The notes beneath the pieces were generated by a model, which saw only the letters and a list, made by a program, of their open reading frames with translations, ran no database searches and was not told where the DNA came from. From the NCBI GenBank assembly GCA_050011295.1, contig JBEKJJ010000003.1, positions 14,406 to 78,405 of the forward strand: DNA of 64,000 nucleotides, given 5' to 3'. Made by a program: the position numbers and the translations under genes. Numbering within the stretch: position 1 is the stretch's first letter; each line of letters opens with the position of its first letter. This document shows, one piece after another, positions 1 to 64,000 of the stretch. The stretch is from Bryobacteraceae bacterium. Its GTDB lineage: Bacteria; Acidobacteriota; Terriglobia; Bryobacterales; Bryobacteraceae.

Positions 1-2
1 CC

Positions 3-116
3 GAGCAGTTAGGTGGAAAGAAATTGGTGGGACCAATCGAAATCCCCACGGGAAGTTTCGCATGGATGGCAGATCCGGAAGGCACGACGATCGGATTGTT
101 CAAGCCGAAGAAATAA
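3..116 (+). CDS. VOC/glyoxalase-family protein, C-terminal fragment (5' end outside window)
   Basis: Frame-3 translation EQLGGKKLVGPIEIPTGSFAWMADPEGTTIGLFKPKK ends at TAA 114-116. It resembles the last module of glyoxalase/bleomycin-resistance fold proteins. Truncated by the window edge, so absent from the ORF track. Confidence 0.45.
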   Translation, partial: EQLGGKKLVGPIEIPTGSFAWMADPEGTTIGLFKPKK

Positions 117-119
117 CCC

Positions 120-404
120 TCAAAAGGATTTGGGCCATTTGCGCGAGGCGTGGACAACTGCCAGAATCTGGATCGCACCACGGCGGAATCGATAGGGAAC
201 AATGAACGGCGTTCCGGAGACGACAAGTTCACGAGTACCTCTAACTCTTCCGACCCTGCCTGCTTCGGGGTGCCTTCTCAGCATGGAGACGGCCCTTTCG
301 ATGCGCTCAACGACACCGAACGCCGCCGCAGGATCGTCTGCCGCGATGTACAAGTAGGCGCTGTCAAGGTCGGCGACAGCAATGCGCGTCCAGTGGACGA
401 TCAC
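120..404 (-). CDS. parE: ParE/RelE-family type II toxin
   Basis: 94-aa ORF with ParE-like signature (IVHWTRIAVADLDSAYLYIA...GTRELVVSGTPFIVPYR...ILAVVHASR). Its start overlaps the upstream antitoxin stop by 4 nt. Confidence 0.8.
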   Translation of the reverse strand: MIVHWTRIAVADLDSAYLYIAADDPAAAFGVVERIERAVSMLRRHPEAGRVGRVRGTRELVVSGTPFIVPYRFRRGAIQILAVVHASRKWPKSF

Positions 405-637
405 TTTCGCCAGCGGGCGAAGGCAGCGGCGACCTGGGCCTCACTGGCAAACTCGCCAGCATCAGCCTGGCGAATGCCTTCTCGGATGTGCTCGATCTGC
501 CATTGATGAACCTCGAGATAGGCGTCGATCGCCTCATTCAAAAGGTAGCTGCGGTCCCGATCGAGCGAGGCTGCAATCGCGTCGAGCTTTTCTTTTTTGT
601 CGGTTTCCAGCCGGAAGCTGATCGTCTCACGGTTCAT
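401..637 (-). CDS. parD: Ribbon-helix-helix (ParD/CopG-like) antitoxin
   Basis: MNRETISFRLETDKKEKLDAIAASLDRDRSYLLNEAIDAYL is a typical RHH N-terminus. ATG at 637 is preferred over the ORF-track start at 655. There is a 4-nt overlap with parE. Confidence 0.75.
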   Translation of the reverse strand: MNRETISFRLETDKKEKLDAIAASLDRDRSYLLNEAIDAYLEVHQWQIEHIREGIRQADAGEFASEAQVAAAFARWRK

Positions 638-677
638 AGGCCACCATAATACCATGCAATGCGATGCAATGCATGTT

Positions 678-2018
678 TCACCCTAGCGGCAACAGCAGGC
701 GCGCCTCGCAGCCTGGACCGCTCGCGGCATTCTGCAGCGTCAGCGTCCCGCCATGAGCTTCGGCGATCTGGCGGCTCAAAACCAACCCGATTCCAGAGCC
801 GGTGGGCTTGGTGGTGAAGAACGGCACGAAGAGGTTGGCTGTATTCGGAAGGCCCGGGCCTTCGTCGCGCACCCACACCATGAGTTGGCCGTCCTGCCGG
901 TTCCAGCCAACGCGCACGGCTCCCTTAGTCTCGATAGATGCATCGGCGGCGTTGCGAATTACGTTGATCAGCAACTGCTCCAGTTGATCGGCATCCGCCT
1001 GGATGGTCAAATCCGGGCCGGGCGCGAGCATTGGCGGAATGCGAGTCTCGAGCGTCACCACGCGGCGCATCAAATCATTGACGACAACTGGCGCCAAGGT
1101 CGGCGGCGGCAATTTTGCCAGCCGCGCGTAGGCGCCCATGAAGCGGCTCAGAGCTTCGCTGCGGGATGCAATCACGGCCAGCCCTCGGCGCATGTCTTCT
1201 TCCCAATCCGGCGCGCGCGGTTCGCGGGCCAGCAGGTTTTCGAGGCTCCCGGCGATGGATTTGATCGGCGCCAGCGAATTATTCAGTTCGTGGCCCAGCA
1301 CGCGCACCAGACGCTGCCAGGCTTTCAATTCTTCCTCGCGCAGGGGACGCGTCAGGTCGGTGACGACTAGAAGCTGATGCGGCAGACCGCCTTCCCGAAA
1401 CGTGCTGCGGCCGATGCCCCAGCGAGCCATGCCGCCCGGAAAGTGATGCTGCACGGTCTGCTGGGTTTCACCTTCCAGATATTTTTCCAGGCCCAGCGAT
1501 TCGGCTTGGGCGCCGAGCAGCCTTTCCGCCGGCTCATTCAATAATCTTTCTGCCGCACGATTCACCAGGCGCACGCGATGCTCGGGATCGAACGCGAAGA
1601 CCGCGACATTGATCTCCTCCATCACCTTGCGAAGCAGCGTAGTGGCTTCGAGCGCTCCTAAACGCTGCGCGCGCAGCGTGGTGCTCATTGCGTTCACCTG
1701 TTGCATCACTTCGCCCATGGCATCGTCGTTTTTGCCGCCGCGCGCGCGGATGGAATAATCGCCTTCGCGCATGGCTTCCAGCAGATTAGCCAGCGTGCGC
1801 AGCGGAGATGCCACATGCTCGCGCAATGCGAAACAGAAGCCGAGCCACACTCCCACAATCAGCACCGTGAGCGTCCACTGCACTTTGGATGTGTAATCGC
1901 CCCACCACAGGATGATCATGCAGGTGATGACGGCCGGCGCGCCGGAGACCAACGCCATCAGGAGAACGCGCTGTTCGTGGACCAGCTCGGGCTTACGGAG
2001 CTTCATGGGCCGGCGCAA
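678..2018 (-). CDS. Sensor histidine kinase (TM-HAMP-PAS-HisKA-HATPase)
   Basis: 446-aa ORF with N-terminal TM helices, H-box LGHELNNSLAPI, and ATPase boxes NVIRNAADA, DEGPGL, GSGIGL. Start is either TTG 2018 or ATG 2006. Directly follows the response-regulator gene. Confidence 0.85.
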   Translation of the reverse strand: MRRPMKLRKPELVHEQRVLLMALVSGAPAVITCMIILWWGDYTSKVQWTLTVLIVGVWLGFCFALREHVASPLRTLANLLEAMREGDYSIRARGGKNDDAMGEVMQQVNAMSTTLRAQRLGALEATTLLRKVMEEINVAVFAFDPEHRVRLVNRAAERLLNEPAERLLGAQAESLGLEKYLEGETQQTVQHHFPGGMARWGIGRSTFREGGLPHQLLVVTDLTRPLREEELKAWQRLVRVLGHELNNSLAPIKSIAGSLENLLAREPRAPDWEEDMRRGLAVIASRSEALSRFMGAYARLAKLPPPTLAPVVVNDLMRRVVTLETRIPPMLAPGPDLTIQADADQLEQLLINVIRNAADASIETKGAVRVGWNRQDGQLMVWVRDEGPGLPNTANLFVPFFTTKPTGSGIGLVLSRQIAEAHGGTLTLQNAASGPGCEARLLLPLG

Positions 2019-3389
2019 TCATAAACCGTAACGCTGCAAGCGCCGGTACAGCGCGCTACGGCTCAACCCCAGGGCGTTGGCGGCGTGGCTCACGTTCCCG
2101 CTGTAACGGGCCAGGGCTTTCTTGATCAGGAACGCTTCCACCTCTTCGATGCTCATGTCCTCCAGCCGCGGGCTGCCCTCGCGCGAGGACCGCAGAGCCA
2201 GGTCGGCCGGCTTGATTTGACTTTCCTGCGCCATCAAAACAGCACGCTCGATGACATGATTCAACTCGCGGACATTCCCTTGCCACGGATTGTCGAGGAG
2301 TAATTGCATGGCAGCGTGATCGAAACCGCTGATGCGTTTACGATACCTCTGGGAGTGCGTGGAAAGAAAGTGGGCGGCGAGCAGCGAGATGTCTTCGCGG
2401 CGCTCGCGTAGCGGGGGCAGATGGATCTCGATAGTATTCAGCCGGAACAAAAGATCCTGGCGAAACCGTCCGCCTTGCACCTCATCTTCCAGATTGGCAT
2501 TGGTCGCCGAGATCACGCGCACATCCACGCGCTTGGTCTTGGATGATCCTACGCGCTCCATTTCGCCCACTTCCAGAACCCTCAGCATCTTGGCTTGCAG
2601 GTTTTGCGGCACGTTGGCGATCTCATCCAGGAACAGCGTTCCGCCGTCGGCCAGCTCGAAGCGCCCCACGCGATCGGCTTTGGCATCCGTGAATGCGCCT
2701 TTCACATGACCAAACAATTCGCTCTCGAACACGCCTTCCGCCAAACCTCCGGCGTTCACCGTAACCATCGGTTTTGAGCTGCGGGGAGAGATGGCATACA
2801 GCGTCTTCGCCACTACCTCTTTGCCAGTGCCGGGCTCGCCTGTGATCAAAACGTTCGCGTCCGACGGCCCTACACGCGAAATCATCTGCAGGACGGGCTG
2901 CATGGACGACGATTCGGCGATGAGCGAAGGGACCCCCTCAGCTCGTAGCAGCCGGTTCTCGGCTTCCAGACGCAGACCCCTGCGTATGGCGTTGCTCAGA
3001 TCGATCTGCGTTTTTACGATGCTGAGCAAGCGTTCGTTTTCCCACGGCTTTTGGATGAAATCGCGCGCGCCGCGCCGCATGGCTTCTACAGCCAGCCCGA
3101 CGGTGCCCCAAGCCGTCATCACGATGACCGGAAGAATAGAATCGATGGTCTGAATCCTCGACAGCAGATCCAGGCCCTCCTGCCCGGAAGTGGTGTCGCG
3201 GGTATAATTCAAATCCATCAGCACCACATCGAAGTCGCGCGTCTCGAGCGCGGAGATGATGCCCGCCGGAGAAGTCGCGGATTCAATCTGGTAACCCTCG
3301 CCCTTCAGCAGCAGGCGCAAGGCCTCGAGTACGTCAGCCTGGTCGTCCGCGATAAGAATGCGCGGGGCTGAATCAGCAAAAGATTTCAT
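2019..3389 (-). CDS. Sigma-54-dependent Fis-family response regulator (NtrC-type bEBP)
   Basis: 456 aa. Receiver domain (ILIADDQADVLEAL...MDLNY), AAA+ domain with Walker A GEPGTGKE and GAFTDA loop (GAFTGA variant), and C-terminal HTH LGLSRSALYRRLQRYGL. Confidence 0.9.
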   Translation of the reverse strand: MKSFADSAPRILIADDQADVLEALRLLLKGEGYQIESATSPAGIISALETRDFDVVLMDLNYTRDTTSGQEGLDLLSRIQTIDSILPVIVMTAWGTVGLAVEAMRRGARDFIQKPWENERLLSIVKTQIDLSNAIRRGLRLEAENRLLRAEGVPSLIAESSSMQPVLQMISRVGPSDANVLITGEPGTGKEVVAKTLYAISPRSSKPMVTVNAGGLAEGVFESELFGHVKGAFTDAKADRVGRFELADGGTLFLDEIANVPQNLQAKMLRVLEVGEMERVGSSKTKRVDVRVISATNANLEDEVQGGRFRQDLLFRLNTIEIHLPPLRERREDISLLAAHFLSTHSQRYRKRISGFDHAAMQLLLDNPWQGNVRELNHVIERAVLMAQESQIKPADLALRSSREGSPRLEDMSIEEVEAFLIKKALARYSGNVSHAANALGLSRSALYRRLQRYGL

Positions 3390-3394
3390 GGAAA

Positions 3395-3496
3395 CGGTTC
3401 TTCAGTTCCTCAGTTCTTCGGTTCTTTGGTTCCTGGCTTCCGCAGTTGCCCAGGGAGACGAACCGAGGAACCGACGAACCGAAGAACTGATGAACC
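3395..3496. repeat. Long imperfect palindrome built from 8-nt GGTTCYTC / GARGAACC units
   Basis: The left arm is five GGTTCTTC-like octamers and the right arm is five GACGAACC-like octamers. The reverse complement of the right arm matches the left arm at about 6-7 of 8 positions per unit. It fills the gap between the permease stop (3503) and the regulator ATG (3389). Confidence 0.7.
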
Positions 3497-3502
3497 GTGG
3501 TG

Positions 3503-5956
3503 TCATTCGTATCTTAGCGCGATCATCGGGTCTACCCGCGTCGCGCGGCGCGCGGGAATGTAGCTGGCTGCGAATGCTACCGCTGCCAGCAGCATGGAAA
3601 CCGAGGTCAATGTCAACGGGTCCCAAGGCTTTACGTCGAACAGCAGGCTGGCCATCACGCGAGTCAAAGCCAATGCCCCAGCGGCGCCCACCGCGAGTCC
3701 GATCAAAACTAGCGCCATGCCCTGCCGGACAATCAACTGCAGAACATCAGCGGCCCGCGCTCCCAACGCCATGCGGATTCCGATCTCGTGCGTGTATTGC
3801 GACACTGAATACGACATCACGCCGTAGATGCCGATGGAAGCGAGCAGCAGAGCTAATCCAGCGAAGGCGGCCAACAATAGCATGTTGAAACGCCGCGGAG
3901 CCACGGATTCTGATAGCACGTCCTGCATGGTCCGCACCTGGAACAGCGGCACTTCGGGATCCAGCGATCGCACGATTTGGCGCAGGTTGGAGACGATTGC
4001 CGCGGGATCCGACGAGGTGCGGACCGCGAGGTAGAACCCGTGTATCGATGAATCCTGCGGCATCTGTGGGATTGGCAGATAAACGCCTGGGCCGATGTCG
4101 GCAGCGATATTGTTCTGTTTCAGGTCGGCTACTACTCCGACCACTGTATGCCAGGTCCGCGTGGAATCGGCCGGCCCCCACTTGAATCTCTTTCCCAGGG
4201 CGTCCTGATTGGGCCAGTAGCGGCGCGCCATCGATTCGTTGATAACCGCAACAGGCGGACTCTTTTGGCTGTCGGACTCGGCAAACAAGCGTCCCCTCAG
4301 GAGTGAAATCCCCAGCGTGCGATGGAAGCTGGGCGTAACTCCGGCGAAGAATGCCGTAGTCAGCGATTTCTCGCCGGTGTCCGCTCGTCCCTCCGGCGTA
4401 ATCACAATGTCCCACTGGCCCATCAAGGGCAGCCCAGTGGCTGCGGCGGCCGATTTTACATCCGGCAGCGACTGCGCGTGCTCCAGCAACACGTTGTAGA
4501 ACGATTGCACTTGAACTTTGCTTTCGTATCTGGCTTCAGGCAAAGCAATGGACATCGTCAGCAAATGATCGGGATTAAAGCCAAGCGGTACGCCGCGCAG
4601 TTTCACAAAGCTTCGTAAGAGCAAACCCGCGCCTGCCAGCAATACCAGCGAGAGAGCCACTTCCGCCACCACCAAAACACTGCGTACACGGCTGCGGCGG
4701 AAAGCGGCGGCGCCACGGCTGCCTTCTTTCAGATCGGTATTGAGATTAGCTTTTGACACCTGCAGCGCAGGCGCCAATCCGAATAGCAAGCCCGTGAGAA
4801 TTGAAATCGCAAATGTGAAAGCCAATACCGGCAGATTCAACTCGGCCTCCGCTAATCGCGGAACATCTCCGGGGCTGAACTGGATCATCAGTTGAGTCAG
4901 CCAATATGCAATCAGCAATCCCACGGCGCCTCCCACCAGGCCGAGCAGAAGGCTTTCGGTGAGCAACTGCCTCACCAGCCGGAGCCGTCCGGCGCCCAGC
5001 GCGGTCCGAATAGCTACTTCACGGCGCCGGCCAGCCGCCTTCGCGAGCAGCAGATTTGCAACGTTGGCGCATCCAATGAGCAGGACGAATCCAACCGCAC
5101 CGAGTAGCACTAGCAGCAGAGTTTTGACATTTCCAACCGCCTGCTGATGTAGATCGGTCACAAAACCGTCGAGCGAAAACAGCTTTTGGATCGCCGGCGG
5201 ATAAGTTTGATAAATGCGGCGGGAAATACGATCGATGTCGGCGCTAGCTTGCTGGACGCTCACTCCCGGCCTGCGCCTGGCTACCACCGAAATGTTGAAA
5301 TTGTCGCCACGCCCCTCCGGGCCAACTCGATCGGGAGAAAAAGCAATGGGAACCCAGAATTCGGGCGCCGGGCCGCTCAATAAACCCTGCGTTGGAAATT
5401 CAAACTCTTTCGGCATCACGCCGATCACTTGGTGCGGCTTCTGGTCCAGCACCAGCGTCTTGCCGAGCACATTGGGATCGGAGCCGAAGCGGCGTTGCCA
5501 GGCCCCGTAGCTAAGTACGACTATATTGTCATGTCCGAACTGGTCCTCAGCGGTGGTGAACATACGCCCGCGCAGCGGCGAAATGCCGAGCAGCGGAAAC
5601 AGATTGGCGGACACGGCTGCGCCGGACACGCGCTCGGAGCCAGTACGCGTGGTCAACGTGTAGCTATCGTTGTAAAAAGCGGCGGCGTTCTCGAGAGTCT
5701 GCGTTTGGTCGCGATAATCGATGTAATCCGGAGCTGAACACGGCAGTTGCGGGTAGGCAGTTGCGCCAGTGAGCCGCTGCCACACCATCACCAGCCGGTC
5801 GGGATGTTGATAGGGAAGCGGCCGGAGCAGCACAGCATTGACGACGCTGAAAATCGCGGTGTTCGCGCCAATCCCGAGCGCCAGCGCCAGGACGGCGATC
5901 ATGGTGAAGCCGGGTTTCTTCAGAAGCATCCGGACGGCATAGCGTAGGTCCTGCAT
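3503..5956 (-). CDS. ADOP-family duplicated FtsX/MacB-type ABC permease
   Basis: 817 aa. N-terminus [18 protein letters not shown], two MacB-periplasmic-domain/FtsX halves, C-terminal [11 protein letters not shown]. The architecture matches the acidobacterial duplicated orphan permease family (TIGR03434). Confidence 0.9.
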
Positions 5957-5963
5957 AGAAAAA

Positions 5964-6731
5964 CTAGAAACGTCGCCGCAGATTGATGGTTCCGTTCACC
6001 GTCACGATGGTCAAATCGGGCCCACCGTGTCCGATCACGCCATCCGCGTGACGGCCGGCGTACTCATCATGCATGGCCAAAGGAAAATCGGTGTGGATGT
6101 GGCCATTCTTGGTCCCGGCGTGAACCTCCGCGGCTGCGCTCTGCGGCATTTCGAGCGTGATGCCTCCATTCACCGTTGAAAATTTCGAAGCGCTGTTGAT
6201 TTTCCCTACCGACGCAATAATGGATCCATTCACGGTCTCGCCAAACGCTGCGCCGGCGGTGCTCAACCGCACGTTTCCGTTGACGGTGTGCGCTTCGGTG
6301 TCGGACTGCAGCGCCTTGGCTTCCACCTGGCCGTTCACGGTCCGGCCGACGAAGCGTACGCCTTTCGGCAGACGCACGGTGAAGTCGATATTCACGTCGT
6401 TGCTGATGGAATTCAGCGGACTGCTTGAGCCGGGCTGGCATTGGGTGGAACGGCCGTTCGCGGATGGGTACACCGCGCAGAACGTGATTCCGCCATTGTG
6501 CTCCACCACCTGCACTTCAATGCCGGCGGTGTCGTGAACTTGCCCGCTCTTGTAGGCCACCACTTCCACGTCGTTCCCCGTAGCCGGTTCGGCATGAATG
6601 CTGCCATTGATTCCCCGGATCTCCACCAGTTGTCCGGCCGGCACTTTCCCTTTCCAGTGGAAGGCGTCATTACCAGCGGGGCCAAACCAAGCGGCCAAAA
6701 CTGTCAGCACGACGAACGTTGTCGAAAACAT
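5964..6731 (-). CDS. DUF4097-like beta-strand repeat protein (putative adhesin/LiaG-like)
   Basis: 255 aa with an N-terminal hydrophobic segment and repeated TVNG[SNG]I / VNGGITL strands typical of DUF4097. Tightly packed between two permease genes. Confidence 0.55.
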
Positions 6732-6764
6732 GTCAAATTTCCTTTCTAAAACGAACCGGCGTTC

Positions 6765-9179
6765 TCATTCGTACCTCAACGCGATCATCGGGTCCACTTT
6801 CGTGGCTTTTCGGGCGGGAATATAGCAGGCCGCGCCGGCCACCGCTGCAAGCAACAGCGGCAATCCCGCGAAGGTCAACGGATCTGTAGCGCTAACTCCG
6901 TACAGCAAGGTCGCAAGAGCGCGCGTGGCGGCGAAGGAAGCCACCAAACCCACGCCGATGCCGGCGAATACCGGAGCGGAACCCTGCCGCACAATCATGA
7001 GCACGGCATCATTCGGCCGCGCGCCCAATGCCATGCGGATTCCAATCTCATGGCCGCGCTGTCCCACGATGTACGAGATCACTCCGTAGATTCCGATCGC
7101 GGCCAGCAACACAGCCAAGCCGGCGAAAATCGTAAGCAATGCCGTTGAGAAACGCGTGCGCGCCAGTGAGTCGCTCAGCATTTCTTCCATGCTGGATGGA
7201 TTGAAGATTGGAAGGCTGCCGTCCAAGGCCTGCACATCGCGGCGCGCGGCCGCGAGTACGCTGAGCGGATCACCGGCGGCGGTTCGCATAACGATAGACA
7301 GGCCCGGAGCAGGCGCCTGCAATGCCGAATAGTAGATGGTGGGGGCGGGCGCCTCATTTTGACTATTGGCTTTCGTTCCGCTCACCACGCCAACGATGGT
7401 AAAAGCTTCCGAGCCTGCGCCATTGAAGCCCTTGCTCAACTGTTTTCCGAGCGGCTCTTCATTCGGGAAGAATTGTTTCACGAATGGCTCATCCACTACT
7501 GCTACTTTCGGCGCATTGAATCCGTCCCGGTCAGAAATTGCGCGCCCCTTCAGCACCCGAATTCGCATGGCCTGAAAGTATCCCGCGCTGGCGCGCCGGA
7601 AGGCCACATCGGGGGTGGTGGACGTCCACTTACGTCCGACAATATCGAACGATCCGCCGCTGCTCGATCCGCTGAACGGAAGAGCGTACACGGCCCCGGC
7701 TGCCGTCACTCCAGGCAAAGCCGCCAGCCTGGCAAGCAATTGATCTTCGAAGGCTGCGATCTTGGACGGCTGAGGATAGTCCACTGTGGGCAGACTAATC
7801 TGGAATGTTGCCACGTGCTGGGGATCGAAGCCTGGGTCGGCTTGCTGAAGCCGCACAAAGCTGCGAATCAAAAGGCCGGCCGAAATCAGCAATGTGAGCG
7901 AAAGAGCCACTTCAGCGGCCACTAACACGGATCGTAAACGCTGCTTGCCGGCGCTTCCCGAGGTTCCGCGCGAGGTCTCTTTCAAGGACTCATTCAAATC
8001 GGCGTGAGACGCCGTGATGGCTGGCGCGAGGCCAAAAATCAGCGTCGCGAGCAGGGAGACGAAAAGCGTGAAACCGCCCACGAACACGTTCGCCGCCACG
8101 TGCTGGCCTCTTAGCAGGTTGATGGGCCCGTAGCGCTCGAAAGCCCACAGCACCCATACCGAGGCCATAAGACCTAAACCGCCCGCGGCGATGGCAAGCA
8201 CCCCGCTTTCTACCAGAAGTTGGCGGATGATTCGTAGACGTCTGGCGCCCAATGCGATCCGGATGGTGATTTCCTTCTGACGCCCTGCCGCCCGCGCCAG
8301 CATCAGGTTCGCCACATTAGCGCAGCCAATCAGAAGCACCAGCGCAACGGCGCCCAGCAGCACCAGCAATGGAGTTCGAATCGGTCCGGAGACTTTATCC
8401 GCGAGAGGATCAGCGGAAAGCGACCAACCCTTCGGATACCAGTCCGCTCTCTGCCCGGTCATTTGCGCCGTGACGCGTTGGAGATCGGCCGTGGCTTGGG
8501 AAGCAGTGACGCTGGGTTTGAGCCGCGCGATCACATCCAGAAACTGGTGGCCGCGCGCATTCGGGACGACTTCTTCAGGGGAAAAAGCCAGTGGTGTCCA
8601 GAGGTCCGCGCCGCCCAAGAAAGCCAGCATCGGCCGCGTCACGCCAACTACCGTGTAGCTTTCACTATCGAGCTGGATTTGTTTGCCGAGCAGTTGGGGA
8701 TCCGCGCCAAAATGGCTGCGCCAGAACGGCTCGCTCAGGATTACTGATCTGTGACGGCCCCATTGTTCCTCTTCGGAAGTAAACGCGCGGCCCCGAATGG
8801 GTGGTACTTCCAGCAGGGAAAACAAGCTGGGGGAGACACGCATGCCCCGCACGCGCTCCGGCTGCCGGTCACCAGTGAGAGTGAACCGGCCGCGGGTGAT
8901 AGCGGCCATGTCTGAGAACGCTTTGCTTTGTGCGCGATAATCCAGGAAATCGAGTGTCGACGATTGGGATTTGAACAGCTCGAACATCGGCATGGTTTTG
9001 GCGATATCCACTAACTGCTCAGGATGGGGAAACGGAAGCGGATGCAGCAGCACCGCGTCGACAGCCGAAAAGATCGCAGTATTCGCGGCGATACCGAGCG
9101 CGAGCGTCAGTACCGCGACGATGGTGAAGCCAGGACTCTTGATTAAAGTCCGAAGGGCGTATTGAAGATCGCGAAACAT
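6765..9179 (-). CDS. ADOP-family duplicated FtsX/MacB-type ABC permease
   Basis: 804 aa. N-terminus MFRDLQYALRTLIKSPGFT, duplicated FtsX halves, C-terminal [11 protein letters not shown]. Confidence 0.9.
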   Translation of the reverse strand: MFRDLQYALRTLIKSPGFTIVAVLTLALGIAANTAIFSAVDAVLLHPLPFPHPEQLVDIAKTMPMFELFKSQSSTLDFLDYRAQSKAFSDMAAITRGRFTLTGDRQPERVRGMRVSPSLFSLLEVPPIRGRAFTSEEEQWGRHRSVILSEPFWRSHFGADPQLLGKQIQLDSESYTVVGVTRPMLAFLGGADLWTPLAFSPEEVVPNARGHQFLDVIARLKPSVTASQATADLQRVTAQMTGQRADWYPKGWSLSADPLADKVSGPIRTPLLVLLGAVALVLLIGCANVANLMLARAAGRQKEITIRIALGARRLRIIRQLLVESGVLAIAAGGLGLMASVWVLWAFERYGPINLLRGQHVAANVFVGGFTLFVSLLATLIFGLAPAITASHADLNESLKETSRGTSGSAGKQRLRSVLVAAEVALSLTLLISAGLLIRSFVRLQQADPGFDPQHVATFQISLPTVDYPQPSKIAAFEDQLLARLAALPGVTAAGAVYALPFSGSSSGGSFDIVGRKWTSTTPDVAFRRASAGYFQAMRIRVLKGRAISDRDGFNAPKVAVVDEPFVKQFFPNEEPLGKQLSKGFNGAGSEAFTIVGVVSGTKANSQNEAPAPTIYYSALQAPAPGLSIVMRTAAGDPLSVLAAARRDVQALDGSLPIFNPSSMEEMLSDSLARTRFSTALLTIFAGLAVLLAAIGIYGVISYIVGQRGHEIGIRMALGARPNDAVLMIVRQGSAPVFAGIGVGLVASFAATRALATLLYGVSATDPLTFAGLPLLLAAVAGAACYIPARKATKVDPMIALRYE

Positions 9180-9180
9180 C

Positions 9181-9222
9181 GTTTCTCGTTTCTAGTTCCT
9201 GGTTTCTAGTTTCTGGTTCCTG
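9181..9222. repeat. Heptamer array (GTTYCTN)x6 abutting the permease start codon
   Basis: The plus strand reads GTTTCTC GTTTCTA GTTCCTG GTTTCTA GTTTCTG GTTCCTG. On the coding (minus) strand this is CAGGAAC CAGAAAC TAGAAAC CAGGAAC TAGAAAC GAGAAAC, then G, then ATG. Confidence 0.75.
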
Positions 9223-9312
9223 AGCTCGCCGGGGTGCGGGGAACCAGCGCGAGCAACGCGACAATGCTGAATGTAGGATCCCTCCAGACGCTGTCCATAA
9301 TCGCGGTAGTGG

Positions 9313-9328
9313 TGCAACTTCGCTGCCA
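9313..9328 (-). promoter_or_regulatory. Candidate sigma-54 -24/-12 promoter
   Basis: The minus strand reads TTGGCAGCGAAGTTGCA (TGGCAG-N5-TTGCA), about 134 nt upstream of the permease ATG at 9179. Confidence 0.55.
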
Positions 9329-9412
9329 ATCACAACTTATGACTGGTCAGTTAGTTACAGGCGGGACCTGTTCGGTTGTGGGACGGGTGACGACGGAAAC
9401 GCACAGGGGAAA

Positions 9413-9494
9413 CCGTTTCTGGTTTCTGGTTCATGGTTTCTGGTTTGCCTCGGTAGCTAGAACCAGAAACTAGAAACCAGAAACTAGGAACTGG
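9413..9494. repeat. Heptamer-periodic palindrome: (GGTTTCT)n, loop, (AGAAACY)n
   Basis: Left arm CCGTTTCTGGTTTCTGGTTCATGGTTTCTGGTTTG, right arm CTAGAACCAGAAACTAGAAACCAGAAACTAGGAACTGG. The arms are largely complementary. The element overlaps the stop codon of the ATPase gene (9484-9486), so it could be an intercistronic hairpin. No U-tract follows. Confidence 0.7.
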
Positions 9495-10167
9495 TATCCG
9501 TGATCCAACCATCCACGATGTTAATAACCCGGTTGCCGTACTCTGCGTTCCTCTCATTGTGGGTTACCTGGACAATGGTGGTGCCGCCTTCGTTCAGTTT
9601 TTTGAAGAGATCCATGATCTCTTTGCCTTGGCTGGAATGCAGGTTGCCGGTGGGTTCGTCGGCCAGAATGATTTTCGGGCTGGCTACAATGGCGCGCGCG
9701 ATGGCCACCAGTTGCTGTTGGCCGCCGGAGAGCTGATTGGGATACAGATCCTTTTTGCCGACGATCTGGAAGCGGTCCAGAACGTCGCAGACGATGCTGT
9801 CTCGTTCACCCTTTTTGATGTTGCGATAGGAGAGCGGAATGTCGAGGTTTTCGTAGACGGTGAGCGAATCCAGCAGATGATAGCTCTGAAATACGAAGCC
9901 GAAATATTTCTTGTACAGCTCCATGCGGTCTTTCTTGTTGAGCTTGTGGATGGCATGCTCTATCAGGTAATATTCGCCGGTCCAGGAGCTGTCGTGCATC
10001 CCGAGTAAGTGCAGCAGCGTGGATTTGCCCGCCCCGGAAGGTCCCATGATGGAGACAAATTCGCCTTCCTTGATTTCGGCGTTGATGCGGCGGAGTACAA
10101 AAGTCTTGGTCGGCCCGTGCTCGAAATATTTCTCGACGTTCCGAAGAGTGAGGATCGGTGAACTCAT
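9484..10167 (-). CDS. ABC transporter ATP-binding protein (MacB/LolD-type)
   Basis: 227 aa. Walker A GPSGAGKST, signature LSGGQQQ, Walker B ILADEPTGNL, H-loop VTHN. Confidence 0.92.
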   Translation of the reverse strand: MSSPILTLRNVEKYFEHGPTKTFVLRRINAEIKEGEFVSIMGPSGAGKSTLLHLLGMHDSSWTGEYYLIEHAIHKLNKKDRMELYKKYFGFVFQSYHLLDSLTVYENLDIPLSYRNIKKGERDSIVCDVLDRFQIVGKKDLYPNQLSGGQQQLVAIARAIVASPKIILADEPTGNLHSSQGKEIMDLFKKLNEGGTTIVQVTHNERNAEYGNRVINIVDGWITDTSS

Positions 10168-10190
10168 AGTGTATGTTTCAATTGTGACAG

Positions 10191-12575
10191 CTATTCATAT
10201 CGCAAAGCCACCATCGGATCAACCGAAGTCGCGCGGCGCGCGGGAACATAGGTAGCTGCTAGAGCAACCAGGATGAGCAGTACAGAAACCGCCGCGAAGG
10301 TGGCTGCGTCCGTCGGCTTCACGTCGAAGAGCAGGTTCTGCAGCACACGCGTAACGCCGATCGCGCCGGCCAAGCCAACCGCCACGCCTGTAAAAACCAG
10401 GAGTGCGCTTTTCAACATCACGGAACGGAAAATGTCGCTGCGCTGTGCTCCCAGTGCTACGCGAATTCCGATTTCGCGCGTGCGCTGCGCCACAGAATAA
10501 GCCATCACGCCGTAGATCCCGAGGCTGGCTAACAATAGCGCGATAGCTGAGAACGCCCCGAGCATGCGGGAATAAAAACGCGGCTGCGCGGTGGTCGCGC
10601 TGACAAGTTCGCCCATAGGCGCCATCAATTGAATGGGCTGATTCGGATCCACTTCGCGAAACCGGCTGCGCATCAGACTGGGCAGAGAGGAGGGATTTCC
10701 ACCACGCACGATGTAAGCCATGTGGAACAGGAAAAAAGGCCGGATGACTTGCGTCATCGGCTGGTAGACTGCAGCGACCGGTGTCTTCTCAGCCAGATTC
10801 TGCTGCTTCACGTCGTCTACCACGCCGACCACCGTGAGCCAATCCTGCGGCTTGGGATGATCTTCCAGCGTGACTCGTTTGCCGATTGGATTTCGATCGC
10901 CCCAAGCCCGGCGGGCGACGGACTCGGAAACGATGGCGACGCCGGGAGAGCCTTCGGTGTCACCATTGTCGAAGGAGCGGCCGCGCAGGAGCCGTATTCC
11001 CATGGCTCGGAAGTAGTCTGGAGTTACGCCCGGCTTGCTGACCTGGAGATGGGCCGCGGGGTAAGAATCGGCTTTCGTGTAGAAGTCGCCGCGAGCGAGA
11101 GCGTTGTCGAAAGGAAGCCAGTCTATGGCGCCGGCCGAGTTCACGCCGGGGAGTGCCGATAGCTTGTCGAGCACCTGTTTATGATACGCAACCAGTTGTT
11201 CAGCGCTCTGCTCTTCGTTGAACGGAAGATCGACAGTCAAAACAAACGTACTCTCCGGGTTGAAGCCGGGATTCACGGAGCGCAAACGGACGAAGCTTTT
11301 GATCATCAGTCCGGCGCCGATCAGCAACACCAGCGATAGCGCAATTTCACTCGCCACCAAGACGCTACGTAGCTCTTGCGCGCCCGTGATCCGTCGATCG
11401 TCCTGCTTGAGCGAACCTGCCAGCCGCGCTTTCGAGAGTTGCAGGGCAGGAGCAATTCCGAAAATCAAGCTCGTTGCGAGCGAGAGTAGAAACGCGAACA
11501 GCAGAACCTGGCTGTCGATTCCGACCTCGCCGAGCCGGGGAATCATTCCGTCCGGCACCAGATTCACCAGCAGGGGGACACCCCAGAACGCAATCAACAA
11601 CCCGAGTGCGCCGCCGCAGAGGGCCAGCAGGGAACTTTCGGTCAGCAGTTGCCGGATCAATCGGGCGCGGCTGGCTCCGAGCGAGGCCCGCACAGCCACT
11701 TCCTGACGCCGCGCGGCGCCGCGCGCCAGCAGCAGATTCGCGACATTGGCGCAGGCGATCAGCAGAATGAAACCGACGGCGCCGAGCAACACATAGAGCG
11801 AAGGCCGGATTTTCCCCACCAGGGATTCGTGCAGCGACACAACGCCCGCGCTTTCCGCCGCGTGCGGTTCCTTAGGTTGTAATCGCTGTGCGATGGCTTT
11901 GGTTTCCGCCCGCGCCTGATCGATGGAAACACCCGCGTTGAGTCGGCCGATAACGGTGTAAGCCCAACCGGCTCCAGGCTGGGGATTGACCACCAGCGGC
12001 GTCCAGACTTCGGCATCGGCTGGAAACGCGAATCCCGCCGACATCACGCCAAGGATGGTGCGGGGTGTACCGTCCAGTTTAACGATCTTGCCAAGAATGG
12101 ACTGGTCGGCGTTAAAGTGAGTGCGCCATAGCTTATCGCTGAGCACTGCTACGCTTTCCAGGTCGTCACCCTTGCGGAACGTGCGGCCGAGCGAAGCGTT
12201 CACGCCCAGGGCCGGCCAAAATCCAGTGGTGACTGCTTGGCCGTGTACAGGAATCGGCTCACCAAATCCAGTCAGGCTGCTAGCGCCTCCGCTGATCGCG
12301 CTGAGATTTTCGAACGCCGCGCTCTGTTTTTCGAATTCCACGAAGCTACGGTCGTCCATCGCGACGGAGTCCCCGAAGCGCGCCGTGTAGATCTGGCAAA
12401 TCTGTTCCGGATGCGGGAACGGCAACGGATGCAGCAGCACCGAGTTCACCACCGTGAAGATGGCGGAGTTCGCTCCGATTCCGAGCGCGAGGGCGAGCAG
12501 TGCGATGGCAGTAAAGGCCGGAGTTTTCCAGAGAGTTCGAATGGCAAATCGAACATCTTGAGCAAGAGCGTTCAT
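10191..12575 (-). CDS. ADOP-family duplicated FtsX/MacB-type ABC permease
   Basis: The ORF runs to a GTG at 12587. ATG 12575 (MNALAQDVRFAIRTLWKTPAFT) fits the family N-terminus and has GGAGG upstream. C-terminal SVDPMVALRYE. Confidence 0.9.
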   Translation of the reverse strand: MNALAQDVRFAIRTLWKTPAFTAIALLALALGIGANSAIFTVVNSVLLHPLPFPHPEQICQIYTARFGDSVAMDDRSFVEFEKQSAAFENLSAISGGASSLTGFGEPIPVHGQAVTTGFWPALGVNASLGRTFRKGDDLESVAVLSDKLWRTHFNADQSILGKIVKLDGTPRTILGVMSAGFAFPADAEVWTPLVVNPQPGAGWAYTVIGRLNAGVSIDQARAETKAIAQRLQPKEPHAAESAGVVSLHESLVGKIRPSLYVLLGAVGFILLIACANVANLLLARGAARRQEVAVRASLGASRARLIRQLLTESSLLALCGGALGLLIAFWGVPLLVNLVPDGMIPRLGEVGIDSQVLLFAFLLSLATSLIFGIAPALQLSKARLAGSLKQDDRRITGAQELRSVLVASEIALSLVLLIGAGLMIKSFVRLRSVNPGFNPESTFVLTVDLPFNEEQSAEQLVAYHKQVLDKLSALPGVNSAGAIDWLPFDNALARGDFYTKADSYPAAHLQVSKPGVTPDYFRAMGIRLLRGRSFDNGDTEGSPGVAIVSESVARRAWGDRNPIGKRVTLEDHPKPQDWLTVVGVVDDVKQQNLAEKTPVAAVYQPMTQVIRPFFLFHMAYIVRGGNPSSLPSLMRSRFREVDPNQPIQLMAPMGELVSATTAQPRFYSRMLGAFSAIALLLASLGIYGVMAYSVAQRTREIGIRVALGAQRSDIFRSVMLKSALLVFTGVAVGLAGAIGVTRVLQNLLFDVKPTDAATFAAVSVLLILVALAATYVPARRATSVDPMVALRYE

Positions 12576-12622
12576 GACGGGACACACCTCCAGCGCTTAG
12601 TTGCGCGCGGCTCAGTCACAGC

Positions 12623-12823
12623 TTACTGATTCAGGATATAGGCGATACGCGAAAGAACTTCGTTCTCGATCTGGAGCGGACAAGAATTCACGCTGACGGC
12701 GTTTTGCATCTGGACTGAATCCATCGCATCCGCTGGAAATCTCAAAGACGCCATCTTCGAGAATCCCAGCATCACCAAGGCAATCAAGAATACTGCTAAA
12801 AAATCGACGTTCCGGCCAGACAT
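12623..12823 (-). CDS. Small hypothetical membrane protein
   Basis: 66-aa ORF with one hydrophobic helix (FLAVFLIALVMLGF). Its ATG overlaps the ATPase TAA by 1 nt (TAATG). The segment is AT-richer than its neighbours. No recognisable family. Confidence 0.3.
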   Translation of the reverse strand: MSGRNVDFLAVFLIALVMLGFSKMASLRFPADAMDSVQMQNAVSVNSCPLQIENEVLSRIAYILNQ

Positions 12824-13524
12824 TACGCTACTCCCACGCTCTCTTCCACAATCCTTCCGTCAAAGAGGCGGATGGTACGATCGGCATACCGGGCATACCG
12901 GGGATCGTGGGTTACCATGCAAATGGTTGCGCCGCCGCGATGCAGTTCGCGCAGCAATTCCATAACAGCTTCGCCATTGGTGGAATCCAAGTTTCCAGTC
13001 GGCTCGTCCGCCAGCAGGATGGAAGGATCGCCCGCCAACGCTCGCGCCACCGCGACGCGCTGCTGCTGACCTCCCGATAGCTGGGACGGATAATGCTTGA
13101 TGCGATGCGACATGCCCACGCGCTCCAGCGCATCGTGAACGCGCTTCTTGCGCTCGGCCGACGGCATTCCGCGATAGGTGAGCGGCAGTTCGACGTTTTC
13201 GTAGACCGTCAAGTCGCCGATCAGATTGAACGCCTGGAAAATGAACCCGATTTCGCGATTGCGGATGCGGGCGCGCTCGGAGAGCTTCAAGCCCTGCACC
13301 TGCTTGCCATTCAACACGTACGACCCATCGCTGGGTGAATCCAGCAATCCCAAAATGGCGAGCAGCGTAGATTTGCCGCAGCCCGAGGGTCCCGCGATGG
13401 AGAGATACTCGCCCTTCTTGATGTGCAGATGAATGCCGGCGAGGGCATGCGTCTCCACCTCGTCGGTGACAAATACTTTCGTCACTGCATCCAAGCTAAT
13501 TAAAGCATCTGGGTCGTTTGCCAT
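12823..13524 (-). CDS. ABC transporter ATP-binding protein (MacB-type)
   Basis: 233 aa. Walker A GPSGCGKST, signature LSGGQQQR, Walker B LLADEPTGNLD, H-loop VTHD. Confidence 0.92.
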   Translation of the reverse strand: MANDPDALISLDAVTKVFVTDEVETHALAGIHLHIKKGEYLSIAGPSGCGKSTLLAILGLLDSPSDGSYVLNGKQVQGLKLSERARIRNREIGFIFQAFNLIGDLTVYENVELPLTYRGMPSAERKKRVHDALERVGMSHRIKHYPSQLSGGQQQRVAVARALAGDPSILLADEPTGNLDSTNGEAVMELLRELHRGGATICMVTHDPRYARYADRTIRLFDGRIVEESVGVA

Positions 13525-13540
13525 GAATTGATCCCTTTCC

Positions 13541-14809
13541 TTAATTCAGCCGGATGCGATTATAGGCATCCTGAGCCGACATATCAGACAATACTACCTG
13601 ATCTCCCACTTTCAATCCAGCCATGACTTGGATCGTGTTCACGGAGCTGACTCCCAATGTTACGGGAACACGCGTTGCTTCTTTACCATCCGCGTCTAGC
13701 TTGAACAACGTGATCTTGGCGTTCGGCTGGCCAATCACTGGCCGTCCCACGTAAACGACGTCAGCCAGACGCTCAATTGTTATATTTCCATCCACACTCA
13801 AATCGGGACGCATGCCGTCCGCATGTCCCTCCAGTTTGACGTCGACATCCACCGTTCCGTTGGTAGAAGCGGGATCAATTCGCGTCACATGGCCAGGAAT
13901 AATTCCGTTGCGTGTGTCGATCTGCGCCACTTGCCCGATCGCGACGTCTTTAGCTTGCGTTTCGGGGATCTTGAGAGTAGCCTTCAGCCGGTTGGGCTGT
14001 GCGATTTTCGCTAGGATGGTCCCCGGCTGAACGCGCATGCCTTGTTCCAGCGGCAACGCGGTGGTGCCCAACTGTTGCAGCGTGCCTTCGACACCGGCGC
14101 GGATGGTTAGCTCGGCAACCTGTTCCTTCTTGAGTTTGTATTTCTCGTTCAAGTTCGCAATCGCCACTCTCTGGTTTTCGAGCTGCGCCTTGACCGATTC
14201 ATTATTGATATCCAACTGCTTCTTCGAAAGGGTGTAGCGATTTTTCAAATCTTGCCATTTTGCCGCTGAGAGTTTGGCGTCGATATCCGACTTCAAGTCC
14301 AGCTTATTGAGCTGCTTGTCGCGGTCCGCCTGCAACTCGGCCTGATTCATATCCGACTGAACCTGCTCGGTAATCGCCTCTTGTGCCAGACGCGCTGTTT
14401 CGAGCGTCACCTTCAAATTGTCGTACACGGCCTGCGCTTGTTTGATCTGCGCATCCAGATCCGCCACGTCCTGCTCCATCTGCGGATTCTTGAGGATCAT
14501 GATCACGTCGTTGGGGTGGAGCTTGGCGCCAGGGAGAAAGTTGAGTTTGTCCACGCGGCTCTCGAACTGAGCGGGAATCCAGTTGTACTCTTCAACCACT
14601 AGCGTGCCTAAACCGCGCACTTCGCGCAGCATTGGGCCGCGCTTGACGCTGTCAATCCAGACCGTGGCCCGATCCACCGAGGGGGCAGCCGGCTTCAGGC
14701 GGGAAAGACCCCATGTTATCAATGGGATCGCCGCTACGATCACGGCGATCAGCGCGATTCTCTTAATCAGCTTCTTACGTGCGACTTCTTTACCGCGAGG
14801 GACGTCCAT
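13541..14809 (-). CDS. Efflux periplasmic adaptor (HlyD/MacA-like membrane fusion protein)
   Basis: N-terminal TM helix (IALIAVIVAAIPLI), a long coiled-coil hairpin, and C-terminal beta-barrel/MP-domain motifs. ATG 14809 with GGGAG upstream is preferred, because the ORF-track TTG start (14836) lies inside the promoter element. Confidence 0.85.
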   Translation of the reverse strand: MDVPRGKEVARKKLIKRIALIAVIVAAIPLITWGLSRLKPAAPSVDRATVWIDSVKRGPMLREVRGLGTLVVEEYNWIPAQFESRVDKLNFLPGAKLHPNDVIMILKNPQMEQDVADLDAQIKQAQAVYDNLKVTLETARLAQEAITEQVQSDMNQAELQADRDKQLNKLDLKSDIDAKLSAAKWQDLKNRYTLSKKQLDINNESVKAQLENQRVAIANLNEKYKLKKEQVAELTIRAGVEGTLQQLGTTALPLEQGMRVQPGTILAKIAQPNRLKATLKIPETQAKDVAIGQVAQIDTRNGIIPGHVTRIDPASTNGTVDVDVKLEGHADGMRPDLSVDGNITIERLADVVYVGRPVIGQPNAKITLFKLDADGKEATRVPVTLGVSSVNTIQVMAGLKVGDQVVLSDMSAQDAYNRIRLN

Positions 14810-14832
14810 GGAGTTTCTCCCAATACTGGTGG

Positions 14833-14847
14833 GCAACTACCCTGCCA
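14833..14847 (-). promoter_or_regulatory. Candidate sigma-54 -24/-12 promoter of the efflux cluster
   Basis: The minus strand reads TTGGCAGGGTAGTTGCC, then 9 nt, GGGAGAAACTCC, then ATG(14809). This gives TGGCAG-N5-TTGC. Confidence 0.55.
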
Positions 14848-15002
14848 ATACCAATCTTACTGAAAAATAAGGGCTAAAAGCTTGTCTAAGCTGGCCATCT
14901 GTCCGTTTGTGGGATGTCTGTGTACGCGCTGGGACATGAATCGATTTAAGCAAAACGAACCCAACGGGCAGTTAGGCTCCAGCCTCAACTTCAATATTAC
15001 AC

Positions 15003-15257
15003 CTACGTCAACAAATCGGGCATCTCTGGCCGCAGCGGTGGCGCCTTGAGATTGGCTGCGGCTGGTGTTTCGATCGGATTGGTCAGAGTTTTCAAAATTC
15101 CGGGCTGAAACAAGTAAAACCGGATTCTGCAGACGTAACAGCGCTGCGGATGAACCCCTAGCTTTCGGAGAATCCAATCTTTACGCAGCCGGAGCGCCGA
15201 ACTCCGAAAGGACTGGCAACCGCAACGTGGACAAGAATAGATGACGTGAACTCGCAT
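15003..15257 (-). CDS. Small zinc-ribbon-like protein (two CxxC pairs)
   Basis: MRVHVIYSCPRCGCQSFRSSALRLRKDWILRKLGVHPQRCYVCRIRFY carries CPRC...CYVC. Start taken at the internal ATG of the 108-aa ORF. Divergent from the TonB-like gene. Confidence 0.4.
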   Translation of the reverse strand: MRVHVIYSCPRCGCQSFRSSALRLRKDWILRKLGVHPQRCYVCRIRFYLFQPGILKTLTNPIETPAAANLKAPPLRPEMPDLLT

Positions 15258-15596
15258 GGGGAAGGTCCCGGCGCAGAGAGCAATCTGTTTGCCGCCCTGA
15301 ATTATAAACCGGCAAGCGATTGGAAACAAGTGCTTTCTTTCGGTGCTTTCTTTCGGTGTGAGGAGCTTCGGAAGCGATGCGTATTCTATCTTTCAGGATA
15401 GTGATGGTAACCCGTTGGATAGAACCTCCTGTTCCCTTCTCCTCCCGTCGATTGATACACAAATGGAGGCCTGAGATCGCTCCTTGGATTGGAGTCTGCT
15501 ATTCTGCTGTTTGGACGGCTCACAGCCGAGCCGCCACACTCCAGACCTCGTGAAATGGCGTTCCGGATACTGATTCCCTGGAGCAATTCGGATAGG

Positions 15597-17105
15597 ATGC
15601 AAATTGGGCTGGTAAAGCAGGAGTATCGGATAAGGCCTCGGTCGTTCGTCTTTTCGGTGGGATTCCACTGCCTGGTAGTCGCAGCGCTCTTCCTGATTCC
15701 GGCTTATACGAACTCCGAGCCCCAAAGGCCCATTTACGACGAGCTGGTTCATCCGGAGGCGCACAAGATCATTTGGTATGACTTTCGCAAGCCGCTTCCC
15801 GATGTGGATGCCGCCAAGCGAGTAGGCACATTCCCGAAGCCGCGCGGCAGGGAACTATCGCGGGAAGCGATCATTGCAACGTCTCCGCAAGCGAAGTCTT
15901 CCAAGCAATTCATTTGGCAACCGGTACCTAAGATCGAGATTCGCCACGACGTGCCTGCGCCGAACGTGGTGGCCCGGATGAACACGGCGGTTGTAGCGCC
16001 GCCCCCGGAGCCGAAAAAAGAAGTGCGGCCGGAGATTGAGGCGCCGCGCGCACCTGAACTCAACACCTCGCCACAAAATCCGAATGGCGATTTGAAGCGC
16101 GCGCTGGAGGCCAATCAAGCCATCGCGATTCCCAAACCCCGCAAAGCTTTTGTGCCTCCGCCTCCCCAGCCCGCTCGGCAGGCTCGGTTGACTGTTCCGG
16201 TCCAGCCGGCGGATGTCGCTCTTCCCGACGCGTCTATCGTAGGCAGTCCGAATATCCGGAACTCTTTGCCGGCGGGCATCGGCGCGCCGTCGTTTTCGCA
16301 AGGCGCCGCGCCGCCTCCCAATGGCCCTCCGGGGCCCACCAACAGCGCCGGCGACGCTAAGGCGGATATTGCCGTAGCCAGTCTGCATCCTTCCAACGGT
16401 CCCGTGCCGGAGGGAACGCGTGGCGGGCAGTTCTCTAAGGCTCCTACCCTAGGTGAGCCAGCCACTGGGGAAGTGACCGGGGCGGGTTTGACAGTGCCGA
16501 ACCTCACGATAAAGGAGGATCGGAGTAAGCCTGCGCCGCCTCCACAGCTTTGGAAGGCCACAATGTATGCGGACAAGATTCGAAGCATGCCGGTGTCGAC
16601 GTTATCGGTTCCTTTGCGCGCGGGCTCCCGTACTGTTCCAAGAGCCATCGATGCCCGCTTCCAAGGGCGCGATGTCTATACGATGGTAATCCCGATTGAG
16701 AATCTTCCAAGATACTCGGGCGATTGGATTCTTTGGTTCGCCGAGCGGGATCAAAAGCCCGGGGACCGTCCGTCCTTGCGGTCTCCCATCCCCTTTCGGA
16801 AGGTGGAGCCTCTGGAAGAGCCGCTGGCCGGTACCCGCACGGAGTTTCGCGTCCAGATTGCGGCCCTCATAAGAAAGGACGGCAAGATTGAGGGCATATC
16901 GCTGCTTCGCAACGTCGCACCCGCACTGGATCAAGCGGTAATGCGGGATGTCGCAGCCTGGGAATTCAAGCCCGCCATGCGCGATGGAGCACCAGTGGAT
17001 GTAGATGTCGTTATCGAGATTCCCTTCAGCCTACCGCCGGAGATCGCCCGGCGTGTTAGCACTGACGAGAAGCCTACAACCACGCCGCATGGAGTGGGAC
17101 GTTAG
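15597..17105 (+). CDS. TonB-family energy transducer-like protein
   Basis: N-terminal TM helix (FVFSVGFHCLVVAALFLIP), long Pro-rich spacer, and a C-terminal TonB_C-like domain (RVQIAALIRKDGKIEGISLLRNVAPALDQAVMRDVAAWEFKPAMRDGAPVDVDVVIEIPF). Start is uncertain: 15489, 15555 or 15597. Confidence 0.7.
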   Translation: MQIGLVKQEYRIRPRSFVFSVGFHCLVVAALFLIPAYTNSEPQRPIYDELVHPEAHKIIWYDFRKPLPDVDAAKRVGTFPKPRGRELSREAIIATSPQAKSSKQFIWQPVPKIEIRHDVPAPNVVARMNTAVVAPPPEPKKEVRPEIEAPRAPELNTSPQNPNGDLKRALEANQAIAIPKPRKAFVPPPPQPARQARLTVPVQPADVALPDASIVGSPNIRNSLPAGIGAPSFSQGAAPPPNGPPGPTNSAGDAKADIAVASLHPSNGPVPEGTRGGQFSKAPTLGEPATGEVTGAGLTVPNLTIKEDRSKPAPPPQLWKATMYADKIRSMPVSTLSVPLRAGSRTVPRAIDARFQGRDVYTMVIPIENLPRYSGDWILWFAERDQKPGDRPSLRSPIPFRKVEPLEEPLAGTRTEFRVQIAALIRKDGKIEGISLLRNVAPALDQAVMRDVAAWEFKPAMRDGAPVDVDVVIEIPFSLPPEIARRVSTDEKPTTTPHGVGR

Positions 17106-17169
17106 AACTCACCAAGTAGCATCGCTAGCTTAGAACCCCGTTAGCTTAGAACCTCGTCACTTTAGAACC
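17102..17169. repeat. TTAGAACC direct repeats (four copies, three in 16-nt register)
   Basis: TTAGAACY occurs at 17102, 17130, 17146 and 17162. The last three sit in a TAGCTTAGAACCYCGT-type 16-mer tandem, about 100-160 nt upstream of PEP-CTERM gene 1. Confidence 0.7.
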
Positions 17170-17263
17170 CCTCGTACCGGTACTGAAATTCGCGTAGCAC
17201 TACTTAAGTTTGATATCTACGTACCTAGTTTGTAGTCTACCTTGCAGAAAGCGAGGAACGCAG

Positions 17264-18031
17264 ATGCGTTTGTTCTGGACTACTATAGCCGTGTTGTTTT
17301 TGGCCATTGCGGCCGAAGCCAATCCGGTCGAATTCGATACGCAGTCATACAACTTTGCACTGATGGGAGGCGGAGGCGGCCTTTCGGGCGTGCTGGATTC
17401 CGACCTTAGTGTCGAATCTTTTTGCGACAACTTTAATAATCATATCGACGTTCCGCATACGGGTTATTCCGCCTTTCTGTCAACGCTAACGAACGGTTCA
17501 GACCTTAGTCATACACGGTTCGGATCCAACTCGAGCTGGCAGACGGTTACCATTAACGACGGCGACTCCAACGATGCCACAGACGCAGCGATCATCAATG
17601 GCGCGAATGCGCTGGCGCGATATCAGATGGCAGCTTTTCTGGTTTCTGAATATCAAACTAACCAAGGCAGCAACGCCACCAACAATGGCATTCAGGGAGC
17701 CATTTGGGACATTCTCGATCCGTCCAGTTCCCCGGCAGCGCCCACGTTAGCGGATGCATCCGAAGCTTTGGAACAGGCGGCGGAATGGTACGCCAACCCA
17801 AACGCAAACAAATCGCTTCTCGCCGACTTCCTGATCGTGAGCGATTCGACCATGACTTCGAACGGAATCGGGAATCCTTTAGCGGGCGGATTCCAGGAAC
17901 AGCTCGTCATGCTGAACCCGGCGCCCGAGCCGCGCACCTTAGCGTGGAATCTGGTGGGTTCGTTGTGCGTGGTTGGCTGGCAGCGTCGTCGGCTGCGGTT
18001 GTTACGAAATTGTGAATGGCATGAAGGCTGA
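17264..18031 (+). CDS. PEP-CTERM sorting-domain secreted protein
   Basis: Signal peptide MRLFWTTIAVLFLAIAAEA. The C-terminus NPAPEPRTLAWNLVGSLCVVGWQRRR gives a PEP motif, a TM helix and a basic cluster. GAGGA lies 6 nt before the ATG. The region is AT-richer than its neighbours. Confidence 0.7.
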   Translation: MRLFWTTIAVLFLAIAAEANPVEFDTQSYNFALMGGGGGLSGVLDSDLSVESFCDNFNNHIDVPHTGYSAFLSTLTNGSDLSHTRFGSNSSWQTVTINDGDSNDATDAAIINGANALARYQMAAFLVSEYQTNQGSNATNNGIQGAIWDILDPSSSPAAPTLADASEALEQAAEWYANPNANKSLLADFLIVSDSTMTSNGIGNPLAGGFQEQLVMLNPAPEPRTLAWNLVGSLCVVGWQRRRLRLLRNCEWHEG

Positions 18032-18308
18032 AATGCTAACGTTGCTCGAAAGCAGGGGTACCGAAGTGATTGTTTCCAGGGGACCTATCCAACTGTTGCA
18101 CCCCAGGTACCGGTACCTGCAGCGGGTGACCGTACTAGTACGCACTAGACCGAATTCACCTGGTTTTAGGTGTCTTTCAAGTGCCAAATAGAGTAAGCTA
18201 AAGCTCTACGACTTAGGCATAACCCAGAGTGGACCTGAGTCGGCGTCCGAGGGACCAAGAAGGTATTCTCTCTACCACGCCAGGAGACCGAGGCTGGAGG
18301 AGTAGTTC

Positions 18309-19799
18309 TTGTATCTTATACTGACACTAGGCGCCCTATCTGTTCTGATGGCCTTGATTCTGACGCCCGTCGTCCGCGACGGTGTTGGCAGGTTTGGCTT
18401 TCTTGACCATCCCGATGGAGTACGCAAAAAGCACGCGACGCCGGTACCGCGAGTAGGTGGTATTGCTATCGCATTGGCCTACGTAGGTACGTTCGCGATC
18501 GCATTCCTACTGCCCTTCAGCTACACACTAGTAATGCGCAGGGCGCTTCCCAGCATCCTGCAATTGGCGATGGTCGCGTCCGTGGTATTCCTTACCGGTG
18601 TTCTGGACGATTTGGTGGGATTGAGCGCGTGGCAGAAGCTCATGGGAATCGGCGGAGCTGGCGTGCTTGCATACTTCGCGGGCATCCGGGTCGACATTCA
18701 CTTACTGAACTTCCTTCCGAACTGGCAGTGGCTGGGCTTCGTGATTACGGTGGTCTGGCTGATTGGCTGCACGAACGCATTCAACCTCATCGACGGGATG
18801 GACGGTTTGGCGGCCGGTGTGGGCCTGGTAGCGACATTGGCAATGTTGATCGCCGCGTTGACGCAAGGCAATATGCCTCTGGCCCTTGCCACCATGCCGC
18901 TAGCGGGATGCTTGCTCGGATTCCTGCGTTACAATTTCAACCCGGCTTCCGTTTTTCTGGGCGATAGCGGCAGTCTGCTGATCGGTTTTCTGCTGGGATG
19001 CTACGGCGCGCTGTGGAGCGAGAAATCCGTCACATTGATAGCGCTGACGGTCCCGCTGCTGGCGCTTTCCATCCCCTTACTGGACGTTATTCTTTCGGTG
19101 TTGCGGCGGTATTTGCGGAACCGGCCGATTTTTGCGCCGGACCGCGGCCATATCCACCACAAGCTCTTGGAACGCGGCTTCAGTCACAAAACCGCCGTGC
19201 TCACTATTTATGGATTCTGCAGCGTAGTGGCAATCCTTTCCTTGCTGATGAGTGCATTTCACAGCCGATTCACCGGGCTCGTCGTGATCGCGTTTTGCGC
19301 CATGGCATGGTTTGGAATCCGACACTTGGAATATGGCGAGTTTGCCATGGCCGGCCGGATGTTTCTACAGGGACGGTTCCGGCACATCATCGATTCCGAG
19401 ACCAAGTTGCTGGACTTTGAAAAAGCCTTGACGCAAGCGGCTAATCTGGATGACTGCTGGAAGGAACTGGTGACCTGGAGCCGTGAGTTCGGATTCCAAG
19501 GGATTCAAATGACCGTGAATGGGATGGTGCTGGAAGATTTTGGAACGCACGACGCCAAAGGCGTCTGGGAATTGAGGATTCCGCTTCCCGACGCACAATG
19601 CATCACTTTCTTCCGCAGCTTGGAATCTCCGGTTGGCCCGCTCATTTTGAGCGCGCTGGTCACTTCCGTGCAACGGGGCCTACAGGGTGCTCTCAACAAG
19701 GCTGCTGTCAGGGAGCCGGAAGTGGTTCGAATTCCAGCCGCCGCCGAGCTTTACTATACGGCACGCGCAACTGTGGGCGGCAGCAAGGTCGCTCAGTAA
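18309..19799 (+). CDS. MraY/WecA-family (GT4) polyprenyl-phosphate sugar-1-phosphate transferase with C-terminal extension
   Basis: Motifs DHPDGVRKKHATPVPRVGG and NAFNLIDGMDGLAAG, with multiple TM helices. TTG start preceded by GGAGGAG. About 130 extra C-terminal residues compared with a typical WecA. Confidence 0.85.
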   Translation: MYLILTLGALSVLMALILTPVVRDGVGRFGFLDHPDGVRKKHATPVPRVGGIAIALAYVGTFAIAFLLPFSYTLVMRRALPSILQLAMVASVVFLTGVLDDLVGLSAWQKLMGIGGAGVLAYFAGIRVDIHLLNFLPNWQWLGFVITVVWLIGCTNAFNLIDGMDGLAAGVGLVATLAMLIAALTQGNMPLALATMPLAGCLLGFLRYNFNPASVFLGDSGSLLIGFLLGCYGALWSEKSVTLIALTVPLLALSIPLLDVILSVLRRYLRNRPIFAPDRGHIHHKLLERGFSHKTAVLTIYGFCSVVAILSLLMSAFHSRFTGLVVIAFCAMAWFGIRHLEYGEFAMAGRMFLQGRFRHIIDSETKLLDFEKALTQAANLDDCWKELVTWSREFGFQGIQMTVNGMVLEDFGTHDAKGVWELRIPLPDAQCITFFRSLESPVGPLILSALVTSVQRGLQGALNKAAVREPEVVRIPAAAELYYTARATVGGSKVAQ

Positions 19800-19849
19800 G
19801 ATTCACGCATTCAGCCAGCGCCGAATGAAGGGTCTGTTATCATCGCAGC

Positions 19850-20635
19850 TTGACTGAGCCCCACCTCGTGCCGCAAGTTGTGATCGTTGTACCTTGCTAC
19901 AATGAGGCCCTTCGACTGCCGGTCGTTCAATTTCAAGAGTTCCTCGGCAAATCTCGAGTCCGATTCGTCTTCGTTGATGACGGAAGCCGCGACAACACCA
20001 TAGAACGGCTTGAGGAGTTGCGCCGCGGGAATGAAGATCGAGTGACCGTGCTGCAGTCCCCGCGCAATCAAGGCAAGGCCGCTGCGGTTCGCCAAGGCGT
20101 GACCTTCGCGCTCGAGCACGGCGCGGGCCAGGTTGATAATCAGGTTGAAGATTATGTTGGCTATTGGGATGCCGACCTCGCGACGCCGCTGGACGCCATT
20201 CCTCAGTTTATGTCCGTGTTTCGAGGAAAGCCCGGCCTGGATATGGTATTCGGTTCGCGCGTCAAGCTGCTGGGCCGCCACGTGGAACGGCGGGCTAGCC
20301 GCCACTATCTTGGTAGAGTGTTCGCCACGGTGGTTTCCATTATGCTGCGACTCCCGATCTACGATACGCAGTGCGGTGCAAAAATCTTCCGCGTCTCGCC
20401 AGAAACCCGGGATCTGTGGGCTGAGCCGTTTCGTACAAAATGGATTTTTGATGTCGAGCTTCTGGCCCGTTACATACGCCGCGTTGGATCTTCCGATTCA
20501 GCGGCGCAGCGGATCTATGAGTTTCCTCTGGACGCCTGGCAGGATGTGGGCGGCTCTAAAGTCAAGGCGTTGGATTTTCTGATCGCCTTTCGCGACGTGC
20601 TTCGCATTTACTGGAAGTACATGCGTACTATTTGA
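19850..20635 (+). CDS. Family 2 glycosyltransferase
   Basis: VVIVVPCYNEALRL...FVDDGSRDNT...WDADL is a GT-A fold signature. Start codon is uncertain (TTG 19850 or GTG 19868). Confidence 0.8.
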   Translation: MTEPHLVPQVVIVVPCYNEALRLPVVQFQEFLGKSRVRFVFVDDGSRDNTIERLEELRRGNEDRVTVLQSPRNQGKAAAVRQGVTFALEHGAGQVDNQVEDYVGYWDADLATPLDAIPQFMSVFRGKPGLDMVFGSRVKLLGRHVERRASRHYLGRVFATVVSIMLRLPIYDTQCGAKIFRVSPETRDLWAEPFRTKWIFDVELLARYIRRVGSSDSAAQRIYEFPLDAWQDVGGSKVKALDFLIAFRDVLRIYWKYMRTI

Positions 20636-21755
20636 CAGGCTGCGTCAGAAATGCATCGATCGCCGCGGAGATGCGCTCGCTGGCGCGTCCGTCGCCGTAC
20701 GGGTTGTGGGTGCGCGCCATCTGATCGTACGCGGCCCGGTCCTCAAGCAAGGCCGTAGCTTCCGTTACGATGCGTGCTTCGTCGGTTCCCACCAGCTTCA
20801 CGGTTCCGGCGATGACTGCTTCGGGCCGTTCGGTCTTCTCGCGCAGCACCAGGATTGGCTTGCCCAGAGACGGCCCCTCCTCCTGAATTCCGCCCGAATC
20901 GGTGATCAGCAGATACGCCCGGCGCATCAGATCGACGAACGGTACATAACTCTGCGGCTCAATCAGCCGCACGTTGGGATGGCCTTCCAGATAGCGATGG
21001 ACCGGATCCTGCACGTTCGGATTGGGATGTACCGGATAAACCAGTTGAACATCGCTGCGATCCGCGATCCGCGCCAAGGCCCGGCAGATTCGTTCAAATC
21101 CTTCTCCGAAGCTCTCGCGCCGGTGCGCGGTCACTACGATTAGTTTCTTAGCGGGGTCGAGCTGGGGCCACTCGCGGCCCTGCAATTTGTGCTGCTCGAG
21201 GCCATCCCGAACATAAAGAACCGCGTCGATACCGGTGTTGCCGGTAACGCTGATCGAATCCGGGGAAATTCCTTCACTCCGCAAGTTCCCGGCAGCCTGC
21301 TCGGTCGCGGCGAAATGCAGGCTGGTGATTTTGGATGTGAGCACCCGGTTCATCTCTTCCGGGAAAGGCTGCAGCAGGTCGCCCGTGCGCAACCCGGCTT
21401 CCACGTGCGCCACCGGAACGTGGGAATAGAAACCTGCCAGCGCTCCACACAGCGTGGTGGTGGTATCGCCCTGCACGATCACCATTGCGGGCCGCTCGTC
21501 AACCAGCACTTTCTCAAGCGCCGCCAATATCCTGGACGTGGATTGGAACAGCGTTTGACCGGGCAGCATGAGATCCAGATCGTGATCCGGCTTCACGTCA
21601 AACGCTTCCAGCACCTGATCCAGCATCTGGCGGTGCTGGGCCGTGACGCACACTTTCACATCAAATTTTGAAGGATCTTCGCGGAGCTTGCGAACCACCG
21701 GGCAGAGCTTGATCGCTTCCGGCCGGGTACCGAAAATAAATAGCAGTTTGTGCAT
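20628..21755 (-). CDS. wecB: UDP-N-acetylglucosamine 2-epimerase (non-hydrolysing)
   Basis: 375 aa. MHKLLFIFGTRPEAIKLCPV, HVEAGLRT, ITDSGGIQEE are classic WecB/MnaA motifs. Confidence 0.9.
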   Translation of the reverse strand: MHKLLFIFGTRPEAIKLCPVVRKLREDPSKFDVKVCVTAQHRQMLDQVLEAFDVKPDHDLDLMLPGQTLFQSTSRILAALEKVLVDERPAMVIVQGDTTTTLCGALAGFYSHVPVAHVEAGLRTGDLLQPFPEEMNRVLTSKITSLHFAATEQAAGNLRSEGISPDSISVTGNTGIDAVLYVRDGLEQHKLQGREWPQLDPAKKLIVVTAHRRESFGEGFERICRALARIADRSDVQLVYPVHPNPNVQDPVHRYLEGHPNVRLIEPQSYVPFVDLMRRAYLLITDSGGIQEEGPSLGKPILVLREKTERPEAVIAGTVKLVGTDEARIVTEATALLEDRAAYDQMARTHNPYGDGRASERISAAIDAFLTQPVK

Positions 21756-21780
21756 TAATTTGACGCCGATGGTTCATCGG

Positions 21781-22812
21781 CTACCGGACCTGATTCAATT
21801 CGCGCGCGCGGTGGTCGTAGTTCCTGGCGTAATAAGTTTGGTAGTCGCCCGACTTCACATCCCGCACCCACTGGCCGTGCGCACGATACCACTCCACGGT
21901 GGCTTTTAGGCCGCGCTCGAAATCCATTTGCGGGCTCCAGCCGGTTTCCTTCGCGAGCTTCGCGCTGGACAACGCATAGCGCCGGTCGTGCCCCGGGCGA
22001 TCCGTGACGGTGGTCATCAAACTGGTGGGCTTGCCCGTGATTTCGAGAATCTGTTCGATCGCCCATCGGTTCGTTACCGACCGGTTACCGCCGATGTTAT
22101 AGATCTCGCCGTCCCGGCCTTTCTGAAGAATCTCGAACAGTGCGCGGCAATGATCCTCCACATAGAGCCAATCCCGTACCTGCATCCCATCTCCGTAAAC
22201 CGGCAGCGGCTTGTCCTCCAACGCGTTCGAGATCATCAAAGGAATTAATTTTTCGGGAAACTGGTACGGACCATAGTTGTTGGAGGCGCGCGTCACCATT
22301 ACCGGCAGCTTGTAGGTTTTGAAATAGGCGAGCGCCAACAAATCCGATCCGGCTTTCGATGCCGAATAGGGGCTGCTGGGTTGGAGCGGGAAGTTTTCAT
22401 CGGCTTCGAGCGGTGCGTTGAGACTTCCGTAGACTTCATCGGTGGAGACATGAATGAAGCGGGCCACCGCTCTCGCTCGCATGCTTTCCAGCAGATTGAA
22501 GGTACCGCGCAGGTTGGTTTCGAACACCGGTTCTGGCGAGAATATGCTTCGATCCACGTGCGATTCGGCCGCGAAGTGAACTACCGCGTCCGGCGCGGTT
22601 TCTTCAAAAATTTGGCGCAGTCCGTCTAGATCGCAGATATCAGCCTTCTGAAACCGGTAGCGCGGGTTGTCGGCCACCGTCGCCAGATTTTCCAGGTTCC
22701 CGGCGTAGGTGAGCTTATCAATATTGACGACCTCAGTCGAAGCGTCTTGGAGCGCGAGGCGGATAAAACAAGAGCCGATGAATCCGGCGCCTCCGGTGAC
22801 CAGGATTTTCAT
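21781..22812 (-). CDS. rfbB: dTDP-glucose 4,6-dehydratase
   Basis: 343 aa. MKILVTGGAGFIGS, YSASKAGSD (YxxxK), and PGHDRRYA near the C-terminus. Confidence 0.92.
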   Translation of the reverse strand: MKILVTGGAGFIGSCFIRLALQDASTEVVNIDKLTYAGNLENLATVADNPRYRFQKADICDLDGLRQIFEETAPDAVVHFAAESHVDRSIFSPEPVFETNLRGTFNLLESMRARAVARFIHVSTDEVYGSLNAPLEADENFPLQPSSPYSASKAGSDLLALAYFKTYKLPVMVTRASNNYGPYQFPEKLIPLMISNALEDKPLPVYGDGMQVRDWLYVEDHCRALFEILQKGRDGEIYNIGGNRSVTNRWAIEQILEITGKPTSLMTTVTDRPGHDRRYALSSAKLAKETGWSPQMDFERGLKATVEWYRAHGQWVRDVKSGDYQTYYARNYDHRARELNQVR

Positions 22813-23585
22813 TCAGCCTTTATTGTATGAGTTGTCGGGATCGAGCCGCATCTCTCCTGCTGCCAAGCCGCAGAAATGAGCAGCGATGTGGGACGCTTTC
22901 CTACGGCACGCTCCAATAGATATTTGGGGTAGACAATCAGAACGGTGGCAAGGATCTTGCTCCATTCCGAGTAAAACAGTTTTCGCGAACTGGGATCTTT
23001 CCACCAATCATCCGGATGGTACTGGGGATCGGGCGCCGGTATCGCGATGAATTGGATGCCCGGGCAGAAAAGCCGGAAAACAATGCCGGCCCTGCGCGAA
23101 TGGTACGCGGTGGTTACCAGAAGTACCCGCTTCACGCCGCGCCGCGCTAGCTCCGGGCGAAGCACCATCGCTTCCTCGATGGTAGACCGCGAATTGTGGC
23201 CGAAGCTCTCGAATAGCCGCGGCGGATAGCCCTTTTTGACGAGGAATTCGATAGCCAGTTCGCCATCCATGCGTCCCTGATAGGGAGTGCCGCTCATGAG
23301 CGCCAGAGGCGCATAACCTTGGACGGCCAAGTCGGCGCCCTTCACCACGCGCGGCCCCCAGAAGTCGCCGGCCAGAACCAGAATAAGATCTGCGGAGCGG
23401 GGTTGCTCAGATGAAATAAGATAGGCGCCCAGAAAATTCAATACGGCTTGCCATTGGATCGCGAGCGCCACTGCCAGAAGGATGATTAGGGTGACGAAAG
23501 AGCGAAAGGACCAAAGACGCCGAGCCCACCGCACCGGAAGAATATGAGCGTCGATGAACCCATCATATCGTGTCGAGCCTCCCAT
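22809..23585 (-). CDS. YdcF/DUF218 (ElyC/SanA-like) family protein
   Basis: TM helix followed by DLILVLAGD...LLVTTAYHSRRA, the DUF218 signature. ATG 23585 chosen, since the longer ORF-track extension runs antisense to the TPR gene. 4-nt overlap with rfbB. Confidence 0.7.
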   Translation of the reverse strand: MGGSTRYDGFIDAHILPVRWARRLWSFRSFVTLIILLAVALAIQWQAVLNFLGAYLISSEQPRSADLILVLAGDFWGPRVVKGADLAVQGYAPLALMSGTPYQGRMDGELAIEFLVKKGYPPRLFESFGHNSRSTIEEAMVLRPELARRGVKRVLLVTTAYHSRRAGIVFRLFCPGIQFIAIPAPDPQYHPDDWWKDPSSRKLFYSEWSKILATVLIVYPKYLLERAVGKRPTSLLISAAWQQERCGSIPTTHTIKAE

Positions 23586-23711
23586 AATGCGGAAGAGGCG
23601 TTGTCCAACAGCGCAGGCTCTCAGCCCAAGGTCGCAGCCGCAATTCGCGGGCGGTTTACGGATGTAATTTTGCGCGTCCACAATGTTATAGTGCGAGTTG
23701 AACGCGTTGCA

Positions 23712-24818
23712 ATGAAGTTTTTGGCCCGAATATTTGTGTCCGCGACCGCTTTGATCGCCGCGTCCGGCGCGTGTGCAGCTACCTTTGAGCAATTGGCCGC
23801 GCAGGCCAACGCCGCGCGGGAGGCCGACAGAATCCCGCAGGCCATCCAGCTTTACAAGGAAGCTCTCCAATTGAAGCCTGCGTGGCCGGACGGATGGTGG
23901 TACCTCGGGACGCTTTTTTACGATGGCGATCAATATGAGAGCGGCCGGAAGGCCTTCGCCGAGTTCGTCAAGCTGGAAGAAAAGGCCGCGCCGGGATGGG
24001 CGTTCCTGGGACTTTGTGAATCCGAGACCGGCGACTACGCGCACGCGCTGGAACACATTCGCCGGGGACTCGAGATTGGTACCGGCATTGAGCCAGCCAC
24101 CGAACAGGTGATCCGTTTCCATGAAGCGCTGCTGCTGACTCGGACCGGTTTGTTCGATCAGGCGTCGCCCAGGTTCATGCCGTTCGTGCGCCGCGGCGTT
24201 CACGATCCGACGTTGATCGCGGGTATCGGCCTGACGGCTCTGCATGAGCAGCTTCTGCCAAAAGAAGTGCCTCCAGAACGCCGGGAATTGATAGCGTCGG
24301 TGGGAGAGACGGTTTATCTCTGGATGTCCGGCGATACCACTAAGACGGGGCCGGCTTTCCAAGCCCTGCTGGAACGCTATCCAAACGCCGTGGGCGTTCA
24401 CTTTCTATACGCTACCTATTTGCTATCATTCCGGCCGGCCGAGGAGGCGCTGGCGGAATTGAAGCGCGAGCTGGAGTTGAATGCGCATAGCGCCGACGCC
24501 CGCGCCATGGTCGCGCTGATCGCTATGCGGGCGGGTTCTGAATCCGCGGCGTTGCCGATTGCGCGACAAGCTGCCCAGGATGGCCCGATGTGTCCCATGG
24601 CGCAGTACGCGTACGGATTGCTGCTGGCGAGCTCGGGAGATCTTCGAGGGGCGATCGAACATCTGGAAACGGCCGAGCGGCTGGATCCTGCCAATGTCGA
24701 ATACCATATGGGCCTGGCGGGAGCGTATTCGAAGGCTGGCCGGCACGGTGACGCGCGGCGCGAACGGCGGACTTCGATCGCGATTGCGAAGGAGAGCGAT
24801 CCTCATGGCCCGGGTTAA
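23712..24818 (+). CDS. TPR-repeat protein with signal peptide
   Basis: Start at MKFLARIFVSATALIAASGACAA. Repeated TPR-like helices (AIQLYKEALQLKPAWPDGWWYLG, AIEHLETAERLDPANVEYHMGLAGAY). Confidence 0.75.
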   Translation: MKFLARIFVSATALIAASGACAATFEQLAAQANAAREADRIPQAIQLYKEALQLKPAWPDGWWYLGTLFYDGDQYESGRKAFAEFVKLEEKAAPGWAFLGLCESETGDYAHALEHIRRGLEIGTGIEPATEQVIRFHEALLLTRTGLFDQASPRFMPFVRRGVHDPTLIAGIGLTALHEQLLPKEVPPERRELIASVGETVYLWMSGDTTKTGPAFQALLERYPNAVGVHFLYATYLLSFRPAEEALAELKRELELNAHSADARAMVALIAMRAGSESAALPIARQAAQDGPMCPMAQYAYGLLLASSGDLRGAIEHLETAERLDPANVEYHMGLAGAYSKAGRHGDARRERRTSIAIAKESDPHGPG

Positions 24819-25845
24819 TCTCACCGTAATCATCGGCATGAGTTTGCCGCTCGCGGCATTGGCTGCACCGCCTGCCGACAAAACCGGCTGTGCCACGTGC
24901 CACCAGGAAGAAGCGCGATTGGTGCCCAAGTCCGCTATGGGAATCGCGATTGAGCTGGCGGACGATCAAGCCGTGCTGAAAGAGCACCCCCACTTGAGCT
25001 GCGCAAGTAATGGCTACAAGTACGTTATCGAACGCAAAGATGGCGTAAGCATCTATACGGTGAGCGATGGCACAGCTTTGCTCGAACTTCCGATTCGTTA
25101 CGTATTCGGAGTTTCCTCGCAAACGTTCGTGTTCGAATACGAAGGCCATTTTTACGAAAGTTTGGTTAGCTACTATCCGAACGTGGGCGGATTGGCCGTC
25201 ACTATGGGCAGCGAGCGGCTGCGGCCGCACAATCTGGTGGAAGCCATGGGGCGGGAAACATCCATGGAGGAAATCGTATCCTGCTTCGGATGCCACAGCT
25301 CGGACGGCGTAAGCCAGGGACGGCTGGCGCTGGATACCATGCGGCCGGGCCTGGATTGTGAGCATTGCCACAAGGGCGCCAACGCGCACCAGGAGGCTCT
25401 GGCGCAGGGCAAGCCAGCGGCGACTCCAAAAAAATTGGGCGAGATGCCGGCCGAGGACATGTCGAACTTCTGCGGGACGTGCCATCGCACTTGGGATGCG
25501 GTGATCCGCATGAAGACTTGGGGCCAGGTGAATGTGAGATTTCAGCCCTACCGGCTGGCCAATAGCAAGTGCTTCCTGGGAAACGACCGGCGGATTAGCT
25601 GCACGGCCTGCCACAATCCGCACGCAAATCTGGTGCGCGACGACGCGAGCTACGATCACAATTGTCTCGCGTGCCATGGAAAGGCTGCGGCCACCAGCGG
25701 CGAGGCTATGCAGAAACCTTGTCCTGTCGCAAGTGCGAAATGCGTCAGTTGCCATATGCCGAAAGTGGAGTTGCCCGGAGGCCACAGCGTTTTCACCGAT
25801 CACCTGATTCGCGTCGTGCATGCAGGCGAGCCTTATCCAAATTAG
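24805..25845 (+). CDS. Multiheme c-type cytochrome (7 CxxCH)
   Basis: MARVNLTVIIGMSLPLAALA signal. Heme motifs CATCH, CFGCH, CEHCH, CGTCH, CTACH, CLACH, CVSCH. GGAGAG lies upstream of ATG 24805. Overlaps the TPR gene end by 14 nt. Confidence 0.85.
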   Translation: MARVNLTVIIGMSLPLAALAAPPADKTGCATCHQEEARLVPKSAMGIAIELADDQAVLKEHPHLSCASNGYKYVIERKDGVSIYTVSDGTALLELPIRYVFGVSSQTFVFEYEGHFYESLVSYYPNVGGLAVTMGSERLRPHNLVEAMGRETSMEEIVSCFGCHSSDGVSQGRLALDTMRPGLDCEHCHKGANAHQEALAQGKPAATPKKLGEMPAEDMSNFCGTCHRTWDAVIRMKTWGQVNVRFQPYRLANSKCFLGNDRRISCTACHNPHANLVRDDASYDHNCLACHGKAAATSGEAMQKPCPVASAKCVSCHMPKVELPGGHSVFTDHLIRVVHAGEPYPN

Positions 25846-25847
25846 TT

Positions 25848-25944
25848 GTGGGGCAGGGCCGTGCCCTGCCAGGTGCACCAACGATTGCCTGAGAGCCGGA
25901 CAGTTGTCCCCTCAAGGTCCCGGCAGGGCATGGCCCTGCCCCAC
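25848..25944. repeat. REP-like element: two inverted copies of a self-palindromic about 26-mer
   Basis: GTGGGGCAGGGCCGTGCCCTGCCAGG (25848-25873) is mirrored by CCCGGCAGGGCATGGCCCTGCCCCAC (25919-25944). Each copy contains a GGCAGGGC/GCCCTGCC hairpin. The element starts 3 nt after the cytochrome stop. Confidence 0.75.
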
Positions 25945-26036
25945 CAGGCCATTGGGATGTCATCCGGAGCCCACTATTCAAACCAGGCCGCGCAGGCGCA
26001 TAATTGAAGAAGTCGCGTCTTCACTGATGAGGCGTT

Positions 26037-27143
26037 ATGGACTCGCGAACGTCAGCTATTGCCGCCATGTTGCTGGTTGCCGCCGTGGGCGCCCACGCAC
26101 AATTCCCTTACGACGGGCGCACCACTGAGAAGGCCATTTATTTCTCGGGAGACGTGGCGCTGGAAGACGGATCAAAACCTCCGGAAGCTGTGCTCATCCA
26201 GCGAGTTTGCAAAGGTGTCGCGCGCGACGAAACGTGGACCGATTCGAGAGGCCGCTTCAGTTTTAAGGTGACGGCCAATGGCACCGATACCTCCACGGCC
26301 GACTCAGCACAAGCTACTCCGGACAAGGACCTCAGCAAGCCTATCGGCAACTCGACCTATTATTCCAGCCCGATCACGGCCGCGCTCCGGGATTGCGAGG
26401 TGCAGGCGGTATTGGCCGGATTTTGGTCTGAGCGAGTCAGCATCGCGGTGAAAAACATTCTGGACGACACCAAAATCGGCCGGCTGACTCTGCATCCAAT
26501 GAGCCCCGGCCAGGCTCTTACGGTGAGCGTCACCACGCTGTCTGCGCCCACGAATGCCAGAAAGGCCTACGACAAAGGCGTGCTGGCAGTGCATGAGCAA
26601 CGCTGGGATGCGGCCTCTGGTGAATTCACGAAGGCCGTAGCGGCGTACCCAAAATTCGCGGCTGCTTGGTTTGAGCTGGGCCTGTTGCGGCAGAACAAGA
26701 ATGACCTGGCCGGCGCGGCCGACGCGTGGAAGGAAGCTCTGAAGAGCGATGCGAAATACGTGCGGCCTTACGAGGGATTGACTGCGCTTTCCGAACGCCA
26801 GCAGAATTGGGCGGACGTGGAAAAATATTCCCACGATTGGATCCAGCTCGATGCCGAGGATTTCCCCGCCGCCTATCTTTACAACGCCGTGGCGAGCGCC
26901 CGGCTAGACAAAGTGGAGCAGGCCGAGCATGCAGCGCGCGAGGGGATTCGCATCGACAAAGAGCGCAAGATCGCGCGGTTGAGCTATGTGCTGGCCCTGC
27001 TTCTCATGCAGAAGCATGAGTACAGCGAGTCGGCCAAGTTCTTGCGAACCTATCTGGAGTTGGCGCCTAACGCGAAGGACGCCGCCATCGTGCGCGAAGA
27101 GCTGGCCAAAATTGAAGCTGCCGGAAGCGCCCCTCCGCGTTAG
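26037..27143 (+). CDS. Secreted protein with carboxypeptidase-regulatory-like N-domain and TPR repeats
   Basis: Signal MDSRTSAIAAMLLVAAVGAHAQ. An N-terminal beta-sandwich-like segment (TDSRGRFSFKV) followed by TPR-like helices (AAWFELGLLRQNKNDLAGAADAWKEALKSD). Confidence 0.7.
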   Translation: MDSRTSAIAAMLLVAAVGAHAQFPYDGRTTEKAIYFSGDVALEDGSKPPEAVLIQRVCKGVARDETWTDSRGRFSFKVTANGTDTSTADSAQATPDKDLSKPIGNSTYYSSPITAALRDCEVQAVLAGFWSERVSIAVKNILDDTKIGRLTLHPMSPGQALTVSVTTLSAPTNARKAYDKGVLAVHEQRWDAASGEFTKAVAAYPKFAAAWFELGLLRQNKNDLAGAADAWKEALKSDAKYVRPYEGLTALSERQQNWADVEKYSHDWIQLDAEDFPAAYLYNAVASARLDKVEQAEHAAREGIRIDKERKIARLSYVLALLLMQKHEYSESAKFLRTYLELAPNAKDAAIVREELAKIEAAGSAPPR

Positions 27144-27174
27144 GCGAGAGTATACTCGTTGAGGCATCTCGCGC

Positions 27175-28317
27175 ATGAGACATACATTACGATTGCTAGC
27201 GGCCAGCGCCTGTGCTTTCACATTGTGGAGCGTTACGCGGCCGCCTGAAGTTCCATTCACGAAGACCATGATCGATGCCGGAGCGGCCGAGACCGTTGCG
27301 TTTGCCGACGTCAACAAAGACGGCAAGCTGGATATCGTTTCCGGGGAATATTGGTACGAAGCGCCCGCGTGGACGCCGCATCGATTCCGGGATTTGAAAT
27401 TTCAGGACGGCTACATCGCCAACTTCTGCGACCTTCCTTTGGATGTCAACAAGGATGGGTATCCGGACATCATCAGTTGCCTTGGTTTTGAGCACCGAAT
27501 GGTGTGGATGGAAAATCCTGGCAAGAAGGGCGGGGCATGGAGTGAGCACACAATCGATCAAGGCAACTTCGTGGAGTTCGCCTTCTTGGTTGACTTGGAC
27601 AACGATGGAAAAGCCGAGGAACTGCTTCCGGATTACCTGGGCGACACAGCGCCTACGGCCTGGTATGAGGTGAAGAACGGCGAGTTTGTCAAGCACGTGG
27701 TGAGCGCGAAATCATATGGCCACGGTATCGGCGCGGGTGATGTCAACGGCGACGGCCGAACTGACATTATTACTCCGAAGGGTTGGTTTGAAGCGCCTCC
27801 AGATCCGCGAACGGGAGAGTGGAAGTGGCATCCCGATTTCGATCTGGGCGAGACCGGATTTATTTACGCGGTGGATGTGAATGGCGACGGGCGCAAGGAT
27901 CTGGTAGCCAGCGCCGCGCACGATTACGGGATCTTCTGGATGGAGCAAGGGCCGGATTCCCACTGGACTAAGCACATGATTGACGACACGTGGTCGCAGA
28001 GCCATGCATTGACCATGGTGGATGTGAATCGCGACGGCAAGCCTGATTTTCTTACAGGCAAGCGCTACATGGCGCACGATCATGATCCGGGCGCTCGTGA
28101 GCCGCTGGGGATCTATTGGTACGAATTTCTGATGGATCAGGGTAAAGTAGCTTGGGTAAAGCATGTGATCGATTACAGCTCGCGCACAGGCGCGGGAATG
28201 CACATTCCGGTGGCGGACGTGTTTGGCGATGGCGGCCTGGATTTCGCGGTGGCCGGCAAAAACGGCTTGTTCCTGTTTGAGAACCGGCCGCAAGCGAAGC
28301 GGGCGGGAACACGATGA
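27175..28317 (+). CDS. FG-GAP/VCBS repeat protein
   Basis: Six DxNxDGxxD repeats: DVNKDGKLDIVSG, DVNKDGYPDIIS, DLDNDGKAEELL, DVNGDGRTDIITP, DVNGDGRKDLVAS, DVNRDGKPDFLTG. Confidence 0.8.
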   Translation: MRHTLRLLAASACAFTLWSVTRPPEVPFTKTMIDAGAAETVAFADVNKDGKLDIVSGEYWYEAPAWTPHRFRDLKFQDGYIANFCDLPLDVNKDGYPDIISCLGFEHRMVWMENPGKKGGAWSEHTIDQGNFVEFAFLVDLDNDGKAEELLPDYLGDTAPTAWYEVKNGEFVKHVVSAKSYGHGIGAGDVNGDGRTDIITPKGWFEAPPDPRTGEWKWHPDFDLGETGFIYAVDVNGDGRKDLVASAAHDYGIFWMEQGPDSHWTKHMIDDTWSQSHALTMVDVNRDGKPDFLTGKRYMAHDHDPGAREPLGIYWYEFLMDQGKVAWVKHVIDYSSRTGAGMHIPVADVFGDGGLDFAVAGKNGLFLFENRPQAKRAGTR

Positions 28318-29150
28318 AGTTCGGCGTAAACACATTTATCTGGACCGCGAGTTTTGATCGTTCTCACTTCGCGCTGTTGCCGCGGATAAAAGAAGCCGGG
28401 TTCGATGGCGTGGAACTGCCCCTGATCAATCTTGCTGAAGTAGATGCGGGCGCGATCCGGCGGGCGCTCGAGGAAAACAAACTGGAGTGCACGTTCTGTT
28501 CTGTAATCCCTCCCGGGCTGAGCGCGATCTCGGACGACGCTGCGGTGCGTAGCACGACGCGCGAACATCTGGAGAGCTGTATTCAGGTGGCGGCGGAGGC
28601 GGGGGGCAAACTGATCGTGGGTCCTATTTATTCGCCGGTGGGGTATTTGCCGGGAAGGCGCCGGAATGCGGACGAATGGAATCGGGCCGTGGAGTGTTAT
28701 CAATCGCTGGGCGACGCACTGGCTCAGAATGATGTTTCGCTCGCGATCGAGCCGCTGAATCGTTTTGAGACGTACTTTCTGAATACAGCAGAGGATGCAG
28801 CAGATTTGTGCGAAGCAGTAGATAATCCACGAGTGGGTGTGTTATTCGATACGTTCCACGCAAACATCGAAGAGAAAGATGTTCCGAGCGCCTGCCGGCG
28901 CGTAGGCCGGCACTTGAAACACGTCCACACTTGCGAAAACGACCGTGGGACTCCGGGCACTGGCCATGTGGATTGGCCGGGAGTGTTCGCTGCTCTGCGC
29001 GAAATGAAGTACGACGGCTGGCTCACCATCGAAAGCTTCGGTTTTGCGCTGGGGGAACTTTCGGCGGCGGCGTCTATTTGGCGGGATCTGGCGCCCACGC
29101 CGGAGACAATAGCGTTTGAAGGCGTAAAATTCTTGAAATCGCTCAGCTAG
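28314..29150 (+). CDS. Sugar phosphate isomerase/epimerase (xylose-isomerase-like TIM barrel)
   Basis: MKFGVNTFIWT...AGFDGVELPL...IEPLNRFET...FDTFHANIEE are ketose 3-epimerase-like motifs. ATGA overlap with the FG-GAP gene. Confidence 0.8.
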   Translation: MKFGVNTFIWTASFDRSHFALLPRIKEAGFDGVELPLINLAEVDAGAIRRALEENKLECTFCSVIPPGLSAISDDAAVRSTTREHLESCIQVAAEAGGKLIVGPIYSPVGYLPGRRRNADEWNRAVECYQSLGDALAQNDVSLAIEPLNRFETYFLNTAEDAADLCEAVDNPRVGVLFDTFHANIEEKDVPSACRRVGRHLKHVHTCENDRGTPGTGHVDWPGVFAALREMKYDGWLTIESFGFALGELSAAASIWRDLAPTPETIAFEGVKFLKSLS

Positions 29151-29154
29151 TCAG

Positions 29155-31620
29155 CTATTCGTAACGCAAAGCTTGGTTCGGATCAATGGCCGCAGCGCGG
29201 CGAGCTGGAATGTAACTAGCTAGCAGCGTGACTGCGAGCAAGGCGATTGGAAGCACGATGAAGGTCCAGGGGTCGAACATGCTGCCCTCCTGGAGACGGG
29301 AGAAAGCCGCGCGAATCAGGCGCAGTACGCCGAAACCGCCCGCCAGGCCTAGCCCCACGCCGATCAGCGCGAGCGTCATGCCTTGGCGCAGCACAACCCG
29401 GAGTACATCCAATTGCTGAGCCCCAATCGCAATGCGGATGCCGATTTCCCGAGTCCGCCGGCTGACCGAATATGAAACCAGGCCGTACAATCCCACTAGC
29501 GCCATACCCAGTCCGAGCAGTCCCATTCCGCCGACCAGGTTCACAATCAGATGCATCGACTGGAGCCCCTGCGTCTGAAAGTACTCGCGCATGGTTCGCA
29601 CATTGTAGATGGGCTGATGAGCGTCCAGAGAACGCACTAGATTCCGCAACGGCGCGGCGAGGGAGGCCGCGTCCCCGGTGGTTTCCACCAGCAATGTCAT
29701 CCGGGTCAACGGCTGCTGCGCGGCTGGAAGATAGAAGTACGACATGCGCGGCTCGCCGAATGCCAAATACGTGGAATTCTTCGCAACGCCCACCACCTGG
29801 ATCCAAGAGGCATCGCTGCCCACGCTGCGAAAGCGTTTTCCAATGGGATCCTGGTGCGGCCAATAGTGTTCGGCCATGAACTCGTTGATCACCGCGACAT
29901 GCTGTGAAGCGTCCGTGTCTGTGGCGTGAATGCCGCGGCCGCGAACGACCGGCGTGCCGATGGTACCGAAGTAGTGTTCATCGACGAAGTTGCAGAGTAC
30001 GGACTCGCTCGCCTGGCCGTTGGGGAACTGATACCCCTCGGGCGCAATATTGTTCGTTGCGACGGACGCGCCATCGAATGGGACTGCCAACGCGAGGGCC
30101 GCATTTTCCGCGCCCGGCAACTGAAGTGCGCGGGCCGTGAGAGTTCGGTAGAAATCGCGTGTTTTTTCGGGAGAATAATGCACCAGCGACGGATCAAACG
30201 ACATCATCATCAGGTGGTCGGTGCGGAATCCCGGATTCGAGTTAATGACCGCGCGTAGCGTTCTCACGAAAAGAGTAGCGGCTGACAGCAACACCAGGGA
30301 CAACGCGACCTGCGCGATCACCAGTGCGTTCCGGCCCCAGGTCCGGCGATGAAAACCTGCGGTTTCTCCGGTCTTGAGAGCCGGCACGAGATCCGTTTTC
30401 ACGCTACGGAGGGCGGGCGCAAGTCCAAAGAATACCGCACTTAGCACAGCCGCGATGAGGCTGAAGATCAATACCCGGCGGTCGAGCTGGACTACCAGTG
30501 AGACCGGTAGTTCGCTCGCCAGCGGCAGCTTATTGAAGTAGTCGGCGCCATATTGCGCCAGGAACAACCCCACGGCAGCACCGGCCAGCGACAGGATTAA
30601 GCTCTCGGTGAGCAACTGGCGGAGCAGCCGGCCGCGTGACGCGCCAATGGCCAGCCGGACCGCCATCTCGCGGGAGCGCGATTGCGCGCGGCTGAGCAGC
30701 AGGTTGGCCACATTTGCGCACGCGATGATTAACACTAAGCCGGCAACGGCCAGCAGCATGGCGGCGAACCGAGCGTTCAACGGATTTTGCGCCACCCGTG
30801 CCTGCACTTCCGTGCGGACCAGCGCTCCATGGCTGCGATTGGTTTCTGGATAGGACGCCGCCAGATTCTTGGCGATGGTAGCCATCTCAGCATTGGCTTG
30901 CGCCAGACTAACTCCCGGTTTCAACCGGCCTTTCAGCGTGAAGATCCGATAGTTACGATGTTCGAGCGGGTTTAGATGGGCGTCGGGCGAGATGCGCGGC
31001 AACATCATCGCTGGAAGATATAGATCCGGGTGCACCACGGGTTGGATGCCGTTGAACTCCTTAGACGCCACGCCGATGATGGTGAACTCAGTGTCGTTCA
31101 AACGGATGCTGCGGCCGATGGTGTTGCGATCCCCCGCGAATCTATTTTGCCAGGTGTCGTAGGAAAGAACCGCAACCGCGTCGCGGCCGGGGACGCGGTC
31201 CTCCTCGACGGAGAAAGTGCGGCCGAGCGCAGGTGCTATTTCGAGCGTCTGGAAAAAATTGCCGCTCACCGTGAGGGCCAGCCGCAACTGAGGCAGAGCA
31301 TCTCTTTGCTCCGCCATGCCGACAAACGTGTAGGCTGCCGCGGCCAGTCCCGCGAAGGATTTATTCTTGTCTCGCAGATCGACGTAGTCAGGATAGGACA
31401 GGTAGCCCGACGGTGCGATGGCGAGATCGGGTGCGGAGTCGCTGACCGTGACGACCTGGCTTGGCCCCGGGACCGGCAACGGGCGGAACAGCAGTGCATC
31501 GGCAAGGGAAAACATCGCCGAGTTCGCCCCAATGCCGAGGGCCAGTGACAGCACGGCGATGGCGGTGAAGCCCGGAGTTTTTCGCAAGCCCCGGACTGCG
31601 TATTGGATGTCCGATAGCAT
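29155..31620 (-). CDS. ADOP-family duplicated FtsX/MacB-type ABC permease (orphan copy)
   Basis: ATG 31620 gives MLSDIQYAVRGLRKTPGFT. AAGGGAGGG lies upstream. C-terminal AIDPNQALRYE. No ATPase or adaptor gene is adjacent. Confidence 0.9.
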   Translation of the reverse strand: MLSDIQYAVRGLRKTPGFTAIAVLSLALGIGANSAMFSLADALLFRPLPVPGPSQVVTVSDSAPDLAIAPSGYLSYPDYVDLRDKNKSFAGLAAAAYTFVGMAEQRDALPQLRLALTVSGNFFQTLEIAPALGRTFSVEEDRVPGRDAVAVLSYDTWQNRFAGDRNTIGRSIRLNDTEFTIIGVASKEFNGIQPVVHPDLYLPAMMLPRISPDAHLNPLEHRNYRIFTLKGRLKPGVSLAQANAEMATIAKNLAASYPETNRSHGALVRTEVQARVAQNPLNARFAAMLLAVAGLVLIIACANVANLLLSRAQSRSREMAVRLAIGASRGRLLRQLLTESLILSLAGAAVGLFLAQYGADYFNKLPLASELPVSLVVQLDRRVLIFSLIAAVLSAVFFGLAPALRSVKTDLVPALKTGETAGFHRRTWGRNALVIAQVALSLVLLSAATLFVRTLRAVINSNPGFRTDHLMMMSFDPSLVHYSPEKTRDFYRTLTARALQLPGAENAALALAVPFDGASVATNNIAPEGYQFPNGQASESVLCNFVDEHYFGTIGTPVVRGRGIHATDTDASQHVAVINEFMAEHYWPHQDPIGKRFRSVGSDASWIQVVGVAKNSTYLAFGEPRMSYFYLPAAQQPLTRMTLLVETTGDAASLAAPLRNLVRSLDAHQPIYNVRTMREYFQTQGLQSMHLIVNLVGGMGLLGLGMALVGLYGLVSYSVSRRTREIGIRIAIGAQQLDVLRVVLRQGMTLALIGVGLGLAGGFGVLRLIRAAFSRLQEGSMFDPWTFIVLPIALLAVTLLASYIPARRAAAIDPNQALRYE

Positions 31621-31649
31621 GGCGCGCCCTCCCTTGAAACAGTGCACAT

Positions 31650-31665
31650 TGCAACTCGATTGCCA
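31650..31665 (-). promoter_or_regulatory. Candidate sigma-54 -24/-12 promoter
   Basis: The minus strand reads CTGGCAATCGAGTTGCAATGTGCACTGTTTCAAGGGAGGGCGCGCC, then ATG(31620). This gives TGGCAA-N5-TTGCA followed by a Shine-Dalgarno sequence. Confidence 0.6.
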
Positions 31666-31710
31666 GCTATCTAAGCGCGGCAAGCAATAAAGTTAGCACC
31701 AATCCGGGAT

Positions 31711-32040
31711 ATGGCATTGTCCGAAACTGGGATTGATTGGGCGCTGTTTGTGCAATACTCGGGATTAGTGAACCGGCGGGCAACATCCTGGATACTTGCG
31801 GCGCTGATGGCATTGTGCGCCGCGCAGGCGGTGCCCGTTTCGAACGTCGCGCGAACCGCGGCGAACTGCCCGATTGTTTGGGTGGCGCGAGCTCGCTCTG
31901 AACAGCCTGCCGCCATACGAATGCTGGTGCGGCGTTCGCGCGTGCCGTTGGTTATCGCGCTGGCGGACGATCCACGCGTCAACAGCGCCGCTTTTTCAAA
32001 ATCCCTCTATCAACGTCCTCCGCCCGCTCTTCTTTCTTAA
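31711..32040 (+). CDS. Hypothetical protein
   Basis: 109-aa ORF with one hydrophobic stretch (SWILAALMALCAAQAV). No recognisable family; it could be a spurious GC-rich ORF. Confidence 0.25.
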   Translation: MALSETGIDWALFVQYSGLVNRRATSWILAALMALCAAQAVPVSNVARTAANCPIVWVARARSEQPAAIRMLVRRSRVPLVIALADDPRVNSAAFSKSLYQRPPPALLS

Positions 32041-32073
32041 CTCGGTTCGAAGAGAGAAAGGAGGGCGTAATCA

Positions 32074-34197
32074 ATGCGCCGTTTATGGAAGCGTTTATTT
32101 CAATATTTATTTCCTGATCCAGCTCGGCCTCGGTCAGAGATTCAACCAATTAACTTGAGACGTGCGGAGCTTCGCCGGATGAGCGACGACGAATTGAAAA
32201 CGGCCGGACGGTGCGCTACGAGCTTGGTGGAAATTGTTGCCGTGACGGCGGTGGTAGCTGCGCGCGTGCTGGGACTCGAAATGTTCGATGTCCAATTGCA
32301 GGGCGCGCTGGCGATGGCCAACGGACGGATCGCCGAGATGCAGACCGGCGAAGGGAAGACACTGGCCGCGGTACCTGCGGTGATCTGGTACGCGAGGCAA
32401 TGCCGCGGGGTCCACGTGATGACCGTGAACGATTACCTGGCACGCCGCGATTCCCAATGGATGGGCGGCATCTACGAATTTCTGGGATTCTCAGTGGGTT
32501 GCGTCCAGCAGGGAATGTCGAGTGAGGAGCGGCGGCGGGCTTATGCATGCGACATTACCTACGCTACGCCGAACGAAATCGGATTCGATCTTTTGCGCGA
32601 CGGGCTGGCGCTTTATCCGGCTGATCAGGTTCACCGGCCCTTCGCGGCCGCGGTGATCGATGAAGTGGATTCCATTCTGATAGACGAGGCGCGCATTCCG
32701 TTAGTGATTGCCGGAGGCGCAGTGGTGGAAGAACCGCTGGCTGTTCGCATCGATCGCCTGACACGGTTTTTCCGGCGCGGGCAGCATTTCACGCTGGACG
32801 AGTACGGCAGGAACATCGCGCTGACCGATGCGGGGATTCATGCGGTTGAGAGCTCATTTGGATGCGGAAATCTGTTTGATGAGGCGAATCTCGCGTTGCT
32901 GACTGCCGCGCAGGATTCCATTCACTCGCACGCGCTACTGCGGCGCGATGTGGATTATCTGGTAAAAGACGGCGCCATTGAATCCGTGGACGAATTCAAG
33001 GGGCGCATCGCGCAGGATCGCCGCTGGCCGGCGGGGCTGCACACGGCCATCGAAGCGAAGGAAGGCGTGGCGCTCAAAGCCCAGGGCCGGATTTTGGGAT
33101 CCATCACGCTGCAGAATCTGATCGCTCTGTATCCCGAAGCTTGCGGGATGACCGGGACCGCGGCCACGCAGGCCGAGGAGTTTCGCGTGGTCTATGGAAT
33201 GGATGTGGAAGTGATTCCTCCTAATAGGCCGGTGATTCGCGTAGACTATCCGGACGTGATTTTCCCGACCAAGCGGGATAAGGAGCGCGCGGTAATCGAA
33301 GAAATCCGGCGCGTGCACCTGACCGGGCGTCCCGTAGTGGTTGGGACGCGTAGCGTGGAGGAATCCGAACGGCTGAGCTCTCGGATTCGCGGCATCGCGC
33401 ATCAGGTTTTAAACGCGCGGCACGAAGAGCAGGAGGCGCAGATGATCGCGCGCGCTGGGGAGTTAGAGGCGGTGACGATTTCGACCAACATGGCCGGCCG
33501 CGGGACCGATATCAAGCTGGGCGAAGGCGTAGCCGAGCTCGGAGGCTTGCACATTATCGGAACGAATCGGCACGAGAGCCGGCGCGTTGACAATCAGCTT
33601 CGTGGTCGCGCCGGACGGCAGGGCGATCCGGGCAGTTCGCGATTTTTCGTGTCGCTGGAAGATGATCTGTTTGTGAAATACAGCGCTGAAACGGATTCAT
33701 TCGACCGCGATCCCGAGGGCATGCAGCGCACAGTGGAGGGGCAAAATCTGGAGATCCGGATGTTCCTACGCAAGTACGAGGGAGTGCTGGAGGGGCAACG
33801 GCAAGCCATCCAGCGGCGGAGGCTTGATATTTTGATTGGCCCTGCTCCGGACCTGGAGCGCGTGATTTCGCTCACGACGATTGATGACCTGTGGTCCGAA
33901 TATCTAGCCGGTGTCACGGACATGCGCGAGGGTGTCCAGTGGCTTTCGTGGGGCGGACGCGATCCGCTGCATGAGTATTTGACGGCTATGGATACGATGT
34001 TCCACGAGCTTGAGACGCGGATTGATGAGGAGATCCAAACGCGTGTGGCGGAAGCCGAGGCAGGCCATGGTCCGGATCCGACCGAGCGTGGCGCAACGTG
34101 GACGTATTTGACGACTGATCAGCCGTTCGGAACGGCGACCGAGCGGATCATGCGGGGGATTATGAGGAAGGTCCGGGCGGGGAGGGTTTGGGGATAG
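32074..34197 (+). CDS. SecA-like preprotein translocase ATPase, compact paralog (707 aa)
   Basis: FDVQLQGALAMANGRIAEMQTGEGKTL, VIDEVDSILIDEARIPLVIAG, TNMAGRGTDIKLG, RVDNQLRGRAGRQGDPGSSRFF are SecA DEAD-motor motifs. The C-terminal wing and zinc tail appear absent. AAGGAGGG lies before the ATG. Confidence 0.85.
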   Translation: MRRLWKRLFQYLFPDPARPRSEIQPINLRRAELRRMSDDELKTAGRCATSLVEIVAVTAVVAARVLGLEMFDVQLQGALAMANGRIAEMQTGEGKTLAAVPAVIWYARQCRGVHVMTVNDYLARRDSQWMGGIYEFLGFSVGCVQQGMSSEERRRAYACDITYATPNEIGFDLLRDGLALYPADQVHRPFAAAVIDEVDSILIDEARIPLVIAGGAVVEEPLAVRIDRLTRFFRRGQHFTLDEYGRNIALTDAGIHAVESSFGCGNLFDEANLALLTAAQDSIHSHALLRRDVDYLVKDGAIESVDEFKGRIAQDRRWPAGLHTAIEAKEGVALKAQGRILGSITLQNLIALYPEACGMTGTAATQAEEFRVVYGMDVEVIPPNRPVIRVDYPDVIFPTKRDKERAVIEEIRRVHLTGRPVVVGTRSVEESERLSSRIRGIAHQVLNARHEEQEAQMIARAGELEAVTISTNMAGRGTDIKLGEGVAELGGLHIIGTNRHESRRVDNQLRGRAGRQGDPGSSRFFVSLEDDLFVKYSAETDSFDRDPEGMQRTVEGQNLEIRMFLRKYEGVLEGQRQAIQRRRLDILIGPAPDLERVISLTTIDDLWSEYLAGVTDMREGVQWLSWGGRDPLHEYLTAMDTMFHELETRIDEEIQTRVAEAEAGHGPDPTERGATWTYLTTDQPFGTATERIMRGIMRKVRAGRVWG

Positions 34198-34249
34198 TCG
34201 TTTTCAATGCGAACCGAATTAGCCATAGTCTAATACTGTAGATGCGCGG

Positions 34250-34423
34250 ATGAGCAAAACCGCCAAGAGCAAGCGTAAGCAAGTGGTTGGGCTTCCGGAC
34301 GATCAAGACATCGACCTAGCGGATCTTCCAGAAGTGACGGACTGGAGCAAAGCCGTGATTGGAAAGTTCCACAGGCCCGTTAAGAAGTCGGTACCGGCTC
34401 GGCCTCCGAAATCCAGGAAGTAG
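34250..34423 (+). CDS. Small BrnA-like antitoxin N-terminal fragment (possible remnant)
   Basis: The 57-aa manual translation is MSKTAKSKRKQVVGLPDDQDIDLADLPEVTDWSKAVIGKFHRPVKKSVPARPPKSRK. The D-x-DL-x-D-x-PE...W-x-KA-x-GKF-x-RP-x-KK motif resembles BrnA-family N-termini. The expected RHH part is missing. Below the ORF-track size cut-off. Confidence 0.3.
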   Translation: MSKTAKSKRKQVVGLPDDQDIDLADLPEVTDWSKAVIGKFHRPVKKSVPARPPKSRK

Positions 34424-34436
34424 CGCGTTTATGCCC

Positions 34437-34618
34437 ATGAAGGTGGGAGGTGATCCAACTGCTTGAGAAGCACGGTTGGCGGGAGATGCGCTCGAAGGGC
34501 AGCCATTGGCACAGCACGCATCCGGAGCAGGCATACCTAGTTACGATGCCGGGACGAAGGTAAAGAACTCGCGCCAGGAACGCTAAACGCTATGCTCAAG
34601 AAGGCAGGCTTGAAATGA
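34437..34618 (+). pseudogene. hicA: hicA toxin gene disrupted by frameshift(s)
   Basis: The middle frame reads EVIQLLEKHGWREMRSKGSHWHSTHPEQAYLVTMPGRR and stops at TAA 34561-34563. The HicA-type C-terminus GKELAPGTLNAMLKKAGLK continues in the +1 frame and ends in an ATGA overlap with hicB. The ATG at 34437 is also out of frame with the middle segment. Confidence 0.6.
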
Positions 34619-34836
34619 GTCTAAGACGATATTCCCTGGTGATCGAACCAACTAGCACAGGCTACTCGGCTTTCTCGCCGGACGTTCCAGGATGCGCCGC
34701 AGTTGGGGACACGCTCGAAGAAACGCGGCGCAATTTCCAGGACGCACTTGTGGCTCATTTCGAGGTGATGCGTGAGATTGGGGAACCGATCCCGGAACCG
34801 CGCATTGCGGTCGATTACGTCGAAGTCGCGGCCTGA
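34615..34836 (+). CDS. hicB: HicB-family antitoxin (UPF0150 fold)
   Basis: 73 aa. YSLVIEPTSTGYSAFSPDVPGCAAVGDTLEETRRNFQDALVAHFE is a typical HicB N-domain. Confidence 0.8.
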   Translation: MSLRRYSLVIEPTSTGYSAFSPDVPGCAAVGDTLEETRRNFQDALVAHFEVMREIGEPIPEPRIAVDYVEVAA

Positions 34837-34864
34837 TTCACCGTTTCGTAGTAACTTGAACCAA

Positions 34865-35677
34865 ATGGGTAGGCCTCACCTTGCGTCGGTTTGTGCGCTT
34901 GTCGCACTTTCCCTGACGGGGTTCGGGCAACAGGCGGTTGGAACGTTCAGCCAAGAATATCCGACCGCGAGAGTTCGGGAGGAGCAACAAATCATTGTAG
35001 ATGGGCTCATCGAGACCTGGCAGTTGAAGTGGACGTCGGCACCGAAGCCCCTGTGCGGCGCGGACGACTTTAGTAGCGCGATTACTTGTCCCTGCCAGGG
35101 ATTCGCCTACGGTGAGGCTGGTGAATTATTTCTCTCAAGGCTCCGGGACGGCGTGGAAATCGATCGTCTGCGTCTCACGCCATTTTTCACCGACTGGCGC
35201 GGCGAGGCAGTTTTACAACGCTGGCCGTTCTACGACAAAGACCTTAAAGGTTATCAGCGTGCGGACTTTGCTGTCGCCGTCAGGAAGCGCACACCAGTGC
35301 AAGTGATGCATTTTGGCGACTATGACCACGATGGGAGGAGCCAGGAATTCTTCCTTCAAACCGAAGCGCTCCCCTGTGGAAAGAGTGCGGGAATTGTGGT
35401 TGGGCTGTCTCAAGCCAACCCTCGGCTTCATGTGTTCGGTACCGCCTCAAATCCACGCAAGCCGTTATCCATGCAGAAGCGAGAGTGGGAAGCGCTCCGC
35501 GATGCATCGGGCCCGGCGGACGTTCTGGACTGGGCCTGCGGCGATCATGGCGCTGACACGGAGACGAGACTGCGATTACGTTGGACCGCCGAGGGTATCA
35601 TGGGGATTCGCCGCGAGTATAGCTGCCCTGCAGATGGTAAGTCTCAGCGTCGGCTGGTCCACCAACAGGCTTTGTGA
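34865..35677 (+). CDS. Hypothetical secreted protein
   Basis: ATG 34865 gives the signal-like MGRPHLASVCALVALSLTGFGQQ. 270 aa, no recognised domain. Confidence 0.55.
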   Translation: MGRPHLASVCALVALSLTGFGQQAVGTFSQEYPTARVREEQQIIVDGLIETWQLKWTSAPKPLCGADDFSSAITCPCQGFAYGEAGELFLSRLRDGVEIDRLRLTPFFTDWRGEAVLQRWPFYDKDLKGYQRADFAVAVRKRTPVQVMHFGDYDHDGRSQEFFLQTEALPCGKSAGIVVGLSQANPRLHVFGTASNPRKPLSMQKREWEALRDASGPADVLDWACGDHGADTETRLRLRWTAEGIMGIRREYSCPADGKSQRRLVHQQAL

Positions 35678-35789
35678 TTATCTGCTTTCGAACCGCCTCC
35701 CGGCCGCGCCTCCAATTTTGCAAGAATCAAGGCAACCGGCCCTCCGACTTTTTCGCCCCGGGGCCCGTCTTTGTGAATGGAGCCGAAGT

Positions 35790-36338
35790 TTGATATTTCG
35801 GGAGGTTGAGGACCGCGACCTGATCGCTAAGGCGCGACGGGGGCACGTGGACGCCTATAACGTACTCGTGTCTCGCTGGGAGAAACGTGTGTTCAACTAC
35901 CTCCTGCGGTTGGTTTCGAATCGCGAAGATGCGATGGATCTCAGTCAGGACGTATTTTTGAAAGCCTATCAAAACTTGAAAAAGCTGGAAGATCCGGCCA
36001 AATTTCCGGGCTGGCTGTTTCGCATCGCGCACAATGAGGCCTTCTCGCTGCTGCGGAAGAATCGGCCGGAGGGTGAGATCGCGGGCGAGCTCAGGAGCGG
36101 GGAATCCAGTGGCCGCATGTTTCCCATCGAGCTGAACCTGGCTATCCAGAGCGCGCTCGGCCTGCTGTCGGACGACCAACGCGAAGCCGTCCTACTGAAG
36201 GTTTATCAGGGATTCAAGTTTGAGGAGATGGCGGAGATCCTGTCCTGCCCGGTCTCCACCGTGAAATCCCGGCTGTATACCGCGCTCGACCTTCTGAAGC
36301 AGACGTTAGCTCCTGTAAACATGGGAGGCGTGGAATGA
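35790..36338 (+). CDS. ECF-type RNA polymerase sigma-70 family factor
   Basis: Region 2 (DLSQDVFLKAYQNL, FPGWLFRIAHNEA) and region 4 (DDQREAVLLKVYQGFKFEEMAEILSCPVSTVKSRLYTA). No in-frame ATG upstream of region 2. TTG 35790 lies 6 nt after GGAG. Confidence 0.8.
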   Translation: MIFREVEDRDLIAKARRGHVDAYNVLVSRWEKRVFNYLLRLVSNREDAMDLSQDVFLKAYQNLKKLEDPAKFPGWLFRIAHNEAFSLLRKNRPEGEIAGELRSGESSGRMFPIELNLAIQSALGLLSDDQREAVLLKVYQGFKFEEMAEILSCPVSTVKSRLYTALDLLKQTLAPVNMGGVE

Positions 36339-36907
36339 GTTGCTCATCTGTGGATTTGAAAGGTTATTTTCTCGGCGAAGTGGCCCGGGCTGAGAAAAAC
36401 TCGGTGGAAGATCACGTGCGTGCGTGCCAGAGTTGCCGCGAAGAGCTGGACCGTTTGAAGCTGACCGATGCCGCGCTGCGCTCGCTCGTCGAGGAAGAGG
36501 CGCCGCAACGGATCGCATTCGTATCGGACAAAGTTTTCGAGCCACGCTGGTATGAAACCATCTGGCGATCGGGTCCGGCGATGGGTTTTGCGTCGGCGAT
36601 GTTGCTGGCGGCGGCCATCCTGGTGCATGGGTTTTCTGTGAATGGGCCCGCGCGGCCGGTCGCGACGCCCACGGTGAACACCGCACAGATCGAGCAGCGG
36701 ATCGAGCGCGAGGTGAACAATCGTCTGGATGCCGTGGTGGCCAAACAGCGTCAGCAGACGGCAGAAATGTTGGATGCAGCCGAGAAGCGCTTCGAATCGA
36801 AACGCCAGACCGATTTGGCTATTGTGCAGCAGGCTGCCCAGTACTACGAAAAACAAACGGCTCGGTTGATGGTGGCTGTGAACGACCAGCAGAAGGCCGG
36901 GCAATGA
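36335..36907 (+). CDS. Anti-sigma factor (zf-HC2 type) with one TM helix
   Basis: HVRACQSCREEL is the HxxxCxxC motif. TM helix GFASAMLLAAAILV. ATGA overlap with the sigma-factor gene. Confidence 0.75.
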   Translation: MSCSSVDLKGYFLGEVARAEKNSVEDHVRACQSCREELDRLKLTDAALRSLVEEEAPQRIAFVSDKVFEPRWYETIWRSGPAMGFASAMLLAAAILVHGFSVNGPARPVATPTVNTAQIEQRIEREVNNRLDAVVAKQRQQTAEMLDAAEKRFESKRQTDLAIVQQAAQYYEKQTARLMVAVNDQQKAGQ

Positions 36908-37449
36908 AACTGACCGCCGTTGTCCTTCTATTGTGTGCCCTCCCGTTCGGATCACTGGCGGATAAACCAAAAGTCGGCCACGCTATGATCCAAGCCATGC
37001 AGGACGGGGTGGATAATGAACTGCGGCGAATCTGGCCGGATGATCCGGTAGAGCTGCTCGGCGTTACGCAGGGCACCTACATTGGCGGATATGGCGCGGT
37101 ATTCGTGAGCGAATTAAATCTGGCGCCCTCGGCCGGAATTAGCCCCTTTCACAAGACCATCACCCCCGATGAGTTCAAGCGCATTCACGAGAAGAAATTG
37201 TCGCGTCTTCCGAAACTGAAGAGCGCCATGCAGGAGGTGCTGCTCAACTCAGCCGGCTCGCTGGATTCGGTTCCGCCGGAGGAGCAAATCGCGCTGGGAG
37301 TAACTCTTTTCTACTGGCACGGCGAAAATACGGATGGCCTTCCGGCTCAGATTGTGATGCACGCGTCGAAGCGTGCACTATTGGACGTGAGAACCGGCCG
37401 GGCCGACAAGGCGACGCTCGCGAGCGCCCTCACCGTGCAAGAGTTCTGA
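36904..37449 (+). CDS. Hypothetical secreted protein coupled to the sigma/anti-sigma pair
   Basis: Signal MKLTAVVLLLCALPFGSLA. ATGA overlap with the anti-sigma gene. Ends 3 nt before gspE. Confidence 0.6.
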   Translation: MKLTAVVLLLCALPFGSLADKPKVGHAMIQAMQDGVDNELRRIWPDDPVELLGVTQGTYIGGYGAVFVSELNLAPSAGISPFHKTITPDEFKRIHEKKLSRLPKLKSAMQEVLLNSAGSLDSVPPEEQIALGVTLFYWHGENTDGLPAQIVMHASKRALLDVRTGRADKATLASALTVQEF

Positions 37450-37452
37450 TCC

Positions 37453-39090
37453 ATGCGTCTGGGCGAAATCCTGATTGAGCGTAAGCTGATCTCGGAAGAA
37501 GATCTGGAGCGCGCACTCGAGCTGCAGAAAGAGCGTGGAGATAAGATCGGCAAGACACTGGTCGACATGGGCTTTGTGGCCATGCGCGACGTACTGGCGG
37601 CGCTGGCGGATCAGTTGGGCGTGCCGCTGGTTGCGATCGAGGGTCCGCCCTCGGTTTCCCCCGAGACGGAAGCACTCTCTCCACGATTCCTGCGTCAGTC
37701 CCGCTGCCTTCCGGTGGGCCGCGATGACCATACGGTCACGCTCGCGATGGCCGATCCGCTGGATGTAGAAACTATCGCGGCGGTTCGCAACTGCACTGGC
37801 CTGAAGATCAGTACGGTGCTGGCGGCTGAGCAGGAAATCCTCGACGCCATCGACAAATATTACGGCCAGTCGGCGCGCGGGGAGACGGATCTGCTGGCCG
37901 ACGGCGCGGAGGCATCCGAGGATCTGGAGCACCTGCGCGACATGGCGAGTGAAGCGCCCGTCATCCGCCAAGTGAACGCGATCATCGCTCAGGCGGTGGA
38001 AAAGCGTGCCAGCGATATTCATCTGGAGCCGTTCGAGAAGGAGTTCCGCATCCGTTACCGCGTGGATGGCATACTTTACAACCAGGATCCGCCGCCGCGC
38101 GAGATGAAGGCCGCCATGATTTCGCGCGTGAAGCTGATGGCCAAGCTCAATATCGCTGAGCGCAGGCTCCCGCAGGACGGACGCATCAAAATCAAGACGC
38201 TGGGCCGCGAAGTGGATCTGCGCGTTTCGACTTTGCCGACGCTTTACGGCGAGAGCGTGGTGATGCGCCTGCTGGACCGCTCAGCCGGAGATTTCTACGA
38301 TCTGGGCCGGTTGGGCTTCGATCAACACATGTTCAGCCGCATGGAGCATTTCACGTCCATGCCGCACGGTATTTTTCTGGTCACCGGACCGACCGGCAGC
38401 GGCAAATCCACCACGCTCTACTCGGCGCTGAAGCGGATTAATTTAAGCGACAAGAAGATCATCACCATTGAGGACCCGGTGGAATACCAGATGGATGGGA
38501 TTAACCAGATCCATGTGAACACGCAGATTGGGCTGACGTTTGCTTCCGGGTTGCGGCACATTGTGCGTCAGGATCCGGACGTGATTATGGTGGGCGAAAT
38601 TCGCGACCGGGAGACGGCCGATATTGCCATTCGCGCGTCGCTCACCGGCCACTACGTATATTCGACGCTGCATACCAACGATGCGCCCAGTGCTGTTACG
38701 CGGCTCACCGATATGGGCGTGGAAAACTACCTCATCAGTTCATCTTTGGTAGCAGTGCTGGCGCAGCGGCTGGTCCGGCTGATCTGCGATCGTTGCAAGG
38801 CGCCGGACGGAACGCGCATCGCGCCGGATGGCGAGACGGTGCCGTGTTTCCGCGGCCGCGGTTGCGAGAACTGCTTCGGGTCAGGCTATACGGGGCGCGT
38901 GGGAATCTTCGAGCTGATGGAGTTGAATGATGAGATCCGCAAGCAGATCATGCGCGGCGACGACGCACTGGCGATCACGGCCGTGGCGCGCCGCAACGGA
39001 ATGCGCAGCTTGCGGGAAGATGGCTGGCTGAAGATATCGCACGGCCTGACGACGCCGGATGAGGTAATGCGTGTCACGCAAGAACTGTAG
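37453..39090 (+). CDS. gspE: Type II secretion ATPase GspE (T2SSE_N + hexameric ATPase)
   Basis: N-terminal MRLGEILIERKLISEEDLERALELQ (T2SSE_N). Walker A GPTGSGKST, GEIRD, and a tetracysteine cluster CDRC...CENC. Confidence 0.92.
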   Translation: MRLGEILIERKLISEEDLERALELQKERGDKIGKTLVDMGFVAMRDVLAALADQLGVPLVAIEGPPSVSPETEALSPRFLRQSRCLPVGRDDHTVTLAMADPLDVETIAAVRNCTGLKISTVLAAEQEILDAIDKYYGQSARGETDLLADGAEASEDLEHLRDMASEAPVIRQVNAIIAQAVEKRASDIHLEPFEKEFRIRYRVDGILYNQDPPPREMKAAMISRVKLMAKLNIAERRLPQDGRIKIKTLGREVDLRVSTLPTLYGESVVMRLLDRSAGDFYDLGRLGFDQHMFSRMEHFTSMPHGIFLVTGPTGSGKSTTLYSALKRINLSDKKIITIEDPVEYQMDGINQIHVNTQIGLTFASGLRHIVRQDPDVIMVGEIRDRETADIAIRASLTGHYVYSTLHTNDAPSAVTRLTDMGVENYLISSSLVAVLAQRLVRLICDRCKAPDGTRIAPDGETVPCFRGRGCENCFGSGYTGRVGIFELMELNDEIRKQIMRGDDALAITAVARRNGMRSLREDGWLKISHGLTTPDEVMRVTQEL

Positions 39091-39164
39091 CGCACGCACT
39101 CGTGCGTGCCGCGTTCACACTCGTGTGAACGCTGGGCGTGTGTTCGCAAGAGTGCGTGCGCTAC
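39087..39164. repeat. REP cluster (left flank)
   Basis: GTAGCGCACGCACTC (39087-39101) pairs with GAGTGCGTGCGCTAC (39150-39164). Inner palindromes are GCACGCAC/GTGCGTGC and GTTCACAC/GTGTGAAC. The element contains the TAG stop of gspE and the TAG stop of the RAYT gene. Confidence 0.8.
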
Positions 39165-39715
39165 GACAGCCGTTCACGCCATTTTGGGTTGGCGCTCGAC
39201 CAGGGATAGTCCTCGATTTGTGCCACCAACCCCGCCTTTACAGGATTCCTCTCGATGTACCGCGCGATCCGGTTCCATTCACTTTCATCCCGCACCCAGC
39301 GATCGTACGATTCGCGCCTCCAGAACGGCTCTCCTGTGCGTCCCAACAACTTATTCGCTTCCCGCGCCGTAAATCCCTTGAGCGATTGAAGGAGCTTGCT
39401 CGGCGATATCAAAGGAAGCAGCAGCACGTGGACGTGGTTTGCCATGATCGCAAACGGTCCAAGCTGGTAATGACTGAGTTCCCTGCCTTTAAAGAGCGAA
39501 TCGATTATCCTTTGCGCGATCGTGTCCTGCTTGAGGAACATGGGGCCGGAGCGAGTTTCGTCGAGGTAGCGGTCCATCCACACGAAGGCTTCGCCAGCAG
39601 TACTTTTGCCCGGCGGCGCGAACCGGGACGCTGGCAGGCTGCCGTGCAAGTGCCAAGTGACGAACAGCCAGCGGTTCTCTGGGTAGATGTGGGGAAGGCG
39701 GCGTTGAATTTCCAC
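39161..39715 (-). CDS. REP-associated tyrosine transposase (RAYT, IS200/Y1_Tnp-like)
   Basis: RRLPHIYPENRWLFVTWHLHGSLP...FAIMANHVHVLLLP...LKGFTAREANKLLGRTGEPFWRRESYDRWVRDE...YIERNPVKAGLV carries the HxH and catalytic-Tyr-region motifs. The ORF-track ATG 39874 would translate REP DNA, so GTG 39715 is proposed. Start is uncertain. Confidence 0.75.
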   Translation of the reverse strand: MEIQRRLPHIYPENRWLFVTWHLHGSLPASRFAPPGKSTAGEAFVWMDRYLDETRSGPMFLKQDTIAQRIIDSLFKGRELSHYQLGPFAIMANHVHVLLLPLISPSKLLQSLKGFTAREANKLLGRTGEPFWRRESYDRWVRDESEWNRIARYIERNPVKAGLVAQIEDYPWSSANPKWRERLS

Positions 39716-39751
39716 TTTACGATTAGTGCCATTTGGTCCCCAAAAATCTCC

Positions 39752-39864
39752 GTAGCGCACGCACTCGTGCGTGCCGTGTTCGCACACTTGCGAACAGAAG
39801 GACTTGGAAGACTTCACGACGTTCACACGAGTGTGAACGCGGCACGCACGAGTGCGTGCGCCAC
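39752..39864. repeat. REP cluster (right flank)
   Basis: GTAGCGCACGCACTCGTGCGTGCCG ... TGTTCGCA-CAC-TTGCGAACA ... GTTCACACGAGTGTGAAC ... CGGCACGCACGAGTGCGTGCGCCAC. The outer arms are reverse complements with one mismatch. Confidence 0.8.
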
Positions 39865-39872
39865 GATCCGCC

Positions 39873-41081
39873 ATGAATAATTTCTACTTCAGGGCCGTGG
39901 CTTCGGACGGACAGCTTCGCACCGGGACTATTCATGCCGAGACTGAGCGCTGGGTGGCGCAGGAATTGCGCCGGCAGGGACTCACGCCCGTGTATGTCGG
40001 CAGCGAGCCGAAAAAGGGATTTGAGTTCAAGCTGCCGGGCTTCAAGGGCGGTAAGCGCAAGGACGTTCTTTTCTTCACGCAGGAATTATCGACGCTGCTG
40101 AATGCCGGCGTGCCGCTGGATCGCGCGCTCACAATCACGAGCGAGCTTACCGAGCGCGCCAGCTTTCGATTGTTGGTAGTGGATATTCTGCGCGTAGTAA
40201 AGGGCGGCAAGTCGCTGGCCGACAGCCTGGCAACCCATCCGGATTATTTCTCCGAACTGTTCATCAATATGGTGCGTGCGGGCGAGGCCAGCGGATCTCT
40301 CGCCGTGGTCTTTGAACGCTTATCGGAGTTCGAGCGCACGCGCGATGATTTGCGCAGCTACATTCTTTCTTCCCTGGCTTATCCGAGTTTGCTGGTGGTG
40401 GTGGGCATTTCTTCCATCCTGGTGCTCATGAATTTCGTGGTCCCGCGGTTTGCCATGGTGTTCGAGCAATCGCACATCCCGATCCCGGGCCCGACCAAGG
40501 TTCTGATCGACGTGAGTTACTTTTTGCGGAGCTATGGATGGATCGGCTTAACATTACTGATTCTCACTGCTATAGGCTTGTATGGCTTTGTCCGCACGCC
40601 TGGTGGCAGATTGTGGTGGGACACGCTGCGGCTGCGAATTCCAGTGCTGGGTGATGCACTGCGGAAAGCGGAAACGGCGCGTTTCGCCCGAGCTATGGGA
40701 ACGTTGGTCTCGAACAGCGTTCCCTTGGTGCAATCCATCGGAATCGCGGGAGCGACATTGAACAACCAGAAAATCGCCAAATCTCTCGAAATCGTGGCGA
40801 CTGGAGTGAAGCGCGGCGAAGGTATCGCGAGTCCTCTGAAACGCGCCGGGCAATTTCCGCCCCTGGCCGGTCATCTTCTGAGCGTAGGCGAAGAGACCGG
40901 GCGGCTGGACGCAATGTTCGTTCGAATGGCCGACATATACGATGCCGACACGCGCACGGCCATCCGCCGTTTTACGTCCTTGTTCGAGCCGCTGATCATT
41001 CTGACAATGGGATTGATCGTAGGCACATTGATCTTGAGTATTCTGGTTGCGATTGTCAGTATCAACGATGTTGCGGTGTAG
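39873..41081 (+). CDS. gspF: Type II secretion inner-membrane platform protein GspF
   Basis: MNNFYFRAVASDGQLRTGTI..., two T2SSF repeats (ELSTLLNAGVPLDRAL; ARAMGTLVSNSVPLVQSI), three TM segments. ATG 39873 lies 9 nt after the REP cluster, with no obvious Shine-Dalgarno. Confidence 0.9.
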   Translation: MNNFYFRAVASDGQLRTGTIHAETERWVAQELRRQGLTPVYVGSEPKKGFEFKLPGFKGGKRKDVLFFTQELSTLLNAGVPLDRALTITSELTERASFRLLVVDILRVVKGGKSLADSLATHPDYFSELFINMVRAGEASGSLAVVFERLSEFERTRDDLRSYILSSLAYPSLLVVVGISSILVLMNFVVPRFAMVFEQSHIPIPGPTKVLIDVSYFLRSYGWIGLTLLILTAIGLYGFVRTPGGRLWWDTLRLRIPVLGDALRKAETARFARAMGTLVSNSVPLVQSIGIAGATLNNQKIAKSLEIVATGVKRGEGIASPLKRAGQFPPLAGHLLSVGEETGRLDAMFVRMADIYDADTRTAIRRFTSLFEPLIILTMGLIVGTLILSILVAIVSINDVAV

Positions 41082-41093
41082 CGGAGGTAGCAA

Positions 41094-41522
41094 ATGAAGA
41101 GACGAAATCGACGAGAAGCGGGCGTAACGCTCATCGAAATGATGGTGGTGGTGGTGATCATCGCGCTGTTCGCGGCGCTGGTGCTGCCCAGGATGTTGGG
41201 GCAAGCGGACCGGGCCAAGGTAACGGCTGCGCGTGCGCAAATCAATGCTTACATGACAGCGTTGGGCTCCTACAAGCTGGATAACGGCGTGTACCCGACC
41301 ACCGAGCAAGGCTTGCAAGCGCTACGGGAGAAGCCGGAGAACGCTACCAACTGGCAGGGACCGTATACGGACAAGGAGATCGGCAATGATCCCTGGCACA
41401 ATCCGTACGTCTACCACTTTCCCGGAGAACACGGCGATGCCCCCGACATAATCTCTTACGGCGCCGACGGCCAGCCGGGCGGGGATGGAGTCAATGCCGA
41501 CATTGTCAGTTGGAAAAACTAG
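41094..41522 (+). CDS. gspG: Major pseudopilin GspG
   Basis: Prepilin signal MKRRNRREAG/VTLIEMMVVVVII with E at +5. The T2SSG domain is ...YKLDNGVYPTTEQGLQAL...DPWHNPYVY...SYGADGQPGG. Confidence 0.92.
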   Translation: MKRRNRREAGVTLIEMMVVVVIIALFAALVLPRMLGQADRAKVTAARAQINAYMTALGSYKLDNGVYPTTEQGLQALREKPENATNWQGPYTDKEIGNDPWHNPYVYHFPGEHGDAPDIISYGADGQPGGDGVNADIVSWKN

Positions 41523-42042
41523 AGCGCCGTTTCTCGTTTCTCGTTTCTCGTTTCTCGTTTCCGAACCAGAAACCAGAAACCAGAAACCAGAAACCGGGCT
41601 CACCCTCATCGAAATGATCGTAGTAGTCGGGATCATTTCCTTGATCGTTGGAGTCAGCTTGCCGGCGGTTACGTCCGGCATCGATTCGCTGCGCCTCAAC
41701 GCGGCCACCACCAGCGTGGTTAGCTTCGTGAATTCGGGACTCAATCGCGCGGAGCGGCGCCAGCAGGCTGTGGAGATCACTATTTCGAAGAGCGAAAACG
41801 CGCTCACCATGCGCTCCACCGAGCCAGGCTTCTTCCGCAAACTCGAACTGCCCGAGGGCGTCTCCATTACGCATATTCTTCCGGAGTTGCCAGAGAATCC
41901 CGATGCGCCGCGAGTATTTATGCTCTATCCCGGTGGCGCGCCGCCACGCTTCGGAGTCCAGCTTATAAACCGCAAAAATGTGGAACGGATCGTGCGCGTG
42001 GACCCCATCACGGGAGTCCCTCGCGTGGAGCAGCCGCAATGA
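41494..42042 (+). CDS. gspH: Minor pseudopilin, GspH/FimT-like (start uncertain)
   Basis: Prepilin motif G/LTLIEMIVVVGIISLIVG with E at +5. The only in-frame starts are ATG 41485, ATG 41494 and TTG 41503. All lie inside the gspG 3' end and give a 30-36 aa leader that is translated from the heptamer array (...FLVSRFSFLVSEPETRNQKPETG). Confidence 0.7.
   Translation: MPTLSVGKTRAPFLVSRFSFLVSEPETRNQKPETGLTLIEMIVVVGIISLIVGVSLPAVTSGIDSLRLNAATTSVVSFVNSGLNRAERRQQAVEITISKSENALTMRSTEPGFFRKLELPEGVSITHILPELPENPDAPRVFMLYPGGAPPRFGVQLINRKNVERIVRVDPITGVPRVEQPQ
41528..41597. repeat. Heptamer-periodic palindrome: (CGTTTCT)x4 + CGTTTCC, then GAACCAG + (AAACCAG)x3 + AAACCGG
   Basis: Ten 7-nt units (70 nt) starting 6 nt after the gspG stop. 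The arms pair with one C-C mismatch per unit. The element lies inside the only open frame leading into the GspH-like prepilin motif. Confidence 0.85.
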
Positions 42043-42470
42043 AGCAGCGCGGATTCACGCTGCTGGAAGTGCTGGTGGCTACGCTCGTCCTGGCGATAGC
42101 GGTGAGTGGACTGATGTCGGCTCTCTCAACATCTATGGCGAACGCCGCACGTCTCACCGATTACGACCGCGCCGCGCTGCTGGGCCGCCAGAAGATGGAC
42201 GAGTTGCTGATCGCGAGCAAGTTGCCGAAGCTGACGCCCTTTGAAGGAATCTGGGGTCCTGAGGTAGCAGGCGACCTGAAGGCTGGATGGCGTGCGCGCC
42301 TCTCTCCGTTCGAAATGCCTCCCACGGCGGGACCAGGCACGCCCTATCTAGAGCGCGTGGAGCTGGAGATCTGGTGGATGAACGGCGAGAAACGCCGGAC
42401 GCTCAACCTGGAAGCTTTTCGGAGATCAGTAATCACGCTGGAGGATCGGGCGGCGGGGATCGGGCGATGA
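42039..42470 (+). CDS. gspI: Minor pseudopilin GspI-like
   Basis: MKQRG/FTLLEVLVATLVLAIAV prepilin signal. 143 aa. ATGA overlaps on both sides. Confidence 0.8.
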   Translation: MKQRGFTLLEVLVATLVLAIAVSGLMSALSTSMANAARLTDYDRAALLGRQKMDELLIASKLPKLTPFEGIWGPEVAGDLKAGWRARLSPFEMPPTAGPGTPYLERVELEIWWMNGEKRRTLNLEAFRRSVITLEDRAAGIGR

Positions 42471-43240
42471 GGAAAATCGTTGCTGGTGGCTGGTGGCTGG
42501 TGGCTGGTTCGGAACGAGAAACGAGAAACGAGAAACGAGAAACGGGTTTTACTTTACTCGAGTTACTGATCGCTATTACTTTATTCAGCTTGCTCTCGGT
42601 CGCAATAGTCATCTCGTTGCGCGTGGCCCTGAGCGCGATGAACAAAGTGGACACCCGGCTGATGAGCAACCGGCGCGTGGCCGGGGTGGAGCGCATCCTC
42701 GAACAGCAGGTGGCTGGGATTATGCCGGTCACCGCGGATTGCCAGAGCGGCGGCGAGGGACCTTCGGCGCGCATTGCATTTTTTCAGGGCGAGCCGCAGG
42801 CCATGCGATTGGTTTCCAGTTACTCCCTGCAGGAAGGTTCGCGGGGGTTGCCGATGATTCTGGAATACCTGGTGATTCCCGGCGAAAATGACGTAGGCGT
42901 GCGGCTGGTGGTGAACGAACATTGGTACACCGGACCGCGCGGCGCCGGCCAATTCTGCGCGCCGGGTGGTCCTGGCGCGGTATTTATTCCCATTCAGACA
43001 GGACCCACTTCTTTTGTGCTGGCCGATAAGCTGGCCTATTGCCGCTTCAGCTTTCGCGAGCTACTGCCGCCGCCTGAATCCGCTCGCTGGGAGCCGCTCT
43101 GGACCAACCAACAGTACCTTCCGAATGCCGTTCGCATCGAGATGGCGCCACTCGATCCCAGCGCGGCGCGGTTGGAGCCGGTGACGCTCAGCATGCCGAT
43201 TCATGTCACGCGTCTGCCTATGGAGGAGTATGCGTATTGA
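42467..43240 (+). CDS. gspJ: Minor pseudopilin GspJ-like
   Basis: Leader MRKIVAGGWWLVAGSERETRNEKRETG/FTLLELLIAITLFSLL with E at +5. About 230-aa mature part, a typical GspJ size. ATGA overlap with gspI. Confidence 0.75.
   Translation: MRKIVAGGWWLVAGSERETRNEKRETGFTLLELLIAITLFSLLSVAIVISLRVALSAMNKVDTRLMSNRRVAGVERILEQQVAGIMPVTADCQSGGEGPSARIAFFQGEPQAMRLVSSYSLQEGSRGLPMILEYLVIPGENDVGVRLVVNEHWYTGPRGAGQFCAPGGPGAVFIPIQTGPTSFVLADKLAYCRFSFRELLPPPESARWEPLWTNQQYLPNAVRIEMAPLDPSAARLEPVTLSMPIHVTRLPMEEYAY
42482..42544. repeat. Heptamer array (GCTGGTG)x3 + GCTGGTT + CGGAACG + (AGAAACG)x4
   Basis: Nine 7-nt units give 63 nt, or 21 in-frame codons, between the ATG and the prepilin cleavage motif of gspJ. The AGAAACG run is the exact reverse complement of the CGTTTCT run at 41528-41555. 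Confidence 0.85.
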
Positions 43241-44273
43241 CCGGCGGGGCAGCGCATTATTGGCCGTGCTCTGGCTCACGGCAGCCTTGGCCGCAATCGC
43301 TTTCTCAGTGGCCAGCACGGTGCGAGCGGAGACCGAACGCACCTCCACGGCGGTGGACTCCCTCCACGCCTATTACCTGGCGACCGGCGCCATCAGCCGG
43401 GCGATGCTTCGGATCGAGTGGGGGCCGGCCTTCCGAAATCCGGACGGTACGTCGATGTTCGACGGATCACGCCCGGTAGTCGCAATGCGATTCGAATTTC
43501 CTACTGGCTCGGCAGTGGTGAAGCTGATTCCGGAGACGGCCAAGCTGAACGTGAACCAGGCGCCGGCCGAGCAGTTGATGAACCTGCTGATGGCGCTGGG
43601 GACCACGCCCGCGCAGGCGCAGGCCATCACCCTCGGCATCCTGGACTGGCGGTCCGGCTCGCCCGGCGGGTCCTTCACCGAGTTCGACCAATATTATCTG
43701 ACGCTCACGCCGTCTTTTCGGGCCCGGCATGCGTCTTTTCAGGAGATTGAAGAATTACTGCTGGTGCGCGGGGTAACACGGGACTTGTTTTACGGAAGCT
43801 ACATACACGATCCACAAGGGAACCTGGTGCGCCGCGCGGGGCTCCGGGATTGTCTTTCGGTTTACGGATCGTCGGCCATGATCGACGTGAACACGGCTGA
43901 ACCGGCGGTGATGCAGGCCATTGGAGTGAGTGCCGGAGCGGTGGCTGCCATCGTGGCGCTGCGAAAGACTACGCCGATTGCGTCGTCCGATCAAATCTCC
44001 GGATTCTCGGATGGCTCAACGGGATTCTCACGGCTGCAGCGAACCCAGACGACCATGGCCACTCTCCGCGCCACGGCCAGAGTGCGCCTGGCCGACGGGC
44101 AATACTCCGATTTGAGCCGATCTGTTGAGGCGCTGGTGAAATTTCTCGGACCCGAATGGAATCCACCATTCCACATCATGCGCTGGTATGACCAGGTTTG
44201 GTCAGATCAGGTTTGGTCAGATCAGGTTTGGTCAGATCAGGTTTTATCAAATCAGGCGGCTGCCTCGCAATGA
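43230..44273 (+). CDS. gspK: Minor pseudopilin-like GspK
   Basis: MRIDRRGSALLAVLWLTAALAAIAF N-terminus (non-cleaved pilin-like). HhH-like segments (VNQAPAEQLMNLL..., DVNTAEPAVMQAIGVS). GGAGGAG lies before ATG 43230. Confidence 0.8.
   Translation: MRIDRRGSALLAVLWLTAALAAIAFSVASTVRAETERTSTAVDSLHAYYLATGAISRAMLRIEWGPAFRNPDGTSMFDGSRPVVAMRFEFPTGSAVVKLIPETAKLNVNQAPAEQLMNLLMALGTTPAQAQAITLGILDWRSGSPGGSFTEFDQYYLTLTPSFRARHASFQEIEELLLVRGVTRDLFYGSYIHDPQGNLVRRAGLRDCLSVYGSSAMIDVNTAEPAVMQAIGVSAGAVAAIVALRKTTPIASSDQISGFSDGSTGFSRLQRTQTTMATLRATARVRLADGQYSDLSRSVEALVKFLGPEWNPPFHIMRWYDQVWSDQVWSDQVWSDQVLSNQAAASQ
44190..44249. repeat. 15-nt tandem repeat x4 (GAYCAGGTTTGGTCA)
   Basis: Encodes DQVWS DQVWS DQVWS DQVLS at the extreme C-terminus of GspK, about 20 nt before the gspL-like start. 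Confidence 0.85.
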
Positions 44274-45580
44274 CGATTACCGACTTCAAGAAGTGGCTCG
44301 CCATCGGGACGGGCATCGGGATCGAGATCAGCGGTGATAGCCTGACGGTCACCGTGGTTCGCGTGCGGCCGTCCGGAGTAAGAGTGCTGGGCGAGTTGGC
44401 GATTACGCGATTCTCCGAACAGCCCGCCAGCGAGTGGGGCGCCACCTACGCAAATTTCTTGAAGAAATTGGGAGTGGCGCATCTTTCGGCCGGGGTGTTG
44501 TTGCCGCGCGATGAAGTGATCGTGCGGCAGATAATGCTTCCGGGCGTTTCGGATAAGGATCTAGCTGCCGCCATCCGATTCGAGATTGATTCACTCAATC
44601 CGTATTCTGAAGAAGAAGCGGTTTTTGACTGGGCGCGGATTGGTAAGAGTTCGTCCATCCTGGTGGGCATCACGCGGCGCGCGGTATTGGAACGCTACGG
44701 CACGCGGTTTGCTGAGGCAGGTGTGAAAGTGGCATCTTTCACTTTTTCGGCGCCGTCCATCTATACCGCGGTGCGGATATTTTCCAATCCGCCTTCCCAG
44801 GGATTTCTGGTATTGGAAGAATCGGGCGATGAGCTGGAGGTTTATGGCGAGAGTCCGGCGCGTCCGATATTTTCAGCGCGGGTAGACCGGTCGGCCGCGA
44901 GCGCGTGTACGCTGGCCATAGCGGAGCTGCGGCTTCCTCCTGAAACTGAACCCGCGGCTCTGCACGACAAACTTCCTCAACCGCTGGCCGCGCCCGCGGA
45001 CTACGATCTTCCTCGTTCTGCGCTGGCCTATGCCACGGCGCTGGCTGGTGCATGCGTGCTGCGCCCCCTGGCCGTGAATCTGCTGCCCCAGGAGCAGCGG
45101 CAATCCACTTCGCGGCTGCGTTTCGTGCCGGCCATCGCGCTCGCGAGCATCGCATTGTTGCTGCTCGGAGCAGTGCTGGCGTATCCGAAATATGCCAACG
45201 GGCAATATCTGGAGCTGTTGCGCGCCCAAATCCACAAGCTGGAACCGCAAGCCCGCAAGGCGGTGGATCTGGACCGGAAAATCGCCATTGCGCGCAATCG
45301 TGCTCAGACCCTGGACACGTTCCGCGCCCGCACCAAAGAGGACTTGGATGGCTTGAGTGAAGTAACCAAACTGCTCGCGCCGCCCACCTGGCTCACTTCG
45401 CTGCAATTATCGCGCGATTCTCTGACGATTTCGGGCGAGGCGGAACAGGCCGCCGCATTACTAAAGGTAATGGACAGCTCTCGACAGTTTCGCGGTTCCG
45501 CGTTTGTGGTTCCGATCGCGCGTGGCCAAAACGGCGACCTGTTCAGCATCCGGGCCGCGCGTCAAGGAGTGGCGCCATGA
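44270..45580 (+). CDS. gspL: GspL-like assembly protein (PilM-like N-domain fused to PilN-like TM/periplasmic domain)
   Basis: N-terminal IGIEISGDSLTVTVVR...VRQIMLPGVSDKDLAAAIRFEIDSLNPY (PilM/GspL cytoplasmic fold). NLLPQEQR, then a TM helix and coiled coil (PilN-like). ATGA overlap with gspK. Confidence 0.75.
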   Translation: MTITDFKKWLAIGTGIGIEISGDSLTVTVVRVRPSGVRVLGELAITRFSEQPASEWGATYANFLKKLGVAHLSAGVLLPRDEVIVRQIMLPGVSDKDLAAAIRFEIDSLNPYSEEEAVFDWARIGKSSSILVGITRRAVLERYGTRFAEAGVKVASFTFSAPSIYTAVRIFSNPPSQGFLVLEESGDELEVYGESPARPIFSARVDRSAASACTLAIAELRLPPETEPAALHDKLPQPLAAPADYDLPRSALAYATALAGACVLRPLAVNLLPQEQRQSTSRLRFVPAIALASIALLLLGAVLAYPKYANGQYLELLRAQIHKLEPQARKAVDLDRKIAIARNRAQTLDTFRARTKEDLDGLSEVTKLLAPPTWLTSLQLSRDSLTISGEAEQAAALLKVMDSSRQFRGSAFVVPIARGQNGDLFSIRAARQGVAP

Positions 45581-46185
45581 CGCTGCAGGATCGCGACAAG
45601 CGGGCATTGTTAATCCTGGCCGTGGTGCTGCCGGTTGCGGCGCTGATCTATTGGGCAAGCGGTTCCTCATCCAGCAGCGTCAGCGGCGTCGGTAAGGTGG
45701 TAGCGCCGGCGGAGACCCCGGAGCGGGACGAAAAGCGCATCGCCATTCTGAGAAAAGCGCTAGCCACCGTGGATGGCAAGGAAGCCGTTCTGAAGCAAGT
45801 TTCGACTGAGCTGGCCGAGCGCGAGAGGGGTTTGATTCCGGGCGACACCGCCGAACAGGCCCAGGCGCAACTGCTGCAGATCATGCGCCGCCTGGCCAAA
45901 GCCCAAATCCCTCCGCTCGACATCCGGCAATCCGAACTGGGGCAGCCGCGATCGTACGGGGAATCTTACGCCAAGGTCACGGTTTCGGTGAGCCTGGACT
46001 GCCGCATTGACGATCTCCTGAATCTGCTGGCGGCCTTGAGCGCGCAGCCAGAGATCATCGCTACCGATGAGATACGCTGCGGGGCGGCGAATCCGAAATC
46101 GAAATCCATGCCGGTACGGTTGACGGTTTCCGGGCTGGTTCCACGCCGGCTGGTTCCGGAAAAGAAGGGAATGCCCGCGCTGTGA
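45577..46185 (+). CDS. gspM: GspM/PilO-like assembly protein
   Basis: 202 aa with a single N-terminal TM helix (ALLILAVVLPVAALIYW), a coiled coil, then a ferredoxin-like domain (VTVSVSLDCRIDDLLNLLAALS). ATGA overlap upstream. Confidence 0.65.
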   Translation: MTLQDRDKRALLILAVVLPVAALIYWASGSSSSSVSGVGKVVAPAETPERDEKRIAILRKALATVDGKEAVLKQVSTELAERERGLIPGDTAEQAQAQLLQIMRRLAKAQIPPLDIRQSELGQPRSYGESYAKVTVSVSLDCRIDDLLNLLAALSAQPEIIATDEIRCGAANPKSKSMPVRLTVSGLVPRRLVPEKKGMPAL

Positions 46186-46925
46186 CACGCAAGCTGATGC
46201 TGCTGGATCTGGCGCTGGCCGCGCTGGTTTGCTTCCTGGTTTTCCAGATGCGCCGCGAGTGGGTGGAAGCGCATGCCCGGGCGCAAGCGTTTTTGTCGCA
46301 AAAGATCATGCCGGTACCGGCCCCGCGTCTGGCTCCGCTGCCTAAAGTTGCGCCGCTGGCGGCTGTTTTGTACGCCGAAGTGGCGCAGTTGGATCTGTTT
46401 TCGAAGGACCGCAATCCGCAGGTGATCATCGACGTGGTGCCGCCGAAAGAGAAGCCTGTTCCGGCGTTTCCGGTGGCGCGTGGGGTTTTATTGTGGCCCG
46501 GCACGCCGGCGGCAGTGGTGCTGAGTGTGCGCAGGGGTGCCCCGCAGAGGGCATACCGCGTGGATGACCAGGCAGGCGATTGGAAAATCGTCTCTGTGGA
46601 CAATCAATACGTCGTCCTGGAATGGGACGGCAAGGAATTCAAGAAACGGATCGACGAGCTGATGGACCGATCCGCGCAAGGGCCAGAAACCGCCCAGGTG
46701 CCGGCAGCGTCAGCCGCCCCGGCCGTCAACGCCGCGCCCAAGCCTCAGGCGCAAAGTTTGTCGGATTCGTCCAAATCGGACCGTTGGATTGAGGTAGGCG
46801 CCACCGATATGAAAGGTTGCAAGCCGGGTGAAGATTCGGCTGTGGGAACCGTGGCGGACGGATTCAAGAAAGTAGTTAGCGCAACACCCTTCGGCAGTGC
46901 CTGCCGTTGGGAGCAGGTGAAATGA
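46182..46925 (+). CDS. GspC/PilP-like secretin-interacting protein (no PDZ)
   Basis: GTG start overlapping the previous stop (GTGA). TM helix LMLLDLALAALVCFLVF, LFSKDRNP motif, and a C-terminal beta domain (VLLWPGTPAAVVLSV...YRVDDQAGDWKIVSVDNQYVVLEWDGKE). Confidence 0.6.
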   Translation: MTRKLMLLDLALAALVCFLVFQMRREWVEAHARAQAFLSQKIMPVPAPRLAPLPKVAPLAAVLYAEVAQLDLFSKDRNPQVIIDVVPPKEKPVPAFPVARGVLLWPGTPAAVVLSVRRGAPQRAYRVDDQAGDWKIVSVDNQYVVLEWDGKEFKKRIDELMDRSAQGPETAQVPAASAAPAVNAAPKPQAQSLSDSSKSDRWIEVGATDMKGCKPGEDSAVGTVADGFKKVVSATPFGSACRWEQVK

Positions 46926-46941
46926 GAGGACAACCGAAATT

Positions 46942-47520
46942 ATGAAGACCATTGCACTGCTCGGGATCTGCGCGGCGCTTGCGCTCGCGATGCAGTCAGA
47001 CGATAAAAAAGCCCAGGACGACAAGAAAGCTGTGGGCTCAAAGGCCCCAACTCCCGCGGCTGCGCCGGCGAAGCCAGTGCATACAGCGGTTGCGGGGTCC
47101 AGCCAGTCAGCAAAACGTAACCTGCATCAGCCCACCAGCGCGCCGGCCGAGGTCAAGCTGACGCCTGAACAGCAAGCTGGGGCTGCTTTGCCAACTGTTC
47201 CTCCTGGAGCGAAGGAAGCGGGCCCCAATTTGTTCCGCTACACCGACCCGCAAGGCAAGCGCTGGATGTACCGCAAGACGCCGTTTGGCGTCAGCAAGTG
47301 GGAAGAAAAACCGGAGGATCAGGAGCCTCACGCGGAAACTCCATCGTCAGTCCAAACGACTGTGACGGATCTGGGCGACAGCGTTCGGTTTCAGCGCCCG
47401 ACACCTTTCGGTCCGCAAACCTGGACCCGGAAAAAGTCGGAAATGACCGATGACGAGAAGGCTGCCTTCGCCACCCGCGACAAGCCGGCCGATGCCGCGA
47501 AACCTCCGGAGCAACACTAA
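46942..47520 (+). CDS. Hypothetical secreted protein with three [DT]P[QF]G...W...K motifs
   Basis: Signal MKTIALLGICAALALA, a low-complexity K/A/P-rich spacer, then the repeats DPQGKRWMYRK, TPFGVSKWEEK, TPFGPQTWTRK. Sits immediately upstream of the secretin gene. Confidence 0.6.
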   Translation: MKTIALLGICAALALAMQSDDKKAQDDKKAVGSKAPTPAAAPAKPVHTAVAGSSQSAKRNLHQPTSAPAEVKLTPEQQAGAALPTVPPGAKEAGPNLFRYTDPQGKRWMYRKTPFGVSKWEEKPEDQEPHAETPSSVQTTVTDLGDSVRFQRPTPFGPQTWTRKKSEMTDDEKAAFATRDKPADAAKPPEQH

Positions 47521-49881
47521 GTGCGCGCCTCTAAGGAACTCGGGCAAAACGGAGCGCGGCGCGGGCCAGTTCCTGGTCCGTTTTGCGGTGCGCGCCGCGC
47601 CCTTTGCGCTTCTTGCTGGTATCGATGTGGGTTGCTGGCGTTAGTCCTGTCGGCCGCCGCCTTTCCGCAGATTCCGAGATCGCATCCCACTCCGGAGGTG
47701 CCACCCGTTAATCCCAACCAGCAGCAACCGGCCCCTTCTTCAACAACTCCACCGGGGCCATTGCCCGCCCTGAGCGGGCCGCCGACAAACTACGGTGGCG
47801 TGAATCTCAATAACGTACAGTTGACGGAAGTCATCGACATGCTGGCCCGCCAGCTGAAGATAAACTACATTCTCGATCCGCGTGTAAAGGGTGGCGTGAT
47901 TCTGAATACCTACGGCGAAACCAAGAACATTGAGCCAAAATCGCTACTCGAAGCCATTCTCCGCATCAACGGCGCCGGCATGGTGAAGGAGGGTGAGCTG
48001 TATCGCATTCTGCCTCTGGCCGATATTTCACATCACGCCCTGAAGCCTGAAAAAGCCACCGATTCCAGCAACGTCCCCGATGACGACCAGATCATGCTGA
48101 ATCTGATGTTTCTCAAGTTTGTCACTTCGAGCGAGCTGATGAAGGTGCTGACGCCCTTCATCGGCGAGAACGCATCCATTTATGAGTACCCGCCCGCCAA
48201 TCTATTGCTGATATTGGACAGCCGGAGGAACATGCGCCGGCTGATGGATCTGGTGGCCATGTTCGACAGCGATCAACTGGCCAATCAACGAGTTCATGTT
48301 TTCGAAGTAAAGAACGGCCGACCTTCGGATCTCGCCAAGGAATTGGAAGCCATTGTCAAATCGATCTCGTTGTCCGAGAAATCGTCCCCCATTAAATTTC
48401 TTCCGATCGACCGCATTAATACCATCATGGCAGTGGCTCCGAATCCTGGAGCGTTCATCGAAGTTGGGAAATGGCTCGATAAGTTGGACGTTCCGGTGAA
48501 ATCGCGCGCGGGGGCTGTCCAAAGCTATGTCTATCGGGTTCGCTACGGCGACGCTCAGTCCATTGGATGTTCCATCAATGCGCTTTACACCCAGTTCGCG
48601 ACACCGGGACAAGCATACGGCGGCGGCATGGCCACTTGCATGGCGCAGAGCGGAATGGGCGGCATGTACGGCGGTGGGATGGGCGGCGGTGGTGGCATGG
48701 GTGGTGGGATGTACGGCGGTGGGATGGGCGGTGGTGGACAATACGGCCAGTATGGCGGTGGCATGTACGGTAGTGGTGGACAATACGGCGGCGGATACGG
48801 TGCGGGCGGGAATTACGGCAGCGGTGCGTACGGCGGTGGCTATCAGCAATATCCTAACGCCACCGGACAAACCGCCAGTGGTGTGACAATACCAGGCGCT
48901 CCAAACGCTCCGGCAACCGGGATCCCTGGCGCGCCCGACCTCACCGGCAATTATCTGGGGAACGCACAGTATCCAGGCGCGATGTTGGCTCACATGCCAC
49001 GCGTGGTGGCAAATCCATTCAACAACACCCTGCTGATCCAGGCCACTCCTCAGGAATACGACAATATTTTGACCCTGCTAAAAGATCTGGATATTCCACC
49101 GCGCCAGGTCTTGATCGAAGCGAAGATATACTCGGTTGACTTGACGCACGCGTTCTCGAGCGACGTCTCCGCCATGCTGCAGCAAATATCCGGAAGCACC
49201 TCGCACAGTTTCCTGGCAAACTTCGGCGCCGGCGTGACTAATCTTTCGGGAGCGGCCCTGGTGGGAAAAAGCCGCGAACTGCTGGCTGCCGTGCAGTTGC
49301 AGGAATCTGAGAGCCGCGCCAAAGTGCTTTCAGCTCCTTCCGTGATTGCCACCGACAGCATCGCGGCCAGCATCAACGTCGGCACGGAGGTTCCCACGCT
49401 TTCGGCGCAGGCCGTGACCGGAGTCCAGTCCGGAGGCAATTCCCTGTTTGCCAACTCCATATCGAATGTGAGTACGGGAGTTACGTTGAATGTACTCGCG
49501 CGCGTGACCCCGACCGGCGTCGTTACCATGGTGATCAATCAGCAAGTGAGCGACCCAACGCCAACTACTACCAGCGGGATTCAATCCCCGTCCTTCGACA
49601 ACAAATCGATTCAGACTCAAATCACAGTACAGGACGGCGACACTATCGCGATTGGGGGCATCATTTCAGAAACCAACACTCTGAATAGCTCCGGCATCCC
49701 GCTGCTGCACCGGATCCCGTATCTGGGCGTGCTCTTCGGGACTCACTCTTATTCCAAATCGCGTTCCGAGCTGATCATATTTATGACTCCCCGGGTGATC
49801 TATGACAGCAACCAGATGTCCGACGCCACCGATGAGCTAAAAAGCCGGCTGAAGGATCTGAAGAAGTCCGTCAAAGAATGA
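47521..49881 (+). CDS. gspD: Secretin GspD/PilQ family with internal Gly/Met/Tyr-rich insert
   Basis: N-domains (VQLTEVIDMLARQLKINYILDP; HVFEVKNGRPSDLAKELEAIV; YRVRYGDAQSI) and the secretin core (VTLNVLARVTPTGVVTM...TVQDGDTIAIGGII...IPYLGVLFG...ELIIFMTPRVI). GTG start directly after the upstream TAA. Confidence 0.9.
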   Translation: MRASKELGQNGARRGPVPGPFCGARRALCASCWYRCGLLALVLSAAAFPQIPRSHPTPEVPPVNPNQQQPAPSSTTPPGPLPALSGPPTNYGGVNLNNVQLTEVIDMLARQLKINYILDPRVKGGVILNTYGETKNIEPKSLLEAILRINGAGMVKEGELYRILPLADISHHALKPEKATDSSNVPDDDQIMLNLMFLKFVTSSELMKVLTPFIGENASIYEYPPANLLLILDSRRNMRRLMDLVAMFDSDQLANQRVHVFEVKNGRPSDLAKELEAIVKSISLSEKSSPIKFLPIDRINTIMAVAPNPGAFIEVGKWLDKLDVPVKSRAGAVQSYVYRVRYGDAQSIGCSINALYTQFATPGQAYGGGMATCMAQSGMGGMYGGGMGGGGGMGGGMYGGGMGGGGQYGQYGGGMYGSGGQYGGGYGAGGNYGSGAYGGGYQQYPNATGQTASGVTIPGAPNAPATGIPGAPDLTGNYLGNAQYPGAMLAHMPRVVANPFNNTLLIQATPQEYDNILTLLKDLDIPPRQVLIEAKIYSVDLTHAFSSDVSAMLQQISGSTSHSFLANFGAGVTNLSGAALVGKSRELLAAVQLQESESRAKVLSAPSVIATDSIAASINVGTEVPTLSAQAVTGVQSGGNSLFANSISNVSTGVTLNVLARVTPTGVVTMVINQQVSDPTPTTTSGIQSPSFDNKSIQTQITVQDGDTIAIGGIISETNTLNSSGIPLLHRIPYLGVLFGTHSYSKSRSELIIFMTPRVIYDSNQMSDATDELKSRLKDLKKSVKE

Positions 49882-50392
49882 CCTTAAGAGGCGTTGCTGG
49901 CGCCCACCCTAGTTTGGGGGTAAGTGGCAGTACGTACCGGTAACACCTTTCTGGACGCCATTCAAGCGCTTGGCTTTACCATTGGCTGTAAAGTATTGAC
50001 TTGACATGGCAAGCTATGGTTAAATCATGTGCTAGGCCGTTTTTGAGTTCGGGAGTAGATTGAATAGTCCAATAGTACTTTACGCTTGACTTACCTTGCG
50101 TAGTAGTGTTATGAATGATTTGACTGCATCCGGACGGTTTGGCGGCATTCATCTTTGACGCATGAATCCCGCGAGCACAGATATTACGAGAAGTTTAAGA
50201 AAACAAGTTGAGCCCAAATGAAGACGATGAAACGAAATCGGGTAGGCAAGGCAGGAAAGGCAGTGCAGAGCCACTTCGCGCCAGGTCTGGTCGGGTGAAA
50301 TTCGAAATCTTCATGACGGTTGTTGACTCGAGGCTCAGGTTGAAGAAGAGAACTTCCATCAATTCAATTTCAATTTTCACAAGGAGAAGGAA

Positions 50393-52321
50393 ATGGCAGA
50401 TTTTCGCAAATGGTTCTTAGCGTTTGCTGTAGTAGCCCTTCTGCTCGGTATGGGCGGCACGGCGAACGCGCAAATTGGCCTGGGGCCTTCGTTTCAATGT
50501 ACTGCAAACGCGGCCACCCCAACAATCGTGCGTGCGGAAGGCTTGACGGAGCTGGTAGGCGATTTGCTCCTGAACTGCAGCGGCGGAACTCCGACACTTT
50601 TGGGTGTGGCGATTCCGTTGTCGAACGTCACGGTTTTTTTGAATACTAACATCACCAGCCGGCTTGTCTCGGGAAATATCTCGGAAGCCACGCTGTTGAT
50701 CGACGATCCGCATCCGGCTGCCCCGATACCGACCAACGCGGTACCGGAGGCTGGTTCGCCCCCGCAGATCCTGGCCACCCCGCAGGGTCTCTCACATGCT
50801 GAAACCGGAACCTTCGCCGGGGTACCCTCCCCGAGTCCCTATCAAACGCAGGCGAACGTGTTTTCCGGGCAGCAGAACAGCGCCAGCTCGATTGTGTTTT
50901 TGGGCGTGCCGATTGACGCGCCTGGAACCACTGGCGTACGCGTGATTCGTGTTACTAACGTTCGCGCCAACGCGTTCCAGCTCGGCGTATCTTCCACGCT
51001 GATTCCGACCCAGATCACGATGTACATCGCGATCAACGGTTCGCAACAGGTCACCATCAACAATCCGACTCAGACCGTGGCTTTGATTCAGATTGGCCTC
51101 ATAGCGAAGGCCACTCCGTTTAATGGGCTACAGTGCACCAGCAACAACCCTGATCTTCTAGGGAGTAGCGTCGCGCCTGACGATAGTGGAGATGTCTTCA
51201 TTACGGTCAAGGAGGGATTTGCTTCATCCTTCAAGAGGCGCAATTACGCCTTGTCCCAAGACACGGCGCATGGTTTGACTTCGCCTACGCCTGAAGATCA
51301 GAACGTGCCGGGTTACCCGTATAACACGGAATCCGGCTTCTATGTGCCTGAGCTATTCACAAGTACTCCGATTGTCGGCTTGGCCGATTTCGGAACGCGC
51401 TTACTGATCCGGTTCAACAATCTAGGAGCCGGCGTGCATATCTTCCTGGCAACTACAGCGCCGCTGCTCAATCCTAGCGGTACTCCGACAACGCCTCCGC
51501 AGCCCTTGGATGGGCACCCCGGATTCGCAACCGGCCAAATCGACTTGGTTTCGGCTGACGTAAATGGTAACTCCGGAGCCGGCTTCACGGCCGTAGCCGG
51601 AACTGGTGGTGTTGCTGAAGTTACTTACAGCGGAACCACTGGCGCTGCCACATACGAAGTTATAAACTCTGATCCGAACGTACCGGAGAGCGCGAGCATC
51701 ACGGTATTTGTCGCGTTTATCTCTAACACCGCGCAGAATCTGCCGGCGCCCGGCGCTGGCACGGTGAACGTGAGTTTTGCACCACTCAGTAACGTGGGCA
51801 CTGCTACCGCCACCGACCCGATTCCACGCTTTGGCGACACTTCCACACCGCTCGCCGCGTTCGACATCAATCTGTGTACCTGCGACTTGCTCTTCCCGTT
51901 CGTGACCAACCAGTCCGGGTTTGACACGGGCATCGCAATCGCGAACACTTCGCTTGACCCATTTGGCACCGGACCGCAACAGGGCACGGTGAAACTCTAC
52001 TACTTCGGCAGCACAGTCGGAGGAGGTGTAGCACCTCCGCCGTTTGTAACTCAAACGGTGCCGGCTGGCCAGGAGCTGATCTTCAACCTGTCGGGTGGTG
52101 GTAACTTCGGAGTGCCGGCGGTGCCGGGCTTCGAGGGTTACATCATCTCGGTAGCCAACTTCCAATACTGTCACGCATTCGCCTTCATCAGCGATGTGGG
52201 TGCGCAGCATGTGGCGGAAGGTTATCTCGCCATCCAGCTGGACCTCCCCTTCAACTTGAACGGGGTTGCTCCTGCCACCAACAGCAGGACAGGTGTCCTC
52301 GGCGAGAACGAAGGTCACTAA
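50393..52321 (+). CDS. Large hypothetical secreted protein (642 aa), candidate T2SS cargo or surface protein
   Basis: Signal MADFRKWFLAFAVVALLLGMGGTANAQ. Strong SD AAGGAGAAGG. Rich in T/S/G/N/V; no domain I can name. Followed by a canonical intrinsic terminator. Confidence 0.8.
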   Translation: MADFRKWFLAFAVVALLLGMGGTANAQIGLGPSFQCTANAATPTIVRAEGLTELVGDLLLNCSGGTPTLLGVAIPLSNVTVFLNTNITSRLVSGNISEATLLIDDPHPAAPIPTNAVPEAGSPPQILATPQGLSHAETGTFAGVPSPSPYQTQANVFSGQQNSASSIVFLGVPIDAPGTTGVRVIRVTNVRANAFQLGVSSTLIPTQITMYIAINGSQQVTINNPTQTVALIQIGLIAKATPFNGLQCTSNNPDLLGSSVAPDDSGDVFITVKEGFASSFKRRNYALSQDTAHGLTSPTPEDQNVPGYPYNTESGFYVPELFTSTPIVGLADFGTRLLIRFNNLGAGVHIFLATTAPLLNPSGTPTTPPQPLDGHPGFATGQIDLVSADVNGNSGAGFTAVAGTGGVAEVTYSGTTGAATYEVINSDPNVPESASITVFVAFISNTAQNLPAPGAGTVNVSFAPLSNVGTATATDPIPRFGDTSTPLAAFDINLCTCDLLFPFVTNQSGFDTGIAIANTSLDPFGTGPQQGTVKLYYFGSTVGGGVAPPPFVTQTVPAGQELIFNLSGGGNFGVPAVPGFEGYIISVANFQYCHAFAFISDVGAQHVAEGYLAIQLDLPFNLNGVAPATNSRTGVLGENEGH

Positions 52322-52349
52322 CCGAAACTGTTGTCGCATTAACCAAAAA

Positions 52350-52377
52350 GGGGGAGCTTCGGCTCCCCCTTTTTTTT
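52350..52377 (+). terminator. Rho-independent terminator
   Basis: GGGGGAGC-TTCG-GCTCCCCC stem-loop (52350-52369) followed by T8 (52370-52377), 29 nt after the stop codon. Confidence 0.9.
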
Positions 52378-52474
52378 GTGGTGTAGGCACTTGACTTTCG
52401 ACACTTTGTGGTACGCTTGTAAAGTTAGTTCCCCGCGTCCCAGCTACATCCTACGGAAAGGTTCTTGTATAAAA

Positions 52475-55400
52475 ATGTCTAGAAGGCTAGCCTTGTTCCT
52501 TGCAGCCTGCACTGGGTTGTTCGTTTCCAATCTCCAGGCCGATGATATCGCGGCATTGCCTGGATTCAATTCGCTGGGGTCGAATGTCGCGGTGTTTGGT
52601 GTAAATCCACTGACATCGTTCGGTAATTTCACCGCCGGAGACAGCACGTTTCTGATTCTGCCCAAGCCCGATGGGTCGAAGTATTACGTCATCGCGAAAT
52701 CCACTAACAGTTCAGTTACGACAGTTGACACCAATTTCCAAAATCCCACATCGATCGCCAGCTTCGTAACAACTCCCACTACAGGAGCGATTACATCCGA
52801 CGGCTCAGAAGTGGTAGTGGCAGCCGGCACTCTTCATATTTTTGAAACCACCAAGGATCAGGAATTAGTGCCGGGGGGTGTGAACACCGGAGTCACTATT
52901 TTTGACGTGGCCCTGAGTCTGGATGGGAAGACAGCGTATGCCTTGGGCACCAGCTCAACAGGCGGAAGCCAGGTGAACGATATCAACCTGACCACCAATA
53001 CCAAGGGTACACACCAGTACGGATTTCTGGGCAACGCAACGGGAATTGCGGTCGGCCCGAATGGACGTGTATATGTCAGCAATCAAAATCAGATACTGGA
53101 GCTGGATCCCACCACGCTGCAGCCCACTACTGGTGGAGTAATCGGAGTAAACGCTCGTCCTGGAAAAGTGGTTTTCACACCGGACGGCAAATATGCGCTG
53201 GCAGTGAATCAGACCCCGGTTACCGGCCAAGCCATCCTCCTGATCGATCTCACTGCGAAAGTTGTCGTAAATTTTGTCCCCAACCTGAGTGTTGTGTTTG
53301 ACACGCTGCTGGTGGGCGGCCAGACTGGCAGCACCTCAACAGTATTCGCATACTCGAGCGAAACGGAAGGTCTGTATCAGGTGAGTGTCGGCACGGGCGG
53401 CTCCATCAGCATCGCGGGTGCATCCATTGCCGGTGCTCCCACCACCTTTGTGCAGGGCATAGCGGTCTCCAATGAAGTCCCCTTCACCGGCCGGACCACG
53501 CCGCAATACCTTTTTGTGGCGGCAGCCAACGTCCTATACAGAGTTAATCTCACCGTGGATCAACTCACCGCACAATTAACGCTTCCGAATCAGTCGTTCG
53601 GCGCCCTGGAATACCTGGCTCCGGAAACCACTGGGAGTCCTGCTGCATTGCTGGCATACGGGGACAAGCAAACCCTCGCACCCAATGCAACGAGTGAGCC
53701 GCTGGTGGTTCTGGCAGTGGATGTCAACGGCAAGCCATTGAGTGGGGTGACCGTCACCTTCTCGACGAACCTCGGCAGCGTTTTACCCACGTCAGTCACC
53801 ACCGAATCGAATGGATACGCGTCCACCATCTTGACAGCGCCGCCGTCGAACGGAACCGTCACCGTTATTGCCACCGCTGGCAAGCTCCAAAACGCATTCA
53901 CCGTCACAGTGGGGTCCGCCACAACACCGAACGCGGGCGCTCTCGCCATCCTCGCCGGACAAGGTCAACTCGTGACCGAGAATATCAATACATCCCTGGC
54001 GGGCTTTGGTTCTCCGTTGGAAGTGCTGGTTACGGACCTGAACGGAAAGCCGGTGAGCGACGCCGCAGTTGCATTCACTATCGTAACCGGCCCAGGGACT
54101 TTGTTTGGGGGCACTCAGACCTCCACCGGGGCAACGGCCAACTCCAACGCCCAAGGCGTGGCATCCGTGGGCTTCCTCAGCAGCTCGGTGCCTCTTGGTC
54201 TTGGCTCAGTCGGCACCCAGATCTCCGCGAAGGCCGCCGGCACGAATTCCGTCACGTTCTACGAGACAACTTACCCCTTTAACTCGGGTTTGGTGCCATA
54301 CCCAACGATCCAGCTTCTTACACCGGAAGAGGGACAAACCTTGACCGGACAGGCGGGAACTATCATCCCCGGCGCTTTTACGGCTGAGATCGTTGATGGC
54401 AAGGGGTTTCCCATCCCGAACGTGAGCGTTTTCGCCTGTGTGCCTCAGGCCCCGACGGGGCCCGACCAGCCCAGTGTGTGCTCCATACCTCCAGTTAACT
54501 CCGTACCCTTCGGTACTTGCAACGATCCGTCAGGAAACGGCGTGCTCTCCGCTGCGAACGGCAAGATATCCTGCGATCTCCAACTGGACGGCGTGGTTGG
54601 AACGGCCCTGATCGGTGCTCAATACGGGTACGCCTTCGATACCGCCGCGTTCACACTAAAAATTACCCCCGGCCCTCCCGGAACAATAACGCTGGTGCAG
54701 GGGAATAACCAGACCGGCAAACCTGGGGCGCAGCTGCCAAATGCCCTCGTCGTGCAAATCACCGACTCATTCGGGAACCTCTTGACGGACTACTCGCCCA
54801 TTACTTGGACCGTGCTCTCCAGCGGAGTGCCGGCTACGCTACAGAACGCAAGCACCGGCACTAATCAAGCTGGCACCGCCTCCACCCAGGTCACTCTCGG
54901 CAGCACGGTGGGAACCGTGATCGTACAAGTGACCGCGGGCAACACATCGGCCTCGTTCTCGCTCACGGTTGCCAGCACAGCGGCGGCTATCCAGCAGGTT
55001 TCCGGTAACAATCAGACGGCCCTGGTGAACGCAGCCTTCGCTGCGCCCTTACTTGTTAAGGTGGTGGACAACCAAGGAAACGGTGTTCCCGGCGCTCCCG
55101 TGACGTTTGCGGTGTCGAGCGGCAGCGCTATTGTTGCGACGCCCAGCACCACTACTGATCCCACCGGTGTGGCCTCTACTACGGTCACCGCCGGCGCAAC
55201 GGCCGGGAATATCTCCATTGTGGCCACCTCTGCCACTTTCACTACAACATTCACTCTGATTGCGGGACTTCCAGGACCACAGAATATCGTGTTTCTGAAC
55301 GGCACTTTCTTCCAGCTCCAAAATGGCTGCCAGCCGCCGGGTTGCGTGGCGCCGGGAGAGATCGTCACCATCGAGGGCGCGGGATTTGCACAGGGCGTTC

Positions 55401-56026
55401 AGGGCGTGGTTAGCGGCCTCAGCATCCTTGGCCCGCTTCCTGTCACTCTGGCCGGCGTCAGCATCACATTTAACGGCGTGCCGGCGCCCATCTTCTATGT
55501 CGCCAATCAAAATGGCGTCCAGTCGATGACTATTCAGGTACCTTTTGAAACACAACCCGGTAGCACGTCGGTTATGCTCACCCCTGCAGGTGGCGGCCCG
55601 GCGGCCCCGTTGACCGTTACCACCCAGCCCTATGCGCCAGGTGTCTTCACCAACGTTTACGGTAACCAGACCATCGCAGTCGCAGTGCGGAGCGACGGCA
55701 GTTACGTGAGTCCCACTAATCCCGCACATCGCGGCGAGACCATTTATGTATTTGCAACCGGCCTTGGCCAGGTCACACCGGCAGCGGCGACCAACGAACC
55801 CGGCGCTGGCCAACTTGTAACAGCGACCATTGTGACCGGCCTGAACAACAAGGGCGTGGGGCATACAACAGTTGATTATGCGCCAGGACTAGTTGGGGTC
55901 TATATTATTGGCGTTGAGGTGCCCGCAACAACCACGCCAGGTCCCGGACAGCCGTTCGGCCTGATACTAGTGGATGCGTCGGGAAACAAGTACTTCGCCA
56001 ATTCCACGGTCATTCCGATCGAATAA
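52475..56026 (+). CDS. Giant secreted protein: beta-propeller-like N-region, multiple bacterial Ig-like (Big_1/invasin-type) domains, Solibacter-type C-terminal domain
   Basis: ATG 52475 gives the signal MSRRLALFLAACTGLFVSNLQA. YVTN-like repeats (GIAVGPNGRVYVSNQNQ, FTPDGKYALAVNQ). At least five Ig-like repeats (VLAVDVNGKPLSGVTVTFS..., VLVTDLNGKPVSDAAVAF..., VVQITDSFGNLL..., VKVVDNQGNGVPGAPVTFAV...). The C-terminal VAPGEIVTIEGAGFA...LAGVSITFNGVPAPIFYV...APGVFT...YAPGLVGVYIIGVEVP resembles TIGR03437. Confidence 0.85.
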   Translation: MSRRLALFLAACTGLFVSNLQADDIAALPGFNSLGSNVAVFGVNPLTSFGNFTAGDSTFLILPKPDGSKYYVIAKSTNSSVTTVDTNFQNPTSIASFVTTPTTGAITSDGSEVVVAAGTLHIFETTKDQELVPGGVNTGVTIFDVALSLDGKTAYALGTSSTGGSQVNDINLTTNTKGTHQYGFLGNATGIAVGPNGRVYVSNQNQILELDPTTLQPTTGGVIGVNARPGKVVFTPDGKYALAVNQTPVTGQAILLIDLTAKVVVNFVPNLSVVFDTLLVGGQTGSTSTVFAYSSETEGLYQVSVGTGGSISIAGASIAGAPTTFVQGIAVSNEVPFTGRTTPQYLFVAAANVLYRVNLTVDQLTAQLTLPNQSFGALEYLAPETTGSPAALLAYGDKQTLAPNATSEPLVVLAVDVNGKPLSGVTVTFSTNLGSVLPTSVTTESNGYASTILTAPPSNGTVTVIATAGKLQNAFTVTVGSATTPNAGALAILAGQGQLVTENINTSLAGFGSPLEVLVTDLNGKPVSDAAVAFTIVTGPGTLFGGTQTSTGATANSNAQGVASVGFLSSSVPLGLGSVGTQISAKAAGTNSVTFYETTYPFNSGLVPYPTIQLLTPEEGQTLTGQAGTIIPGAFTAEIVDGKGFPIPNVSVFACVPQAPTGPDQPSVCSIPPVNSVPFGTCNDPSGNGVLSAANGKISCDLQLDGVVGTALIGAQYGYAFDTAAFTLKITPGPPGTITLVQGNNQTGKPGAQLPNALVVQITDSFGNLLTDYSPITWTVLSSGVPATLQNASTGTNQAGTASTQVTLGSTVGTVIVQVTAGNTSASFSLTVASTAAAIQQVSGNNQTALVNAAFAAPLLVKVVDNQGNGVPGAPVTFAVSSGSAIVATPSTTTDPTGVASTTVTAGATAGNISIVATSATFTTTFTLIAGLPGPQNIVFLNGTFFQLQNGCQPPGCVAPGEIVTIEGAGFAQGVQGVVSGLSILGPLPVTLAGVSITFNGVPAPIFYVANQNGVQSMTIQVPFETQPGSTSVMLTPAGGGPAAPLTVTTQPYAPGVFTNVYGNQTIAVAVRSDGSYVSPTNPAHRGETIYVFATGLGQVTPAAATNEPGAGQLVTATIVTGLNNKGVGHTTVDYAPGLVGVYIIGVEVPATTTPGPGQPFGLILVDASGNKYFANSTVIPIE

Positions 56027-56031
56027 AGGGT

Positions 56032-56052
56032 GGGCAAGTCTCTGACTTGCCC
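56032..56052. terminator. Hairpin between convergent genes (possible bidirectional terminator)
   Basis: GGGCAAGTC-TCT-GACTTGCCC, a 9-bp stem. It lies between the stop at 56026 (+) and the stop at 56061 (-). No clear U-tract. Confidence 0.5.
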
Positions 56053-56060
56053 TATTCCGC

Positions 56061-56849
56061 TTACGCAACTTGAATGGACCCGCTGGGCGGCTGAGTGGGA
56101 TCATATTGGATAATTCCGCCACCCGTTATGCCCGGAGCTGCGCTCACCGGCTGCTGCAACGCTGAAGGAACCCACGTATAGCCGTACGATTCTCTGGCCG
56201 CAGTTACCTTAGCCGGGTCCCATCCCCACACCATAATGGGGACATCGATTGAGTAACCCTCGTTCGCCAGCTGTGTCGCGAGTTGTTGTCGTTGGTCCAT
56301 ATCCTGGATTCCACGAAGTTGCTGAACGGCTGCCGGCTGGTTAGACCAGTAGATATCGTCAGCAGTTTCGGTGCTGGAAGCCGCCGCAGGCGCGGAGGCA
56401 GGGATATTTGGCGCGGCTGGGGGAGCGACAACCGCAGGGGTGGGGGCTACCACGGCCGGTATTACGGTTGCCAGATTCCCAGTAGCGGCGGGCGCTTGAC
56501 TAACACTCGCATTTTGCCCCCCGGTCGCATTTTGCCCCCCGGTCGCATTTTGCCCCCCGGCGGGAGTCTGAGTCGCGGCAGGAGTTTGACTCGTGGCAGG
56601 AGTTTGGCTCGGCGTGTCCTCAATAGTGAGATTAATGCTGTTTGGATTGATTCCGAGCTTCGATAGCGTTTCCGACAGCGCCTCCGAGAGGAGCGCCGTA
56701 AACGATTGAGCCGAAGCCGATGAAAGTTGAGTCGTCTGGGTTGAGCTGGCGGCAGCTCCACTGGTGGTCCCGGTGCTGCCCAAAGTCACATCGATGTTAA
56801 TCATTCCGTGTAAAGCCTCTACACCTTGGCTAGGCACGGGAAATGCCAA
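56061..56849 (-). CDS. Hypothetical S/T/A/P-rich protein with tandem GGQNAT repeats
   Basis: 262-aa ORF with TTG start 56849 or ATG 56804. No signal peptide seen. Internal repeats SQTPAT/SQTPAA/TQTPA and GGQNAT x3. Conserved-looking C-terminal part (YWSNQPAAVQQLRGIQD...YSIDVPIMVWGWDP). Confidence 0.55.
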   Translation of the reverse strand: MAFPVPSQGVEALHGMINIDVTLGSTGTTSGAAASSTQTTQLSSASAQSFTALLSEALSETLSKLGINPNSINLTIEDTPSQTPATSQTPAATQTPAGGQNATGGQNATGGQNASVSQAPAATGNLATVIPAVVAPTPAVVAPPAAPNIPASAPAAASSTETADDIYWSNQPAAVQQLRGIQDMDQRQQLATQLANEGYSIDVPIMVWGWDPAKVTAARESYGYTWVPSALQQPVSAAPGITGGGIIQYDPTQPPSGSIQVA

Positions 56850-56857
56850 TCGGGCAG

Positions 56858-57763
56858 TTACTGCTTCGGTGCCGACGGCCTCAGTTCTTTGGGCAATTGC
56901 TTTTCAACCTCAGGCGGAATCCCAAAGGTTATTCTCACCGCAAAAACCTGCGCGGTGGGTTCGACGCGGATGTAAGCTGTGAGCCTTGGTTTGGGCAGTT
57001 TGTAGCATTCGCCACATTGCTTCTTAGCTTCTTCAGCATCGTAATCGAAGGCGATGGTGGAAGTTTCCGTCGGGCCAATGTCGGGATTGCCCTGTTTGAC
57101 ATGGAATCCAGGAAGAAGGGCGCAGTTGATTCGAATTGAAACCGTCCCGGGCATGGTGTTTATAATGTGCACTTCATCCCGGGAGGTCTCGTAACCCAGC
57201 AGGTGGATTTCCTTTTTGTCGATCTTGATCTGACCTAGAATAGCGTTGGCCACGGATGCGGGATCCTTCACTACGGCCTCGATCTTGGTGTCCACCGTTG
57301 ATGATCCAGGAACTTTCGGCGCGTCCGGACTCGCCGTGGAGAGTCCCCACGGGGTCATCATCTCGGTAGGTTTTAAATAATACCAAAACCATTGCCCGTC
57401 CACCAGCTTCCACATGCTCGTCAAAGGAATGGTAGCGGCGAGATGGCTATTGTGCCAGGTGTACTCGCCGTGGCAGTTCTCCCGCACGGTGGCCTTGGCG
57501 AAGTTATCCGTATAAGAGATTTTTATGGTGTCGCAACGGTCGTAGGGTTCCTTGGAAGCCGCCAGATACTCGTTTTGCATGTCATCGGCAACCACCTGAA
57601 AAGCATCACGCCATTTTCCGCTGACGTTCGCCGAGTAGAATTGGGTCACCCGGGCGCGCAGAGCCTTATCCACTTCAGGGGGCGCATTTTCGGAGGGGAC
57701 AGCGTCTTGGCTGAAGGCAGCCAGACACCACAGCGGAAGCAGGCAAAGCTTTAAAGACTTCAT
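56858..57763 (-). CDS. Hypothetical secreted protein
   Basis: Signal MKSLKLCLLPLWCLAAFSQD. 301 aa, no recognised domain. ATG lies 8 nt downstream of the tRNA-Gln 3' end. Confidence 0.7.
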   Translation of the reverse strand: MKSLKLCLLPLWCLAAFSQDAVPSENAPPEVDKALRARVTQFYSANVSGKWRDAFQVVADDMQNEYLAASKEPYDRCDTIKISYTDNFAKATVRENCHGEYTWHNSHLAATIPLTSMWKLVDGQWFWYYLKPTEMMTPWGLSTASPDAPKVPGSSTVDTKIEAVVKDPASVANAILGQIKIDKKEIHLLGYETSRDEVHIINTMPGTVSIRINCALLPGFHVKQGNPDIGPTETSTIAFDYDAEEAKKQCGECYKLPKPRLTAYIRVEPTAQVFAVRITFGIPPEVEKQLPKELRPSAPKQ

Positions 57764-57771
57764 AGCGTGAT

Positions 57772-57845
57772 TGGCTGGGAGGCAGGGACTCGAACCCCGA
57801 TACGCAGATCCAGAGTCTGCAGTCTTACCATTAGACGACCTCCCA
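57772..57845 (-). tRNA. tRNA-Gln (anticodon CTG)
   Basis: The 74-nt minus-strand sequence is TGGGAGG TC GTCT AATGGTA AGAC T GCAGA CTCTGGA TCTGC GTAT CGGGG TTCGAGT CCCTG CCTCCCA G CCA. It folds as a cloverleaf with anticodon loop C-T-CTG-G-A and an encoded CCA. Confidence 0.9.
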
Positions 57846-57855
57846 AGACTAGCCT

Positions 57856-58482
57856 CTATTTTAGCATCGCTTGACTCGAAATCTTTGCGGTTTTAACAGC
57901 CGGCCGCACCGCGATCCTGTAGCCCAGCAGAAGGGCTAGAATCCCTCCGTAGAGTAGCGGCAGCCGCACATCCGATTTAACCAGCCAGTAATAATGAATC
58001 ACTCCGGCCAGCGCGCTGAAATAGACCAGCCGGTGCAGCCGCTGCCAGCCCACGAAGCCCAGGCGCCGGACCCATCCCGCGGTGGAGGTGATGGCGAGTG
58101 GAATCAGCAAAACGAACCCAGTCATGCCCACCGTGATGAAGCGGCGCTTCACGACATCTTTCCACATTTCGTGGACGTCGAAAAACTTATCCAGCCACAC
58201 CCATGTTGTCAGGTGGAGGCAGCCGTAGAAAAATGCAAAAAGGCCCAGCATCCGCCGGAAGCGCGCCAGTTTGGGCTGATTTAGAAGCTTTCGAAAGGGT
58301 GTGACGCACAGGGTAATCAGCAGGAAACGGAGGGTCCAGTCACCGGTTTTGTGGGTGATGTACTCGATGGGGTTGGCGCCCAGCTTGTCATGAAAGTAAC
58401 CCCACAGCAGAAAGACCAAAGGTGCGAGACACAGCAGGAATAGGCTCGCTTTGGTCCAGCGGCTGGAGAGGAGCCTGTTCAT
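57856..58482 (-). CDS. msrQ: Protein-methionine-sulfoxide reductase heme-binding subunit MsrQ (YedZ)
   Basis: 208 aa, six TM helices, conserved His residues (FFYGCLHLTTW, AGVIHYYW). Directly downstream of msrP. Confidence 0.88.
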   Translation of the reverse strand: MNRLLSSRWTKASLFLLCLAPLVFLLWGYFHDKLGANPIEYITHKTGDWTLRFLLITLCVTPFRKLLNQPKLARFRRMLGLFAFFYGCLHLTTWVWLDKFFDVHEMWKDVVKRRFITVGMTGFVLLIPLAITSTAGWVRRLGFVGWQRLHRLVYFSALAGVIHYYWLVKSDVRLPLLYGGILALLLGYRIAVRPAVKTAKISSQAMLK

Positions 58483-58487
58483 GCCCC

Positions 58488-59420
58488 TTAGTAATACTTG
58501 CGAACCAGATCCATCCCTGTGTACAAGCTGGCCACCTGATCGCCGTAGCCGTTGAACTTGATGGTATCGCGCATGCGGAATTCGCCGAGCCGGCGCTCCT
58601 TTGCCTGGCTCCAGCGCGGATGATCCCGCTCCGGATTGACGTTGGAATAGAAGCCGTACTCATTCGGGCCAGCCAGGTTCCAGGTGGTGGATGGCTCCTT
58701 TTCGACTAGCTTTATTTTGACAATCGACTTTATGCTCTTGAAGCCGTACTTCCACGGCACCACTAATCGGAAAGGCGCGCCGTCCTGGTTGGGAAGGCTC
58801 TCGCCGTACAGGCCGACGGCGAGCAATGTGAGAGGATGCATGGCTTCATCCATCCGCAGGCCTTCGATATAGGGAAACTGGATGCCGGCGTACTGGGAAT
58901 TCAACATGGTCTTGGAATCATAGACGCTTTCGAAAGCTACGAACTTGGCTTTCGATGTTGGTTCCACGCGTTTCAGCAGGGCGCTTAAGGGGAAACCAAT
59001 CCATGGAATGACCATGGACCAGCGCTCCACACAGCGATGCCGGTAGATGCGTTCTTCGAGCGGAGCGAGTTTGAAAATGGCGTCCAGATCGAGCACAGTT
59101 GACTTCGAAACCGCACCCTCCACTTTCACCGACCACGGTGAGGTGCGAAGTTTGTAAGCGTTCTTGGATGGGTCTTCTTTATCGGTGCCGAACTCGTAAA
59201 AGTTGTTGTAATGCGTGATGGCTTCGAGCGGTGTTGGCGGCTCGCTGGTGCTGAAGGGGCTCTTGGCTGCTGTGAGTTTGGAGCCTGTTGTCGCAGCGGG
59301 CAACCCTCGGAGCGCTCCGAGAGCGACGGATCCGGCGGCGAGAAAACGCCGGCGATTTATATAAGTTGTCCGTGGAGTGACTTGAGAATAACGAAGATCC
59401 GGGGATTTGCGAATGACCAT
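58488..59420 (-). CDS. msrP: Protein-methionine-sulfoxide reductase catalytic subunit MsrP (YedY, molybdopterin)
   Basis: ATG 59420 gives MVIRKSP...[17 protein letters not shown] (Tat signal). [24 protein letters not shown] and [19 protein letters not shown] are YedY signatures. Confidence 0.9.
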
Positions 59421-59506
59421 ACGTTTACCTTTATGGTAACCCGTCCAAACAGCTACGGTTCTGGGACAACTCAATCTTCTTAGTCTTCGGATATTTAGCA
59501 GTGGCA

Positions 59507-59559
59507 CTTACGGTCGCGGCTCGGCAACTGGAACGCCGATTCTGAGCCGCGACCGTAAG
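59507..59559. repeat. REP-like palindrome (16-bp stem, 21-nt loop)
   Basis: CTTACGGTCGCGGCTC (59507-59522) pairs perfectly with GAGCCGCGACCGTAAG (59544-59559). Intergenic, upstream of msrP. Confidence 0.75.
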
Positions 59560-59604
59560 GGAGTCGGTGCTTTTCTACAGTTCCAATAAAAGGAGTAAAC
59601 CAAA

Positions 59605-59784
59605 ATGGATCCTACGGCGAACGATTGGGCGTCTTCCGATCCCACTCAGAACATCACCTTGGCCGATGCGGATCAATTCAAGAACCAGCTCGCGGGGGCA
59701 CTCGTAGTGCAATTCGCCGACCGGTTCGTGAAAACCGCAGTGAAACCGAGCTACGGCGCAATCCCCTCCCAGCCGCGCCGGTGA
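59605..59784 (+). CDS. Small hypothetical ORF (59 aa), possibly the first piece of a disrupted gene
   Basis: AAGGAG lies 8 nt before ATG 59605. Translation MDPTANDWASSDPTQNITLADADQFKNQLAGALVVQFADRFVKTAVKPSYGAIPSQPRR. A second protein-like ORF in the same frame (59836-59997) follows after three stops. Confidence 0.3.
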   Translation: MDPTANDWASSDPTQNITLADADQFKNQLAGALVVQFADRFVKTAVKPSYGAIPSQPRR

Positions 59785-60015
59785 ATCTGTGGGGCACGCT
59801 AGTGGGTGTCGGCGCAGCGCAGGTAAACGGCGCAGATGCGAGCGGCGGTCCGCGGCGCCACGCAAGGCAACAACCCGTCCGGCGATCTACAGACCATCTT
59901 GCAGCAAGCCTTTCCGAAGTCCGATGTCAAGGAGATGATATTACGCGTCCCGTCGGTGATGGTGGCCATCGCGACGGCGATCACTCAGATCTCCTAGGAT
60001 AAGCCTCCGGCCTTG

Positions 60016-60504
60016 TCAGCGGGGCAAGCCGGAGGCTTGCCCTACGAGATACGCCTTCCAACGCGGTAGTTGTCCGTCGGTGTCGAATGCTGCCCACTGC
60101 TCGCGAAATTCCTTAAGTTGTTTTTGGGTGGCGCGATCGATTTTCGCTTCGAGAGCCTTGTCCCCTCTGAGCAACGTCCGGATGCTGTGATAGTCGCTCA
60201 GTTTGCCAAGCGCGGCTTGCAATCCGCTTAAGGCGCTAAGCTTCCGATCGAGGCTTGCGCCATACAGGGGCCGGAACAACTCCAAGGAATATCGAAACTG
60301 CTTGGTGGCCAGTCGAAATCCGTGCAACTTCTTCGGGGATGTTTCTCCCTTCGCGGCTTTGCGTCCGGCCTTGAAATACTTCTCCAGCAGCTTAGGCAAT
60401 AACGCCTTGGCATTCTCGGACGCGCTTCGTGTAGGTTTCAATTTCATGTATTTCAAAGAGACAGGCCATTGCGCCACTTCGAGGAAAAATCCCTCGTATT
60501 CCAA
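60016..60504 (-). CDS. CHAD-domain protein, C-terminal part (frameshifted relative to 60453-60863)
   Basis: LHGFRLATKQFRYSLELFRPLYG is the second CHAD H-x-x-R...K-x-x-RY...E-x-F motif. The reading frame is -1 relative to the upstream piece. Confidence 0.6.
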   Translation of the reverse strand: MEYEGFFLEVAQWPVSLKYMKLKPTRSASENAKALLPKLLEKYFKAGRKAAKGETSPKKLHGFRLATKQFRYSLELFRPLYGASLDRKLSALSGLQAALGKLSDYHSIRTLLRGDKALEAKIDRATQKQLKEFREQWAAFDTDGQLPRWKAYLVGQASGLPR

Positions 60505-60863
60505 CGGCGGACCATTTGAGCAAACTCCTTCTGCAATGCCAGCCGTTTCTTCACCAGGCCCGCGCGGTGCCGGGTTTGTTTCAAGCCAGCCAGGAAGTCG
60601 AGAGCAATGTCGCGGTCGCGTATTTGGGAAGTCAATTTCAGCATGCGCTTCAATCGGCGCTTGATCTTCTTAACTTCCCGGAGTGGAAACAAATCTTCGA
60701 ACAGTTCCAGGCACTGCGAGAAACGGCGGATGCTCACGCGTACGTCGTGGATCTCATCCGGCACTGGAACTTTCGCCGCCCGATGAATTTGGAACACCAG
60801 CCGGGTGAGCAGATGATGCATCTGGTCCAGAGCGTAATCGCACAGGCTGGTTGTCGCGGTCAT
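60453..60863 (-). CDS. CHAD-domain protein, N-terminal part
   Basis: IHDVRVSIRRFSQCLELFEDLF is the first CHAD motif. ATGA overlap with the ppx stop. Ends at a TGA 30 nt after an A5/T5 run. Confidence 0.6.
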   Translation of the reverse strand: MTATTSLCDYALDQMHHLLTRLVFQIHRAAKVPVPDEIHDVRVSIRRFSQCLELFEDLFPLREVKKIKRRLKRMLKLTSQIRDRDIALDFLAGLKQTRHRAGLVKKRLALQKEFAQMVRRWNTRDFSSKWRNGLSL

Positions 60864-62401
60864 GCTTTTACCTTGGTCATGGCGAGCTGCATCTGATAAG
60901 TTTCACGAAACGTGTCGGCGATGCGCTCCACGGCCCATAACTCGAGATCCAGATCCATCGCGGATTGGAGCGACACCAGCATCGATCCGTTGCGGAGCTG
61001 TACATCGATTCCGGCCACGCGCTGTTCATGGCTGCGATCCAGGCTGTCGGCGATTCTGAGCAGCGGCGTCAGCAGCGTAATGGCGCGGCGCGAATCGGCG
61101 TCGAAGGTTTGAAACGGCGCGTGGCGGGCCGCGGGCATGGATTTTCTGTGATAGCGGCACAACAGTGCGATAATCTGGCGCTCGTTATCGGTAAATTCCG
61201 GCAGATCCGAGTGCGCCACCAGGTAATAGGAATGCTTGTGGTGGGCGGTGTCGCTGACGTAATGCCCGATGTCGTGCAGATACGCGGACGCTTCCAGCAG
61301 TTTGCCGAACGCCGGCGGCAGGTGATGCACGGGCTGCAGCGCTTCGAAAAGCCCGTGCGCCAAATCGGCGACCTTGCGGGCGTGTTGGATATCCACTCCG
61401 TAGTGGCGCGCCATCTGTTCCACCACGCGGCGCTGGTCGCGGTTGAGCATGCTGAGCTCGCGGCCCACGCCGCGCGCCGTGAGATCCGCGATGATTCCAT
61501 CCCGCACGCCGGCCGCTGAATAATGCAGCGCGGGTTGTTGGAACAGCTCCAGCACCTTCAGAAAAACGGCGGCGCCGGAAATAATCAACTCCGCGCGGCG
61601 TGGTCCGATGCCCTGTATCTTGCGGCGCCCGGCCAAATCGAGCTGCGACACCTGACGATAGAATTTGCGAATTTCGGCCACCGAAGCTTTGAGGCGATCC
61701 GCTTCCTCGCGGCGCGACCTTCCCACCCGGTTCACCGCGCAAACGATGGCCGCGGCGGTGGCCGACGTGGCGATCACTCGGTCGCACGGGGCTTTGCCGA
61801 TGCGCCGCAACGGCGCGGCCAGCTTTTCTTCGATGGATTCGTTCATGCGGTGCAATTCCAGCGGCGCCGGCGGGTCGCTTTTCAGAAACACCTCCGTGAG
61901 ACGCACGGCTCCGAGCGGCTTCGAAAACGCTTCCGCGAGTGCGCCATCTTCGCTCAAAATAAGCTCCGCGCTTCCGCCGCCGACATCCACGATCAGAACC
62001 CGTTTACCCGGCTGCGGCCAACTGGCCTGCACCCCAAGGTGAATTAGCCGCGCCTCTTCTGGTCCCGAGATGATCTCCACCGGCGTGCCCAAGGCGCTGG
62101 ATGCCTTCTCGACGAACTCATGCTGGTTGTTGGCATCACGCACCGCGCTGGTGGCCACTGCGCGTACGCCGATCACTTCCAGCCTGCGATAGACTTGCGC
62201 CATGCGCGCCAGATTTTCGCAAACAAACTGCATGGTCTCGGCCGGGATCCGTCCGTCTTGAAACACGCCGGCGCCCAAGCGCGTCACCTGGCGTTCCGCT
62301 GCCAGAATTGTGGTGGGTACGCCTGGGCCCGTCTCAGCGGCGAGCATGCGGACTGAGTTGCTGCCGATATCGAAGGCAGCGTAGCGGGGCATACTGTCCA
62401 T
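60860..62401 (-). CDS. ppx: Exopolyphosphatase / Ppx-GppA family phosphatase with HD domain
   Basis: YAAFDIGSNSVRML, VDVGGGSAE (ASKHA fold), and a C-terminal HD region (YLHDIGHYVSDTAHHKHSYYL). Confidence 0.9.
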   Translation of the reverse strand: MDSMPRYAAFDIGSNSVRMLAAETGPGVPTTILAAERQVTRLGAGVFQDGRIPAETMQFVCENLARMAQVYRRLEVIGVRAVATSAVRDANNQHEFVEKASSALGTPVEIISGPEEARLIHLGVQASWPQPGKRVLIVDVGGGSAELILSEDGALAEAFSKPLGAVRLTEVFLKSDPPAPLELHRMNESIEEKLAAPLRRIGKAPCDRVIATSATAAAIVCAVNRVGRSRREEADRLKASVAEIRKFYRQVSQLDLAGRRKIQGIGPRRAELIISGAAVFLKVLELFQQPALHYSAAGVRDGIIADLTARGVGRELSMLNRDQRRVVEQMARHYGVDIQHARKVADLAHGLFEALQPVHHLPPAFGKLLEASAYLHDIGHYVSDTAHHKHSYYLVAHSDLPEFTDNERQIIALLCRYHRKSMPAARHAPFQTFDADSRRAITLLTPLLRIADSLDRSHEQRVAGIDVQLRNGSMLVSLQSAMDLDLELWAVERIADTFRETYQMQLAMTKVKA

Positions 62402-62552
62402 GGTAAACGTTCCGGCGCTCTCAACGTGACGAAATTGTTAGTACCGAGTTAGCGCAACGTGATGGTACCTGTAACCGGATGTTTTTGTATAAGGCTGCGC
62501 GAGAACGCATCTTACTTACATCGAACAGGCCCACATCGAACAGGAGGAAAGA

Positions 62553-63875
62553 ATGCGGCTTCGCACTATATCGGTCTTGGCTATAAGTTCGGCGGTAGCG
62601 CTTGTTTTAATTCCAACGCAAGCGCATGCGGATCTGCTTTTAGATACAGGTTCTGTCACGAGCAACGCCACGGAACGCGATCCGGGCTCGATCGGTTTTG
62701 GCCAGGGTGTTTCGGTTACGGCCACTACTGACCTCACGCAATTCGCGATGTTCCTCGAGTCGCCCACCGGCGGGAACGTGAAGTACATGATCTGGGACGG
62801 GAGCAATACCAACTTGCTGCTTTCCGACATCGTGCCACTGACTGCGTCCACGTCGCCGGAGTGGATTCTTTCCGATCCATTGTCGCTGACTCTCTTGGGT
62901 GGAAATAGTTATTATTTTGGCGTCATCCAGGATTCCAACACGGAGCTCATCGCGCCCTTCTTTTTTCCACCATCCAGCATCACCGAGAACGGTCTCACCA
63001 CGCTCGACACCGGCAATTCAAATTACGAGGATTTCCTTTCGCCGGTTTTCTTGTCCATGGCCGGCGGCGGATTTCCGCTTCGACTCTACGGCACGCAGGC
63101 AATCGTCAATCCAGTTCCCGAACCCTCATCGGCTTTGTGGTTGACTAGCATTTTGTTGGCGGGTGTATGGAAACAGCTAAGCGATAGAACGCACCACGCC
63201 ACCATCCACGCGCAGGGCCGCGCCCGTGATGGCCGACGCCAGTGGACTACAGACGAACGCCACCAGCGCGGCAACCTCGGCGGGCGTGGCGAACCGTTTG
63301 ATCAGAGAGCTGGGACGAACGTCGCGAAAGAACTCGCGCTCCACGGCCGCGGTATCCGAGCCTTGACCGGCGGCGAGTTTCTCGACAAAATCTGTTACGC
63401 CCTCGGACGCAGTAGGGCCCGGGAGCACGGCGTTCACCGTCACTCCCGTGCCGGCCATGGTTTCAGCGAGACCGCGCGAGACTGCGAGCTGGGCGGTTTT
63501 GGTCATCCCGTAATGAATCATATCCACGGGAATCTGCAAACCGGATTCGCTCGAAATGAAGACAATGCGTCCCCAGTCTTTTTCCTTCATGGGAGCGATA
63601 TAGTGCCTCGAGAGACGCACGCCGCTGAGTACGTTGACTTCGAAGAACCGGCGCCAATCGTCATCGGTGATTTGATCGAATGGCTTCGGCTCAAAGATGC
63701 CAAGATTATTTACCAGGATGTCGACGCGAGGGTACTGCGCAATCAGCTTATGCGCTCCGGCCTCGGTAGCGAGATCGGCCGCCACTCCGTAAGCGGCTCT
63801 GCTGGACTTCATCGCGGCGTGGACGCGCTCCTCAGTGCGGCCGTTCACGATCACCGCGGCGCCTTCCTGCGCTAG
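62553..63875 (+). CDS. PEP-CTERM sorting-domain protein; ORF lacks a stop after the anchor and runs antisense through the SDR gene
   Basis: Signal MRLRTISVLAISSAVALVLIPTQAHA. NPVPEPSSALWLTSILLAGVWKQ gives a PEP motif plus TM helix at about 63111-63176. Only about the first 210 codons look genuine. The remaining roughly 230 codons overlap the SDR gene on the other strand. Confidence 0.5.
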   Translation: MRLRTISVLAISSAVALVLIPTQAHADLLLDTGSVTSNATERDPGSIGFGQGVSVTATTDLTQFAMFLESPTGGNVKYMIWDGSNTNLLLSDIVPLTASTSPEWILSDPLSLTLLGGNSYYFGVIQDSNTELIAPFFFPPSSITENGLTTLDTGNSNYEDFLSPVFLSMAGGGFPLRLYGTQAIVNPVPEPSSALWLTSILLAGVWKQLSDRTHHATIHAQGRARDGRRQWTTDERHQRGNLGGRGEPFDQRAGTNVAKELALHGRGIRALTGGEFLDKICYALGRSRAREHGVHRHSRAGHGFSETARDCELGGFGHPVMNHIHGNLQTGFARNEDNASPVFFLHGSDIVPRETHAAEYVDFEEPAPIVIGDLIEWLRLKDAKIIYQDVDARVLRNQLMRSGLGSEIGRHSVSGSAGLHRGVDALLSAAVHDHRGAFLR

Positions 63876-63953
63876 CGCCTGCGCGATTGCCAAGCCGATC
63901 CCAGCCGTGGAGCCGGTTACCAGTGCGGTCTTGCCCTTGAGTTGCAGGTCCAT
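63177..63953 (-). CDS. SDR-family oxidoreductase
   Basis: 258 aa. TALVTGSTAGIGLAIA (TGxxxGxG), NNLG, S...YGMTKTA (YxxxK), PGPT. Confidence 0.9.
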   Translation of the reverse strand: MDLQLKGKTALVTGSTAGIGLAIAQALAQEGAAVIVNGRTEERVHAAMKSSRAAYGVAADLATEAGAHKLIAQYPRVDILVNNLGIFEPKPFDQITDDDWRRFFEVNVLSGVRLSRHYIAPMKEKDWGRIVFISSESGLQIPVDMIHYGMTKTAQLAVSRGLAETMAGTGVTVNAVLPGPTASEGVTDFVEKLAAGQGSDTAAVEREFFRDVRPSSLIKRFATPAEVAALVAFVCSPLASAITGAALRVDGGVVRSIA

Positions 63954-64000
63954 GCGGAGTTAGATGCTCAGATGCGCATGATGGCTGCACTAACTGGTTT

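What the first reader, a model, noticed from the sequence alone, without database searches (positions are those of the whole stretch)
41485..42544. Inverted heptanucleotide-repeat elements inside the leader-coding regions of two minor pseudopilin genes, bracketing gspH-gspI
- At 41528-41597, ten 7-nt units, (CGTTTCT)x4, CGTTTCC, GAACCAG, (AAACCAG)x3, AAACCGG, lie between the gspG stop and the G/LTLIE cleavage motif of the GspH-like gene.
- At 42482-42544, nine units, (GCTGGTG)x3, GCTGGTT, CGGAACG, (AGAAACG)x4, lie between the gspJ ATG and its G/FTLLE motif.
- The AGAAACG run is the exact reverse complement of the CGTTTCT run. The two junction regions (CTGGTTCGGAAACGAGAAACG...) match over about 45 nt. 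The elements are therefore inverted copies about 0.95 kb apart, flanking gspH and gspI.
- Both are translated into atypically long prepilin leaders ending in ETRNQKPETG and ETRNEKRETG.
- A 7-nt unit encodes the same cyclic heptapeptide in all frames, but gain or loss of one unit shifts the downstream frame.
- The geometry therefore permits two things: slipped-strand on/off switching of the minor pseudopilins, or recombinational inversion of the gspH-gspI segment.
- I know of no T2SS or T4P leader described with such embedded arrays.
Basis: partly seen in the sequence, partly recalled or inferred. Interest (0 to 1): 0.72.

Follow-up and report, generated by a model that had tools for sequence, protein, structure and literature searches.

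The report
Heptamer hairpin repeats inside pseudopilin leaders
Two small hairpin-forming repeats, of a kind scattered between genes in Acidobacteria, sit inside the cleaved-off leader peptides of two type II secretion pseudopilin genes and are read through in frame; they look like fixed, tolerated passengers, not genetic on/off switches.

Summary
Site 1 (41528-41597) and site 2 (42482-42544) are heptamer arrays with a perfect 33-nt inverted match.

The switch interpretation is not supported.
- The arrays belong to a dispersed class of two-armed hairpins, (GTTTCTN)4-5 / (NAGAAAC)4-5. Three more copies lie in this window and many occur across Acidobacteriota, mostly between co-directional genes.
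- The gspG/gspH and gspI/gspJ genes overlap, so the only dispensable DNA at these junctions is the leader-coding stretch.
- Comparison of about 90 orthologous loci shows the leaders are translated. At gspG/gspH, 47 of 47 loci stay in frame and stop-free from a conserved ATG inside gspG to the Gly(-1) codon, although the inserts range from 4 to 121 nt and come from at least five unrelated palindrome families. gspI/gspJ behaves the same way.
- The gspI leader is never invaded.
- Array lengths are identical in about 30 independent assemblies of this strain, while a nearby 15-nt repeat does vary. Four units per arm are kept across species of about 85% identity.
- No out-of-frame allele and no inverted gspH-gspI segment was found.

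The most likely effect is at RNA level: a stable hairpin directly after the gspG stop. That step is inferred, not shown.

This is a new variant of known kinds (REP- or RPE-like palindromes and heptamer simple repeats), of moderate interest.

The parts
41094..41522 (+). gspG, the major pseudopilin gene. Its last 29 nt overlap the start of gspH.
   Evidence: Pfam T2SSG 3.4e-40 plus N_methyl.
41494..42042 (+). GspH-like minor pseudopilin gene. The start is taken as the conserved ATG inside the gspG tail (AATGCCGACAT). An alternative in-frame ATG lies at 41485.
   Evidence: N_methyl motif at residues 36-58 of the 185-aa ORF. This ATG is conserved and in frame in 47 of 47 orthologous loci.
41494..41598 (+). 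Coding stretch for the 35-aa leader MPTLSVGKTRAPFLVSRFSFLVSEPETRNQKPETG, ending at Gly(-1), codon 41596-41598.
41528..41562 (+). Site 1, left arm: (CGTTTCT)x4 + CGTTTCC.
41563..41597 (+). Site 1, right arm: GAACCAG (AAACCAG)x3 AAACCGG, which is (CAGAAAC)n in another register.
41522..41601 (+). Site 1 hairpin including its flanks. It has 6 of 7 pairs per unit, with a C-C mismatch every seventh position, and begins at the last base of the gspG stop codon.
   Evidence: RNA fold -38 kcal/mol, z = -8.0, 0 of 200 shuffles as good.
42039..42470 (+). GspI-like minor pseudopilin gene with a short canonical leader, MKQRG|FTLLE.
   Evidence: The leader is short in about 75 orthologs.
42467..43240 (+). 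GspJ-like minor pseudopilin gene. Its ATG overlaps the gspI stop (ATGA).
42467..42547 (+). Coding stretch for the 27-aa leader MRKIVAGGWWLVAGSERETRNEKRETG, with Gly(-1) at codon 42545-42547. Without the 63-nt array it would read MRKIVG|FTLLE.
42482..42509 (+). Site 2, left arm: (GCTGGTG)x3 GCTGGTT. This is an eroded GTTTCTG-type arm.
   Evidence: Relatives L135, L137 and L138 carry GTTTCTG or GTTGCTG here.
42510..42544 (+). Site 2, right arm: CGGAACG (AGAAACG)x4. It is the exact reverse complement of the site 1 left arm.
   Evidence: 33 nt, 100%. The arm is identical in L011, L012 and L136.
3395..3497 (-). Another member of the hairpin class, with 8-nt units (GGTTCTTC / GAACCGAA). It fills the gap between a permease stop (3503) and the ATG of a response-regulator gene (3389).
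   Evidence: (-58 to -60 kcal/mol).
9404..9502 (-). Another member, (GTTTCTG)n / (YAGAAAC)n. It overlaps the stop codon of an ABC ATPase gene (9484).
9181..9222 (-). Single-arm array of the same unit, directly against the ATG (9179) of a MacB/FtsX-type permease gene.

Best explanation
The two arrays are copies of a dispersed class of small palindromic repeats. Each is a hairpin with arms built from 4-5 tandem heptamers, (GTTTCTN)n and (NAGAAAC)n. This class normally lies between co-directional genes in Acidobacteriota.

In this type II secretion operon the genes overlap. The gspH start lies inside gspG, and the gspJ ATG overlaps the gspI stop. The only dispensable DNA at the two junctions is therefore the stretch that encodes the class III leader peptide.

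Shown:
- The repeats sit in those leader-coding stretches.
- They are kept in frame and free of stop codons.
- They are read through as parts of 35-aa and 27-aa leaders.

Inferred: prepilin peptidase removes these leaders, so the mature pseudopilins are unchanged.

The arrays are stable features, not contingency loci. Copy number is fixed within the population and conserved between species.

Inferred: their likely activity is at RNA level. Site 1 forms a stable stem-loop that begins at the gspG stop codon. It probably acts as a decay barrier or translational brake that separates expression of the abundant major pseudopilin from that of the minor ones.

Inferred: the periodic arms most plausibly arose and are homogenised by replication slippage plus strand-switch copying between arms.
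For: A dispersed class:
- The window holds three further arrays of the same unit, in intercistronic positions.
Of 26 two-armed hits, 18 are Acidobacteriota, and those inspected lie between genes, with either arm first.

Insertions:
- Close orthologs have short canonical leaders: MKREAG|FTLLE in L015 and MPTSLAGKTRAG|VTLIE in L154.

Translated:
- At gspG/gspH, 47 of 47 loci are in frame and stop-free from the conserved ATG to Gly(-1), across junctions of 4-121 nt.
- At gspI/gspJ, every locus is in frame from the start codon at the gspI stop (overlapping or adjacent), except L145, where only a TTG and a later ATG are in frame. The 13 large inserts, up to 174 nt, all use the overlapping ATGA start.
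- Stop-forming TAG-type units make up 2 of 61 units in leader arrays, against 55 of 239 in Acidobacteriota arrays generally.

Stable:
- The arrays are identical in L001-L010, which are 99.8-99.94% identical to the window with 3-13 mismatches. The only indel among them is a 15-nt repeat.
- 23 contigs that encode the same GspI have the same 182-aa and 257-aa neighbours.
- The arms are 100% identical in L012-L014, although the region overall is 85% identical.

Hairpin:
- Site 1 folds at -38 kcal/mol, z = -8.
- The two arms covary at the N position: C/G in L011, G/C in L135, L137 and L138.

Non-random placement:
- About 20 of roughly 55 gspG/gspH junctions and 13 of 69 gspI/gspJ junctions carry palindromic inserts.
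- 0 of about 75 gspH/gspI junctions do.
Against: - No expression data exist, so the RNA-level role is inference.
- No T-run follows the hairpin, so it is not a classical intrinsic terminator.
- Site 2's own hairpin is weak. A local structural role there is doubtful.
- The contrast between the gspH/gspJ leaders and the gspI leader could reflect different tolerance, not selection for hairpins.
- Cleavage of 27-35-aa, partly hydrophobic leaders is untested. Known leaders are 6-26 aa (PMC4471445).
- In L136-L138 the +1 residue of GspH is Met, so a start downstream of the hairpin is possible in those lineages.
- Assemblies are consensus sequences and cannot show minority length variants.
Confidence: 0.62

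Rival explanations
1. Contingency locus. Slipped-strand mispairing adds or removes 7-nt units and switches GspH and/or GspJ on and off by frameshift.
For: - The unit is not a multiple of three and lies between the start codon and the mature protein.
- Leader length differs between species, so the arrays do change over evolutionary time.
- Precedent from general knowledge: CTCTT repeats in the signal-peptide region of Neisseria opa genes.
Against: - Copy number is identical in 10 loci and in 23 contigs from independent samples, while a nearby 15-nt repeat does vary.
- Four units per arm are conserved across lineages of about 78-85% DNA identity.
- No out-of-frame allele was found in 47 gspG/gspH junctions, 69 gspI/gspJ junctions or 120 GspJ proteins. 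The suspects P0029 and P0023 are missed GTG starts.
- The tracts are short, at 4-5 units.
Confidence: 0.06
2. Invertible segment. Recombination between the 33-nt perfect inverted repeats flips gspH-gspI.
For: There is a 33-nt, 100% inverted match 953 nt apart, plus 36 nt at 81%.
Against: - All of the roughly 110 loci examined have gspG, H, I and J on one strand.
- No invertase-type gene was found among the 13 neighbouring ORFs scanned. The nearby Y1/HUH gene is a REP-associated transposase with its own, different REPs.
- The perfect match follows simply from both arms using the same heptamer four times. In L137 the same two sites are not perfect inverted copies.
- Inversion would destroy both genes' expression.
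Confidence: 0.03
3. Long-range RNA duplex. Site 1 and site 2 pair with each other in the operon mRNA and close a loop of about 900 nt containing gspH-gspI. The duplex serves as an RNase III processing stalk or a translational lock.
For: - The minimum-energy fold of 41490-42580 pairs the two sites along their whole length.
- Site 2's local partner arm is eroded, while its right arm stays perfectly complementary to the site 1 left arm in the window, L012 and L136.
- The same palindrome family tends to occupy both junctions in one genome: the heptamer type in the window, L136, L137 and L138 (and L135, partial), and the GGGGCAG type in L186, L187, L189, L191 and L203.
Against: - The prediction is thermodynamic only. 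Local hairpins form first during transcription, and translating ribosomes cover both sites.
- Any two copies of one palindromic family can cross-pair.
- The perfect cross-complementarity is absent in L135 and L137.
- Many lineages have an insert at only one junction.
Confidence: 0.08
4. Purely neutral or selfish passengers. The hairpins have no effect on expression and persist only because leader peptides tolerate them.
For: - Orthologs without inserts are common.
- Site 2's hairpin is decaying.
- At least five unrelated families occupy the same sites, which fits permissiveness.
- In-frame palindromic inserts are known from the Rickettsia palindromic elements (PMC10969869).
Against: - The arms are 100% conserved where the flanks have diverged by 15%.
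- The gspI leader is never invaded.
- A -38 kcal/mol stem directly after a stop codon and 34 nt into the next ORF is unlikely to be inert.
Confidence: 0.3

Closest known systems
REP / BIME elements (repetitive extragenic palindromes) and their RAYT transposases
   Same: - Short dispersed palindromes in intercistronic positions of operons.
- They form stable stem-loops.
- From general knowledge, they affect mRNA stability and translation of flanking genes.
   Different: - The arms are tandem heptamers with a variable seventh base, not a unique sequence.
- There is no conserved GTAG or CGTC head.
- The RAYT in this window (39161-39874) is flanked by a different REP (GTAGCGCACGCACTCGTGCG).
- Here two copies lie inside coding sequence.
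Rickettsia palindromic elements (RPE)
   Same: Dispersed palindromic repeats inserted in frame into protein-coding genes and translated. Orthologs lacking the insert exist (PMC10969869).
   Different: - RPEs are about 150 bp, are not periodic, and stay in the mature protein.
- Here the inserts are 63-70 nt, have a 7-nt period, and sit in a leader that is expected to be cleaved off.
Heptanucleotide simple-repeat arrays
   Same: - A 7-nt unit, 2-6 copies, close to start codons or between cistrons.
- Examples are TAACTGA repeats in Beggiatoaceae, Cyanobacteria and Bacteroidetes (PMC4679880), and paired tandem heptamers or nonamers on opposite strands in Geobacter metallireducens (PMC2700814).
- In G. 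metallireducens a four-heptamer element is also found inside genes.
- Heptamers are reported as the commonest long simple repeats in prokaryotes (Mrazek 2007, as cited in PMC4679880).
   Different: - The unit sequence is different.
- Here the array is systematically paired with its complement to form a hairpin.
- Here it is translated as a prepilin leader.
Phase-variable repeats in signal-peptide coding regions (Neisseria opa CTCTT; from general knowledge)
   Same: Non-triplet repeats lie between the start codon and the mature protein, so a change of one unit shifts the reading frame.
   Different: There is no copy-number polymorphism, there are no OFF alleles, and each arm has only 4-5 units.
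Class III (prepilin) signal peptides
   Same: Gly(-1), a hydrophobic helix and Glu(+5) are present.
   Different: The leaders are 27 and 35 aa, up to about 58 aa in relatives, against the usual 6-26 aa (PMC4471445). They are partly hydrophobic (FLVSRFSFLVS).

Membership tests
Contingency locus (simple-repeat phase variation) | A tract of non-triplet units inside an ORF or promoter | tested here: met
   7-nt units lie between the start codon and the cleavage motif.
Contingency locus (simple-repeat phase variation) | Unit number varies among closely related strains | tested here: not met
   - The arrays are identical in L001-L010 and L216-L219.
- 23 contigs have the same neighbouring proteins.
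- The 15-nt repeat in gspK varies in the same set.
Contingency locus (simple-repeat phase variation) | Out-of-frame (OFF) alleles occur | tested here: not met
   - None occur among 47 gspG/gspH junctions or 69 gspI/gspJ junctions.
- P0029 and P0023 are missed GTG starts.
Contingency locus (simple-repeat phase variation) | Length heterogeneity within a population at read level | not testable with these tools
   Only consensus assemblies are available.
Invertible DNA switch | Inverted repeats flank the segment | tested here: met
   33 nt at 100%, 953 nt apart.
Invertible DNA switch | Both orientations are observed | tested here: not met
   All related loci show a single orientation.
Invertible DNA switch | A site-specific recombinase gene lies next to the segment | tested here: not met
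   - The 13 cluster ORFs scanned are gsp genes plus one REP-associated Y1 transposase.
- The rest of the window was not scanned.
REP / BIME | A dispersed, mostly extragenic imperfect palindrome | tested here: met
   Five arrays lie in 64 kb, and many more in other Acidobacteriota.
REP / BIME | A conserved GTAG or CGTC head and a unique conserved sequence | tested here: not met
   The flanks differ between copies and no conserved tetranucleotide is present. The arms are periodic with a variable N.
REP / BIME | Association with a cognate RAYT | tested here: not met
   The window's RAYT is flanked by a different, GTAG-headed REP.
In-frame palindromic insert (RPE-like) | A multi-copy palindromic element inside an ORF, in frame and stop-free | tested here: met
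In-frame palindromic insert (RPE-like) | Orthologs without the insert exist | tested here: met
   Examples are L015, L016, L154, L207 and many others.
In-frame palindromic insert (RPE-like) | Sequence homology to RPE families | not tested
   Not expected: the phylum is different and the structure is periodic.
Class III prepilin signal peptide | Gly(-1), a hydrophobic N-terminal helix and Glu(+5) | tested here: met
   Pfam N_methyl hits; motifs G|LTLIE and G|FTLLE.
Class III prepilin signal peptide | A short hydrophilic leader of about 6-26 aa | tested here: not met
   The leaders are 35 and 27 aa. The H leader contains FLVSRFSFLVS (PMC4471445).
Class III prepilin signal peptide | Cleavage by a prepilin peptidase | not testable with these tools
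   This needs biochemistry or proteomics.
Rfam structured RNA families | A match at the family's gathering score | tested here: not met
   Only chance, microRNA-like hits appear, far below threshold.

The most novel reading that the evidence does not exclude
The heptamer-array hairpins may be a previously undescribed family of structured intercistronic elements, found across Acidobacteriota and with a dedicated partner such as an RNA- or DNA-binding protein or a mobilising enzyme. On this reading their repeated capture at the gspG/gspH and gspI/gspJ boundaries, but never at gspH/gspI, reflects selection for RNA-level control of pseudopilin stoichiometry. That control might work through a long-range duplex between the two copies that brackets gspH-gspI for processing.
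Probability: 0.2. Interest if true: 0.65.

Novelty: new variant of a known kind. Interest (0 to 1): 0.4.

Why it matters
- Cleavable prepilin leaders can act as safe harbours for palindromic repeats where genes overlap. That explains otherwise puzzling leaders of 27 to about 58 aa in acidobacterial type II secretion systems.
- It warns annotators. Several of these genes were called from internal start codons.
- It documents a class of periodic heptamer hairpins that is widespread in Acidobacteriota and absent from Rfam.
- At least five palindrome families recur at two specific junctions, always in frame. This gives a testable handle on how operon-internal hairpins set the ratio of major to minor pseudopilins.
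- It removes a tempting but unsupported claim of phase variation in an environmental bacterium.

Tried and rejected
- **Arm orientation.** I first thought the (NAGAAAC)n arm always faces the downstream start codon. I dropped this after finding both arm orders in other genomes (L055, L068, L094).
- **Frameshifted alleles.** GspJ homologues lacking the cleavage motif looked like OFF alleles. P0029 (L016/L017) and P0023 (L215) proved to have GTG starts overlapping the gspI stop. P0035 and P0119 were not checked. DNA for P0013 could not be fetched.
- **In situ origin.** L015 carries ATGAAACGAGAAGCGGGT, about 1.7 units, which suggested the array grew from native leader codons. This cannot be told apart from a deletion remnant. 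The same heptamer occurs across the phylum, which argues against a local origin.
- **Intrinsic terminator.** No T-run follows either hairpin.
- **Rfam.** Nothing reached threshold.
- **Literature.** No description of repeats inside prepilin leaders was found. Related heptamer-repeat and in-frame palindrome literature was found.
- **Significance of the 33-nt inverted identity.** It is largely a by-product of both arms using the same heptamer four times.
Full report
**1. Observation**

- Tandem Repeats Finder reports four perfect period-7 arrays: CGTTTCT x4.9 at 41528-41561, AACCAGA x4.6 at 41564-41595, GCTGGTG x3.9 at 42482-42508 and AACGAGA x4.6 at 42513-42544.
- The left arm of site 1 and the right arm of site 2 are perfect reverse complements over 33 nt. 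The adjoining 36 nt match at 81%.
- The heptamer pair GTTTCTNGTTTCT occurs 21 times in the window, against 0.15 expected from shuffles.
- The genes are a type II secretion cluster: gspE, gspF, gspG (Pfam T2SSG, 3e-40), three prepilin-type ORFs, then gspK, a PilM/PilN-like gspL, gspM and a secretin.
- NCBI names close homologues of the GspJ-like protein as Bryobacteraceae.

**2. What the arrays are**

Site 1 is itself a hairpin.
- Its two arms pair at 6 of 7 positions per unit.
- The stem runs from the last base of the gspG stop codon to the first codons of the mature GspH-like protein (41522-41601; -38 kcal/mol, z = -8).
- Site 2 has the same layout, but its left arm has drifted from GTTTCTG to GTGGCTG. 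Its own hairpin is therefore weak (-26 kcal/mol, z = -3.4).

The same architecture occurs elsewhere in the window.
- An 8-nt-unit hairpin at 3395-3497 fills the gap between a permease stop codon and the ATG of a response-regulator gene.
- A heptamer hairpin at 9404-9502 overlaps the stop codon of an ABC ATPase gene.
- A single-arm array at 9181-9222 abuts the ATG of the next permease gene.

- Eighteen of the 26 clearly two-armed hits are Acidobacteriota: Bryobacterales, Terriglobia, Thermoanaerobaculia and Blastocatellia.
- Rfam has no matching family.

The gsp arrays are therefore two members of a dispersed class of intercistronic hairpins.

**3. Are they translated?**

Relatives answer this. 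I collected about 90 distinct orthologous loci, plus about 14 near-identical copies of the window's own locus.

At the gspG/gspH junction:
- The ancestral layout is an overlap. An ATG inside the gspG tail (AATGCCGACAT, window 41494) opens a leader such as MPTSLAGKTRAG|VTLIE, with only 4-25 nt between the gspG stop and the Gly(-1) codon.
- In 47 of 47 loci that keep this ATG, the frame is open and stop-free down to Gly(-1). The junction ranges from 4 to 121 nt.
- About 20 junctions carry an inserted palindrome from at least five unrelated families:
  - heptamer hairpins;
  - a REP of the GTTCACA...GTGAACGCGGCACGCA type;
  - a CCGCGACCGTGAGGGAG type;
  - a GGGGCAGACC...GGTCTGC type;
  - others.

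At the gspI/gspJ junction:
- The start codon overlaps or abuts the gspI stop (ATGA, GTGA or TAATG).
- Every locus is in frame from that start, except L145, where only a TTG and a later internal ATG are in frame. The 13 large inserts, up to 174 nt with folds down to -120 kcal/mol, all use the overlapping ATGA start.
- Close orthologs without the array have canonical leaders, such as MKREAG|FTLLE in L015.

Stop-forming TAG-type units make up 2 of 61 units in leader arrays, against 55 of 239 in Acidobacteriota arrays generally.

The arrays are therefore read through. They give leaders of 35 aa (GspH-like) and 27 aa (GspJ-like), compared with the usual 6-26 aa (PMC4471445). Removal of these leaders by a prepilin peptidase is inferred, not shown.

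**4. Switch hypotheses**

Phase variation:
- Ten loci from different metagenomes are 99.8-99.94% identical to the window over 13 kb, with 3-13 mismatches. Both arrays are identical in all ten. The only indel among them is one unit of a 15-nt repeat at the gspK/gspL overlap.
- Twenty-three contigs that encode the identical GspI have the same 182-aa and 257-aa neighbours, and the arrays are exact in the four that were fetched.
- The right arm of site 2 has four units in the window, L011, L012, L136, L137 and L138. The two perfectly complementary arms are 100% identical in L012-L014, although the surrounding region is only 85% identical.
- The only apparent frameshift candidates were gene-calling errors at GTG starts.

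Inversion:
- All loci have gspG, H, I and J on one strand.
- No invertase-type gene was found among the cluster ORFs scanned.
- The nearby Y1 transposase is a REP-associated enzyme with its own, different REPs.
- The 33-nt inverted identity follows largely from both arms using the same heptamer four times. In L137 the two sites are not perfect inverted copies.

Neither switching nor inversion is supported. Rare variants cannot be excluded from consensus assemblies.

**5. How it probably works**

The inserts are not randomly placed.
- Palindromes occupy about 20 of roughly 55 gspG/gspH junctions and 13 of 69 gspI/gspJ junctions.
- None occupies any of about 75 gspH/gspI junctions, where the leader stays MKQRG-like.
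- In intact copies the two arms covary at the variable position: C with G in L011, and G with C in L135, L137 and L138.

Either hairpins are favoured at these two boundaries, or the GspI leader is unusually intolerant of insertions.

My best reading is that these are tolerated passengers whose real activity is in the mRNA. A stable stem directly after the gspG stop, 34 nt into gspH, would act as a decay barrier or translational brake between the abundant major pseudopilin and the minor ones. This is inference from what REP-type hairpins do in other bacteria. No T-run follows the hairpin, so it is not a classical terminator.

The minimum-energy fold of 41490-42580 pairs site 1 with site 2 and closes a loop around gspH-gspI. 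This is a thermodynamic prediction only. Any two copies of one palindrome family can cross-pair in this way.

The periodic arms, the concerted changes within an arm and the fixed number of about four units are best explained by slippage plus strand-switch copying between arms. This too is inference.

**6. Comparison with known systems**

- **REP/BIME elements.** They share the position and the hairpin. They differ in having a conserved GTAG or CGTC head and a unique, non-periodic sequence.
- **Rickettsia palindromic elements.** They are also in-frame, translated palindromes, but they stay in the mature protein (PMC10969869).
- **Heptamer simple repeats near start codons.** TAACTGA repeats occur in Beggiatoaceae (PMC4679880). 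Paired tandem repeats on opposite strands and a four-heptamer element occur in Geobacter metallireducens (PMC2700814).

I found no report of such repeats inside prepilin leaders.

**7. Verdict**

The reading as a translated long leader is supported, and the switch and inversion readings are not. This is a new variant of known kinds, of moderate interest.

Noticed in passing
window 39087-39865: A REP-associated tyrosine transposase gene (39161-39874, minus strand) sits between gspE and gspF. It is flanked by GTAG-headed REP hairpins at 39087-39164 and 39751-39865. In the relative L016, gspE and gspF abut with no such gene. The same REP family appears translated (RSHECERGTQECVRH) inside gspJ and gspH leaders of other relatives.
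   Followed up: partly
window 44193-44256: A 15-nt tandem repeat (CAGGTTTGGTCAGAT x4.3) lies at the gspK/gspL overlap. It encodes DQVWS repeats at the GspK C-terminus. It is the only indel among ten near-identical strains (GspK of 342 or 347 aa), so it is a real copy-number polymorphism.
   Followed up: partly
window 56507-56611: Two adjoining 18-nt tandem arrays: TCGCATTTTGCCCCCCGG x3 (perfect), then CGGCAGGAGTCTGACTCG x3 (86%). Context and meaning were not examined.
   Followed up: no
L136 1058, L137 1048, L138 755 (gspH Gly codon positions): In three hairpin-bearing relatives the residue after the cleavage site of GspH is Met (ATG). Translation could therefore also start just downstream of the hairpin and give a leaderless pseudopilin. 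Gene callers chose that start in L012-L014.
   Followed up: partly
L158 about 1380-1613: The gspJ leader region of this relative runs into a long tandem array of units of about 24-27 nt (CTTGTGCTTCCCTTTGCACTACCG-like), which continues to the end of the contig.
   Followed up: no
window 48669-48789: The secretin gene contains a Gly/Met-rich low-complexity stretch (GGMGGGG...) encoded by imperfect 12-42-nt repeats.
   Followed up: no
L016 9030-9075; L144 about 520-560: Relatives without a hairpin carry a direct duplication of about 14 nt of the gspG tail (TAGTTGGAAAAACT) at the gspG/gspH junction. It duplicates GKT in the GspH leader. This is another sign that the junction is indel-prone but is always kept in frame.
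   Followed up: partly
window 25848-25944 and 59507-59559: Two further GC-rich palindromes resemble the repeat families inserted in pseudopilin leaders of more distant relatives: GTGGGGCAGGGCCGTGCCCTGCC... and CTTACGGTCGCGGCTC / GAGCCGCGACCGTAAG.
   Followed up: no
L021 about 4560-4860 (minus strand): A Thermoanaerobaculia locus carries a long composite hairpin built from several different heptamer arrays in series (GAGGCTG/GAGGCTA, GAGAGAC, GAGAAAC and their complements), just upstream of an ATG. Periodic heptamer hairpins are therefore not limited to one unit sequence.
   Followed up: no
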